Below the pieces are notes generated by a model that made no database searches, had not been told where the DNA came from, and saw only the letters and a list, made by a program, of their open reading frames with translations. This document shows, piece after piece, positions 1 to 64,000 of a stretch of DNA of 64,000 nt. Within the stretch, counting starts at the first letter, position 1. Every line of letters begins with the position of its first letter. The DNA is taken from the NCBI RefSeq assembly GCF_004010195.1, contig NC_057718.1, positions 91,265,916 to 91,329,915 of the forward strand, in the 5' to 3' direction. The translations under genes were made by a program, and so were the position numbers. The DNA comes from Chiloscyllium plagiosum. Lineage: Eukaryota.

Positions 1-1250
1 TATCCTCCTATTCCTGCCCTCACTAGCCCGTTGCACCGAGAGTACTACCCTTGAGGACCTTTTTAAATTTCTGCCTAACTCTTTGTAATCTCATTTCAGA
101 ATCTCAACCTTTTCCCTTCCAATGTCGTTGGTTCCAATGTGGACAATGACCTCTTGCTGGCCCCTCTCCCCCATGAGAACATTCTGCACCCTCTCTGAGA
201 CATCCTTGATCCTGGCATCAGGGAAACAACACACCATTCTGCTTTTTCTCTGCTGGCCACAGAAACGTCTGTCTGTACCTCTGACTACAGAATCCCCTAA
301 CACGATTGATCTCTCATTGCATTATAGCCAGTCTCAATACCAGAAACTTGGCTGTTCGTGCTACGTTCCCCTGAGAATCCATCACCCCCTACATTTTCCA
401 AAACAGCATACCTGTTTGAAAAGGGTATATCCACAAAAGACTCCTGCCCTAGGTGCCGACCTCTCTCACCCTTCCCGGAGTTAACCCATCTATGTGACTG
501 TATCTGAGACTTTCCCCCCTTCCTATAACTGCCATCTATCACATACTGTTGCTGTTGCAAATTCCTCATCGCTTCTCTCCGTCTCTCCAACCGATCCACT
601 CGATCTGATACAATTCGCATCCAACAGCATTTATGGCAGATATAATCCGCAGTAGCCCTTAAACTCTCTTTAAACTGCCACATCTGACAAGTACATATCA
701 CTGCAAAGGCCATTTTTGCTCCTTCACAATCTACAGACCCAGAAAATAACACCATCTTATTCCTCTACAAACACTGCCCCAGGTTAAATTAATAGCTATG
801 GCTTATATTTTAAGTTTCAAGGGACTTCTTTTGGACAGACTTAAAACAACAGCTAATTTATCTGATTCTGTGCTGTGAACTTCGCCCAACAGTTCCTCCA
901 AGATTAGTTGTGAATTTCACTGTTTGTTAATTTTCCCAGATGCACGCCGATGTTCAGCGATACACAAATTCAAACAGCGAAGGCAGTAACTGTGCAGGTT
1001 CTCTCTCTCTCTCTCCTGCATTGCCCTCACCATGTGCTTCCTTTGTCTACTCTTCTCCCTTTTAAAACTACTGTTGTTTTGACTTTTGTTTTTCCAAAGT
1101 TCCAAAACAATGCAACAGCATATAAAACAGTAATTGCTGCTCCTGGAATTCGAGGAAATCACCTCCAGCACCTAAAATACCTCAAAAAAAGGAGCAGCTC
1201 TTACAGCCAGAAATGTTTCCTGTCCTCCATCTTGGATTACCCAGAATCCT
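1..1250 (-). mobile_element. CR1 LINE 5' portion (5'UTR plus frameshifted ORF1 with Cys-rich N-terminus and SGNH esterase); continues off the window start
   Basis: ORF 297..755 has CxxC...CxxC and a coiled-coil-like segment. ORF 91..303 has GDSVVRG and HIGTNDIG esterase blocks. A CAAGATGG motif marks the putative 5' end near 1228-1235. Confidence 0.85.
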
Positions 1251-2577
1251 TGGAAGGGACGCAGTTCCACCTGAGTTCCAGGATAAAGGTAGCTGGGTGA
1301 CAGTCAGAAGAGGGAGAGGGAATAATCAGCCACTGCAGGGATCCCAGTGGCCATTCCCCTCAATAATAAGTCTACTGCTTTGGTTTCAGCAGAGGAGACA
1401 ACCTACCAGGGGAAAGTCACAGCGGCCAGGTCTCTGGCACTGAGCCTGGCTCTGTAGCTCAGAAGAGAAGGGGGAGAATAGGAGCGTGATATTGATAGGA
1501 GATTCAATGGTTAGGGGAACAGACAGGGGATTCAGTCGTCATGAACGAGACTCCTAGATGGCATGTTGCCTTCTAGGTATCAGGGTCAGGGATGTCTCGG
1601 ATTGAGTCTACAGGATTCTTAAGGGGAGGATGAGCAGTCAGCAGTCGTGCTACACATCGATACCGATGACATAGCTAGGAAAAGGGATGAGGACCTGAAA
1701 TATGGAGTTAGGTTGGAAGCTAAAAGGCAGGACAAGCAGAACATAATTTCAGAATTGCTACTCGTGCCAGGGGTTAGTGAAGCTAAGAACAGAGAGTAAG
1801 TGCAACTGAACATGTGGCTGCAGAGCTGGTATAGGAGGGAGAGCTTCAGATATGTGGATCATTGGGCTACCTTCTGGGGAAGGTGGAACATGTACAATGA
1901 GGACGTGTACCAATATCCTGGGGAAGAGGTTTGCTAGAGCTCTTCCAGTGGGTTTAAACTAGTTTACCAGGGGAATGGGAACCAGAGCTACAGATCAGAG
2001 GATGGTGTAGCTGGTTAACAGGCAGATACAGCGTGCAGAGTCAGTAAGGAAGGTTAAGACAGTTGATAGGGCAAAGTTGCAGTGTGATGGGTCGAAGAGA
2101 GTCTATTTTAATGCAAGAAGTGTCAGGAGTCATGAACTTAGAGAATGGATCAGTACTTGCTGCTATGACGTTGTGGCCAATACAGAGACTTGGATATCAC
2201 AGGGCAGGAATGGTTGTTGGATGTGCTGGGGTTCAGATGTTTCAATAGGGAGGGAGGTAAAAGAGGTGGGGAAGTGGCATTGCTAATCAGGGATAGTATA
2301 ACAGCTGCAGAATGAGATGTCATTGAGGAGGGATTGTCAACTGAGTCAGTATGAGTGGAAGTCAGAAACAGGAAAGGAGCAGTCACTTTATTGGGAGATT
2401 TCTATAGACCCCTGAAAGCAACAGAGACAGAGGAGCAGGTTGGGAGGCAGATTATGGAAAGGTGCAGAAGTAACAGGGTTGTCGTCATAGTGACTTCAAC
2501 TTCCCTAATGTTGATTGGAACTTCCCTAGTGCAAATAGATTGGATGGAGCAAATTTTGTCAGCTGAGTCGAGGAAGG

Positions 2578-2830
2578 AATGGGCTCAGTGGTTAGCATTG
2601 CTGCCTCACAGCACCAGGGATCCGAGTTCAATTCCAGCCTCGGGTGACTGTCTTTGTGAAGTTTGCACATTCTCCCAGTGTCTGTGTGGATTTCCTCCAG
2701 GTACTCCGGTTTCCTCCCACAATCCAAAGATGTGCAGGTTAGGTGAATTGGCCATGCTAAATTGCCCATAGTGTTCAGGGATGTGTAGGTTAGGTTCATT
2801 AGTCAGGGGTAAATATAGGATAGGGGTTAC
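2578..2830 (+). mobile_element. HE1/V-SINE (3'-truncated) inside CR1
   Basis: tRNA-like head GGCTCAGTGGTTAGCATTGCTGCCTCACAG...GTTCAATTCC and V-domain TCCGGTTTCCTCCCACAATCCAAAGATGTGCAGG. Confidence 0.9.
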
Positions 2831-2912
2831 AAGGTAGCCAGGAAGGAAGTGAAGAATGGACTTAGGAGAGCTAGAAGGGGGGCATAACAAAGCCTTGTTG
2901 GGTAGGATTAAG

Positions 2913-3032
2913 GAAAGGTTTTTGCCCGAAACATCAATTTTCTTGCTCCTTGGATGCTATCTGACCTGCTGTGCTTTTCCAGCACCACACTCTCGACTCT
3001 AATTTCCAGAATCTGCAGTCCTCAGTTTCACC
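2913..3032 (+). mobile_element. PLE family 1 terminal (pLTR) fragment
   Basis: Matches the terminus of the GIY-YIG element at 51270-51398. Flanked by direct repeat TAGGATTAAG (2903-2912, 3033-3042). Confidence 0.8.
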
Positions 3033-4192
3033 TAGGATTAAGAAAAAAACCCAAAGCATTCTACATTTATGGGAGGAACAAGAGGATGGCCGGAGTGAAG
3101 GGAGAGCCGATCAGGGATTGTGAAGGGAACTTGTAACTGGAGTCGGAGGAGGTAGGGGAGATCCTTAATAAATAGTTTGCTTTAGTATTCTCTACTGAGA
3201 GGGACCTTGTCATTCGTGAGGACAGCGTGAAACAGGTTGATATGGTCAAACAAGTTGATGTTAAGAAGGAGGATCTGCTACCTCCTTGAGGAAATTTTGA
3301 AAAACATGAGGATAGATAAGTCCCCCCAGATCAGACGGGATATACCCAAGGTTACTATGAGATACGAGGGAAGAGATTGCTGTGCCTTTAGCAATGATCT
3401 TTGCGTCCTCACTGTCCACTGGAGTAGTACCAGGTGATTGGAGGGTAGCAAATGTTATTCCCTTGTTCAGAAAGGGAATAGGGATAATCCTGGGAATTAC
3501 AGGCCAGTCAATCTTACATCGATGGTGGGCAAATTATTGGAGAGGATTCTGCAAGACAGGATTTATGATTATTTGGAAAAGCGTAGTTTAATTAGAGATA
3601 GTCAGCATGGCTTTGTAAGGGGCAAGTCATATCTCACAAGCTTTATTGAATTCTTTAAGGATGTGACAAAACACATTGATGAAGGTAGAACAATGAATGT
3701 GGTGTATATGGAGTGTAGCAAGGCATTTGATAAGGTTCCCATGGTAGGTTCATTCAGAAAGAAAGGAGGCATGGAATACAGGGAAATGTGCCTGTTTGGA
3801 TACAGAATTGGCTGGCCCATAGAAAACAGAGAGGGTGGTAGTATTCAGCCTGCAGATTGGTGACCAGTGGTGTTTCTCAGGGATCTGTTCTGGGACATCT
3901 ATTCTGGTTTTTATAAATTCTTTGGATGAGGAAGTGGAAGGGTGAGTTGGTAGGTTTACTGATGACACAAAGGTTGGTGGAGTTGTGGATATTGTGGAGG
4001 ACTGTTGTAAGTTGCAACGGAACATTGACAGGATGCATAGTTGGGCTGAGAACTGGAGGATGGAGTTCAAACTGGAAAAGTGTGAAGTGAATGCAGATTA
4101 CATGCTTAAAGGCAGGATTCTTGGCAGTGTGGAGCAAAGGGGAATCTTGGGGTCCATATCCAAAGATCCATCAAAGTTGCCACCCATGTTGA

Positions 4193-4277
4193 AGAAGTCC
4201 TTATGCCTAGAATGTTGATTCTCCTGCTTCTCAGATGCTGCATGAACTGCTGTGCGTTTCTAGCACCACACTTTTCA
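4193..4277 (+). mobile_element. PLE family 1 terminal fragment
   Basis: Same terminal sequence, more diverged. TSD ACCCATGTTGA (4182-4192, 4278-4288). Confidence 0.8.
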
Positions 4278-4914
4278 ACCCATGTTGATAATGTTGTTAA
4301 GGTGTATGGTGTGTTGGCTTTCATTAGCAGAGGGATTGAGTTAAAGAGCTGCAAGGTTATGCTGCAGCTCTATAAAGCCCTGGTTGGACCACACTTGGAA
4401 TATTGTGTTCTGGTCACCTCATTATAGGAAGGATGTAGAAGCCTTAGAGAGGATGCAGAGGAGATTTACCAGGATGCTGCCTGGACTGGAGGGAATGTAT
4501 TCTGAAGAAAGGTTGAGGGAGCTAGGTCTCTGCATTGGAGCCAAGAAGGATGAGAGTTGACTTGATAGAGGTGTTCATGATGAGAGGCTTAGAGTAAATA
4601 ACCAGATACTTTTTCCAAGGGTGAAAATGGCTGTCATGAGGGGGCGTAATTTTAAGGTGATTGGAGGAAGGTTTAGGAGATATGACAGAGATAGGTTCTT
4701 TGCACAAAGACTGGTGGGTGTGTGGAATGTACTGCCAGCAGCGGTAGTAGAGTCAGATACATTGGGGACATTTAAACAACTCTTGGGTAGACACATGTAT
4801 GATCGCAAAATGAAGGGTAAGTAAGTTAGTTTGATTTTTGAGTGGCACAACATTGAGGGCCGATAGGCCTGTATTGTGCTGTACTGTTCTATGTTCCAAG
4901 TTTTAAGAATACAT

Positions 4915-5465
4915 CAGAAACTGGAAATTCTGCAATAATTAACTCACTTCCTGACTCAAAGTCTTTTCTCCACATACAAAGCCCATCAGGGCTATGATAG
5001 AAGGTTCTCCATTTGCCTGGATGTTTGTAGCTCCTACCACATTCAAGTAGCTTAATACTGCCATCCAGGACAAAGCATCCCTCCTGATTGATACTCACCA
5101 ACTGCTTTAAGCATTCACTTTCTCAAAGACAAGTTACCTTCAACCAACATCAATGCAGAATCCATCAACGATCAGCAGCTTCAAAACTCATGACAACTAT
5201 CACTTAGAAGGGCAAGGGCAGTAAATGCATGGGGATAACCTGCCTACAAGTTCCCCTCAAACGTCACATACCACTGACTTGAAACTATATCACTGTTACT
5301 TCATTGTTACTATCAAAATCATGGATCTCCCTCCCTGACAGCACGGGATTTCCCTATACCAGGTGGATTGCATTCAAAAAAGTAGCTCACGAACATCTTG
5401 TCAGATACAAGTAGGTATGGGCAACAAATGTTAGCCTTGCTAACAATGCTCATCCCATGAAGTAA
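4915..5465 (+). mobile_element. 3' fragment of a second CR1/L2-group LINE family
   Basis: Homologous to 17910-18500 (minus). Ends in GGGCAACAAATGTTAGCCTTGC...CATCCCATGAA tail. Confidence 0.7.
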
Positions 5466-6480
5466 TCATTTTTCAAAATTGTACTTAAGGGTATTTAAGG
5501 GAGTCTAGATAGGAATATGAAGGATTTGGTGATAGGGTTAAATGAAGTAGGTTACAAATTTTTTTATATCTAAAAGTGCTGTGACATGCAACTGAATTTT
5601 TCCTCATCATCACAATATTATTTTGTTCATCTATTAACCAGTACATTACAAGTTTATATGATCAGTATACATATTAAGAATAAGTCATTTGGCCTCAAGC
5701 ATGCTCTGCCATTCAATTAGATTATGGCAAATCTAATAGTGTTCTCATTTCCTGTCTCCCACACCCTCACAACCAACATCCACTGCCCCCTCCAAAACAA
5801 CCTATGACTTCCAAGTCAAAAATCTACTGGTGAGTTAATATTCAACAGCTTTGTCTCCAACACTGAGGTAGGTAAGAGAATTCCAAATGCCCAGACAGCA
5901 CCCTCTGAAGAAAAACAAAAAAAAATCTCATATGTATGGAGGAGGAGAGTAGGAGGGCACTCATGTACACAATAAGTGTTAGCATAGACCAGTTGGTCTG
6001 AATGAACTATTTTTATGCTGTACATTTGATGTAACTCAACATGTGTTCTGTTAGCTTTTAAAAGTGGATTACAGATAGTAATTCATTTTCAGATTCAGAA
6101 GCCAAAAATGTGCAAGCTTTGACGTTATCTCAAATTCTTGCTTGATTTCGGTACTTTGTAGTTCCAAAAATGTTTACGTAATCTCAACAAATGTTAGCAA
6201 TTCATTGTTTGACAAATATTTCAAACTGTAAAGGAAAATAGTGCAAGGTTTGCTATATTTAAAATTATTACAACATTAGGTTGTTTTCCACAAAGACCCT
6301 GTTTTGTATAAATTCTGTACTTTAACAGAAGTAACAGCTGTCTTGAAAATGCTAACTGTACTATAGTTAGTTACATGTAAGTAGTCAAATAAAGACCCAT
6401 ACTAGATGTTCTGATTGACTAAATAAACATTGGTTACCAACTTCTAAAGCAAACTTTAAACATTGTCTTTTTGTGTTCAG

Positions 6481-6520
6481 GTCTCAGGATTTTTTGCCCT
6501 ACATTTTTAATCTTTATCCG
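6481..6520 (+). CDS. CFAP61: CFAP61 internal coding exon (40 nt): (R)SQDFLPYIFNLYP
   Basis: Acceptor ttgtgttcAG and donor GTAAGT. Ends in phase 0 and joins DKDYCVI in the next exon, as in the vertebrate CFAP61 segment RSxDF...F.DK.(Y/F)CVI. Confidence 0.85.
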
Positions 6521-8775
6521 GTAAGTGAATTTTAAATACTTTTCTGAATCAGTATTATTTTTTTCTTATTCATTCATGGCAGGTGAATGTAGCTGGCTGG
6601 GTCAGCATTTATTGCACATGCTTGCGGTTTTCCGAAACACTTAGGCTACATCATAATACATCTTGTATGAAGATTTTGTACTGACCTGTCCAAGCTACAA
6701 GAATTGCATGGTTTTTGTCCTGCTCTCATAACACACTCACTGCCTATCTTAAAAGCAAAATACGAAGACTAATCTTCATCCTGAAAGGTGAATTGACATC
6801 ACATCAAACAATCTATAAATAATTGAGTTAAAGCTGAATACAGTATCAAATCCATTCAGATCTCTTTGGGCCTTTGGGAAAAAAACCCGTGCTTGGCCCA
6901 AATGGAATAAAGTAGATTTAAAAGCGAATTTTTTCTTCCCAAAGGACCTGAACTCAGTACGTCTGCAGGTCCACTTTCAAAAGGATATTCAGCTTCTGGA
7001 TGTGTGGATAAAGGATACATGACCCTGTAATAGAATAATTTGAGGTGTGTCTCAAATTTGTTTTCTGTCCATGATGGCTTCAATTTTAATCTTTGAGATA
7101 GGTTACAGAAATTGGGAAAATACCTGACTTTCCTTACCCTCCTCAGTAGAAAGTGCATGCAAAGATATGATCATCATTGCCAGTCAGTCATTGGGTGCAG
7201 CACTAAGTCAGGTCAGCTGACCTGGGAAGCAGGGTTGGCAGGTGCCAAGGCAGACCGTTCCAAAGGCTTGTTTTGATATTGTGAGAGTTATTCCAGTTAC
7301 AATGAAACATTAAGGCCCTGAAGCCTTTCTGTTCCACATTCCTGTTCATGTCCCAAACAGACCTCAAGCCCCATTCCTGCCACCTCATACTTCTGTATCA
7401 GGTTATAACCCTCCACTCCACTCATTTTCCCTATGCCAAGCAATGGCACTTCCATTCACTGTACACTGTATAGAACCAATAAGCCCACAGTGACATTAGA
7501 GTCTGTAAAATACCTGCAAGATTGTCAATTATTCATTCCTTTTCAGCACGTTAAAATAAAAACATCATTTTATTCCAGGTCAATAAAAGTATCAATCCAT
7601 CCATAGAGTTTACGGCATCACTAATAAAGAATGTAAACTCCTGAAATCTCTGAACCTTGATAAATTAACATTGGCATTTGACAGCAGAGTTTAGAATGCT
7701 AGAACAGTCAAGCAATTTTTGCCCTTGGTTCAGGCGTTTCTACAAAATAATGGATTTCTGGGCTCTTGATCAAGCCTCATTATATTTTAAGGGTAGATCA
7801 GAGAACAGGGTTAAAATAAACTAGGACAGCAGGTGCAGATGCTGTTGTAAACCCCAAATCACCTCTGAAAAATCAATCATGGAGCTGACCAATTAGAAAA
7901 GGCTTGAACCCTGCATACATGGGACAGATGAATTCTGGGAAACCTGCTCCTCTAATCAGAAAATGCCCAAACCTTATCAGGGTCTGAGTGACATGGCAAT
8001 GGTGAGATTTATGGTAGAATCAGATAATCAGTATAATGTGGCTCAATGTTGGGAGTATCTCAGCTTTGACTGGCAGAATGGCAAATTTCTCACTAGGCAG
8101 CAATTTCCAATTAAGGGAGATTATTACTTGATAAATGTAATGTCAGCAGTCCAATATACCTCATTAATATGCAGGTTCCTTTCAATCTAAATGCATTAAA
8201 CAAGCTAGACATCAAGAAAACTCAACTTGGAAATCAGAATGGCTACCTGGCAAATTCAACTTGCCACTTACTCCAAGGATCTACGTGTTGAACACAGCAG
8301 CAATATCTGAGGGCATGCTGTATGAACCCTGGCCAACACACCCCATGTCCACATGCATTGGTATCTGATATGTGCCAGCATCCAAGAACATTCATGTCAC
8401 TTACAGTGTGCATCAACACCAATGCTGCACCTCAGGGTGCAATGACAACTATCATTATAATGCTACAGCAAAAACACTGTGCTCAGAGACACACGCCTGG
8501 CTCATGGACTGGACATGGCTGGATCTCTGGGCTCTTCACTCACTGTTAGTAGTGCTTACTCACTGAGCTTATCTAGATGCTGACACCAGTCCTGCCTTGC
8601 ATCACCTTACCTTTTTGCATTTTGCCACTCAGCCAGGGACACTAAGTTCACACTGCTGCTATATTGCTGTACGATTCAGCACAGGAAGCTTGTCATGGTT
8701 GTCAGCAGGCCTCAGTCAGGTCAAAAGGGATAAGCTTCTGAAATAACTACACAGAGGCAGGTATCCCATCACTAA

Positions 8776-8811
8776 GGCCCTGGCCCTGGCCCTGGCCCTG
8801 GCCCTGGCCCT
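8776..8811. repeat. (GGCCCT)6 hexamer microsatellite inside the LTR 3' part
   Basis: Six perfect units read directly. Confidence 0.95.
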
Positions 8812-8880
8812 GGCTATGGCTATCCTGCAGCTCAGAGTCAGTCACCTGAACTAAGGAGAGTTTCATTTTATGGTTATATA

Positions 8881-10461
8881 TTTTTTTCTTTTTTTTGTTA
8901 CAGATGTTGTGCTTATTTTTCCCCAGCACCCATGTCATGTGTTTGCAGGTGTCAGACACAGTGAAAAACAACAAGTGTGTAGATCTTTATTTATATTCCA
9001 CCACCAGGAAGAAAGGAAAATCTTCTGGTTATATACTTTTTTATTTTTTTTTGCGGTAATGCTTATTTTTTTCCCCAGCACCTATGTTATGCGTGTGCAA
9101 GTGTGAGACGCAGTGAGAGACACAAGGTGCACAAATCTTTATTCAGTTTCCACCACCAGGAAGAAAAGAAGTACCCAAGTGGCCAGTGAAAGCAGTGCCC
9201 TTGACATCAAAGGGCAATGCTGTGTGATCAAACAGTGAAGGGGAGGTCAGGGATTAAATCAAAATCTTCTGGTTATATTTTTTTGAGCATTTCAGCGATG
9301 GAGAGAGCTGCTGGATAAGCTCGGGGTGTTTTCTTTGGAAGAGGGAAGATTGAGGGGGAACCTGATAGAGGGGCAGAAGATGATGAGGGTTAAAATCAAA
9401 ATAGAATTGGAGGGGGAAATAATGCACTCCACTCCCTATGGAGAACACTTCTCTCTGAAAATGAGATTGTGATTTTTTTTCTTTTTTGTTGAAACCTCCT
9501 AACCCACCTAACTGCAGTAGTGTTTATATTTTCCCCAGCATCCATTTTGTGTGTACACAGGTGTGAGACACCATTAAATTATATATTTTTTTCACACACT
9601 GGTCCAGCTCCCTCAAGAGCTCTGTGTGAACAGAATGTCTGACAGTCCTGTTCCTTTTGTTTCACCCCCCACACTACCACCTAACTGCTGTCGCTTATTT
9701 ATTCCCCAGCACCCATGTTGTGTGTGTGCAGGTGTGAGACACTGTTAAATTATCTTTTTTTTCTTTTGAGGTTTTTAAGAAAATCAAAAAGGGAGTGCAA
9801 ACGCCCACACCCAATATATACATGGTCCACGGAACTCCTAGTTATATTTTTTTTTTTTTTCTTTTATAATTTAACCCCCACACTACCACCTAAGTGCGGT
9901 AGTGCTTGTTTTTTTCCCAGCACCCATGGGAGACAATGAGAGACACAAGGTGCACGAATCTTTATTCAGTTTCCACCACCAGGAAGAAAAGAAACACCCA
10001 AGTGGCCAGTGACAAGCAGTGCCCTTGACATCAAAGGGCAGTGCTGTGTGATCAAAACAGTGAAGGGGAGGGGAGGGACTAAATCAAAATAGAGTTGGAC
10101 TCTCCCCTCTTTTTTTTTTGGAAAACACCCAGGTGGCCAGTGACAAACACTGCCCTTCACATCAAGGGGCAGTGAACTTCTGGTTTTATTTTTCTCTTTT
10201 TTTTCTTCTTTCTTTTTTTTTCTTTTTTTTTTCTTTTATAATTTAACCCCCACACTACCACCTAAGTGCGGTAGTGCTTGTTTTTTTCCCAGCACCCATG
10301 GGAGACAATGAGAGACACAAGGTGCACGAATCTTTATTCAGTTTCCACCACCAGGAAGAAAAGAAACACCCGGGTGGCCAGTGACAAGCAGTGCCCTTGA
10401 CATCAAAGGGCAATGCTGTGTGAGCAGACAGTGAAGGGGAGGGCAGGGATTAAATCAAAAT
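8881..10461 (-). mobile_element. Head-to-tail array of ~8 5'-truncated, poly(A)-tailed 3' ends of a Tx1-clade (L1-like) non-LTR retrotransposon
   Basis: Repeated ~250-nt 3'UTR with AATAAA, two hairpins and A-tails. 9391-9459 (minus) translates FREKCSP*GVECIISPSNSILI, resembling Tx1-type ORF2 C-termini (recognition, not a search). Confidence 0.72.
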
Positions 10462-10641
10462 CTTCTGGTTATATTAGTCAGCCAGGGCTTTCCTAATTGG
10501 CCCAGGTTAACAACCTCAATCAATATCCACATAGACAATGAGGTGAACCTGATTCCAATCATTACAGCTTCGATCAGGTAATCCCAACACTGTAAGTCAA
10601 GGACAGCCTCTAACAACAGTCGAGAGGATTGGAAGCCATCA

Positions 10642-10985
10642 TAGAATCCCCACAATATGGAAACAGGCCATTTGGCTCAACAAGTCCACACCGACCGTCT
10701 AAAGAGTAATCCACCCAGATCCATTCCCCCACCCAATATTTACCCCTGACTAACGCACCTAACCTACACATCCCTGAACACTATGCACAATTTAACATGG
10801 CCAATTCACCTAACTTGCACATCTTTGGATTGTGGGAGGAAACCAGAGCACCCAGATGAAACCCAAGGAGACACGGGGAGAATGTGCAAATTCCATGCAG
10901 ACAGTCACCCAAGGCGGGAATCAAACCCAGCTCCCTGGCACTGTGAGGCATCAGTGCTAACCACTGAGCCACTTTGCTGCCATCA
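10642..10985 (-). mobile_element. HE1/V-SINE, full length
   Basis: Reverse complement of head, V-domain and GGCCTGTTTCCA tail; matches the other copies. Confidence 0.92.
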
Positions 10986-11224
10986 GTCAACCACTCAAGA
11001 CCAAAAGTCAGGATGCACTCCACAATAGTGGTGAGGAATCAAATGTCAGCGGGTCATCATCAGTCTTGACTCTTTCTGCTCTTCTGGAATGACAAGAGGC
11101 AGAGTTTGGGGGAGATTAAGCTGTTACTTTCCATGCAGGTGGGGAGGCATCTCAGGGGTTGATTATGGTGTGTAGAGTGCATGCAGGGTTAGTGATGTCA
11201 GGAGTTGGAATGGACATGAGTGAG

Positions 11225-12495
11225 TGACAAGGTTCCACATTGTTGGCTAATTAGTAAAGGTAGGACACATGGGATTCAGGGTGAGCTTGCCAAGTGGATA
11301 CAAAGTTGGCTTTATGGTGGGTGCTGGTGGGAGGATGTTTTTCCAACATGGAGGCCTGTGACTAGCAGTGTTCCACAGGGATCGGTACTAGGTCCACTTT
11401 TGTTTGTAATTTATATAAATGGTTTGGATGAGAATATAGGAGGCATGGATAGTAATTTTTCAGATGACTCCAAAATTTAGTGGATGGTAAAGAAAGTTAT
11501 CTAAAATTACAAAGATATCTTGATCAATTGGGTTAATGGGCTGAGGAGTGGCAGATGGAGTTTAAATTGGACAAATGTGAAGTATTGCATTTTGGTAATA
11601 CAAAAAAGGATAGGACTTATACAATTAATGGTAGAGCCCTGGGTAGTTTTGTAAAATAGAGAGACCCAGGGGTTCAGGTACACAATTTTTTTAAATTTGC
11701 ATCACACGTAGACAGGGTGTTTAAGAAGGCATTTAGCACGCTTGCCTTCTTTGCTTCGACCTTTAAGTATGGAGTTGGATCATCATGTTGAGTTTGTACA
11801 GGACGTTAGTGAGGCCTCTTCTGGAGCACTGTGTACAGGTCTGGTTGCCCTGTTATAGGAAGGATATTATTAAACTAGAGCAGGTAGAGTCATAGAGATG
11901 TACAGCATGGAAACAGACCCTTCAGTCCAACCCGTCCATGCCGACCAGATATCCCAAGCCAATCTAGTCCCATCTTCCAGCACCCAGACCATATCCCTCC
12001 AAACCCTTCCTATTCATACATCCATCCAAATGCCTCTTAAATGTTGTTACTGGGAATGGAGGGTTTGTAATATAAAAATAGACTAGAAAGGCTGGGACAT
12101 TTTTCACTGGAGAGTAGGACGTTGAGGGTTGACCTTATTGAGGTTTAAAAAATCATGAGTGGCAGAGATAAGGTCAAAGACAAGGATCTTTTCCCTAGGC
12201 TGGGGGAGTTCAAAAGTGGGGGCCATATTTTTAAGGTGAGAGGAGAAAGATGTAAAAATGACATGAGGGTAATGTTTTTACACAGTGTAGTTCATGTGTG
12301 GAATAAACTGCCAGAGAAAGTGATGGGTGCAGGTACAGTTACAACATTTAAAAGACATTTGGATAAGTTCATGAATAGGAAAGGTTTGGAGAGATATAGG
12401 CTAAACACAGGCAGTTTAGTTTGGGCACATGGTTGACGTGGACTGGTTGGACCAAAGCATCTCTCTCCATGCTCTATGACTCTGTGACTCTATGA
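11225..12495 (+). mobile_element. CR1 RT and 3' fragment containing an antisense CR1 3'-tail insert (~11886-12048)
   Basis: DKVPH, VPQGSVLGPLLFVIYIN, FSDDSK. Tail ctctatgactctgtgactctatga; the internal gagtcatagagatgtacagcatggaaacagaccc is an inverted CR1 tail. Confidence 0.9.
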
Positions 12496-12678
12496 GTGAG
12501 CGAAGATGTTGCAGGCATTAGTGAGAGCGGTAGAGCAGGAATGGGAGGTTGGTACAGTAGCAGAGACAGAGTGAGCGTCAAGTACCAGAGAGAAATTGTT
12601 GACACTTATGCTGGGGGAGTGGAGAAGGTTTTCCCATAGTGCTGGGAATTAGATCATTACCTTCTTCCGACAGTGTTG

Positions 12679-13440
12679 AATTGAATTGAATTGAATTAGG
12701 TTTATTGGCACATGTACTCACATGATTGCAGTGAAACATTTACAAGTCACCACTTATGGCACCATCTTTGGTACAAAGGTACCTAGGTACAGAATCTTAG
12801 GTACAAAACAGAAGCAAAAGGAAAACAAAGTTTAAAAAGTTGAACATTACAGTTCTTATTAAAAAAAATGAAGAGCAAAGAAACAGTTAACAGTTCAACA
12901 CCACAATCCAAATGCACCTGGCCATGCTGGCTTGCATTCCTCACAAGGCCGCGATTTGCCTCACATTCGGGCTCGACCGTGTGCCCGCTGCTGCCCCGGA
13001 CTGCCTGCTGTTACTGCCTTGCAGTCTATTCCTGTTACTGCTGCAGCCTCAGGCTGGCTGCTCCCACTCTCGACTCTGTCCTCCCTGGGCTACCTGCTCC
13101 TGCTCTTGCCACTGAGCACAACGGGCTGCCTGCTTCCACACTGCCACTAGAGTCCTGCTATAGTCGTGCTTCAGGCCCCTAGCCACTTCCACACTCTGGA
13201 CCTCGAAGAAGTCACAATGCTGCTGACCACCAGAGTTCTTTCTGGGCACACCAGCCTGGTGGCTGACTGACAAAGCCCCCAACTGCTGCTGTCACCGCCA
13301 CTGCCTCCACGACGGAGCTCCCTCCAGAAGGTAAGTTAAGAAAAGAAAATCTAAAAACCTATGGAAGGAAAAGAGCGAGAATCGAAGAAAGAAAGGCAGT
13401 CGGAGTCTAATTTAGGAGCCATCCTTCACCGCCATTTTGA
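12679..13440 (-). mobile_element. Non-autonomous non-LTR retroposon (762 bp) with AATAAA and (TTCAA)n tail
   Basis: TSD AGTGTTG (12672-12678, 13441-13447). 5' end CAAAATGGCGG; 3' end GTACATGTGCCAATAAACCTAA(TTCAA)n; no recognisable ORF. Confidence 0.7.
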
Positions 13441-13974
13441 AGTGTTGGGCATTCCTCCAGTGTCTGAGACTCCGTTTACCCAGCAACCTGTCTGCATTGC
13501 AAGGTGCTGATTTCGCCTTGTTTTACAAGTCTGGGGTAAATGTCAGAAACCGTACACTGTAGCTCTGAACTGACAGTGTTTGCCTGGGTACACAACAGGC
13601 TTTTAAAAAGAGAGCAAGAGCAAGGGATACTGATGAATTCTGGGATATCTGCTCAATGGAGTAATTCTGGGAATAGCATGTGGTAAGATGGGGGCCAGAA
13701 TTGGGCTTGATGGGTACCATAAATATGGGGTAGGCGATTAATTATGCAAGTTTGATAACATATAGTGAGAAATCTCATAAGGCTTTAAGGTGGAAATCTT
13801 CCAAAAATATTGGTATGAGCTAAAATAATATAAAATTCAGTTCTCTGATGTTCTCTGCAATCTGTTGCACCCCATCCTATCTTAGTTTTCCTCTCGGTTG
13901 CTGTTGCTGCTCTGGAAGAGATATAGTCAGATATTTGAGAAGCAACAAAACTAAGAGAAGAAGCCTTTGAGTGG

Positions 13975-14845
13975 ATGAAAACTGAAAGAATTATGGATGT
14001 TGTAAATCAGAAACAAAAACAGAAGTTGCTGGAAAAGCTCAGCAGATCTGGCAGCATCTGTGAAGAGAAATCAAAGATAACATTTTGGGTTCAGTGACCC
14101 TTCCTCAGAATTGATGGTAGCTAGGAAAATGTTGGTTTATATTCAGAAGATAAGGTATGGGGAAGTGGAAAGGAATAAATGATGTGTACAGATAGAGCCC
14201 AAAGAGAGAGAGAAGAAAGTTGGACAGACAAAGGAGTTGAAAACAATCTGGCTGGGAGATTTAATAGCTGTTATTGGAGACTGTTAGTGGCTAACAATAG
14301 GTACTGTGTAATGGCAAACAATGTGATAATAAGGTCAGGTGAGTGTGTGGTAGAGGGCTAGGACATGTCGGAGTTCAGGCCCTAAAATTATTAAATTCAA
14401 TATTGTGTCTGGGGGACTGCAGGGGCCCCAAGCGGAAAATGAGGTGGTGTTCTTCCAGCTTGCACTGAGCTTCAGTGGTGCAATGTAGCAAGCCTAAGGA
14501 GAAAGTGAGGACTGCAGATGCTAGAGATCAGAGTAATCGACTTGGAGAAAGTGAGGATAGTACAAAGATGTTGGCCAGGGAACATGGTGGTGTGTTAAGG
14601 TGGCAGGCAACTAGAAGCTGAGGGTCTTTTCTGCAGGCAGAACATGAATGTTCTACGTAGCAATTACCCAGTCTACGCATTGTATCCCTATTGTAGAGGA
14701 GACTGCATTGCTAGCAGCAAATGCAGTAGCCTAGATTGTATGAAGTGCAGATAAAGTGCTACTTCACCTGGAAGGTGTGTCTGAGCCCTTGCATACTGAG
14801 GAGGTAGGAGTAAATGGGCAGCTAGACACTTTTGCAGTTGCAGTC
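13975..14845 (-). mobile_element. PLE family 3: decayed GIY-YIG endonuclease plus pLTR; contains a small family-1 insert (~14498-14558)
   Basis: Minus-strand CTSYNLGYCIC..CSLLY and KLEEHHLIFRLGPLQ. Hammerhead-like CTGAGGAAGGGTCACTGAACCCAAAATGTT at ~14079-14108. Confidence 0.8.
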
Positions 14846-15658
14846 ACAATATACTGATACTGTGCAGATGGCTCAAACTGAAAGCTTACCAAAGGCTGCA
14901 AATGCACAGATTATTGAAATATGAAAGGAACTGGCTAACAAATCCTCCATAACATAAATCAATTCAAGAAAGATGTTGCTGATGCCACACTAAAGACATT
15001 TCTAATTATTGATGTTGCTTGGTTATTCTGGAGCAGTGGGTGGATATTATGTATGGTTGGGGAAGAGACTGTTTATAATGTATAAACCCACTAGATGTGG
15101 GTTTGAGATGAATCTGTGTATGATGTTGGTAGAAAAGTGATGATAACAATATGTGTATGTGATGTAGGGAGTGAGCGGCTGACAAGAATGTATTTATGGT
15201 GTTGGGGGAGAGGGGCTGATTAATTGTTGGTTTTGGATGGGAGAGGTTGACCATGTTACATGTCGAGTGCTGGGGGAGTAGAGGCTGATTACAATGTGCA
15301 TATGCTGTTAGGGGTGAGGGACTGATTACAACGTATATGTTGTGTTAGTGGGGAAGGGCTAATTACAATGGCCTGAATTGTATAAAATTTGGCTGTCAGT
15401 TGTATTCCAAGAAGGTTTCTCTCCAGAAGACCAAGCAAGTGTTGCAATCATCCAAAACTTGCTTCATCAACTACCTACCATTAATTAGGCATTGCTAATG
15501 TCTGATGTTAGCCTGATTTTACCACTTGTCATAGCCATAAATACTCATCACTGCTGCGATCTTTGGTGATGGCACCATCTTTAAAAGATTCTGTGCACTG
15601 GACAAGCTCTATCAGTTGCACAGTTCATGATGTTTGCCTTATATATGACAAAGGCTAA

Positions 15659-15845
15659 ATGCCACCCTGCTGTGCGGACAGTGACTTTGAGATCCTGGTG
15701 GATTGGGTGATGCAGAGGAGGTCTGTTCTCTTCTCCCAGAAATGGCAATGCAACCAGACCTTGCCAGCCTTGTCTAATGTTGCCACCAGTATAGTTGTCT
15801 CGAGGAATGCTCATTGGTGTAGAAAGAATGTCACCAGGCTCATAG
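15659..15845 (+). mobile_element. Decayed Myb/SANT-like ORF of a PIF/Harbinger transposon
   Basis: DSDFEILVDWVMQRRSVLF...TLPALSNVA...RNAHWCRKNVTRL fits the Harbinger Myb/SANT pattern (F...LE.LV..V..R..VLF...W..VA...R...QCRKK..DL) with key residues mutated. Confidence 0.55.
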
Positions 15846-16384
15846 TGCCCATCTATTCTTGGTTACCGCACATTCACCCTATAACTTCTGCTGCACCAAC
15901 CTCATCAAAAATCATAGTCTACCACTCTCAGTGCTGCATGCAATATCATTTCCCACTTGCTCTAACGCATCTAATTCTCCTTCACACTATTAATCCTGCA
16001 TGGCCTCTAGGTGATGTGGTGCCGACTTCTAGCTCCTCACTCTCTACAAGAAGAGGATCCTGACCCTGACAACCCTGAGGGACTGGCTGACTATGCCCAC
16101 CCTCTGATATCAGAGGCTGCCGTTGAGTTACTGTGCTGGGTCCCTGTCCAAAGGGTGCCACCCTTAACTTGACTGAGGAGATGGAATTGAGAGGTGGCTA
16201 TTTGGTTGGAACACATGCATTGTATTTACCTGTAAGCTGCTGACACATGGTCCGGGTGTGAGATTGACATAGAATAGTGCAGCATACAATATGATTAACC
16301 TCTTGACTGATTACTACAGGTAACAGTGTTAAGTTGCCCGGTTTTATGTCTGTGCTAGGCAGCAAGGCAAGACAAAGGTACTGA

Positions 16385-16520
16385 AGTTCTGAAGAATGGT
16401 CACTGTACTCACAATATTAATACTGTTTTCTCTTCACAAATGCCTCCAGACCTGCTGAATTTTTCCAGCAATTTCTATTTTTGTTTGTTTCAGTTCTCCA
16501 GCATCCACTGTTCTTTGTCA
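16385..16520 (+). mobile_element. PLE family 3 pLTR fragment (old)
   Basis: GTTCTGAAGAATGGTCACT...TCTCTTCACAAATGCCTCCAGACCTGCTGAATTTTTCCAGCAATTTC matches 13980-14110 and 36118-36257 in reverse. Confidence 0.65.
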
Positions 16521-17909
16521 AAAGTACTGTGGGCCTGGTCACTTTGGCTTAGGGGGCAAAGCATGAAAAGGCAAGTAAAGGCATGGCATGGATGCTATGA
16601 CCATCAAGATGGACTGAAAATGAGTGAGCACTCAAGGAATAAGCAAGTAGTCTGAGATGTAACCTGTAACTTTCTGTGAACTGGGTAGTGCTTGTTGAAG
16701 CGTGCAGAGTGTCCTTGCAGCACTTTGCAATGATAGCTACTAGTGTGCCCAAAAGTGTAAGTGGTTTGAATATGTGTCATTAAGGTGCAGAGAGGTCGGT
16801 ACGTTTTAGATGCCAGAGTCCATGGAAATGGAGTGAATGCATCCTTTGCCCATGGAGCATCCTCTGAGATGTTGATGCTGGATGTCCAAGATAGAGACAG
16901 GAGAAGCAAAGCTACAAAGTGCTTTCACCAGGTTCTACTCTGACTTCTATATTGGAAATTCTCAGCATCTGCTTGCTAGGCAGCAGGTAGTAGATTAGCA
17001 ACCTGCATTGTAACGAGGTGAGATAAGACAATAATGAGTGAGATAATTAAAAATATGTTTGTTAATAGGCTTCTCACCTCTTTTGAGTGAGAATCTCATC
17101 TTGACATCCAGGACTGTGTTGGAAAATGTGATTTGTTGCTCCCAACTTTGAGAAAGGCCTCATTAAACTTCTCAAGCAATGCTCCCAAAGTTTTCATCTT
17201 TGCCCATGCCATTTACAGCTTGACATCATTCTACCCAATATGTTTGTAGTTACATGAAGCTAAAGAAATAATGTTTGTTTTATATTTTAGATGAGATAAT
17301 GCTTAGAATTAAATTAATTCATGATTGGTTGTCAGGTTTTCAATTGGATACTCCTCTCTAGATTCATAATTTCGTAAGTTTGACTCATTCAAAATCAACT
17401 GCATTACTTCACATTATTACATGATCCCAGTTTAGAAAGAGAGTAAAATATTGAAAGTGAAAAGATTCAATAGCATTGTATGTATTCAGTCTTTGGCATT
17501 TGAGCCATCAAACTGCTGTCATTGGAGAGAGACAACCAGTAGTGCTTTACTGTGAGGGTCACCACATTTCAGGCAGGGGCAGAGATTGAGAAAGCGAGTC
17601 CTTCATGATAACCTCAGCCAGTGCAGGAATTTGAACCCATGCTGTTGGCGTCACATATCAGCCATCCAGCAAACTGACGTAATGCCCTACTCTCCATTAC
17701 CAGGAAACTTATCCTGTGAAACCTCATGAGACTCCTTTTCCCAAACTCTGAGGAAATCTTCATAAAAGCCAATATGACTTCCAATCAAACCTATGGACAT
17801 GATCTTCACTACTCGACAATTTCAAGAGAAATCCCAGGAACAATACGAACCATTCTACATGGACTTCATTGATCTGACCGAAGCTTTTTACTCAGTCAGT
17901 TGGGAAGTC

Positions 17910-19860
17910 TTTTTTGCCTTGTGGGATGTAGATGTTGCTGGCTGGCCAGCATTTATTGCCTGTCCCTAGCTGCCCAGCTGTGGTAAGCTATCTTCTTGAA
18001 CTGCTGCAGTCCATGTGTTGTGCATCCTGTCTGCAATGCCCTTTGGGAGAGAATTTTAGGATGTTGCCCCAGTGACAATGAAGGAATGGCGACATATTTT
18101 CAGATGAGTGGCTTGGAGGGGAAATTGCAGATTGTGTTGTGTTTATGTATCTGCTGCCCTTGTCCTTCTAGGTGGAAGTGGTTGTGGGTTTAGAAGGTGC
18201 TGTATAAGGTATTTGGTGAATTTCTGCAGTGCATCTCGTAGATAGTACACACTGCTGCAACTGAATATCAAAGTGGATGTTTGTGGATGTGGTGCCAATC
18301 AAGTCGGCTGCTTTGTCTTGAATCATGTCAAGCTTCTTAAGTGTTATTGGAGCTGCACTCATCCAGGCAAGTGGGGAGTATACCATCACACTTCTAACTT
18401 GTGCCTTGCAGATGATGGATAGGCTTTGAGGAATCAAGAAGTGAGTTACTCACCGCAGTATTCATTGGGTCTGACCTGCTCTTGTAGCCACTGTGTTTAT
18501 GTGGTGAGTCCAATTGAATTTTTGGTCAATGATAATCATAGGAGTAGAGGATTCGGTGATGGTAACACCATTAAATGTGAAAGGGTGGTGGTTAGACTGT
18601 TGTTTATTGGAGATGCCATTATCTGGCATTTTTGTGGAATGAATGTTACTTGCCACTGGTCAGTCCAAGCCTGGATATTGTCCAGATCTTGTTGCATTTG
18701 AACACGGATTGCTTCAGTATTTGAGGAGTTGTGAATGGTATTGAACCTTATGCAATCATCGGCAAACATCCCTACTTCTGACCTTATGATGGAGGCAAGG
18801 TCATTGATGAAATAACTGAAGATGGTTGGGCACAGACACTACCCTGAGGAATTCCTGCAGAGATGGCATGAAGCTAAAATGACTGACCTCCAACAACCAC
18901 AGCCATCTTCCTATGTGCCAGGTATGACTCTACCCACTGAAGTTGCCCCCGATGCCCATTGATTGCTCAGGGTCCTTAGTGCCACACTCGGTTGAATGTA
19001 GCCTCGATGTCTAGGGCTGTCATTCTTGTCTAACCTCTCAAATTCAGCTCTTTTGTCCATGTTCAAACCAAGCTGTATTGAGGTGAGGAGCTGGGTGGCC
19101 CTGGTGGAACCCAAACTGGGCATCACTCAACAGATTATTGCTGAGTAGGTGATTGCTTGATAGCACTGTTGATCACACCTTCCATCACTTTACTGATGAT
19201 CGAGAGTAGACTGATGGGGCGATATTTGGCCGGGTTGGATTTGAACTGCATTTTGTGTACAGGATACACTTGAGCAATTTTCCTTATTGTTGGTAGATGG
19301 CAGTGTTGTAACTGTACTGGAACAGCTTAGTTTGGGGAGCAGCAAGTTCTGGAACATATGTCTTCAGTACTATTGCTGGACTGTTAAGAGGGCCCATAGC
19401 CTTTGCAGATTCAGTGACTCCAACTATTTCTTGATATCATGTGGAGTGAATCAAATTGGCTGAAGACTGGTATCTGTGATAATGGGGGACCATTGGAGGA
19501 AGCCAAGATGGATCATCCACTCAGCACTTCTGGCTGAAGATTGCTGAAAATGCTTCAGCCTTACCTTTTGCACTGATGTGCTGGACTCCTCCATCATTGG
19601 GGATATTTGTGGACCCTTCTCCTCCTCCGGTGAGTTGTTTAATTGTCCCCCACCATTCACAACTGGATGTAGCGGGACTGCAGAGCTTAGATCTGATGTG
19701 TGGAATTACTTAGCTCTGTCCATCACTTGCTGCTTAGCTGTTGGTACACAAGTCATTTTGTTAGGTGTCCTCACCAGAGTGAGCCTTCATTTTTAGGTAT
19801 ACCTGGTGCTGTTCCTGGCATGCCCTCCTGCAGTCTCCACTAAACCAGGGTCGATCTCCA
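17910..19860 (-). mobile_element. CR1/L2-group LINE RT and 3' end, inserted into the RTE
   Basis: MFADD, MQQDLDNIQAW, KAQVRSVMVYSPLAW, LKKLDMIQDKAA. Tail GGCAATAAATGCTGGCCAGCCAGC...CATCCCAC then A-rich. Confidence 0.88.
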
Positions 19861-20939
19861 GGTATGAAAGTGCTATGGTAGACTCTTCCAAAGGGCTAGC
19901 TGTCCAGTGAAATTCATCAACATCATCCATCTCCTCTACAACAAGACGTCAGCAATGGTCTTCACTGATGATAATGACAGAATCCTTTGAGGTCAAGACA
20001 GGAGCCAACCAGAGATGTGTCATCACTCTCATTGTTCTCTCCATCTTCATCTCCACCACTTTTCTTTTTATCAAGAGCAAACTTCCCAGTCGTATGGACA
20101 TTGTCTGCAGAATGGACAGAAAATCTTTCACCCTTAACTGGTTCAAATCCAAGAAGAAAAAGACACTGACATTTCTTGTGGCATTTTAGCATGTGAACAA
20201 CAATGTCATTTCTGCTGTCTCAGAACAGAATCTTGAAACCTCTCTTAATGCCTTTACAGAAGCATGCCGAAGAATTGATCTCAGCCTTATCCTCAAGAAG
20301 GCTCAAATCCTTTTAGCAACTTGTCTTAGGTCAGGTTTTTTCTATTAAGATCAATGTGAAAATCCTCCCAAATGTGGAACATTTCCCTTATCTGGGAAGT
20401 TACCTCTCATCTAAGGTTGACATTGTTATGAAGATTCAACATCGCAACCAATCTGTGAGTAACACCTTTGGATGCCTAAGGATGAGAGTTTTCACCGACT
20501 GTGACATCCATGCTGATACCAAGATCCTTGAGTGTAAGGCAGTCATCCTTCTGAGTCTTTGATACATCTCTAAAACTTGGACTATATATAGATGCCACCT
20601 CAACACCCTTACAAAATACTATCAAAGATGCTTGAGACAGATTCTCCATATCAGCTGGGAGATCAAGCAGACTAACATCAGTGTTCTGAAGCAACCAATA
20701 GCACCAGTATTGAGATCATGATCATTTGAAACCAACTCCACTGAACTGACAAAGTGCTTAGGATGCCTGAGTTCCAACTGCCAAAGCAAATCTTCTTCGC
20801 TCAGCTCAAGAGAAGTACTCAAATGGGAGGAGGACAAAGAAAGCATTTCAAAGACTTCCTGAAGACTTCTCTCAAGAAGTGCAATATAGGTGTCAACACA
20901 TGGGAGGACTTCGTTCAAAAGAAACCAACTTGGAGAAAT

Positions 20940-21790
20940 TCAGGACTTATACACTTAATGATAAGGTCCGAGGGAGTGTTGCTGAACAAAGAGACCTTGG
21001 AGTGCAGGTTCATAGCTCCTTGAAAGTGGAGTCGCACGTAGATAGGATAGTGAAGAAGGCGTTTGGTATGCTTTCTTTTATTGGTCAGAGTATTGAGTAC
21101 AGGAGTTGGGAGGTCATGTTGTGGCTGTACAGGACATTGGTTAGGCCACTGTTGGAATATTGCATGCAGTTCTGGTCTCCTTCCTATCGGAAAGATGTTG
21201 TGAAACCTGAAAGGGTTCAGAAAAGATTTACAGAGATGTTGCCAGGGTTGGAGGATTTGAGCTAAAGGGAGATGCTGAACAGGCTGGGGCTGTTTTCCCT
21301 GGAGTGTCGGAGGCTGAGGGGTGACCTTATAGAGGTTTACAAAATTATGTTAAAAATCACACAACACCAGGTTATAGTCCAACAGGTTTAATTGGAAGCA
21401 CGCTAGCTTTCGGAGCGTCGCTCCTTCGTCAGGTGATTGTGGAGGGCTCGATCGTAACACAGAATTTATAGCAAAAATTTGCAGTGAACTGAAATTATAC
21501 ATTGAAGAATTGATTGTCTGTTAAGCCTTTCATCTGTTAGAATACAGTGATAGTTTTATACTTTTTCACACAGAGGGTGGTATGTGGATGGAATGAGCTG
21601 CCAGAGGATGTGGTGGAGGCAGGAACTATTGTAACATTTAAGAGGCATTTGGATGGGTATATGAATAGGAAGGGTTTGGAGGGATGTGAGCCAGGTGCTG
21701 GCAGGTGAGACTAGATTGGGTTGGGATATCTGGTTGGCATGGACGGGTTGGACTGGTGGGTCTGTTTCCGTGCTGTACATCTCTATGATT
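20940..21790 (+). mobile_element. CR1 3' fragment inserted into the RTE
   Basis: EQRDLGVQVHSSLK, LYRTLVRPLLEYCMQFWSP, ERVQKRFT. Tail gtttccgtgctgtacatctctatgattct. Confidence 0.92.
21349..21556 (-). mobile_element. PLE family 2 terminal fragment inside CR1, with hammerhead core at 21401-21435
   Basis: Reverse complement of 26020-26195. Reads CTGACGAA-GGAGC-GAC-GCTCC-GAAAGCTA. Confidence 0.8.
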
Positions 21791-23162
21791 CTGTGTACGG
21801 ATGCAATTCTTCAAGAACAACTTTCAGCAAAAAGAAGTACGGTAAAGGAACTGGACAAAAGAATGCCAATAATCTCAAGGCCAAGGACCAATTCCACCTC
21901 CTAGAAAAACCTGCCAAATGTGTAGTCCGAGTTGCAGCTCCAAGATCAGGTTCAACAGCCACACAAGGACCCACAGAACCCATGACCAAAGACACAGAAT
22001 TTCTTAGGTAGACATTCATGCTCATTAGTGAGTTAATGCCGATGATTTGTGCCACTTTTTCTATCTAAAGAAGAAAACTGTAAAAAAGTTCGACACAAAT
22101 GTAAAAGACAATGTTACTACATGATTGTATTTCCAATACAAGAATTGGTGAGAATGAAAATGTAGCTCCTGAAGACAAAAATATTGCCATTGACAATCAA
22201 AAAGTGGTGCACAAGAAAGACTCTCAAAGTGCCATCAAAGAAAAACTTTGATCCCTGATCAGGATTCTTGGTGGAGGTTTGTAACCCAAACCAAACCCAC
22301 AACCTTTGATAACTACTTCCTGAAATTGGAAAGCCCCAAGAATGGAGTTGTGAATCTCAGAATAGGGGGCTGCCAACTGCTTTGAAGGGACTCCTGAGTC
22401 ATCCGAGCTCCATAAAAATTCAGGCCATAATACCTAATTCTGCTTTTAATCAATAGTGCAGCCAAGAAGTTGTACTGAGTCTGCCAATGGTCTTGGAAAT
22501 CCCAATCCAATTTTCTCAAAGAATTTTATAATGTTTAATGAATTATTTCATGCCCTGTCTGAAAACTGGTTGCTGAAAGCAAGATAGACAATGACATGCT
22601 CAGCGTGTTAATAGAAAAGCCATGATGGTTGTCCTCAGATTGTATTGTCTGAACTGCGGTAAAATGATGGGATGGGGTAAATTCCAAGACTTTTTAAATG
22701 ATCTTGGTTTAATATGACTATTTATTAGTGTGTCTACATGTGTCGCAGTGAAATATCTTTCATGTTTTCTTGCTGAATAATTTAAATAAATAAGTGTAAT
22801 ATTCTCAATTACTCACTATTAATGTGAACTAAATGTGTATATCAATGCAAGAACGACAAGTAATATTCAGTCCATTCAGATAAACAATACAATGAGCTAC
22901 TCACAGTCATCTAAGCTGCCATTTGCCAATAATTTTATCCACATCATTAAAGCTGATTAGTTAAATTCCCACTAATATATGCTTTGCAAAAACAACTATT
23001 GTACGACTAATTGTTTTTACTACACTCATATGGTACTTCAACTGTGCAACATCACAACCATAGTTTATGATGTTCTCTGAATCATTTAGTGATAAACTTT
23101 AAGTGGAATTTTTAAGGAATTATTAGTTTTTCACCTATATTTTGTTTTACTAATTACTACAG

Positions 23163-23302
23163 GACAAAGACTACTGTGTTATCACAGTACCTCATCTCAT
23201 CCCAGAATTCCCTTTGCTAAGGGACTTTGTCCGTGTTGTGCCCTACAGCAAGACTACGTTATATCATGAGCTATATGTCACTCATCGCAAAGGCTTGTTA
23301 AA
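23163..23302 (+). CDS. CFAP61: CFAP61 internal coding exon (140 nt): DKDYCVITVPHLIPEFPLLRDFVRVVPYSKTTLYHELYVTHRKGLL(K)
   Basis: tacAG acceptor and GTAAGG donor; stop-free. Recognisable CFAP61 peptide; phase-2 end matches the next exon. Confidence 0.93.
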
Positions 23303-24179
23303 GTAAGGACCCTTCAAAAACCAATTTACTGTGCTTTCTTACTTTCTGAATAAGTAGGAAAATGTACCACTTGGTGTGCTGTTAAATCATAGTCCACAGG
23401 TTGTTACATGTGTGATTATTAGTGGATGTTGATCTCAAACAGGCCATCAGTTCACACACTAGAACTGGCCTCAAAATTTTGAAAATAGGGAGATTAAAAA
23501 GAAGTTGGAGGTCTTGACCCTTACAAATGACCCCTGTTGGAAAATACACAGATTCAGAAGTTAGCTGATGCTAGGTTTGGCTTGCAGTAATGTCCTTTGC
23601 AGTTAGAAAGCCTGTCAGCACTCACCATCTCAGCAGAGGAATGAAAGATCACCTCTTGACTGAGGTGTCAGCCAACAGTCTGTGCACAAGGAACTGCATC
23701 CTAACTAGAGGCTGGTGTTTTCAAGATGGAAGGTGAGAACATTAGAACAAAAATATCATTTTGAAGAATGATGAAATTTTGGTTTGAAAATGAGCAGATT
23801 AGCTTGTGGTGCATTGAATTAATGTTGTGGTGTGGTAGAAGATAACTTGAATTTCAAACTTTTACAAAGTGAGTTTATGATATCTGTAAAGCAATTAAGG
23901 GAATCAGTGTATCTGGGTGCCTAAAACCTGGTCTTATGGTTTATTCATGTGGCTTATGCGGAATATTGAGAGTCTGTGGCCACCACCCCCTCACGCTTTC
24001 ATCTCTAGATCTGGAAATTGTAAGTACAATGACATGAAAATGTTTTATTGAATGGAAAGTTTAAACCACTTAACACATTAGAGAAAAATGTTCTGATAAA
24101 TTAATGTATAATCGGCAAACTATGGATAATTGATGTATCAAAGAAATTATATTTTTAGCAATATGGAGTTTTTTTACAA

Positions 24180-24522
24180 TCAATCACGGAATCTGTACAG
24201 TGCAAATAGAGGATGTTCCAACCATCAAGTCTGCACTGGCCCTCCGAAAAGCATCCCCAAATCCACCCTATCCCTACATTTACCATGGCTAACCCACTCA
24301 GCCTGCACATCCCTGAACACTATCAGACAATCTAGCATGGACAATCCACTTTGCCAGCAGATTTTTGAATTGTGGGAGGAAGCTGAAGCACCTGGCAGAA
24401 AGCCACACATAACTGGGGAGAATGTGCAATCTTCACACAAACAGTTACTCACGGCTGGAATTGAACCCAGATCCCTAGTGCTGGAAGGCAGCAGTGCCAA
24501 CCACAGAGCCAACATGCTGTCC
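24180..24522 (-). mobile_element. HE1/V-SINE (diverged)
   Basis: Homology to the other HE1 copies. Confidence 0.85.
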
Positions 24523-25849
24523 CTTTTCAACAGTTTTCAATCTTTCCTGCCTCTCCCAAATGCTGCATTGATTTATATTACAGTGTCATTACATCATTTG
24601 TTCAATTTCCACAATTTTCCTTGAAGCTACGTAGACTTGCGATAAGTCTGATTGCAGGAAACTTGCAATAAATTTGTGTTAAGTGGAGCTTCAAAATAGT
24701 CAAAGCCCCTATATAGCTTGCTTTGCCTGTGGATGTCCTCTATGTCAAAAAACAAACAAATGAAAACAGTGATGATGTGAAAAATGTCTGTTTTTCAATT
24801 TGTTCAGACTTGCAATAACATGGGCTTGTACAGTAAAAGGCACTGAAAAATATTGGGAGTTAGTTCAAGGAAATCTTAGTTTTTTTTCGGCTTAACATTT
24901 TTTCTTCAGATGAGCCTGCCGTGTTTTCAGTGCAGTCAAGCATATTTTTCATGTTTTTGTGCAGCTGTATTAAATTCTGGAGCATCTCTACAATCTTTAT
25001 GGCTTTACCTATGGAAATAGGTGAATGAGTGGGTGGGCATTTGACAGATTCTCCACAGCCATCAATGTGTTAATTATCCTTTTCTTCCGTGACACATTTT
25101 GTCTACTTCGCTGATCCACACCCTAAAAGTGCTGGTGGTCATCCAGGTAATTGTCCTAACATTCACAAAGCATCATGACTTAGAGTCATAGAGTCATACA
25201 GCACAGAAACAGACTTTCACTACAACCATTCCATGCCAACCATAATCCCAAACTAAACTAGTCCTATCTGCCTACCCATATCCCTCCAAACATTTCTTAT
25301 TCAGGTACTTATCCAAATGTACTTTTAAACATTGTAACTGGACCCACATCCACTATTTCCTTTGGAAGTTTATTGCATACACAAACCATTCTCTGTAAAA
25401 AGGTGGCTCCTCATGTCTCTTTTAAATCCTTCTCTCACCTTAAAAATATGCTCACTAGTCTTGAAATTCCCTCACCCTATGGAAAAGAGACCTGACATTC
25501 ACATATATACCACTCATGCCTTTATAGATCCCAATAAGGTCACCTCCTCAAACCAAAATTTCATCATTCTTCAAAATGATATTTTTGTTCTAATGTTCTC
25601 TATATTCCAGAGAAACAAGTCCCAGTTTATCCAGCCTCTCCTTATACCTCAAACCCTCCATTCCCAGCAAAATCCTTATAAATCTCTTCTGAAACCTCTC
25701 CAGCTTAATAATATCTTTCCTGTCACAGAGTGACCTGAACATGGCCACAGGACCTCAGAAGAGGCCTCACCAACATCCTGTATAATCTCAACATGACATC
25801 CTAATTCCTATATTCAAAGGTCTGAGCAATGATTGCAAGTTTACTAAAT

Positions 25850-26195
25850 CTCACTCTCACTTTTTAGATTAGAATCAATCTAAACATCAGGTCATAGACA
25901 GAGAACACAGGGGGCTAACACCTTCAACATATTGTCTAGCTATCACCATTGTTAACAGCTAACTCGAGAATGCAACTTTAAAAAAAAGGGTTTTGTGATT
26001 TACACATGAAAGAAGTGAAACTATCACTGTATTCTAACAGATGAAAGGCTTAACAGCCAATCAATTTTTCAATGTAAATTATGTGTTACGATCGAGCCCT
26101 CCACTATCACCTGATGAAGGAGCGTTGCTCCGAAAGCTAGTGTGCTTCCAATTAAACCTGTTGGACTACAACCTGGTATTGTGTGATTTTTAAGC
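25850..26195 (+). mobile_element. PLE family 2 terminal fragment inside CR1
   Basis: Homologous to 49640-49690 and 51412-51740. TSD TTACTAAAT (25841-25849, 26196-26204). Confidence 0.82.
26108..26142 (+). ncRNA. Minimal type-I hammerhead ribozyme motif (PLE-associated), intact
   Basis: CAC-CTGATGA-A-GGAGC-GTT-GCTCC-GAA-AGCT-A-GTG. Core CUGAUGA and GAAA, 5-bp stem II, palindromic AGCU in place of stem III, CUA triplet (cut after 26139), stem I CAC/GUG. Confidence 0.75.
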
Positions 26196-28180
26196 TTACT
26201 AAATGCCTTCTTAATCACCCTATCTATTTGTGATGTAAACTTCAAAGGATTATGTACCTGAACCCCTCGGTCTCTCTCTGTTCTACAATACTATCTAAGG
26301 CCCTATTTTTAATTGTATAATTCCTGCCCTTGTTTGTTTTATCAAAATGCAACATCTTGTATTTATCCAAATTAAACTCCATCTGTCACTCTTCAGCTCA
26401 TTGTCCCAATTGATCAAGATGTCATGTGATCGGAAATAACCTTCTTCATTGTCCATTATACCACCAACTTGATGTCATCTGCAAACTGATTAATCATGCC
26501 TTCTTTACAGTCATATAAATAATTTATATAAATGGCGAACAAAAGTAAACCCAACGCCTGGTCACAGGCCTCCAGTCCGAAAAACAACCCTCCACCATCA
26601 GTCTCTGTCTCCTGCCATTAAATAAATTTTATATCCAGTTGGCAAGCTCACTCTAAATCCCATGTGATCTAACTATTAATTACTCAACTGTGTAGAATCT
26701 CATCAAAGTTCAAGTAAATAAAGTCTACCATTCTGCCCTCATCAGTCTTCTTGGTTACTTCCTCAAAAAAAATCAAATCAAGTTGGTAAGGCATGATTTC
26801 TCTTGCACAAAACTATGCTGACTATCCCCTATCATTCCTTGGTTCTCCAAATGCATATAAATCCCACCTTTTAGAATCACTTCCAACGATGTACCCACTA
26901 CCAAAGTCTGATTTACAGGTCTATAGTTCCTAGGCTTCTCCTTATATCCTTTTTTAAATGAAAGCACAGCATCAGCCACTCTCTATGCTTTTGGCACCCC
27001 ACCTGAGTTATAGATGATACAAATACCTCTGCAAGGGGCCCCAGAATTTCCTCCCCAACTTCCCACAACGTCCTGGGATATATCAGGTCTTTATATTTTC
27101 TAAGACTTCCAGCAGTTCCTCTTCTGTAATGTGAACTGTTTTCAAAACACCCTTGATTTCTCTAGCCTCCACTTCTTTCTCAATAGTAAAAACTGACGTG
27201 AAATATTCATTTAATATCTCTCCCATCTCCTGAAGTTCAACACAAAGATGGCCTCTTTGATCTTTAATGGGTCTTTTTCTCTCTCTCTCTCTCTCTCTCT
27301 CTAGTTGATGCTTGCTCTTGATTTACTAGTATTCTTCGGGTTATCCTTAACCTTATTACCCAAGGCTATTTCTTTTCCTCTCTTTGCCTTCCTGATCTCC
27401 CTCTTAATAATGCCCCTACACTCTTTTTATTGTTCAAGAGGTTCATTTGACCCCAATTTCTATATCTAAATATGATTCTTCTATATTCGTGACCTCTTGG
27501 ACTCTACTATCAGAAGAAGCAGCACTGGTCAGTTCTGGAAAAGTACGAGAGAGCTGGAAAACTGACACCTTTGGTCCAACTCGTCCACGCTGACCAGATA
27601 TCCTGTACTGAACTAGTTCCATTTACCAGTGATTGGCCCATATCTCTCTGAACCCTTCCTATTCAGGTATTCGCCTCCACCACTTCCTCTGGCAGCTCAT
27701 TCCACTCACTGCAGAATTGCCAGCCTCTGACCTACTTTAAAAGCCATGGTGTTTATATAGCTAGTCCTATTGGAGATTGTCGTTGTCTCATACTTGGAGT
27801 CATAGAGACATAGATATGTACAGCATAGAAACAGCATCTCGTCCAGGCTGACCAGTTATCCTAAGTTAATTTAGTGCCATTTACCAGCATTTGGCCCATA
27901 TCCCTGTAAACCCTTTCTATTCATATACCCATCCAGATGCCTTTCAAATGTTGTAATTGTACCAGCCTCCAGCATTTCTTCTGACAGCTCATTCTATACA
28001 CACACCACCCTCTGTGTAAAAAAGTAACCCCTCAGATCCCTTTTAAATCTTTCCTCTCTCACTTTAAATGTATGCCCTCTAGTTTTGAACTCCTCTACCT
28101 TTGAAAAAATTCCTTGGCTATTCATCCTATCTCCGCACCTTCTGATTTTATAAACCTCGATAAGGTCACACCACAGCCTC

Positions 28181-28298
28181 TGATGCTCCAAAACATCAAT
28201 TTTCCTGCTCCTCGGATGCTGCCTGACCTGCTGTGCTTTTCGAGCACCACACTAATCTTGACTCTGTTCTCCAGCATCTGCAGTCCTCACTTTCGCCT
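28181..28298 (+). mobile_element. PLE family 1 terminal fragment inside CR1
   Basis: GATGCTGCCTGACCTGCTGTGCTTTTC...CAGCATCTGCAGTCCTCACTTTCGCC. Confidence 0.8.
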
Positions 28299-28632
28299 CC
28301 CAACCAATCCAGCGTCTCCTTGCAAACTCGGCAACATCTATACCCTCTCAAGTTTAACAACATCCGTCCCAGAGCAGGGTGACCAGAATTGTATGCAGTA
28401 TTCTAGAAGTGACCTCACCAATGCCTTGTACAGCCGCAACATGATATCTCAAATGTCTTGTCAAGCTATTGCAGGACAAAAATAAACATTAAAGCCATAA
28501 GAGAAAGAGGTGACAGCTAAAAAATTTAATTGATCAAATTAATGTGTAAGTGGTAGGGTAAAGTAACATGTTTGTCTTTGCTTGTATTTTAATCAACAAA
28601 TACTTAGAAATTGTAAATTTTTTGTTCCCCAG

Positions 28633-28759
28633 ATCCTTTGTGGTACGACTTGCAACACGAAATGACACTGCAGGAATTGAAAGACTTGTAAAAGACCTTC
28701 ATCTGGAGTTCAGTATTTTAAATACCTTGCACATTTATAATCAGTCTCGCAGAGACTCA
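28633..28759 (+). CDS. CFAP61: CFAP61 internal coding exon (127 nt): (K)SFVVRLATRNDTAGIERLVKDLHLEFSILNTLHIYNQSRRDS
   Basis: ttgttccccAG acceptor and GTGAGT donor. Lies within ORF-track 28568..28771; phases fit both neighbours. Confidence 0.93.
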
Positions 28760-29304
28760 GTGAGTATTTGATTAGTTTGGTTTATGTTGTTGAGTTCCCT
28801 GTAAATTGTTTAATATATTAAGCAAGACAGTTTGATATGTTTATCTGGTATGACAAGGAAGGAAGCTCTTGAGTTTATGCAATTGAGTGTGACTATAATG
28901 AAGAATGGTGAAGATTGTATCTCCTTTCCATTCTACAAGGTTCTGAACTGGAGGATGAACATGATAAACATTGAGCTTTTCAGATGATTCTGGGGAGGGC
29001 CAGAACATAATGCAATCAATGCACTGGGGGTAGTTTACATTGCTGATCAAGATGCCCATGTTATTGCAAGGTTCACTTAGATTTCATTAGTTCATCAGTT
29101 CACCCATCAGGCAAACAAAACACACTACCCCAGTTCAACACGCAAATTCATAAGTAATTTCCCCTTTTATGTGCCCCCATCTCTATTGCCTAAAACAAAC
29201 TAATCCTACAAACAATGAGATATTTCTTTTCAAACATCAAAGCACCAGTTTAGTAGACAGGAGATCCTAGGTTCAGTTCCCAGTAGGCGCCTGCTTGGTG
29301 CATT

Positions 29305-29605
29305 TGTAGTTAGCACTGCTGCCTCACCACACCAGGATTCCAGGTTTGGTTCCAGCCTCAGGCGACTGTCTGTGTGGAGTTTGCACGTTCTCCCCGTGTC
29401 TGCATGGGTTTCCTCCGGGTGCTCTGGTTTCCTCCCACAGTCCAAAGATGTGCAGGCCAGGTGAATTGGCCATGCTAAATTGCCCATTGTGTTAGGTGCA
29501 TTAGTCAGAGGGAAATGGGTCTGGGTGGGTTACTCTTCGGAGGGTCGGTGTGGATTGGTTGGGCCGAAGGGCCTGTTTCCACACTATAGGGAATCTAATT
29601 TAATC
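29305..29605 (+). mobile_element. HE1/V-SINE (slightly 5'-truncated)
   Basis: V-domain and GGGCCTGTTTCCACACTATAGGGAATCTAAT tail. Confidence 0.92.
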
Positions 29606-30326
29606 AATTTATGTCTTGCCATCCTTCATATGTAAAAAGGATGACTTGCCAACCACAACTAAAATAACAGAACAGAAAGTTGTGCAAATAAGTGTTACTT
29701 ACATGGTTGAAAACTGAATTTTACCAATTGAAATGCTTAGGCAATTAAAAGTCATAACTCATCCTCTTCTTAGCATTTCTAATTGGTGTAACCGCCTGTG
29801 ACTTCCACAGAGGTGGAAATAGGTTGTTCAAACCTCAGCTCTGATTGCTGTGATGCTTGTGGCCAATATCCCTGGATTTTGCAGCTCTTGAAAACAGCCA
29901 CTTGCACCCCTGGGAGAATTGCAGTGCAATTTTGACCACTGGGACATAAGACAACATGTCGGGTACTGCGGACATGGCAGCATTCCAAGTTGGAATTGCT
30001 CAGTCTGGTCCTCAGTTCCACGTTTCCTTCTGCCATCATTACTTTCTTATCCTACCCACTCATCTGGGCTAGCAATGAATTGATGCAACTTGGTGTCAAA
30101 GAACAGTTTCAATAATCAGTTTTAAGTTGGAACTAACAGAGCAGAATTGCACTAGTCCATTGAAAAGACTGAAAGATATAAAGAATTGTAATGTGATGGT
30201 GATAGTAACTGGGAGTTGCACCATAACTAGATATTACCTAAGGTCTCCAGGTTAGTGGAATGAGATCATGCTGGAAAGTCACAGGAGGTAATTAAACCTT
30301 GTGAATTGGGCAGATGATGTAATGTT

Positions 30327-30467
30327 CAAGGGGAAAGTGAGGACTGCAGATGCTGGAGATCAGAGCTGAAAATGTGTTCCTGAAGAAGGGCTCATGCCCA
30401 AAACGTCGATTCTCCTGCTCCTTGGATGCTGCCTGACCTGCTGCACTTTTCCAGCAACACATTTTCA
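30327..30467. mobile_element. PLE family 1 mini-insertion with inverted terminal segment
   Basis: 17-bp TSD GCAGATGATGTAATGTT (30310-30326, 30468-30484). Internal inverted GCTGAAAATGTGTT/AACACATTTTCAGC; hammerhead-like CTGAAGAAGGGCTCATGCCCAAAACGTC. Confidence 0.85.
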
Positions 30468-31089
30468 GCAGATGATGTAATGTTACCAGATCCTCTAATT
30501 TAAAAATAGGCTACCATGAACAATGTGGTTTAAAAGTATTGTCAGCTAAAACAAAGCAGTGGTGCAGGATGTCAATATAAGCTGCAGTAGCCAATATTGA
30601 AAAAGTGTGAATTGGCATGGAGCTTCAATTGAGCAAGCAGTGGAAGTAATAATCAAATAAACTTGCCTAGCACAGCAAGGACACATAACTTGGGTGCGTT
30701 TCAGAGTTAGCACTTCTGTGTTCAGAGTGACAATATGGGAGAAGTGAACACTGGGTGAGCTTTTACTATGAATTTTATTCACTCAGGCTTCAAGAGCATC
30801 AGAGAAGAAGATAGCTTCAGCTCCAGGCCTTGGGCAGTAACAACCAAAGGGGCACCAGGATCATGATCCTTGAGAAAGAGAGGATGATATATGCACAAAG
30901 GGGCACCCAAAATCCATTTGTTTCCAGAGCATTGTTGCCTTCTAACTTCTTCAGGATTTACCAACAGAAGTTTACCTTCCTGAGCTTCACTGTCACCAAA
31001 GGGATAATTGCCTTTGTTAGTCGAGGCAAATAGTTTAAGAGCAAAGACATTATGCTGGAACTGTAGAAAATGTTGTTTCGGCAATGGCT

Positions 31090-31750
31090 AGAATATTGTG
31101 TGTAGATGTGGAATCCACGTTATAGGAGTGAAGTGATTGCATTAGAGAGCGTGCAGAGGAGATTTACCAGGATGTTGCCTGGGCTAGAGAGTTTTAGCTG
31201 TGAAGAGAAATTGGGTAAACAGAGGAGATTGATAGGAGGACATGATTGAGATACATAAAACTGTGAGGGGCACAGACAGGGCTGACAGGAAGGAGACTGT
31301 TCAGTTTTGTGGAGAGATCATTGATCATGGGGCCAGTTGATTTAAGACAAGGGGTAGGAGATTTAGAGGGCAGGTGAGGAAAATCTTTTTCACTCAGAGG
31401 CTGGTGGTAATCTGGAACTCACTACCTGTAAGACTGGTAGAAGCAAATAGCCTCAAAATATTTAAGAAGTATTTAGATAAAGGCTTAGGGATGGGTGTAT
31501 GAATAAGAAGGTTTAGAGGGGTATGGGCCAAATGCTGGCAAATGAGATAAGGTCCGATTGAGATGTCTGATTGGCATGGACAAGTTGGACTGAAGGGTCT
31601 GTTTCCATGCTATATGACTCTATGTGCACCAGGCACATAAGGCTACAGGCCAAGTGCTGGAAGATGGGATTAGTTGTTGGCTAGTTGTTTTTAACTGGTG
31701 CAGACTAAATGGGCTGAAGGGCCTTTTTCTGTGCTGTAGCTTTCTATGAC
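31090..31750 (+). mobile_element. CR1 3' fragment with a nested second CR1 tail
   Basis: LESVQRRFTRMLPGL and FFTQR. Two tails end at ~31623 and ~31750. Confidence 0.85.
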
Positions 31751-32217
31751 TTTACTGAGTTGCTTTGCAATACCCATCCCAGGCTTCCTTTCATCAAATT
31801 GGCTGGCATCTTTCTGGGGCAGGACTTTTTTTTGTGAATGAGTGATCAAATTCTCACCTCTAACTGACTAGTGCTTCCCAACAAAATCACACTTGCTTTT
31901 TCAGTGGTGGGGTGGTAAAGCCTGCCACCTGAATAATTCTGCTCATTATGTTCCATGCCAAGTTTCATTTCCATCTTTCTTTGTGAAGGTTTACTCAACA
32001 GCATCGGTTTTTCACTAGAAACTTATGTAGTTTCAATGTTTATGTACTAGCTTCCACAAGATACTTTACACGGAATTAGCTCTTTCATGAGTATCCTCAA
32101 TGGGTTGTCATCACTAGCATTTTTGTGTTCCTTAAACTTGTGTTGATGATTAATAAATCAAAATAACGTTTGATAAATTTATATCACATACTGCTGAAGT
32201 AGATGCAGACATGTCTG

Positions 32218-32476
32218 CTTAGAATCCCTACAGTATGGAAGTAGGCCATTCAGCCCATCAAGTCCACACTGACCATCCGAAGAGCATCCCACCTAGACCC
32301 ACCCCTCTATCCCATGTTTCCCATGGCTAATCCACCTAATCTGCACATCTATGTGAGGAAACACACGCAGACACAGGGAGAATGTGCAAGCCCCAAACAG
32401 TCATCTGAGGCTAGAACTGAACCCAGGTCCCCAGTGTTGTGAGGTAACAGTGCTAACCACTGAGCCACAGTGCCCT
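32218..32476 (-). mobile_element. HE1/V-SINE (internally deleted)
   Basis: Homology to the other copies. Confidence 0.85.
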
Positions 32477-33664
32477 CTTCTTACAAGCAATTTTCTAGAT
32501 AAGTCATTTCAATGTCTCTGTTTCCTCCATCTGCACAATTAGCCACATGATACTTATTATATATTACATTATTATATCTGAAGCATTTATTAACGTTCCT
32601 TTGGTTTTTCTGGAACATAGTCCCATTGTTATTTTTCCAATTTCTTTTTCTTTAGACATAACTGTGTTTGCTGCATATGGTCTCATCACTATTCTGCTTG
32701 TTTTTGATCCTTCCATTACATTGATGCATATCTAATATATGGACTGTTCTGAAATATGGTAATCATTGAGTACTGTATTATTTGAGCACAGCAAAATGCC
32801 ACATTTGTTCTATGAAGGTTGAAAGGACTGATGGTTCCCAAAGAACTCTTTTAAGGCAGCAGATATCTGGTTCAATAATATCTTTCTCAGCGAAGTGAAT
32901 GATAGTTTGGACTTGTCTGTCCATATAAGGAATTCTAGCATAATCTGGAAACCTTAATCGCTAGTGCTTATCATCAAGTCAATATTGTCAATATTGTGCA
33001 TATTTTATTTAAAGTCCATGACATACTTTGGATATATGAATTCATTGTCCATTTTCCAAAAGATTTAAATTCTGGCCAAGTCTCAAAGGTATTTAATAGT
33101 CATCTTTCATGTAGTTCTTAATCCATGAACTCTACTAGAGATTCCAGACATTGGAATTCTTCTCAGAAAATGCCTTTCTTCTCATTTTTCTTTGCTTAAT
33201 GAGCAAAGGCACCAATTACATATCTTATTTTTTCATTGGTTCATATACCAACCTCTTTCATGAGTCATTTTGTTCAAATTCCAACACATGAAAAATAATT
33301 ATACCATGACAACTTCCATTTACTTTCTGCCATTTTCAACAATGGCTACTAAGATTTTGTTTTATGTCGAAAAGAAGAAAAAAGTTCTAACCTTTGCCGT
33401 TAGGCAACCATCCCCTATTCTCAAATTAAAACTCATGTAGCCAGGCGGTGAAGGGCAGTGCAGCTAATCTTTACATTTACAAGTTTCATATTTATATAGT
33501 AGCACATTGTAATCAACAACCCTTCTTTCATCCTGCTCCTACACTTATGAGCATAGTTAAGCCTCAATGAATAGTCATCATCCAATTATAAATAGAACTC
33601 AAATAATATGCCAATAACATCAATAAAGTTTCAGTATCTGAGTTGATGCATCATCTGCATGAAC

Positions 33665-33957
33665 GGGTGGCACGGCGGCACAGTGGTTAGCACTGCTGCC
33701 TCACAGCATCAGAGACCCGGGTTCAATTCCCCCCTCAGGCAAATGTCTGTGTCTGTGTGGACTTCCTCCGGGTGCTCCGGTTTCCTCCCACAGTCCAAAA
33801 ATGTGCAGATTAGGTGAATTGGCCATGCTAAATTGCCCGTAGTGTTAGGTGAAGGGGTAAATGTAGGGGAATGGGTCTGCGTGGGTTGCTCTGCGGAGGC
33901 CCGGTGTGGACTTGTTGGGCCAAAGGGCCTGTTTCCACACTATAAGTAACCTAATCA
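33665..33957 (+). mobile_element. HE1/V-SINE, young-looking
   Basis: GGGTGGCACGGCGGCACAGTGGTTAGCACTGCTGCCTCACAG head, B-box GGTTCAATTCC, tail GTTTCCACACTATAAGTAACCTAATC. Confidence 0.93.
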
Positions 33958-34394
33958 TAAAAATCCTGTGTGATGCATCCTCAGTGTTGATGACTTCCTT
34001 GGAAGACCAACAGTCATTCTTCTGCCTTCTTCCTGTGACACACTTGAGATGAAGTGGGAGTTTACAGATATTATTATTTGATCCTCTCCTTCCTTATTTC
34101 TCTCTTTGTTATCCTCTGTTTGTTTTTGTAGTCTTCCCAATCTTCTGATTTTCCAGTGCTCTTGGTCATTTTATAGGCTCTCTCTTTTTCTTTGATAAAT
34201 TTCCTGATTTCCTTTGTCAGCCATGGCTGACTAATCCACCCCCAGATAATCCTTCTTTTCTTTGGGATGGGCTCTGTACTGTGTCCTCAATTACACCCAG
34301 AAACTCCTGCCATTGTTGCTGTACTGTCTTCCCCTCTAGGCTCTGCTCCCAATCGATTTTCATCAGTTAAACCAAAGAAGATCTGAATTGATAT

Positions 34395-35170
34395 AGGAGC
34401 AGAGAGACCTCATGGTTCAAGTGCATAATTTTCTGAAGATGGTCAGACAAATTGAAATGGTTTTTAAGTATGCTACAGAGCCCTTTGGTTTATTAATAGA
34501 GGCGTAGATTTTAGAAATGCAAGGACATGATGCGAAACCTGTACAAATCGAAGATTACATTTTTAGTACTGTGATCAGTCTCAGCACATTATTTAAGGAA
34601 GGATGTTAAAGTCTTGGAGAGAGTTCAAAGGAAATTTAGTAGAATGAAACGAGGAAGGAGGAATTTTGGATACAAGGAAAGATTAGATAAAGTGGATTTA
34701 TCCTCCTTGGAGCAGAGACAATTTAGAGGTTATCGTATTGAGATGTTCAAAATTAAGAACAATGTTGATAAGATAAAGAAGGATATTACTTGGTATGTCA
34801 GTAACTAGGGGTCACAATATTAAGATTGTCAGAAAGAGAGCCAGAAGTGAGATGAGGAGAAATTTCTTTACTCAAAGAGTTGTTAGGATTGGGAATGCAC
34901 TGCCTAGAAGAGTATTGAAGGTGGATTCCATACGAGATTTCAAGAGTGCTAGTTATTGAAAGTGATTAACTTAGAGATAGGGCTGGAGGATGGGACTAGC
35001 TGGGTAGCTCTTTCAGCAGCCAGTACAGGCACAAAACAGATTACTGGAGAAGCATATCAGGTCTGGTTGCATCTGTGCAGAGAAATCAGAATTAATGTTT
35101 CGGGTCCAGTGATCCTTCCTTAGACCAGCACAGACACAATTGGCTGAACGGTCTCCTGAACTATAAATTT
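34395..35170 (+). mobile_element. Old CR1 3' fragment interrupted by a PLE family 3 pLTR piece (~35035-35122, minus)
   Basis: LERVQRKFSRM and FFTQRVV. Minus-strand CTAAGGAAGGATCACTGGACCCGAAACATT. Confidence 0.75.
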
Positions 35171-35343
35171 CTATGATTATACAACCTATGTTTCCCAAGA
35201 AATAACTTTTATTCAATCTATCACAAAGAATTGTGCTGGCCCCAGTGTTTGAATTTGTGATACAAAAGTCTACTATGTTTTCAGTTTACTTACAGAGTGA
35301 TTTACTTACAGATGTTAGCCATTCTCCATTTTATTTTTACTAG

Positions 35344-35421
35344 GATGGAACTCCAATTCAGGCAATTGTTGCTGAGGTTTTACAAGAAATTGTGGGAATT
35401 GCTATCATCAGGAATGAAGAG
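35344..35421 (+). CDS. CFAP61: CFAP61 internal coding exon (78 nt): DGTPIQAIVAEVLQEIVGIAIIRNEE
   Basis: tttttactAG acceptor and GTATCA donor; 26 codons. Matches the CFAP61 pattern DGT..QA.VAEV..QIVGIA.IRNE. Confidence 0.93.
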
Positions 35422-35499
35422 GTATCAATTAATTTATTACTTTATACAAATTTTGCTAGAAACACTTATTACCTGATTTTTTAATTAAAAACTTTCTAA

Positions 35500-35745
35500 T
35501 GGGGTTCTTATGGTGCAGTGGGAGTGTCCCTACCTCTGAGCCAGGAGGCCTGGGTTCAAGTCCCATCTACCCCAGAGATGTCTGAAGAGGTTGATTAGAA
35601 AATATCTCTTTCAACTATCCAATGTCTTTTTTTAAACAGCACAGGGGTATTGTTCCTACCTCTGGGCCAGGAGACCTGGGTTCAAGTCCTGTCTGCTCCA
35701 GAGGTGTGTAATAACATCTCTGAACAAACTGATTACAAAAATAAA
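35500..35745 (+). mobile_element. Two tandem short tRNA-derived SINE copies
   Basis: TGGTGCAGTGG (A-box) and GGGTTCAAGTCC (B-box). The segment CCTACCTCTG.GCCAGGAG.CCTGGGTTCAAGTCC occurs at ~35530 and ~35655. Confidence 0.65.
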
Positions 35746-36117
35746 TCCACCATTTAGTCACTTAGAAATCAAAGTACATGTAATTATCAAAAAAAAAACT
35801 GAACTGTCCAATGTGCAATTTTTAACCCACTGCCATTCTCAATTGGATTCAATTTGAATTATTTTACTCCTTATCCTGACTTCCCTATTACATGATGGGA
35901 CATAGAGCTGACACAAATGTTTTGAAATCCAGTGGGTATCATAATATTTATGGAAAGTTACCATTTCGGCATAATCAGAACATATATTGAAACCCAACCA
36001 TTATTGCACGACTAATAATCATGGAAGTACATGGGTGCAAATATATTGACAATGTCCAAATTCATTTCAATGAATTGACTTTGGATTATGGAAATGACAG
36101 GCCAATGTTTAAACTAA

Positions 36118-36315
36118 ATAAAAACCGAAAGAACTGTGGATACTGTAAATCAGAAACAAAAGCAGAAATTGCTGGAAAAGCATCAACAGGTCTGGCAGCA
36201 TCTGTGAAGAGAAATCAGAGTTAACTTTTTGGGTCGAGTGACCTTTCCTCAGAACTCTTCACAGATACTGCCAGATCTGAGCTTTTCCAGCAATTTCTGT
36301 AGTTGTTTTTGTTGT
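36118..36315. mobile_element. PLE family 3 mini-insertion with fold-back
   Basis: 15-bp TSD CAATGTTTAAACTAA (36103-36117, 36316-36330). Inverted arms flank a minus-strand hammerhead-like motif at 36218-36257. Confidence 0.85.
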
Positions 36316-36799
36316 CAATGTTTAAACTAATGTGGCATGCATTTTGCATGTATGACTTGCAATATTTTATATTAGCCATTGTATCAAAAGCCTGAGTACA
36401 CAATTTAAAGTTGACTTTAGCTGATTTTAACATTTTGGGATGGCTACGAGGCTATGGTAGATGATCTGGGATCTAGGAGACAGTGAGGACTGCAGATGCT
36501 GGAGATCAGAGTTGAAACGTGTGGTGCTGGTCAGGCAGCATCCACGGAACAGGAGAGTCAGCCCTTCCAGTTTCCATTCCATTGACATTAGGGGAATGGA
36601 AAATCAAGTGGGATCAACAACTGAGGGTGAACTCCTACTGCCAGTTTTCCACCAGTTTAACATCAATCATATGCATAAGCATTATTAAAATTTTCACGTG
36701 CTACCTCAAATATATTGTTGTATCGTACATATCAGGAAGATGTTAGTAAATGTGCAGAATGGGGATATAATTGAAAATGTATTACACAAGCAATAAATA

Positions 36800-38462
36800 T
36801 GAATTATAACTGCAAAATTTGAATCATAGCAAAATTTTACGAATAGCTTATCAAATTCCAATGACAGGTCAATTAGGTATTAGAAAAATACAGGCTTATA
36901 GTGTACATCGTAGCATTTTGGAATGGTTAGAAGATTAGCTGGCTAACAGGAAGCAGAAAGTAAATATAAATACGTCTTTTTTCTGTGGTGTACTATGGAG
37001 ATCAATGCTAGATGTTAACGGTTTACAATTTATATAAATGATTTAGATGAAGGATCAGAAGAAGAAGGTATGATTGCAAAATTTGCTGACAACACAGGAT
37101 AGATAGGAAAATAGATTGTGAAGGGCACATAAGAAGGTTATGTAAAGATATTGATAGGTTTATTGATTGGGAAAATATGTGGCCAATGGAAACGTGAAAC
37201 TGTTCATTTTGGCCTGAAAAACGAAAAGTACATTAACTGGTAAAAGATTGCAGAGTTCTAAGATGCAAAGGGATCTGTGTACATGCACAATATTGGTCAC
37301 CATATTTGAGGAAGGATATAAACACTTTGTAGGTAGTTCAGAGAAGGTTTATTTGCACTAAAATGAGGGCTTGTCTTATGAGGACAGGTTGTAGCGGCTA
37401 GATTAGCATCCACTGGAGTTTAAAAGAGTGAGAGCAAGTTAGTTGAAACATAGAGGATCTTAAAGAGTCTTGACAGGATGGACATGGAAAGAATAGTTCC
37501 TCTTATGGAAAAATCTGGAATTAGGGGTCACTATTTAAAAATCATGGATTGCCTATTTAAACTAAGTAATGTGTTTTTCTCTTAGAAGATCGTGAGCCTT
37601 TGGACCCCTCTTCCTGAAAAGGTGATTGACGCAAAGTCCTTGAATATTTTTAAGGCAGAGATAGGACAGGGTCCTCAAGTATTTTGAGTTTAGTTTAGAA
37701 CCAGGTTTCAATTCAGAAGAACAGTTCCATACTCACAGAAGGCCAGGTTAGGTTTTGCAGTGTCTAAGCTATAAACATTTGTACAGAAGTTCAACCTGTC
37801 AGAGCTGAAAAAATATTTAAGTTCAGGACTGGAAAAAGTCTGTATACAACTAGCGCAGGAGGAATCAAAACTGAAAAGAGTTAGATTAGGAGCAGCATTT
37901 CACTGGGAATCAGTATCTTGGAAGGATATTCATGGGAAAAAGGTTGAATTTTATTTTTTCACTTTGCTGTTTGTGTTAAGACCGCAGTTCTTACTTGCCC
38001 TATTAGAGCAAAGATATTATTAAACTGAAGAGGGTTCAGAAAAAAATTACCAGGATGTTGCTAGGAGGGCTTGAGTTATAAAATAGGCTTTTTTCACTGG
38101 AGCATAGGAGGTTGAGGGGTGACCTTACTGAGGTTTATAGAATCATGACGGACATAGATAAGGTGAATAACAAAGGTTTCCCGAAAGTGGGGGAGTTCAA
38201 AGCTAGGGGGCATATTTTTAAGGTGAGAGGAGAAAGATTTAAAAACGACATTTTTACACAGAGAGCGGTTTGTGCGTAGAAATGAACTGCTAGAGGAAGT
38301 GGCGAATGTGGGAACAATTACAGCATTGAAAAGACATTTGCTCAAGTACATGAATAGGAAAGGTTTGGAGGGATATGGGCCAAATGCAGGTGATGGGACT
38401 AGTTTACTTTGGGAACATGGTCAGCCAGGATGAGTTTGACCGATGGGTCTCTTTCTATGCTA
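36800..38462 (+). mobile_element. Two CR1 fragments (old RT ~36800-37680; younger 3' end ~38000-38462)
   Basis: FTIYINDLDEG, KFADNT, KLKRVQKK and a CR1 tail. Confidence 0.75.
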
Positions 38463-38469
38463 TCACATA

Positions 38470-38688
38470 CAGGTAGCTCTTCTGTAACGTGATGGTTGCA
38501 TTATTGTGGAACCCCGCATTATAGAAAAATCTCACTTTAGAAACAGCACTTAAAGCGTTGGCGATGTAGCCACGTTACAGCCAACACACATTTTAAAAGT
38601 TTGCTTTGTAGAAACAAGGTTCCCAATTTGTCAATCGCGTTACAGCAAATTCGCATTAATGAAACGTGCATTACAGCAGAGTGACCTG
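38470..38688. mobile_element. Tc1/mariner (Tigger/pogo-type) MITE
   Basis: TA TSD on both sides. Imperfect TIRs CAGGTAGCTCTTCTGTAACG and (reverse complement) CAGGTCACTCTGCTGTAATG. Confidence 0.85.
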
Positions 38689-39785
38689 TATATTTAATAT
38701 ATAAAACTTCATTTCTTTTTTCATTTGTATATTTTGATGCTTTTGTTAAAGAACATTGACAGCCTGTTATGAATATGTTGAGTGTCTAACCACCACATTA
38801 ACCAACTGCAAAAATTAAATTTACAATCTATCAAGCCAAGTTTTCCTCTACAATTTGATTTGTCCAGCATTATCATCGCCTGAGATCATAACAAGATGTA
38901 CAGAAAGTTTCCAAGGATACTGTCAAAATTACTAAAATAGATTGATTGCACTCGGGTTCTTCTTTCTCCAAAATTGATGGCTGAGAGGTGACCAAGTAGT
39001 GGTCTCTAAAACCAAGAAAGGTTTTGATAAAGTCTACATGTGGAAGACATGTTATGGGAAAGACTAAAACCAGGGACCATAAATACAAGACTGTCACCAG
39101 TAAACCAACAAGAAATTCAGGATATGGACCAGGAACTGGCAGGTGGGACTGGATTTGGTTGGGATAGCGGGTCGGCATGGACGAGTTGGATCGAAGGGTC
39201 TGTTCCCGTGCTGCACATCTCTATGTCTCTATGACTCTATAATCTTCATTATGCAGGGAATGGTACAACTATGGTTATTGAGCAAATCACATTGATGCAT
39301 TTAAGAGGAAGCTAAATAAGCACATGAAAGAGAATGGACTGGAAGGAATGGCTGAGAACATTAGATGAAGAAAAGTGAAAAGTAGCTCATGTAGTGCATA
39401 GACATGTATCGAGATCTTTTGGGCCTAATGGTCTATTTTTGTGTTGTAAATTCAAAATATTTTGAAGTAACTCTATTGTGTGCCATTTTGCATTAGGAAA
39501 TTAACATCACATATGGTTTCAATATGTGTTAGAAGAATGAGCTAACTTTCATGGAGAAAGTGCAGTGCATCTATCATAAAGCTAATTTTTGTGAGGCTTT
39601 GCTTTATGGCCTTTCTTAGTCTCAGTGCTGGTAATGGTGCATTTCATGCAGCCAATCTCTCAGTAGGCACATTTCAAATCTTCTCTTAAACATTAAATTT
39701 TTATCAATCAGTTTAAAAATGTTCCTTTTTTCTGCACTGGTTTAGATATTCTTTCTTATGTTCAGTGTGAATTTTATTCTCCTAG

Positions 39786-39992
39786 CAAATTGAATATATT
39801 CGTTCGCATTATAACATCGAAAACTTTATCTACTTCGACCATCACCAACGTGAAGAACATGGGCACCTCTATCACTTTGCTTTGAACCCAATTTTCCATC
39901 ACTATACCAGACATTTTCTCAAAGAAATACTTCGGATTACTTTTAAGTCATGCCTGTACTACCCTGTTTACCCAAGATTATTACTTAATAAG
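39786..39992 (+). CDS. CFAP61: CFAP61 internal coding exon (207 nt): QIEYIRSHYNIENFIYFDHHQREEHGHLYHFALNPIFHHYTRHFLKEILRITFKSCLYYPVYPRLLLNK
   Basis: ttctcctAG acceptor and GTAAAA donor; 69 codons. Contains highly conserved CFAP61 blocks (IEYIRSHYNIE, FALNPIF, KSCLYYPVYP). Confidence 0.96.
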
Positions 39993-40586
39993 GTAAAACA
40001 AAATTGTTGTTACATTTATCAGATATTGCAGTATTCCGGTTTTAAATGTACTATATGTTCACCTTAATTTGTTAAAATATATATTTTATTGTTATCTATA
40101 TGTACAGAAATTATCAGCAAAATGTCAAGAATGTGCATTTATGAACTGCATGATTTATTATGCACAAATTTGTACATGGATCTTTGTAATTGATTATGGT
40201 TTTAAATATTGACTTGGTACAAAATGAAATGTACCTAAATGAAAGATGTTTCTGATGATTTTTAAGCTAAATATGGCTGATGTGTTCTAAGCAGAGAAAT
40301 TTTTCGTTTGGTAATTCTCATGCATTGTTAGAATAATAAAACTTTTCATTTGCTTTTTTACAATTTCCATAGAGACAACAATATGATTACTTATGATTCA
40401 TATTTAGGCTTATTGGTACTAACCTGTAAGGGGAAACCCATTCGTAAGCTTCAGTGATAGTTTGAACTTTTCGGCTTAAACTTCCTTGAGTTTCACACAA
40501 TTTATTTCAGATTATTTCAGATTAATTAAGAATCTACTATTTTAATATTACTTCCTGAAAGTAACGATAATTTCATTCTCTTTCAG

Positions 40587-40721
40587 ATAAACAGTCCATT
40601 TGCTCATTCCCTCACATCAGCCCTTAATTGCCTAGTTCCTGTGCGCCGGAGAAGACAGATTATCTATCCATTGGAACAACTTGGCATTAATGCTCCATCA
40701 AAGCGAATCACCCAGAATAAG
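40587..40721 (+). CDS. CFAP61: CFAP61 internal coding exon (135 nt): [45 protein letters not shown]
   Basis: ttctctttcAG acceptor and GTGGGT donor; 45 codons. Motifs [29 protein letters not shown]. Confidence 0.96.
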
Positions 40722-40984
40722 GTGGGTGAAAAGAATGGTAACTGGAAGATGAAATGGGCCAATCAGTTTTAAGATGTTGTATGCTTATGAAGATTTTGTT
40801 TCTATTGAATGTTTTAATAAAAAGAAGGAGATATTCCAGAATCTATAAACTTTTTATAGAGGCGACAGTAAGGCCATCTGGCACACAATCTCTGTGTTCA
40901 TATTTTAATCATTCAGAAATATTTTTATATTTAACTTCGAAAATTGCATTAATGGCCGTTGGGACAAGGACCATTAGAGAAAAA

Positions 40985-41465
40985 TGGCCATCTTTATATA
41001 GTGCTTTTCATGGCAACTAAATGCCTCAAAATCCTTTTCATGATCACCAGAGGTCTAAAATGCTTTACAGCTAATTATATAAATTTGAATTGTAGTGAAC
41101 TACTCTAATGCCAAAAAAAGTGGCAGTCAATTCATGCAAAGTAAAATCATATGAACAGCAGGAATATAAAGATCAGATAATCTGATTTTATGATGCTGAT
41201 TGAAGGATTGAAATTGACCAGAGCACTAGGGCTAACTCCATTACTCTTCTTTGAAAAAATGCTGTGGCATACATTGTATTCACCAAAGCAGGCAGATGAT
41301 ATTTTATTTAACGTCTCATTCAACATCGAACACCTTCAGTAATGTAGTCCTCCCTCAATACTGCACTGGAGTGACAGCCTTGATTCTTTTGTGCTCAAGC
41401 CCTGTAGTTGAACTTGAACTAGGAACCTAGTGACTCAAGTGAGAGTGCTATCAACTGTGAGCCTT
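40985..41465 (-). mobile_element. DeuSINE-like (SacSINE1/AmnSINE-type) ancient SINE
   Basis: tRNA-like head at ~41410-41465 (minus). Recognisable body TTTAACGTCTCAT...CTCCCTCAATACTGCACTGGAGTG.CAGCCT.GATT...GTGCTCAAG; a second partial copy at ~56995-57260. Confidence 0.65.
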
Positions 41466-44400
41466 GCTGATATAGTACATCTATTGTAGAAGATGTGGAA
41501 CATTTTGTTGTTAGTTTCCATTATCTGTAATTTTGTGGCTTCAGATAGTATTTAATGAGTTGTTTGCTTTTTTTTTTGTCTTTTCCTGCTGCCTAGCCTT
41601 TGTTTAAAGCTTACTTCTTGACATATAGCCATGATCATAAATTTTGATATTAGGGCTCTGGAAATTTTAATCTGAGTAAATTTTAAATACAGGGTTATTA
41701 TAAGAACACTTGTAATTTGTAATTAATTATATACCTTGTTGAATAGCTGCACGTGTGCTTCCACTAACTTCTAGTGTTATCAATAAAGCCTATTAAACTT
41801 AAAATATCATGGAAATTTTAGTGCAATTTGGCATTTTCATTCATACTTCATTTTCATCCATACTGCAGGAAAAAATGCAGCAGTGCTGCTTTAACTGTGC
41901 CATGATTTTTTGTTTGCATTTCAATGTCAAATGCTTGATTCTCTATGTTTTTTTCAGGCATCAAGTTGTAAAAATCTATACCCTAGATAGGATTACACAT
42001 GCTCATAGTCATAATCCTAAGTCAGTAGACTCCATTCGTTAGAAAGATCTTTAGAATTAACTTGATCAATGAACTTTATTGAATTCCTGTCTAAATGATA
42101 ACCTGTTTTTATTTAAAGATTAGATCATATTGTAGAACACAATCATAGTTTATATAATAGCATGACAAGAACAGACTAGTCCAAAAAAAGCAACAGGTTT
42201 AACTGAACATCTTGAGCTTATTTTTCTCTTTTTAAAATGGGAGTTGTAGATACTTAATTCTTGCTGAAAATTTAGAAAGGTGATAGCAATTGTGTGATTC
42301 AGGGAAAGATGCTAATGGTGGAATGGTGGTGCATGTGATGTTTATTGAATTCAACAAGTCATGTCAGACTTAGTATTGATAGTCTGTGAGACACAAACAT
42401 ATGAGACACAAACCTGAATTTCTGAACATGATATGACAAATTATATTAAAAAATATGCAAAAAGTCAGAATGAAAATGCTCCACTTCCAAACTACTAAGA
42501 ACCAACAGTTAGTTACACCCCTTGAGAAGGGGATGGTAATAGCAGGCAAAGGGCTTTTGGAACACTGACAACTCTCATTACAATTCACTAGAGCTTTGAC
42601 AAATTGATGCTTAAAATAATGGACATTGTGCTTTTTTTACAGAGGTTTTTTCAGGAAAGCAAAGTTTTTTTAAAGACTCCATCCTTTGAATATTGTATGA
42701 TTATTTTAAGGCCTTTTAACCTGTAATCTGGGGGACAATTAGCTTAGTTAGTTGGGTGGTTACTGTATAGTTCAGAACAACACCATTGTGGGTTTGGTTC
42801 ATGTTGAGGCTGAAGTAGACTTGGGATCTGTATCTTTACCCTGTCTCTTAGAGAAGACAATAGTCAAAAATACTACTGTCAGAAATTACCAAGAAAACAA
42901 CTCAGGATGAAATGTCTGCAGACAATATGCTAAAGACGTGTCTTCAGGCAGAGCACATATGAAGGAATAAATGAATGAATAAATCTTGTAATTATGCAGT
43001 AGTTTATTATAGCCATTATATTTAAAAATATATCATCAGGATTGTGTGTCTTATACAACTAATTGAAACAATTAGTCATAATATAATTTTATCTATTTTT
43101 GTTATTAGTTTATATCAAATAAACGTACCATCTTTCATGCTAAAAGTGCCATTGCACAAATAATCTTTTATACCAGTTAAAAGATACACTTACTTCAGAC
43201 TTTACAGTATTGTGTCATTGCCTTTCTTTCAGTGTGTAACATTAAAACCTCTTCCTCCACTTTAACACTATCACAACTTTTATTTCAACTACTGTTGCAT
43301 CACCTGACAGACAGTCCTGAATTTTTAGCCTTTATCTAATTCACTAACAGCTTTTGTAGGAAGAACTTGCATGTAATGTGCCTGAGTGCTAGAGCACCTC
43401 AGTGGATCCCCTCATTTAAAAAGACCACATTCAGCATAAACACAATGTGGAGCTTGGAAATGCATTCTTCTCCATTCTAATGCACTAGCTTACAATTAGA
43501 TTGTGTTAGTTAGAATATGAACTGGATGAACCATGGATTGAAATGAGTTAACGTGAAGTAAGTAGCCATAGTCCATAAGGAACCATAAGCTCATTGTCTG
43601 TTAGAGAGAGGCAAGTGGTTATATAGATTGAGGGTCACCATCATGCATCAAACATGGACTAAAGCAAGGAGTTAACCCACCATGAACTACTGCAGCGAAT
43701 ACAAGAATTGTACCTGTATTCGTGCACCTTACTCTAGCTGTCTAGACTAATTCAGCTACCAAACCCACAGAGTATAGTTTGAGCTGGAGGGAGATGTGAG
43801 AGTGGGATGCATTTCCATAATGGAAGAACTTCCCTGACTTCAGAGCCAAAGGGCATAGAGCCTTGTACTTGCCTTAGAAGAGGATTTCCGGCTCTGATGT
43901 CAGGCCAGTCACCAAAATCTGTATCAATCACAGAATGTGATAGGTGTGACTACACAGCTTACAGACTTAATTATGCAATATCATGGAAGCTTTTCTTTGA
44001 TATTAATCCAATGTTTAGCAGCTTTATTGGATTCTGCTGCTAACACTCCACCTAAAAACCACGAGGTACCTTTACTTCTATGGAAGTGCAGACAACTAAC
44101 TTAGTGCCATTTTGAAATAGTGTAGGCCTAATCTTGCATACCAGCTCCTGGACAAAGGATGGAGGCTTTCTCTGAATCTAAAACCTGCTGTTAGTCTAGC
44201 TATTCTTAATCATTAGTAATATAAGTTGGAATATTACTTCTATTAGTTAAGTATAAGTAATGTTGAACTTTTGGAGGGATTCTCCACCCACAAATCTTAG
44301 TGTTTTTCTTGTCGTTTCTTTGTGGTAGATTGTCAATTTATTGCTTTATTGGTTACCTATCCCACTCCAAGGTGTCTGTTGCATCCGATTCCAGCCCCAC

Positions 44401-44698
44401 CTTACCATGCTCTTCCACTCACACCAATGCCTGCAAAGTCTCCCTTTACTTGCTGTCACCAATCCCAACTCCCATCAGCACTGATCCTAAATGCCCTCAG
44501 CAGTAACCTTCTCGATTTGGGACACTTTCCCACCTGCATGGAAAGTAACAGCTGTACTATTCACTTGTGTATCCCGTAATCCTGCCTCCCTCTCATTCCA
44601 GGAAGAAAACAGTCCCCATTTAGTCAAAAAGAGTCTGGAAAGGTGGTGGACTGAAAGCGTCAGCTCTTCAGGCTTTTTTTGCAGAAAGCATCCTGACT

Positions 44699-45801
44699 CC
44701 AGTCCAATTTTGCCACAAATCTCAATGTAGTCCACATCATTCAGGCCCCTTTAAGATTCTGACATTATTCCAGTGCCCAAAGCAATGGTGAAAGCTGGAC
44801 CATACTAATCTGATCCTGCCATTTTCTCAGTCTTTCCTTTAAGAACTCCATCAATACTCAGTGACTGACTGACCATTTCTAAGCTTTTGGACTGATAACA
44901 GAGGCTGTCCTTGACTTACCAAAGCAGACCCCCTGAATAAAGGCTATCATCATTGATATGACTGCGATTCGCTGACAACCATGGCAAGCTTCCTTCCTTT
45001 GAGTCTACACGAAACATTAAGGCAAGACTGAACCAATGTGAGCCTGGTATCTTTGGCTGAACAGACAAAGTGCAAAAGGCAAAGCAAGGCAGTACAAGCA
45101 GGAATGCTGTGAGCATCCAAGAAGGTTCAAAGTGAGTGTCCACTAAGAGAACAAGCAAACAGGACAGAGGTACAGCCTGATCCAGTTCATGAGCTGGACA
45201 CCTGACCCTAAGTACAATGTCCTTGCTGCAGCATTACAATGGTAGTTGCAGCCTGAGGTGCAGCATTGAAATGCAGTAGCTTCCAGTAAGTGGATCAAGG
45301 ATTGACCATGAGGGTTCTTGGAGACTGATATATGTCAGATGCCAAAATCCATAGGTGTGGTATGCATGTGACTGGTGCCAATGAGTATGCCTTGAGATGT
45401 CATTGCCCACTGACTGATATGGAGGTCTAATGAAGATCAGATACCTACTCTGATTTCTATGTTGGTATTTCTCAACATCTAGCTTGTTTGGCCTATTTGC
45501 TAAGATAGAAAACTGAATATTAATAAGGCATTTATACGCTATCAATTGCCAACTCACTGCTGACTAGCGAGGAACTCATCATGCTGCTTATAAAAAGCAT
45601 AAAAGATGGAGCAAGATGCTCTGGATGTCGAGGTCAACCTCCCAGACTTCCAGTCCAATTTTGCCACAAATCTCAATGTAGTCCACATCACTCAGACCCC
45701 TATAAGATTCTGACATTATTCCAGTGCCAAAGCAATGGTGAAAGCTGGACCATACTAATCTGATCCTGCCATCTTCTCAGTCTTTCCTTTAAGAACTCCA
45801 T
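44699..45801. repeat. ~153-bp direct repeat (44699-44851 and 45650-45801) around ~800 bp of unique sequence
   Basis: CCAGTCCAATTTTGCCACAAATC...CCTTTAAGAACTCCAT is present twice with about five differences. Confidence 0.92.
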
Positions 45802-46259
45802 TTGTGTGCTGCATAAGAAATCATAACACAGACCTGAATGTTGCTCCTTAGGAAAGCTCTAGGACAAAAACAAAATTGCATGCAAGTAAAGCATACTTTC
45901 AAGAAGGACTATGTTAACCTATTTTTACTTAAAGCTATTATTTTAGAGTAGAATGTGCACTTACATCATTCATTGAGGTTAGAGCCTCAAGGGAAAAGTG
46001 TACTTATTTGTTTTTGACGTATGCAACTCAATTATTATTAACAATGTCACGCAATAGTAATAATATCAAATGTTAATTTATATCTGAGATGGGTACTTGA
46101 TTGAAAGATACTTGAGTAAAAGATTTGCTCTTTTATCAGCTGAAGAGAAATTAAAATAATGAATGGAATCCTGAACAACATCGGAATTGCATGAAGCCTT
46201 TCTTGACTTTGAGAGCAATGAGTTGAATTTTTCAACTAAGTTCTGGGTGCTGACATAAG

Positions 46260-48413
46260 ATTCTTGCTAGGGATTGCCTATTAAAACTCATCACCCTCAT
46301 TAAAACTCGACCTACTCTTGGGAAATAAGGCAGGGCATGTGACTGAGTGACTGTGTCAATTGAAGAGCACTTCGGGGCCAACGACCATAATTCTATTAGT
46401 TTTAAAACAGTGATAGAAAAGGATAGACTAGATCTAAAAGTTGAAGTTCTAAATTGGAGGAAGGCTAATTTTGACACTTAATAGGCAAGAACTTCCAAAA
46501 GCTGATTGGGGGCAGATGTTCACAGGTAAAGGAATGACTGGAAATGGGAAGCCTTCAAAAATGAGATAATGAGAGTATATTCCTGTTAGGGTGAAAGGAA
46601 AGGCTGGTAGGTATAGGTAATGCTGATTGACTAGAGAAATTGAAGTTTTATTTCAGAAAATGAAGGAAGCATATGTCAGGTATAGACAGCAGAGATCGAG
46701 TGAATCCTTAGATTATAAAGGCAGTAGGAGTATACTTAAGAGGGAAATCAGAAGGGCAAAAAGGAGAAATGAGATAGCTTTGGCAAATACAGTTAAGGAG
46801 AATCCAAAGGAATTTTATAAATACGTTAAGGACAAAAGGGTAACTAGGGAGAGAATAGGGCCTCTCAAAGATCAGCAAGACAGCCTATGTGTGGAACCGC
46901 AGGAGATGGGGGAGATACTGAGTAATTTGCATCAATGTTTACTGTTGAGAAGGATATGGAAGATATAGAATATGGGGAAATAGATGGTGACATCTGAAAA
47001 AATGTCTATATTATAGAGGAGGAGGTGCTGGATGTCATGAAACGCATAAAAATGCATAAATCCCCAGGACCTGATCAGGTGTACCCTAGACCTCTGTGGG
47101 AAGCTAGGGAAGTGTTTGCTGGGCCCCTTGCTTAGATATTTGTATCATGGATAGACACAGGTGAGGTGCCAGAAGACTGGAGGTTGGCTAACGTAGTGCC
47201 ATTATTTAAGACAGGTGGTAAGGAAAAGCCAGGGAACTATAGACCGGTGAGCCTGACATTAGTGGTGGGCAAGTTGTTGGAGGGAATCCTGAAGGACTGG
47301 ATTTACATGTATTTGGAAAGGCAAAAACTGATTAGGCATAATCAACATGGCTTTGTGCATGGAAAATCATGTCTCACGAACTTGATTGAGTTTTTTAAAG
47401 AAGCAACAAAGAGGATTGCTGAGGGCAGAGTAGTAGATGTAATCTATATAGACTTCAGTAAGGCATTCGACAAGGTTCCTCTTGGGAATCTGGTTAGCAA
47501 GTCCAGATCTCATGGAATATGGGGAGGAGTAGCCATTTGCATACAGAACTGGCATGAAAGGAGAAGACAGAGGGTGGTGGTGGAGGGTTTCTTTTCAACT
47601 GGAGGCCTGTGACCAGTGGTGTGCCACAAGGATCAATGCTGGTCCAGTGCTTTTCATCATTTATATAAATGATTTGGATGTGAACATAGAGATATAGTTA
47701 GTAAGTTTGCAGATGACACCAACATCGGAGGTGTAGTGGATAGCAAAGAAGGTTACCTCAGAGTATAATGGGATCTTGATCAGGAGGGCCAATGGGTTGA
47801 GGAGTGGCAGATGGAGTTTAATTTAGATAACTGTGAGGTGCTGCAGAGCAGGGCTTATACACTTAATGCTAAGGCCCTGGGGAGTGTTGCTGAACAAAGA
47901 GACCTTGGAGTGCATGTTCATAGTTCCTTGAAAGTAGAGTCGCCAGTAGATAGGATAGTGAAAAAGGCATTTGGTATGCTTTCCTTTATTGATCAGAGCA
48001 TTGAGTATAGGAGTTGCGAGGTTGTGTTACGGTTTTACAGGACATTGGTTAGGCCACTTTTGGAATAAACCCATCTGATTCACTTATGTCTTTTAGGGAA
48101 GGAAATTTGCCATCCTTACCCAGTCTGGCCTACTTGTGCTTACAGACCCATGGAAATGTGGTTGACTCTCAACTGCTCTCTGGGCAATAAAGATTGGGCA
48201 ATAAATGCTGCCGAAGCCAGCGACACCCACATCAAGTGTATGAATAAAGAAATATTGCGTGCAATTCTGGTCTCCTTCATATTGGAAGAATGTTGTGAAA
48301 CTTGAAAAGGTTCAGAAAAGGTTTATGTGGATGTTGCAGGGTGGGAAGATTTGAGCTATAGGGCGAGGCTGTATCGGCTGGTACTGTTTTTCTTAAAGTG
48401 TCGGTGACTGAGG
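46260..48413 (+). mobile_element. CR1 ORF2 fragment (endonuclease end through RT), 3'-truncated and SINE-interrupted
   Basis: NDHNSI, KSPGPD, PEDWRLANVVPLFK, NYRPVSLT, DFSKAFDKVP, KFADDT. Confidence 0.93.
48068..48250 (+). mobile_element. 5'-truncated SINE sharing its 3' tail with the CR1/L2-group LINE
   Basis: Splits the CR1 at GGAATA|TTGCG with AATA duplicated. Ends GGGCAATAAATGCTG...GCCAGCGACACCCACATC...GAATAAAG. Confidence 0.72.
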
Positions 48414-49164
48414 GAAGCTCAAAGTCTTATGAGAGCAGTCCAGGGAGACACCCATTAATCAGGAGCTTCTGATACAGTAAATTCAAGGGCACCCTCAGAT
48501 ACCAGTCAGGGCACAATCAGGTATCTGGTCAGGGTGGTCACATCAGGAGGTCTATGCCCAAGACACGAGTCATAATCAGCCCTATCAGTCTAATGTGGCC
48601 AATTCGGGGAGTCATGGAAACAGTCAGGTAGCTCTATAGATATCAGTTAGGAGTCTGGTCACTAAATGTTTGGGGCTGTCTAATTGTTGCTCATGGGAAT
48701 GTGCCACAACTAGTCTGGGGCTTCAGTCCGCTGTATGTCAAGAGGGCAAGGCATTCTCAGGGGTCAGTTCCATACAAGAGAGGCTGGGAAATTAATGGTG
48801 GAGAGTGAAGGCAGAATGCTGGGATGCAGATGGCATTACAAATATGAAGGGGGGAATAACTATATCTATATATATATATATATATATAAAGGGAAAGACC
48901 GTGGGCCATTGGTGATAAGGGATCATGTGAGAAGGGGAGTGGTCAGTGACGTTGAGCAGAACCCTGCCCTCAAGAGCTGACATGTTCTCGTCATGTGTCT
49001 AGGGTGGGGAGAGGTGGACAAATGCAGACAGTGATTGCTGACTGGAAACTTTTTCTCCAACCCCACACCCAGGCTGGCCTCTTTTCCCCAAAACCCCTTG
49101 ACCTCCATTTCTCTCTCTACTACTTAACCAATCTTGACTTTGCTTTCTTAGCCTTTCTTGCCAA

Positions 49165-51752
49165 TTGCACCGCACAGCAATCAACAGACAGGAGTGTTCC
49201 CTCCCAATCAGAGAACACTTCAGCAGTCTGGGACATTGACTTTTGGGTGACCGTCCTCCAAGGTGGACTTTGGGACAGGCAACAACACAAAGTGGCCGAG
49301 CAGAGGCTGTTAGCCAAGTTCGGTACCCATGGGGTTCATGTCACACTACAGGTGACCCCACTACACTATACTCTCTCTCTCACTCTCACACACACTCCTA
49401 CAGACCTATACACTCACACAGACCCTCTCTCATATGCTCACACATACACACACACTCACACCTACACGCGCACCATCTCACAGACTTATACCCCTTTACA
49501 CTCACACACTCTCTCACAGACACTCATACCCCTACCCATATACACACACCCACATGCACACACACGCATAAAGGTTTGTGGGGTGAATTTATATTTATTT
49601 TGCTCAAAAACTGCATGAATCCATGTAAGATCGTGTAAATCCCTTTTTTAGAAGTAGAATCAGTCTGAACATTGGGGCATAGACACCCTCACATGGGGAT
49701 TAGATCAGAATGGTACTGGAAAAGCAAAGCAGGTCAGGCAGCAATAGGTGAATGGGGGTGGGGATGGAGGTGATGGGTCAGAGGAGAGGGTGAAGCAGAT
49801 AGGTGGAAAGGGAGATTCGTAGATCGGACAGGTCATGTGGACAGTGCTGAGCTGGAAGGTTGGAACTGGGGGAAGGTGGAGGGAACAGAAATGAGGAAAC
49901 TGGTGAAGTGCGCTTTGGTGCCCTGGGGTTGAAGTGTTCCAAGGCGGAAGATGAGGCGTGCTTCCACCAGGCATCGAGTGGTGAGGAAGCGGCGGTGGAG
50001 GAGGCCCAGGACCTGCATGTCCTCGGCAGAGTGGGAGGGGGAGTTGAAATGTTGGGCCACTGGGCGGTGTGGTTGATTGGTGCGGGTGTCCTGGAGATGT
50101 TCCCTGAAGCGCTCTGCGAGGAGGTGTCCAGTCTCCCCAATGTAGAGGAGACTGCATCGGGAGCAACGGATACAATAAATGACATTGGTGGATGTGCAGG
50201 TGAAATTCGTTTGGCTGAACTGGTCCTCACCCTTAACAATTTCTCCTTCAAATCCTCCCACTTCCTCCAGACCAAAGGGGTAGCCATGGGCACCCGTATG
50301 GGCCCCAGCTATACCTGTCTCTTTGTCGTCTACGTTTCCACACCGTAAGTAATCTAATCTAATATACCTAGATTACACCTCTTCCCACCCCACCTCCTGC
50401 AAAAATGCCATCCCATATTCCCAATTCCTCTGCCTCTTCCATTTCTGCTCCCAGGAGGACCAGTTCAACCACAGAACACACCAGATGGCCTTCTTCTTTA
50501 GAGATCGCAATTTCCCTTCTCACGTGGTTGAAGATGCCCTCCAACGCGTCTCATCTCATCACCCGCACCTCTGCCCTCAAACCCCACCCTTCCAACCGTA
50601 ACAAGGACAGAACCCCCCCGGTCCTCACTTTCCACCCTACCAAACTTCGCATTAACCATATCATCCGCCGACATTTCCGCCACCATCAAACGGACCCCAC
50701 CACCAGGGATATATTTCCCTCCCCACCCCTTTCCATTTTCCGCAAAAACCGTTCCCTCCGTGATTACCTGGTCAGGTCCACGCCCCCCAAAAAACCACCC
50801 GCCCGTCCTAACACCCTCCCCTGCCACCGCAGGAATTACAGTCTGCGCTCACACCTTTTCCCTCAGCACCATCCAAGGCCCCAAAGGAGCCTTCCACATT
50901 CATCAAAGTTCCACCTGCACATCCACCAATGTCATTTATTGTATCCGTTGCTCCCGATGCGGTCTCCTTTACATTGGGGAGACTGGACGCCTCCTCGCAG
51001 AGCGCTTCAGGGAACATCTCCAGGACACCCGCACTAATCAACCACACCCTCCCACTCTGCCGAGGACATGCAGGTCCTGGGCCTCCTCCACCGCCGCTCC
51101 CTCACCACCCGATGCCTGGAGGAAGAACGCTTCATCTTCCACCTCAGAACACTTCAACCCCAGGGCATTAAAGTGGACTTCACCAGTTTCCTCATTTCCA
51201 CTCCTGCCATCTTACCCCAGTTCCAACCTTCCAGCTCAGCACTGTCCTCATGACNNNNNNNCTCTATTCTTGATGAAGGGCTTTTGCCCAAAATGTCGAT
51301 TTTCCTGCTCCTCAGATGCTGCCTGACCTGCTGTGCTTTTCCAGCACCAATCTGATCTAAACTCTGGTTTGCAGCATCTGCAGTCCTCACTTTTGCCTAC
51401 CCTCACATGGGTCACCTCATACTTTCATTGCATTATCTGGGCTAACATGTCACCTATTGTTAAAGTTCACTTGAGAATATAACTTTCTAAAAGAATTCTG
51501 GGATTTATATATGAAAGAATTGAAACCAACATGGTCATTCGAAAAGATGAGAGACTTACCAAGTAATCCAGGTGTTTTTCAATATATAATTTCAGTTGCA
51601 TCACACTGTAAACCCTTGCTATACATTCTATGTCTTAGAATCTTATACCCTACAACCACCTGATGAAGGAGCAGTGCTCCAAAAGCTATGCTTCCAAATA
51701 AACCTGTTGGACTATAACCTGGTGTTGTGTGATTTTTAACTTTGTACATCCC
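49165..51752 (+). mobile_element. PLE family 2: GIY-YIG C-terminus, CA-rich tract (~49370-49570) and terminal region, split by the family-1 insertion
   Basis: LPIREHFSSLGH and VTVLQGGLWDRQQHKVAEQRLLAKFGTH. Resumes at 51412 and ends with CTGATGAAGGAGCAGTGCTCCAAAAGCTA...GGTGTTGTGTGATTTTTAAC. Confidence 0.8.
49698..51398 (+). mobile_element. PLE family 1: inverted GIY-YIG/terminal copy (49698-~50203, minus) followed by RT fragment, GIY-YIG and pLTR (plus)
   Basis: LNNFSF...QTKGVAMGTRMGPSY, LDYTSSHP...NAIPYSQF, NVIYCIRCSRCGLLYIGETGRLLAERFREH. 13-bp TSD ACCCTCACATGGG; N-run at 51255-51261. Confidence 0.92.
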
Positions 51753-53109
51753 ATCAATGGTGGACTCTCTGTCACTTCACCTCCCAATCATGGTTTCTCA
51801 GCCCTCCCCCCCCAATTTTGAACTCTTTTTTCCCCCTCAACCCCTACCAGTTGTGGTTTCTCTTTCACCTCTTCTGATCACAGCTCTCTCTTACCTTTCT
51901 CTATAAATTGCAGCTTCTTGTTAATTGTGGCTTTCCTCTCATTGCCCTTCAAGACCCTTTCTGATTGTGATATCTCTTGTTCCCACCACTGATCGTTGAT
52001 TTCTTCTCTGAGTCCCCATTTAATGTCCCTTATCCTGACCTCCCAATCACAGATTCCTTGAATTATAGTTAATGACACCAGTATGATAGGTAGCACAGAG
52101 TCAGTGACTTCATTTTGGGGCCTTCAGTTCAGTTGCATACCACCTGAAAAATGGACACATCTAATGGCTCAGGCATGATACCCTTGTCATATTATGTACT
52201 CTCATTGAATATATTCTCTTCATAATATGGTTTTTAATTTTTTGGTTATTAGAATCAGTTTTAAGGAGAGCTGATAATTACCTTTTAAATATAGTTTTGA
52301 AAGAATACATAGTTCTCAGATGGAATTAACCAAAGGAAAGAGTGTGAATGAAATGAAAAGTGTATAAACACCTATAGAAAGTCTAAATAAATTGAATGAT
52401 GCACAAAGCAAGGAATAAAAGGGAATTTTGTAAAACCAAAACAAGATCATTCAGATCTTATCAGAATCCAATCTGATTTCTTTTTTGAGTGCCATGCTCA
52501 GTACGTTGTGCTAATGGGCCCTTGAAATAAGGTGTGCTGTGGGGCTAACCACCTAATCCTAAACTCTCTGAGGTCAATTACTGTATGCCTTGCTGAAATG
52601 CAAGCAACAGTGATTACTGAAGCATGACAGGTGAGCTCTTCAGGGACCTACATGTGCTTGAAATCACCATATTCTATTCCTCAATCTATTGTATTTTGTT
52701 TAAATTGTCCATGGGGAAAGAAATGCTGAAGTGTCATTTTTTTTATTCAGAAGCAACATGTTAAAATTACAAATGACTATACTTTTGATAAATATGAGGA
52801 ATAATATAAATTACAATGCAAATTTATGAAGCACATCAGCATTAAAAGTGCAAAGGGATTTTGTATGATAGGCATAAAGTTTAATTCGATAAATTTAGTG
52901 TGATATTATTGATTACTGTATGTAAACATCATTATGCATGAACAAAACTTGATTTCCCTGAGAGTAACTGAGAGTGCCAAGATGGAAGCAAGACTGAGAA
53001 AATAAAGCATAAAGTGAAAATTGTTATAGTGCCAGCAGCGTAGTGTGTTCTGATTTATTCTTATATATCAAAATAGCATCAAATAGAAAAAAAAATTAAT
53101 TCTGTTTCA

Positions 53110-54590
53110 GTTGGTGGTGAGCCAGCTTCTTGAATCTCTGCAGCCCATCTTATGTAGGTGGATGTTCCAAGATTTTGACCTAATGTCAGTCAAAGAATGG
53201 CAATTTAGTTCCAAGGAAGGATGGAATGTGGCTTGGAGGACAACTTGCTGGTGATGGTGCTCCCATGCATCTGCTGCCCTTGTCCTTCTTGGTATGTAGG
53301 TGTTGCTGATTTGAAAGGAACTGCTGCTGATATCACCTTGGTAATTTGCTTCAGTGCATGTTATGTACTGCTGCTACAGTGCATCAGTGATGAAAGGAGT
53401 GAATGTTGAATATAGTGGATGGAGAGCTGATCAAGTGGGATTCTTTGGCGAGATAGTGTCAAGCTTTTTGAGTGGCTGTGGAGCTGCATCTGTTCAGGCA
53501 AATGAGGAGTATTCCATCTCAGTCCTGACTTTGTGCCATGTAAATGCTGGACAGGCTTTGGTGAGTCAGGAGATGAGTTGCTCACCACAGAATTCCAAGC
53601 CTCAAATATACTCTTTTAATCAGTATTTATATGGCTGGTACAATTTATTTTCTAGTCAATGGTAACCCCCCCCAAGAATATTAATAATGGGGATTTGATG
53701 ATGGTAAGCCACTTAATATTGAGAGATATTAGTTAGATTCCTTCTTGTTTGAGATGGTCATTGTATGGTATAAATATTACTTGCCATCCATCAGCCCAAG
53801 CTTGGCTTTTGTCCAGGTCTTACTACATATCGACATGATTGTTTCAGTGTCCAAGAAGACATACATGATGCTGACAAATTATACAGTAATCCATAAAACA
53901 TCTGTAAAACTTCTGAACTTATGATGGAGGGAATGTCATAGATAAAGCAGCTGAAGATTATTGGGCCTAGTACATTATCTTGAGGAACTCCTGAAGAGAT
54001 TTTCTGGAACTGACATGATTGTCCTCCAGTATTCACTATGATCTTCCTCTCAGCCATGTATGGCTTCAACCATTGAAGAGTTTTCCCTGATTCTGATTGG
54101 CTCCAATTTGGCTCAGGTTTCTTAATACCATTCTCAGTCAGATGTCGACTGGTATCAAGGGCAGTTTCTCCACATCAGTTCTGGAGTTCACCTCTTCTGT
54201 CCATATTTGTAACAAGCTTGCAATAAAGTCAGGACCTGGCAGAATCCAAGCTGAGCATCAGTGAAAAGACTATTGCTGAGTATTTGCTGTTTGGGAGCCA
54301 TTGATGATTCCTTGCAGCATTTATGATTGGGAGTAAACTGATGTGGGTTGAATTTGTTCTGCTTTTTGTGCACAGGACATACCTGGCAAATTTCCACATT
54401 CCCAGGTTGTAGCTGTATTGGAACAGTCTGGCTAGGGATGCAGCAAGTTCTGGAGTAAACATGTTTAGTAATATTTCTGAAATATTGTCAGAGCCCATAG
54501 TCTTTGCAGTATCTAATACTTTTAAACATTTTTTGATGTCACGAGGAGTGAATTAAGCAGGCTGACTATTGACATCTACCATACTGGAGA
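53110..54590 (-). mobile_element. Old copy of the CR1/L2-group LINE
   Basis: GVPQDNVLGPIIFSCFIYD, ELAASLARLFQYS, QVCPVHKK; colinear with 17990-19500. Confidence 0.82.
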
Positions 54591-54844
54591 TCTTAGAAAA
54601 AGGAGAATGGATCCAGTCAACTTGACTTAATCAGTTATGTTCCAATTTTTAAGAGCTTAAACCAAGCATAAAGGAGTGACATGTAATCCAGGCTAATGCA
54701 TATACTCATTTATCATGCCATAGACATCCCAATGCACAATATATGTTTCTACATTACTGGTGCTGTACCATGGATCTTCAAGTATTATTAATGTTATATT
54801 AGCAACATCATTGGTTTGTACTAGCTGTCACATGAGCTCTAAGA

Positions 54845-55185
54845 ATCATAATCTCTATAGTGTGAAAGCAGGCCATGAAGCCCTCCAAAGAGCATCCCAC
54901 GCAGACTCACTCCCCCCTACCCTATCTCTATAACCCTGTATTTCCCATGACTAATCCATCCAGCCTGCACATCCCTGGATACTGTAAGCAATTTAACATG
55001 GCCAATCCACCTAACCTGCACATCTTTGGACTGTGGGAGGAAAACCTGAGCACCTGGATGAAATCCACATAGACATCGAGAGAATGTGCAAACTCCACAC
55101 AGTCAGTCACCCAAGGGTGGAATCAAATCTTGGTCCCTGGCACTGTGAAGCAACTGTGCTAACAACTGAGACACCGTGCTGCCCA
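54845..55185 (-). mobile_element. HE1/V-SINE
   Basis: Homology to the other copies. Confidence 0.88.
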
Positions 55186-57276
55186 TCTTAGAATTGTCAT
55201 TTTTTAGTAGTGAATATTACATAAATTTTAACATGTATATTTTATTGTGTAAAACATACAATTCAACTTGCAAAAAAAGTGATGTATCTGTCTATATATA
55301 CCCATACATCATGCAATATCAAAGAATAAAGTGTATAGCTTGATGGAGATGTTAACAGAGATCAATTTGGGGGAAACCACAATCTGAAATACAAAGTGAA
55401 AGGATTCGCATGAAAGGACAAAATGATTTGCCCTTAGAGTGATAAAAATTATGGTCCACATTTTATGGTCAGTTGTGAAGGAGTGGTTCTCGCTCTTCAC
55501 CTCGCTGACATTTACATACGGTTCTCTCAGGTTTTTGAGCAGACAGAGCTCAAATCCAGACCTGAATTTATACTCATAAGGCCAGGTGCGCAGAGCATCT
55601 GCAGGTGGTGGGCAGGATAAGGGGAGGGCATTCCACACCTGCCCTCCCCTTATCCTGAAAGAACATCTCACCATTTAGGCCAATTTTCTGTGCGCACCTA
55701 ACCTTGTGAGTGAAAATTGAAGCCTGGATTTGAGCATGTGTCCATTCAAAAGTCTGAGTCAGTAGGATAGCATATTTCTTAATGCTAAAAAATGCTAATC
55801 AATCAGATGGGTATTTACAGTGATCAATGATGTTTTCATGGTCATCATTACTGAAACCAGCTTTAAATTCTAGATTTATTAATTGAATTGAAATTTCACG
55901 ATCACCCATGGTGGGATCTGAAACCACATCCCCAGAGCATTAAACTGGGTGAAGAGTGCAGTAACATTACTACTGCACTTCCATCCCTCTATTTTACTGT
56001 CAGAGATACAAGCACACAAGCTTCTTTTTAGTTTACAAAAATGTGGGGATTTATGTAACCTATGAGGCGTCAGTTGTATACACATTATCCATTCTTCAAG
56101 AGCATTTAAGTCTATTGTAAAGATTTGTGACACCGACACCATAGGATAAAGCCCTTTGCTCCAGCAATAAGGGAGACTGTTTGAGTTTAGCAATTGGATT
56201 AAATTACCATGCTGAGTTTGGGTTTCCTGCATGCTTGAGTCTCTTCCCACCCGCAGTGCTCCATCTCGTATCCACCCCAGCGAAATTTGCTTTTGCTGGA
56301 TATTGACTTCAGGAAGTGGGGTCTGTCTGCCATTATACACTGACTACATGACAATTCTGACCCCACATCCTCACCTAATGCACTGCCATCTAAAATGGAT
56401 CTGTAATAACTATTTTGATTTACAGTTTGAAGTTTTGATATGTTTTCATATGTTTAAATGAGCAGCTGTTCATTATTGACCAAAGTGTGGTAGAGAAATA
56501 CAAGTAGAATGTTTCAAATTTATGTCCTTTAAAAAAAGTCTTAAGTTTTCTTTGTAAATTTTCATTTGTAAGTTAGTTTCTTCTTCAACAGTTTCTGAGC
56601 TTTACTTTTATTTCTTGGCTACTCAATTTCCCCACAATTAACATCTATTTTAGAATTACCTTTTTTTCTGAGTTTTTCCTTCTTTACTTTATTTCTGAGA
56701 GATGTTCTCCATTCTGATTAAAAAATACTGGGACTCTGAGAAATATCAAACAGGGTCATCTTTATTTCCTCAGTCATTTGTTACTAAATTATTTAGGCAC
56801 CCTTTCAGTTATTTACTGGACCCAGTCTGTAAATTACTTTTCTCGATATGCCAATTATTTATGAATTGATTCTTTGATTGTTAAGGGTCAACCATGCCTA
56901 TTAAACAGTTTGTAGGTTGTTTAATGATAAATTAGATTTTTGGAGCTATTGGTGTGTTAAGCCCTTGATAAATATTATAATGAGTACATAAGGAAAGAAT
57001 GAAATTGCAATTATATGGCAACTTCCTGGAATAGTCCAAAGCGCTTTATAGTAAATAAAGTGTTTTTAGAATGTAGTTACTGTTGTAAATTGCAAAAGTC
57101 ATGACAGTCAATATGTGCACAGCACAATTCCATAAACAGCCCTGAAATAAATGGTCACTTTTGTGGTGGTTATCAAGAGTAATCAAATGCTGGTAAGGAC
57201 AGTGGGGGAATTCTGCTGTTATCTTTAAAATAATGCCATGGAATCTATTATATCTACATAATTTGGTGAAAACCTG

Positions 57277-57478
57277 GGAGAAAGTGAGGACTGCAGATGC
57301 TGGAATCAGATTACGAAAGTGTGGTGCTGGAAAAGCACAGCTGGTCAGGCAGTATCCAAGGATCGGGAGAGTCAACATTTCGAGCATAAGCTGATGAAGA
57401 GCTTATGCTTGAAACGTCGACTCTCCTACTCCTCAGATGCTGCCTGACTGGCTGTGATTTTCCAACACCACACTTTTT
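57277..57478. mobile_element. PLE family 1 fold-back (palindromic) mini-insertion
   Basis: ~75-bp inverted arms meeting at ~57392-57398. Hammerhead core CTGATGAA-GAGC-TTAT-GCTT-GAAACGTC at 57391-57418; imperfect flanking repeat ATAATTTGG..AAAAC. Confidence 0.82.
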
Positions 57479-58896
57479 GAATAATTTGGCAAAACACAGG
57501 GGAACACTACAACACCACAAACAATGTCCCATAAATGATCTGCTTTTGTGATGTTGCTTTCAGAAGTGCTTGGCTGGCAGACTGCAGTGGGTGTGCGAGG
57601 GGTGAGGCGGTGAGTGTCTTGGTTGAGAGTCGGGGGATGAGATTTAAGATGGATATGAACTTTTAGGGCACATGGGACCCCCAAACGAAGTTCCCCGCTC
57701 TTGCTTGAGGCAGGTCTGCATCAGAAACCAAGACACTCATGCCCCCCATTGGGGTTTGCCAACCAAACTCTGCTGAACTCCCAAATGTACTTTAAAGTAT
57801 AACTCTATTATCTTTGGTGGCCACTGGCTCTACTTCAAGCATTGGTTGGATTTTGAACTAATCTTATTAAAATAATCAGTAGTTCTTCAAGGCAAGACTT
57901 CTTCACCAGATTGGGACTAAAATTTTCCCCTGAGGGTAATTAACACTGCTAGCATATATTTGAGTATCCACTCAAGACATGAGCAGATTTTTCTTTTATT
58001 TCTCCCTCATGTGCTAATATAATCTCCCTTTAAATGTACCATTCTATTCAGTTCTATCCGTCTGACAGTGAGTTGTGCATATTCACCATTTTCTGAATTA
58101 AAATGTTTCTTCTGAATTTTTTGTTTAATTTCTTGGTGACTGTTTCATAATGCTGGCCTTGTTTGAAGTGACAGGTGTTAATAATTGTCACAGATTGCAC
58201 ATAAAGGCACTGGCAGCAGCAATAGAAATCCAGCACAAACCAGCCGATAGACTTAAGCACAATTTCTCCAAACGTCTGCCTTTTCATGAAAACAATGCAT
58301 TTGAGTTCGCATTTATAAGTTACACAAGTTATCCAGTATAAATTGTCACATTCATTAATAAAACATTGTGTTAACTTCCTCCACAGTTGCAAGGAGCACT
58401 CCAGGTGTGGTCTGACCAATGTTAGAATTTGGTCGGAAGAGTGAGGAAAGATAATGTAAAATAAAATGTATCAGTCTAAATAAGATGCAGAAGCAAAATG
58501 ATCAGGAGGTGTATATGCACAAAATGAAGTTTGAGAAAACAAATACAATAATAAGAAATCCTGTGCTTGGTAAGTGGAGGCATAAAGCACTGTAAACCAT
58601 TATAAAACACTGACTTGGCTTCAACTGAAATATTGAGTCAAAGTTTGGGTACTGCCCATCAGAAACATTAGAAGACATTGGAGAAGTTGCAGAAAATATT
58701 TGCACAACTAGTTCCAAAAATGAAGGAATTCAGTTACTGTGTTAGATTAACAAAGCTAGTGCTGTTCTCTTTTGAGAAGATGATATTAATAACAGTTTTG
58801 GTGGAGCTGTTTAACATCATGAGGAGGCTGAACAGAGTAGATAGGGAGAAACTGTTCTCATTTGCAGATGGGTTGAAAACTAAAATGCCTTAACAG

Positions 58897-59150
58897 GGCT
58901 GTATGGTGGCTCTATGGTCAACACTGCTGCCTCACAGTGCCAGGGACCCAGGTTTGAAACCACCCTAGGGGGGATTGTGTGGAATTTTCACGTTCTCCCT
59001 TTGTCTGTGTGGGTTTCCTCCCACAGTCCAAAGATGTGCAGGGTCGGTAGATTAGCCATGGGGAATGGTTCGGTGGGATGCTCTTCATAGGGTCAGTGTG
59101 CACTTGATGGGCTGAATGATCTGCTTCCACGCTGTAGCGATTCTATGATT
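58897..59150 (+). mobile_element. HE1/V-SINE (diverged, internally deleted)
   Basis: CACTGCTGCCTCACAGTGCCAGGGACCCAGG and GGTTTCCTCCCACAGTCCAAAGATGTGCAGG. Confidence 0.85.
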
Positions 59151-59159
59151 TGAAGTGAT

Positions 59160-59605
59160 TAGCTCAATAGTGACAATAGATATTGGATTTTGCTGAAAAT
59201 AACAAATTTAAGATTATTAGCCTAGGTTAACAATATGGTTCACTTACATATGCTAGAAGCTACATATTCACACACAGCACCCTGTCCTTTACAAACACAA
59301 AGAGCATACCCATACATTGCACTTTTCAACTAAACAAAAGCTTGAGGGACAGCCATTCTTTGGTACTTTTTGATGCTTTGAATAATCAGAGTTGACTTGC
59401 CAGGATAGCTTAACAGTTAGCTGTTCCGTGTTGCATTTTCCATGGCAGTGTTTCTTCCATTCGGAGTTCACTTGCCAATCTCCCAATACCCTCTTCCCAT
59501 GCAATGTAAGTTGTTATTCCATTTAATATTTGGTATTCTTATAATTCTGCCCTGATGAGTACAAGCAGAAAAGATTTGACATCGCACACCTTTTTATTTG
59601 CAATA
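59160..59605 (+). mobile_element. Old PLE family 4 3' fragment (GIY-YIG C-terminus plus degenerate hammerhead)
   Basis: KFKIIS...HLHMLEATY.HTQHPVLYKHKEH (frameshifted). CTGATGAGT...GAAAAG at 59552-59573. Confidence 0.5.
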
Positions 59606-61132
59606 ATCTTAAATGCTTGTTTCCAAACTTGTCAAGACTGAAATGTTAAGCCAGTTTATGTAACATCTGATTGTAATATAAATGTAAACCAGATAATTGC
59701 AAAATTACACATGCTGGCTATGTTGTGTGCTGAGTCTTGGTTATAGATTTAATGTACAATATGTAAATATTGTAGTTAAACTGATATAGTTAGATTGTGC
59801 TTCAAGAATTACAGTTTTCTGCATTTTCATTCAGGGAAGTTAGTCTAGCACAACTGAAATAGTGAGTTCAGGTTCAGAAACTGTTTAATGGTTGGTGGAT
59901 TGTCTGAACATGAGTTTTTAGATAATTGCTTTCTGAAATTATGATTTGATTCCCAATTTAGTTTTCAATTTATTGGTGAATTGCTTATAATCCCTTTCCA
60001 TTTAATCAAAATGGACAATTTTTAAATTGGTGGTTGAAATCTTGTTTACTTTTCCCCTTTTGCCTTATTTGTTTACAATGAACATTTATAATTGCTAGTT
60101 TTATTTTATTATTGGTGATACATGATCTCACAGAATGCTGTGCATTCTGTTGGATGACCGGCAGTTATTTACTGATTTATACCCTCAAACAAGTATAAGC
60201 TGCATGAAACATAGTCTTTTATTTCTCTCTTGAACGGCCATGATTCATTATTATAGTGAAATTATAATCTGTATCTATGAATGGATTTATGATTTTGATT
60301 TAAAGAATGAACAGCAATATTATTGTTTTCTATCAAGTGCACATCTGTTAAACTTCAAGTTGTCAGAAGTATTATAAACAAGGAAGTAAGACAGTCAGAT
60401 TTAGTTACTTTGAACGGAAAGTTTTAAACATCTTTCAATCTACATATTTGCAAATTTACAAATACCTCCAAATTTCATCACCTATCATAAATGACTTGTA
60501 ATTGATCTCAAATTGTTTCACTATTTGATTTTGCAGCCTGAAAATGGAAAGGCTGGATTATTGTTCCAACTGAATGAATAGAATGATAGATTGTTTATAT
60601 ATGTTATAATGCTCTTGCTGATATAAAATAGGATATAGTTGAGCTTGAACTCGCAAAACCACAAGACACCCATTACTTTATTCCTTTATTGTATTATTTT
60701 AATTACTTTATTAAAGATAATACCATTTTGCTGCATTACATCAGATGAATAGCACCAAGGTTTACTGATCAGAAGCTTCCAGACTGCACTTCTAGTCTCT
60801 GCGAATGCTGATGTCAGTAAAGTACAAAAGTTTGGTCCGGTTAGCGTCTTGCGATTTGGGTTATAGGAAGCTAAATTTTAATACGGTTACTGTGGAATGT
60901 ACTGAAAAGCATATATGAGTGCAGAAGGTCATATAATGATAAGATCATGCTTGATTCAGACTGTTAATATTAAAGAAGTCTGATGATATCTACTCTCACA
61001 TGTTCAAAATTTTGAATAAACAGTTGGACCAGGTATCTAATGAAATTTATCTCAGCAAGAAACAGAAGTTTCAGAAGATGAACTAAAGATAAAATTATAT
61101 ACTGTTAATGACTTCTATTTATGTTGTTTCAG

Positions 61133-61260
61133 CTAAAGTATGCTTTAAACCATATAAACCGAAAGTTGACCATGGAGCCAAAGCTGACCATCAATTCACA
61201 AATTGTAGTGGTTGGTGCTTCGGAGGTTGGGATCTCCTTCCTTGAAACATTGGTCTTCTG
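61133..61260 (+). CDS. CFAP61: CFAP61 internal coding exon (128 nt): LKYALNHINRKLTMEPKLTINSQIVVVGASEVGISFLETLVF(C)
   Basis: ttgtttcAG acceptor and GTAATA donor. Motifs YALNH.NRKLT.EPK and IVVVGAS.VGISFLETLVF; follows a ~20.4-kb intron. Confidence 0.95.
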
Positions 61261-61390
61261 GTAATATAATTCTGCATTTGTATAGTTTGTGATAGTTGTG
61301 CATAGAGTAACGGTGATGAAAATATGCTAATATGCCTAATGTGCCTTGAACTGTAAGAATATATCTTGAAGATTTTGTTAAACATTAGTA

Positions 61391-61756
61391 CAAGTGCACA
61401 ATCCTTTATACAAAATGCTCAGAACCACCTGGTTTTCAGAATTAAGAATTTTTTGAATTTCAGAATAAGTGACAGTTTGATGGTGAATTTAAAAAAAAGA
61501 TCTTACTGAAGAGCAGACTCACTATGAGTAAAATGGGCCCAGAGACAGAATTGAGGCCTGCCAGTGCTGGGCCACACACCCTCCCCCCCCCCCCCCCCCA
61601 CGTTGCATCTGAGTGAGATGCTTCGAGTGGATGTGGAGTTGGGTTAACTGTTTGCATGCCAAACAACCTTGTTAATGAGAAAAAAGCTTCACAAAATACC
61701 TTTGGAGTTTGGAGCTTTTTGGATTTCAGGATTTCGGATAAAGGGTTGCCTACCTG
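61391..61756. mobile_element. Tigger-type MITE
   Basis: TA TSDs. Imperfect TIRs CAAGTGCACAATCCTTTATACAAAAT and (reverse complement) CAGGTAGGCAACCCTTTATCCGAAAT; subterminal GGATTTC repeats. Confidence 0.75.
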
Positions 61757-63229
61757 TAGAACCTTTTCATTAAGTCTTTCATTGATTTCACTTGCAAATG
61801 CTTAAGTTACTTGTTTTTATTTTTATTAACCTTTTTTGCAGCTTTTCTTCATTGTGCATAGTCAAATGACCACTTTTCATTTACAGCCTTAAAGTAGTAA
61901 ATAATGCCAGTTTTTCTGACTTTGGGAAGCCGCATGCTGTCTGCTTCTTTTTGTACACCTGCACTTTCCACCAGCAGTCATTAGATAATGATCCATAATA
62001 AAAATGAAAAACCTTACTCAACGGCAGTGTGCTACATCAATCTCACACCTCCACTACATGGCAGCAGTTTACGCAACAAACATACTGTGAGGACCTCAAA
62101 TATGCAACCATGTCTCAAAATCTTAAGGGAGTAGTCTTCACAAAAGTTCATGGAGGGATCTGTAGGTCAGGGGATCTTGGCACTGTAAGTCAAAGGCAGC
62201 CTCCGACACAAAGGCAGCCTCTCGAGGATTGACCATAGTCAGGCATCCAGTAAAGGTGTTCTTGATCAGGAGGTTCATGCCTTTGCAGCCCAGAACGTGG
62301 TTCACGATCAATCGTGTAGTGCCATAGTAGACTGTCCTATACGTGAAGCTGATCTGGTCATAGAGATGTACAGTCATCAGTCATGAGTCTGATTGGTGTG
62401 CTGAGGTGGCTGGGCTGAATCAGTTTGTTGGGTACAACCACAGAAACTAAAGGAAAAGGGGGATAGGAGGTATAGACTGGGCTACAGGAAGGTGATTCGA
62501 GAACACGTTCACTGTGATTGGAGTTGAAGGCTGGAATGGATGGGGGATGACAATTGTGAAGAAGGAAACTGTATTTATACGGAGGGATTATGGTACAACA
62601 TGGATAGGAATAGGGTCACACGGAGGAGATTTTGTCCAAGTTCAAGTGCACACTGAGCTGGAATTCAAAAGTGCGCAGCGAAGAACAAAATGGCTGTGAC
62701 CACACTCAGTGGGTGGATTAAGTGTCAACTTGAGAGAAAGGGGGCATCAATAGCCACCAATCTGAAGCCCTTTAAAGGACAAAACATTTCAAACAGACTC
62801 TGCATTGCTTATGACACATAACTGCTGGCCCCCAATCCCTGGTAATCTTAAAGTAAGGGCTCCCAGTTCACCACCTTGTCCCAGATATTGCTGACCACCT
62901 CTTTCATGCAGCACATTTACCCAAGAAAGTAATAGGGGTGTGTTTTAGGACAAGGGGCAATGGTTTCAGCATAACCAATAGCCTTATATACGCCTTGTCC
63001 ATCTTGCTTTCATGTGCTGCAACAAGCACTCAATACAGAATTCGATTCATGATGCATCCTGTATCAATATTCGTTAGGCATCATGCTAGCACAGGTAACA
63101 TTTGTGGCAGAGGATCAAGCAATTAGATGAGGAACGAACTAATCAAATTTATACAAATGTGATACTTCATAAGCAGTGCAATATCACCCAAGTCATTAGA
63201 GTGCCCTCGAAAGGTTTTCTTCTTTTCAT

Positions 63230-63740
63230 TGATAGTCACAGGTGAAGTGCTGAAAGATTGGAGGTTGGTTAACGTGGTGCTACTATTTAAGAAAGATGGT
63301 AAAGAAAAGCCAGAGAACTATAGGCTGTGAGCCTGACCATTAATGGTGTGCAAGTTATTGGAGGGAATCCTAAGGGACGGATTTACATGTATTTGGAAAG
63401 GCAAGAACTGATTAGGTATAATCAGCATGGTTTTGTGTGTGGGAAATCATGTCTCACGAACCTGATTGAGTTTTTTGAAGAAGTAACAAAGAGGATTGCT
63501 GAGGGCAGAGTGGTGGACGTGATCTATATGAGCTTCAGTAAGGCATTTGACAAAGTTCCTCATGAGAGACTGGTTAGCAAGTTTAGATCTCATGGAATAC
63601 TGGGAGAATTAGCACAGAAGACAGGGTAGTGGTGGAGGATAGCTTTTCAGACTGGAGGTCTGTGACCACAAATATTGGTCCTGAGTTCATTACTTTTCAT
63701 AACTTATATAAATGATTTGAAAGTGAACACAGAAGGTATA
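63230..63740 (+). mobile_element. CR1 RT fragment
   Basis: DWRLVNVVLLFKK, QHGFVCGKSCLTNLIEFFEEV, SKAFDKVPH. Confidence 0.9.
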
Positions 63741-64000
63741 ATTTGGAGATGCCTGTGTTGGACTGGAGTGTACAAAGTTAAAAATCCACAACACCAAGTT
63801 ATAGTCCAACAGGTTTAATTGGAAGCACACTAGCTTTCAGAATGACGCTCCTTCATCAGGTGATAGTGGAGGGCTCGATCGTAACACAGAACTTATAGCA
63901 AAAATTTGCAGTGTGATGTAACTGAAATTATACATTGAAAAATTGATTGTCTGTTAAGCCTTTCATCTGTTAGAATACAGTGATAGTTTCACTTCTTTCA
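63741..64000 (-). mobile_element. PLE family 2 terminal region (runs off the window) with hammerhead core at ~63828-63862
   Basis: Near-identical to 21349-21556. Minus strand reads CAC-CTGATGAA-GGAGC-GTC-ATTCT-GAAAGCTA-GTG. Confidence 0.82.

Follow-up and report, generated by a model that had tools for sequence, protein, structure and literature searches.

Targeted insertion by LINEs of the Tx1 clade is already known, including insertion into LTR retrotransposons. The Xenopus laevis element Tx1L (YTX2_XENLA) uses the transposon Tx1D as its target (PMC1919474), and a preference for LTR retrotransposons has been published for crocodilian Tx1 families; the systems compared with ours are Tx1-8_Crp, Tx1-4_AMi, Tx1-Mar and SINEU (PMC4494074). 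The main-text passages of that paper on crocodilian Tx1 name no LTR-internal site, TATA link, LTR-derived head or array polarity. Drosophila R1 makes a target-site duplication (TSD) of 14 bp, and its tandem arrays grow as new copies insert into the TSD that borders the 5′ end of residents; R1 transcripts carry flanking target, the cDNA anneals to the target at 5′ junctions, and off-target copies occur (PMC2718515, PMC5932611). R2Bm is co-transcribed from the promoter of its target, keeps 27 nt of target at the 5′ end of its RNA and forms its 5′ junction by strand invasion, and the same source calls second-strand synthesis by APE-type LINEs poorly understood (PMC6895275). HeT-A and TART of Drosophila telomeres form head-to-tail arrays with an upstream promoter and a buffer against 5′ erosion, and TART has repeated non-terminal segments (PMC5537684). 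A likeness to the terminal modules of Dictyostelium TRE5-A was dropped, the available part of PMC5633606 giving no support for it.

Here we describe a 64-kb stretch of Chiloscyllium plagiosum DNA (the window) in which the TATA motif of an LTR is interrupted by stacked, same-strand Tx1L-like LINE pieces (8739–10566, minus strand). The LINE resembles Tx1L, its nearest named protein, in combining an APE endonuclease with a reverse transcriptase (RT) and in using one site within another mobile element, but its target is the TATA position of an LTR rather than a DNA transposon, and it differs further in its deep arrays of truncated copies and its LTR-derived head. With R1 it shares a 14-bp TSD, TSD-fed array growth, transcripts with target flank, off-target copies and, in our reading, 5′ annealing. 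R1 belongs to a different clade, targets 28S rDNA, depends on the rDNA unit and anneals to upstream target, and the truncations described for R1 tandems are distinct, unlike the shared ones found here. The likeness to R2Bm lies in target-derived sequence at the 5′ end and would extend to a 5′ junction made by pairing and perhaps to use of the target's promoter; R2Bm differs in its restriction-like endonuclease and ribozyme-processed 5′ end, and no ribozyme or other Rfam family was matched here in the three loci searched (L049, L146 and L091). HeT-A and TART differ in being telomeric, in lacking a sequence target and in using their own 3′UTR, not a foreign LTR, as promoter.

An earlier note on this DNA, made from the letters alone, was aware of no description of this target. 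The LTR preference of some Tx1 families is in print (PMC4494074); the TATA site would be new in so far as the main text of that paper names no site. Within the literature covered, to which Repbase Reports and most subscription journals do not belong, no title or abstract dealt with targeting of the TATA box of an LTR or with an LTR-derived LINE head.

The array in the window

The solo LTR has TG..CA termini at 10566 and 8739 and is flanked at both ends by its 5-bp TSD, GCTTC (right copy 10567–10571, left copy 8734–8738). Its 5′ part (U3, 10462–10566, minus strand like all features below) runs from the TG end through a CCAAT box at 10496–10500 to the adjacent TATA-like motif (10462–10474), where the LTR is split. 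Nine LINE pieces, all in the orientation of the LTR, are inserted at this motif; the earlier note was right about the LTR, the split and the single orientation, and had counted five pieces.

Nearest the promoter is unit 1 (10190–10461), which extends from the ORF2 stop through the 3′UTR to a long A-rich tail. It is followed by a copy of the target-site motif in its local AGAAG variant with one mismatch (10177–10189) and by unit 2 (10100–10176), a short internal 3′UTR piece with an A10 tail and then a non-local motif; unit 2 is also present in L005, a small contig with a second assembled version of the locus. Unit 3 (9848–10099) is a chimera whose 5′ 165 nt equal the L005 counterpart and whose 3′ ~146 nt equal unit 1. 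A motif copy of a non-local type (TAGGAG, 9835–9847), within an insecure block, and unit 4 (9768–9838), an internal ORF2 fragment (SVDHVYIGCGRLHSLFDFLKNL) with an A tail, come next. The block at 9390–9762 contains three LINE pieces (9666–9742, 9492–9571 and 9393–9459), the last encoding, at ~9393–9459, the ORF2-like C-terminus FREKCSP*GVECIISPSNSILI recognized in the earlier note. Within the block, a sister LTR subfamily (LTR-B) is represented by a TATA-plus-R fragment with an A tail behind it (9593–9652), which we read as read-through cargo, and beyond the block lies an unrelated, 3′-transduced genomic flank (9285–9389). Exact local motif copies at 9266–9278 and 9022–9034 bracket a LINE unit (9035–9265) that has the same start base as unit 1, stops early in the terminal hairpin and ends in an A tail. 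The most distal unit (8880–9021) is also the most diverged, at 76% to the reference copy, and is probably the first insertion. The LTR resumes with a diverged motif copy (8867–8879), the start of its R-U5 part (8739–8879), which ends in CA. This 3′ part carries a local hexamer expansion near 8776–8812.

The motif ATATAACCAGAAG has nine matches in the window at ≤2 mismatches, where 2.49 ± 1.59 are expected and 0/100 shuffles reach nine. All six minus-strand copies proposed earlier are present, exact at 9022, 9266 and 10462, with one mismatch at 10177 and with two at 8867 and 9835. They mark the junctions as claimed, with the exception of four junctions within 9460–10120 that have other motifs or none. 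The 5′ junction microhomology AGAAG|ATTTT recurs at 10461, 9265 and 9021. The 3′UTR family, which the earlier note did not see beyond the array, has no other clear match in the 64 kb and one weak match (70% over 90 nt) at 21248.

The LINE and its target LTR

The LINE is an abundant Tx1L-lineage element of ~6.5–7.4 kb. Its ORF2 shows 52% identity to that of Xenopus Tx1L across 95% of its length, and its membership of the Tx1 clade, proposed earlier, is borne out by an RT tree in which a 12-row clade unites it at 100/100 with Tx1L and with turtle, tortoise, sturgeon and stingray proteins. This tree, midpoint-rooted without an L1 outgroup, has 35 rows, namely 32 of 82 homologues (34 were entered and two dropped as too short) and three copies of the LINE. 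In the ORF2 of the copy at L057, an N-terminal APE-type endonuclease matches PF03372 at 25.4 bits (cut-off 24.5) and the RT matches PF00078 at 111.7 bits; a C-terminal zf-RVT (zinc knuckle) match reaches 23.6 bits, below its cut-off of 27.5, and the best relative of solved structure is L1 ORF2p. Long copies, in which the ORF1 start and ORF2 were mapped, show poly(A) tails, 5′ truncation and TSDs. None of the copies examined has both frames unbroken, and the ORF1 fragments gave no Pfam match. The 5′UTR is GC-rich and 500–950 nt long, and could hold a promoter of its own. The whole 3′UTR folds no better than shuffled sequences (z −1.5); its centroid fold shows two local hairpins.

The target LTR has TG..CA termini, a 5-bp TSD and the element order CCAAT-TATA-Inr-poly(A). 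Of 11 uninterrupted LTRs, six have an Inr-like site at +26 to +29, and ten have a poly(A) signal lying at +71 to +86. The sister subfamily LTR-B precedes gag-like frames, which fall with Retrotrans_gag clusters at 0.97 and whose look-alikes include Ty3_capsid clusters; the protease and RT matches are weak and below cut-off. Going by motif likeness, the retrotransposon may be Gypsy, Mag-like. The window subfamily, LTR-A, was not seen joined to an internal region.

Targeting of the TATA position

Of the other LTR-A copies, 21/29 carry inserts there too, always at this one position and with a single orientation, and the 8/29 uninterrupted copies each hold the motif once. In 15 filled copies that were measured the insert starts 10–21 nt (median 14) past the motif. 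A sense-strand LTR adjoins the array in 20/27 loci picked by their 3′UTR, while the 64 kb of the window hold one LTR; these loci and LTR copies are the best-scoring matches and not a census. Clean unit junctions follow the motif in 82/134 cases versus 3/75 A-runs elsewhere in the window. Local variants of the motif flank the inserts on both sides at L063, L088, L090 and L142. Because these locus-specific variants recur on both sides, and uninterrupted LTRs hold a single motif, the motif is a target-site duplication that regenerates the target, as the earlier note had proposed. That note had named heterogeneous flanks as evidence against targeting; the adjacent LTR in 20/27 loci is the opposite pattern. 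Targeting of the LTR TATA position, with a TSD, is therefore almost certain.

The specificity claimed earlier holds as a strong preference and not as an absolute one, since 7/27 loci have no adjacent LTR. Loci picked by their RT lack one in 14/20 cases; many of them contain gaps or have an array that continues past the end of the stretch, and this set is mostly uninformative as to flanks. Clean off-target duplications were found at L011, L013 and L004 and, for an unrelated passenger family, at L143, L150, L151 and L152; all of them open with words of the TA(T)AA or TAAT/TAG-like kind. TATAA[A/C] is kept in 19/21 filled versus 3/8 empty LTR copies (Fisher p 0.008, post hoc; 0.02 after dropping one duplicate). 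LTRs picked by a gag neighbour are uninterrupted in 4/7 cases. The endonuclease is a candidate recognizer of the LTR motif.

Array growth and shared 5′ junctions

The youngest units lie next to U3 in 30/39 arrays (unit pairs 74 versus 22), a statistical polarity from which growth at the promoter end very probably follows. Within a locus, 50/185 pairs of units share their 5′ truncation point, versus 208/8726 pairs across loci (0/5000 permutations), and such shared starts are found in 22/33 arrays. Units with the same start are 0.94 identical in the first 50 nt and fall to the background of 0.89–0.90 beyond. Rare variants are held in common in 32/122 cases in the first 50 nt and in 3/163 at 250–450 nt (control ~1%), with variants in common far from the junction in some arrays (L080, L007 and L022). 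Because shared rare variants cluster only near the 5′ junction, the incoming cDNA may anneal to the resident copy; joining guided by homology to DNA past the nick is, in our judgement, probable.

The foreign motifs and cargo in these arrays are explained by frequent read-through of transcripts beyond the tail, into the units that follow, the LTR and its flank. The segment at 9285–9389 is such a case: its counterpart at L005 follows a complete LTR-B R-U5, and at L092 an uninterrupted LTR-B precedes flank 92% identical to it. Identical motif-plus-junction sequences occur at unlinked loci (L041, L050, L051 and L090, also L056 and L084). The same LTR site has also received the passenger family and a fragment that resembles an mRNA.

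Heads of long copies

Among long copies, 7/23 begin with TATA-to-R sequence of the LTR itself and 15/23 with a duplicate of the LINE's own 3′ end; further head counts given in support are 9/9 and 16/30. Both head types end short of the poly(A) signal, and the own-3′-end heads are fused to an R relic, which is short (2 to 12 of 1000 shuffles align equally well). Where both ends could be read, head and downstream DNA are identical at 38/38 nt (L183), 48/49 (L178) and 69/70 (L184). Of the LTR-R-headed copies whose 3′ end is visible, only 2/6 carry a clear long duplication, and at L058 the 5′ R piece is unlike the first 3′ copy. Own-3′-end-headed copies were informative in 4/11 cases, two of which had a matching resident; at L145, DNA duplication and RNA origin (95.8% versus 95.6%) are not separated. 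An RNA cleavage site at the head junction was considered and rejected, as only 7/128 3′ ends fall near that junction.

Since full-length copies begin with a piece of the target LTR, their structure suggests that they may borrow and rebuild the LTR promoter. The idea in the earlier note that the element could use this promoter gains structural support from these heads. We lean slightly towards a LINE that would be transcribed from the LTR promoter. A single-cell RNA run, sampled at ~2 in 100, revealed no start site; its 615 reads, 586 of them only partly on the stretch, show sense-strand element RNA from other copies, and they are not evidence of activity or promoter use because oligo-dT priming on genomic A tails looks the same. 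No RNA dataset containing the stretch was found.

Alternative explanations

The array could be an assembly artefact in which repeats of several loci were stitched together. The middle (~9390–9950) disagrees with the L005 version although both flanking parts are common to the two, and may be misassembled; because the L005 middle differs, this part must be an allele or else a join made in assembly. Over 9853–10100 there are zero mismatches to the L005 counterpart in the first 165 nt and to the 10230–10461 unit in the last ~146 nt, so that the "shared deletion" of the copies at 9861–10091 and 10231–10461, on which the earlier note remarked, sits in a chimeric unit, which would be either an assembly join or a very recent exchange. 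The block at 9390–9762 is missing from L005 and matches arrays on two small contigs at 94–98%. One public contig tracks 9250–9389 and then departs from the window sequence, another spans 9412–9718 at about five times single-copy depth, and no public contig bridges the whole array. In a related organism (organism B), contigs over the orthologous LTR end at 10486 and 8711. That the middle block alone is mis-joined is somewhat more likely than not, but an artefact of the whole array is highly improbable, as the window and L005 versions both place an array in this LTR and share its local motif, four further L005 units start at the same base, and single-copy contigs from three DNA runs agree with the LTR ends and flanks. 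One or two insertions could also have multiplied locally, by tandem duplication, unequal exchange or gene conversion, which would likewise yield common 5′ ends, and multi-unit repeats (L099/L100), dimers joined via a repeated 3′-end segment (L186 and L166) and the chimeric unit 3 point in this direction. The fading of shared variants with distance from the 5′ junction (26% to 2%, as identity falls from 0.94 to 0.89–0.90) disfavours duplication of whole units, which the earlier note had raised against itself. A tails vary in length and make-up, ages are ordered along the arrays, and unrelated RNAs enter the same arrays. Duplication as the main cause is largely refuted by the fading of shared variants and is very improbable.

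Alternatively, the motif might belong to the LINE as its 3′ end, or a single filled LTR might have been amplified as a unit, without any targeting. Read-through does carry source-locus motifs to unlinked loci, but uninterrupted LTRs hold the motif once, first junctions differ among filled copies, off-target inserts have other duplications, and locus-specific variants stand on both insert sides; this explanation is refuted, its probability being practically nil. A loose L1-like preference for TAAA, with open or machinery-bound LTR TATA boxes as hot spots, a promoter of the LINE's own and a head that is the relic of one old insertion, accounts for the opening words of the off-target duplications, the many tolerated motif variants, the loci without an adjacent LTR, the use of the site by the passenger family and the mRNA-like fragment, and the short R relic. 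It fits poorly with 21/29 LTR copies struck at one position in one orientation, with the retention of TATAA[A/C] in filled copies (a post hoc comparison), and with the unbroken TATA-R-5′UTR of 7/23 long copies, two with exact long duplications, and we consider it unlikely.

A model of insertion and its significance

The whole footprint is probably that of a Tx1L-lineage LINE preferring the TATA position of a short LTR family. The endonuclease would nick the bottom strand at the TATA motif, where the junctions lie, and reverse transcription would prime on the poly(A) tail, as in established target-primed reverse transcription (TPRT). The top strand would open ~14 nt downstream, yielding the observed motif duplication and renewing the target. 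The next insertion would take the promoter-proximal motif copy, placing the youngest units beside U3. In a filled LTR the cDNA may anneal to the resident LINE tail, giving shared truncation points; in an empty LTR it may anneal to the R region of that LTR, giving the 38–49-nt duplications. LTR-R or own-3′-end heads would place ORF1 behind the LTR CCAAT-TATA(-Inr) promoter. Transcripts would often run past the tail into downstream units, LTR and flank, as the segment at 9285–9389 illustrates.

A bolder reading, which we offer tentatively and hold to be somewhat doubtful, is that of a LINE without a working promoter that lives off a retrotransposon's LTR. Its RNA would start at the LTR initiator and carry ~30 nt of R, and the cDNA end would pair with the R of the target LTR, rebuilding TATA-Inr-ORF1 exactly. 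As targets filled with the element's own tails, a second head would have arisen, a copy of its 3′ end cut off ahead of the poly(A) signal, which pairs with a resident tail and works like a one-sided terminal repeat. This reading includes silencing of the LTRs: in most members of the LTR family truncated copies would part TATA from the initiator, and the LINE would therefore be a hyperparasite that silences or redirects LTRs.

The novelty would lie in the exact site (the LTR TATA box), a LINE head taken from the R of the target, and ordered arrays that record 5′ junctions. Within a single genome, many arrays each preserve a series of 5′ junctions that is dated and marked by diagnostic variants, in which cDNA-to-target annealing could be counted. 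A vertebrate, site-preferring RNA-polymerase-II LINE that carries unrelated RNAs may be relevant to RNA-templated insertion; that it occupies LTR promoters bears on how mobile elements conflict with each other.

Array within a short LTR

A short LTR on the minus strand runs from 10566 (TG) to 8739 (CA), with a GCTTC copy on each side, and is interrupted directly after ATATAACCAGAAG (10462–10474), about 22 nt downstream of its CCAAT box. This TATA-like word, here called the motif, had been read in the earlier note as occurring six times between 8867 and 10474, and it does; the window as a whole holds nine matches, against 2.49 ± 1.59 expected, and 0 of 100 shuffles reach nine. The gap in the LTR holds nine pieces of one element, all on the same strand, one of which encodes the ORF2 C-terminus and another an internal ORF2 stretch. 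A search of the window agreed with the earlier note that the family has no further clear copy in the 64 kb. Within the R region of the LTR (8776–8812), about six repeats of a six-base unit form an expansion absent from the uninterrupted LTR copies compared. Adjoining the LTR, at about 10650–10990, is a SINE-like repeat, very abundant by read depth, which may resemble shark tRNA-derived SINEs. An RT fragment (PF00078; 47136–47612, plus strand) and GIY-YIG-bearing frames (PF01541; 49705–51326) are ordinary repeats typical of other retroelements.

The middle of the array is insecure. A small contig of the same genome, L005, a second assembled version of this locus, has both outer parts in common with the window and a different middle, in which four more units (5′-truncated, same-strand pieces of the element) begin at the window's junction. 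Unit 3 of the window (9848–10099) is a perfect two-part chimera, the block of three pieces at 9390–9762 matches arrays on two small contigs (94–98%), and none of the public contigs reaches across the array. A deletion pointed out in the first reading and the motif at 9835 both lie inside this block. Our conclusions are based on genome-wide samples, which are best-scoring hits from a gapped assembly and not a census.

Identity of the element

Of 1981 first-look candidates from a genome search with the 3′UTR, 40 were scored, and the same ORF2 end was found upstream of the matched tails. Long copies measure about 6.5–7.4 kb, and ORF2 contains an APE-type endonuclease and an RT domain. The closest named relative of this ORF2 is that of Xenopus Tx1L (52% identity over 95%). 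An RT tree was built without an L1 outgroup from 35 rows, with 34 of the 82 homologues put in and 2 of these removed for shortness; it groups three copies with Tx1L and with proteins of stingray, sturgeon and turtle at 100/100. These two results uphold the Tx1-clade assignment originally made from sequence alone. Both frames are unbroken in none of the copies examined.

Target at the LTR TATA position

The existence of a Tx1L-type LINE that prefers, and stacks at, LTR TATA boxes is well supported. Among 29 other LTR copies, picked with a U3 query of which the motif was part, 21 were judged from the alignments to hold an insert directly after the motif, and the other 8 to be uninterrupted; inserts start 10–21 nt (median 14) past the motif start where the first element hit begins at once (n = 15). 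Approached from the 3′UTR, a sense-strand LTR adjoins the array at 20 of 27 loci (30 fetched minus three duplicates, the window's own locus included). U3 is found upstream at 9 of these loci and R-U5 downstream at 19; three of the LTR hits are 40–56-nt R pieces only and may be cargo. RT-picked loci have an adjoining LTR in 6 of 20 cases, many of the others having gaps or arrays that leave the stretch. The motif stands ahead of 82/134 clean unit junctions, versus 3/75 A-runs elsewhere in the window. Such counts favour a family dedicated to this target. It could in principle belong to the element itself, an explanation ruled out by locus-specific variants that flank inserts on both sides (L063, L088, L090, L142); the motif is therefore duplicated target, as first proposed.

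Two related LTR subfamilies serve as target, that of the window (LTR-A) and a sister (LTR-B), which precedes gag-like, protease-like and RT-like frames. The LTR family is probably Gypsy. Four of seven copies picked via the LTR-B gag region are uninterrupted. Among 11 uninterrupted LTRs, six have an initiator-like word 26–29 nt past the motif and ten a poly(A) signal 71–86 nt past it, a spacing that fits the expectation for a TATA box.

Target specificity is not absolute: clean duplications occur away from LTRs at L004, L011 and L013. In L004 (oriented 90–1790) four units form an array at a TATA-like site without an adjoining LTR match; arrays can grow off-target too, and this site is perhaps a host or other-element promoter.

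Array growth and shared 5′ starts

When the age of a unit is gauged by how alike it is to its nearest copies elsewhere, the promoter-nearest unit is younger than the last unit in 30 of 39 arrays (sign test, p = 0.001), and 74 unit pairs are in age order versus 22 against. The order is common to this LINE and Drosophila R1, for which new copies are reported to enter the TSD at the residents' 5′ end (PMC2718515).

Unexpectedly, 50/185 within-locus pairs begin at the identical base, versus 208/8726 across loci; shared starts occur in 22 of 33 arrays, and 0 of 5000 permutations reach the observed level. Duplication of whole units might produce such starts. Same-start units are 94% identical in their first 50 nt and 89–91%, equal to background, beyond; they have 32/122 rare variants in common in the first 50 nt and 3/163 at 250–450 nt (control about 1%). 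In L081, three units have the same six rare variants in their first 63 nt and different 3′ halves. This confinement of likeness to the 5′ junction is not explained by whole-unit duplication and suggests instead that new cDNA anneals to the copy already present downstream of the nick, whose 5′ end would thereby be duplicated along with the motif. Common variants further in at L080, L007 and L022 indicate that some duplication or longer tracts also occur.

Read-through and passengers

The segment at 9285–9389 is genomic flank. In L005 it is preceded by a complete LTR-B R-U5, and in L092 an uninterrupted LTR-B is followed by flank 92% identical to it, which indicates that a source copy lay within an LTR and that its transcript ran on through that LTR. 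Unlinked loci also have identical motif-plus-junction strings in common, evidence that array units too were carried along in read-through, and read-through accounts for the foreign motifs and the LTR fragment at 9593–9652.

A second A-tailed family (L121:270–595; L120:590–915; L140–L152 near 1500–1830; L104; L055 near 8050–8240) is young (95–97% alike), has a GC-rich repeated body, and is abundant (2282 first-look candidates), with no match to LINE references. It shares the LINE's target, with a motif next to an LTR or an array at the end of 9 of 13 copies, and has clean off-target duplications in 4 of 13; the two families resemble the SINEU/Tx1-Mar pairing. At L133 (oriented 1262–1400), an mRNA-like piece of 130 nt, complete with poly(A) signal and A tail, lies between duplicated LTR-B motif copies and appears to be cellular RNA brought to the same site.

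Heads of long copies

Upstream of all nine first-found heads lies a second ORF2 end together with the first half of the 3′UTR. The same holds for 16 of 30 ORF1-picked loci (4 of them repeating earlier loci); the remainder have gaps, are short or truncated, or carry a different type of head. This own-3′-end segment stops about 20–35 nt short of the 3′UTR's AATAAA and is joined to a relic of the LTR R region that has lost its poly(A) signal; the relic alignment is matched by 2 and 12 of 1000 shuffles, and in 14 of 16 such leaders neither AATAAA nor ATTAAA occurs before ORF1. One LTR-headed copy, used as a query, brought up 23 more copies, a query-biased set that gives no family frequency; of these, 7 run unbroken from motif through initiator and R into the 5′UTR, 15 have the own-3′-end head and 1 is truncated. 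The sequence of two LTR-R-headed copies stops short of the 3′ end; where head and tail could be compared, local LTR sequence is repeated at both in L183 (38/38 nt) and L178 (48/49 nt), partially or ambiguously in L177, L180, L182 and L058. Four of 11 own-3′-end copies read at both ends were informative. In L184 a resident with the same start lies downstream (69/70 nt identical, rare variants in common), and L189 likewise has such a resident behind it. L185 and L194 show simple duplication without a resident, which indicates that the own-3′-end segment also travels in RNA.

At five unlinked loci (L041, L185, L191, L102, L130) own-3′-end heads start at nearly one and the same base (reference positions 667–673), which may mark where the RNA of one source copy began. 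Two copies (L120:933–1030; L121:940–1030) have another type of head in front of the same 5′UTR and ORF1. Dimers in L186 (oriented 6611–7560) and L166 (near 573–1500) pass from ORF2 through the first 3′UTR half into the next copy's head; the repeated segment belongs to both copies at once, as one LTR can belong to two LTR elements.

Known systems and promoter use

Tx1 is listed among target-specific clades (PMC4640811); Tx1L targets Tx1D, with an endonuclease that reads about 10 bp (PMC1919474). Two crocodilian Tx1 families are reported to prefer LTR retrotransposons, in a study that also describes a passenger SINE and tandem inserts around a TSD and proposes that the target supplies the transcription (PMC4494074). 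Tandems through double insertion are described as general (PMC5932611), and the HeT-A promoter as upstream sequence (PMC5537684). In full-text searches of a library without Repbase Reports, no publication was found to describe insertion at the TATA site, a head derived from the LTR, or truncation points shared by units.

The arrangement of these sequences suggests that the LINE may be transcribed from the LTR promoter; the one RNA run mapped yielded no RNA start site. Both head structures place ORF1 behind an intact CCAAT-TATA promoter and give the cDNA a homologous handle for empty and filled targets alike. Heads carrying target sequence parallel R2Bm, in which 27 nt of target are reportedly kept at the RNA 5′ end (PMC6895275). 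The full reading, of a LINE without a working promoter of its own, whose RNA is begun at the LTR initiator and whose heads rebuild it, is one that we hold tentatively, at somewhat short of an even chance. The part that deserves follow-up is the head that would capture a promoter, together with 5′ junctions guided by homology.
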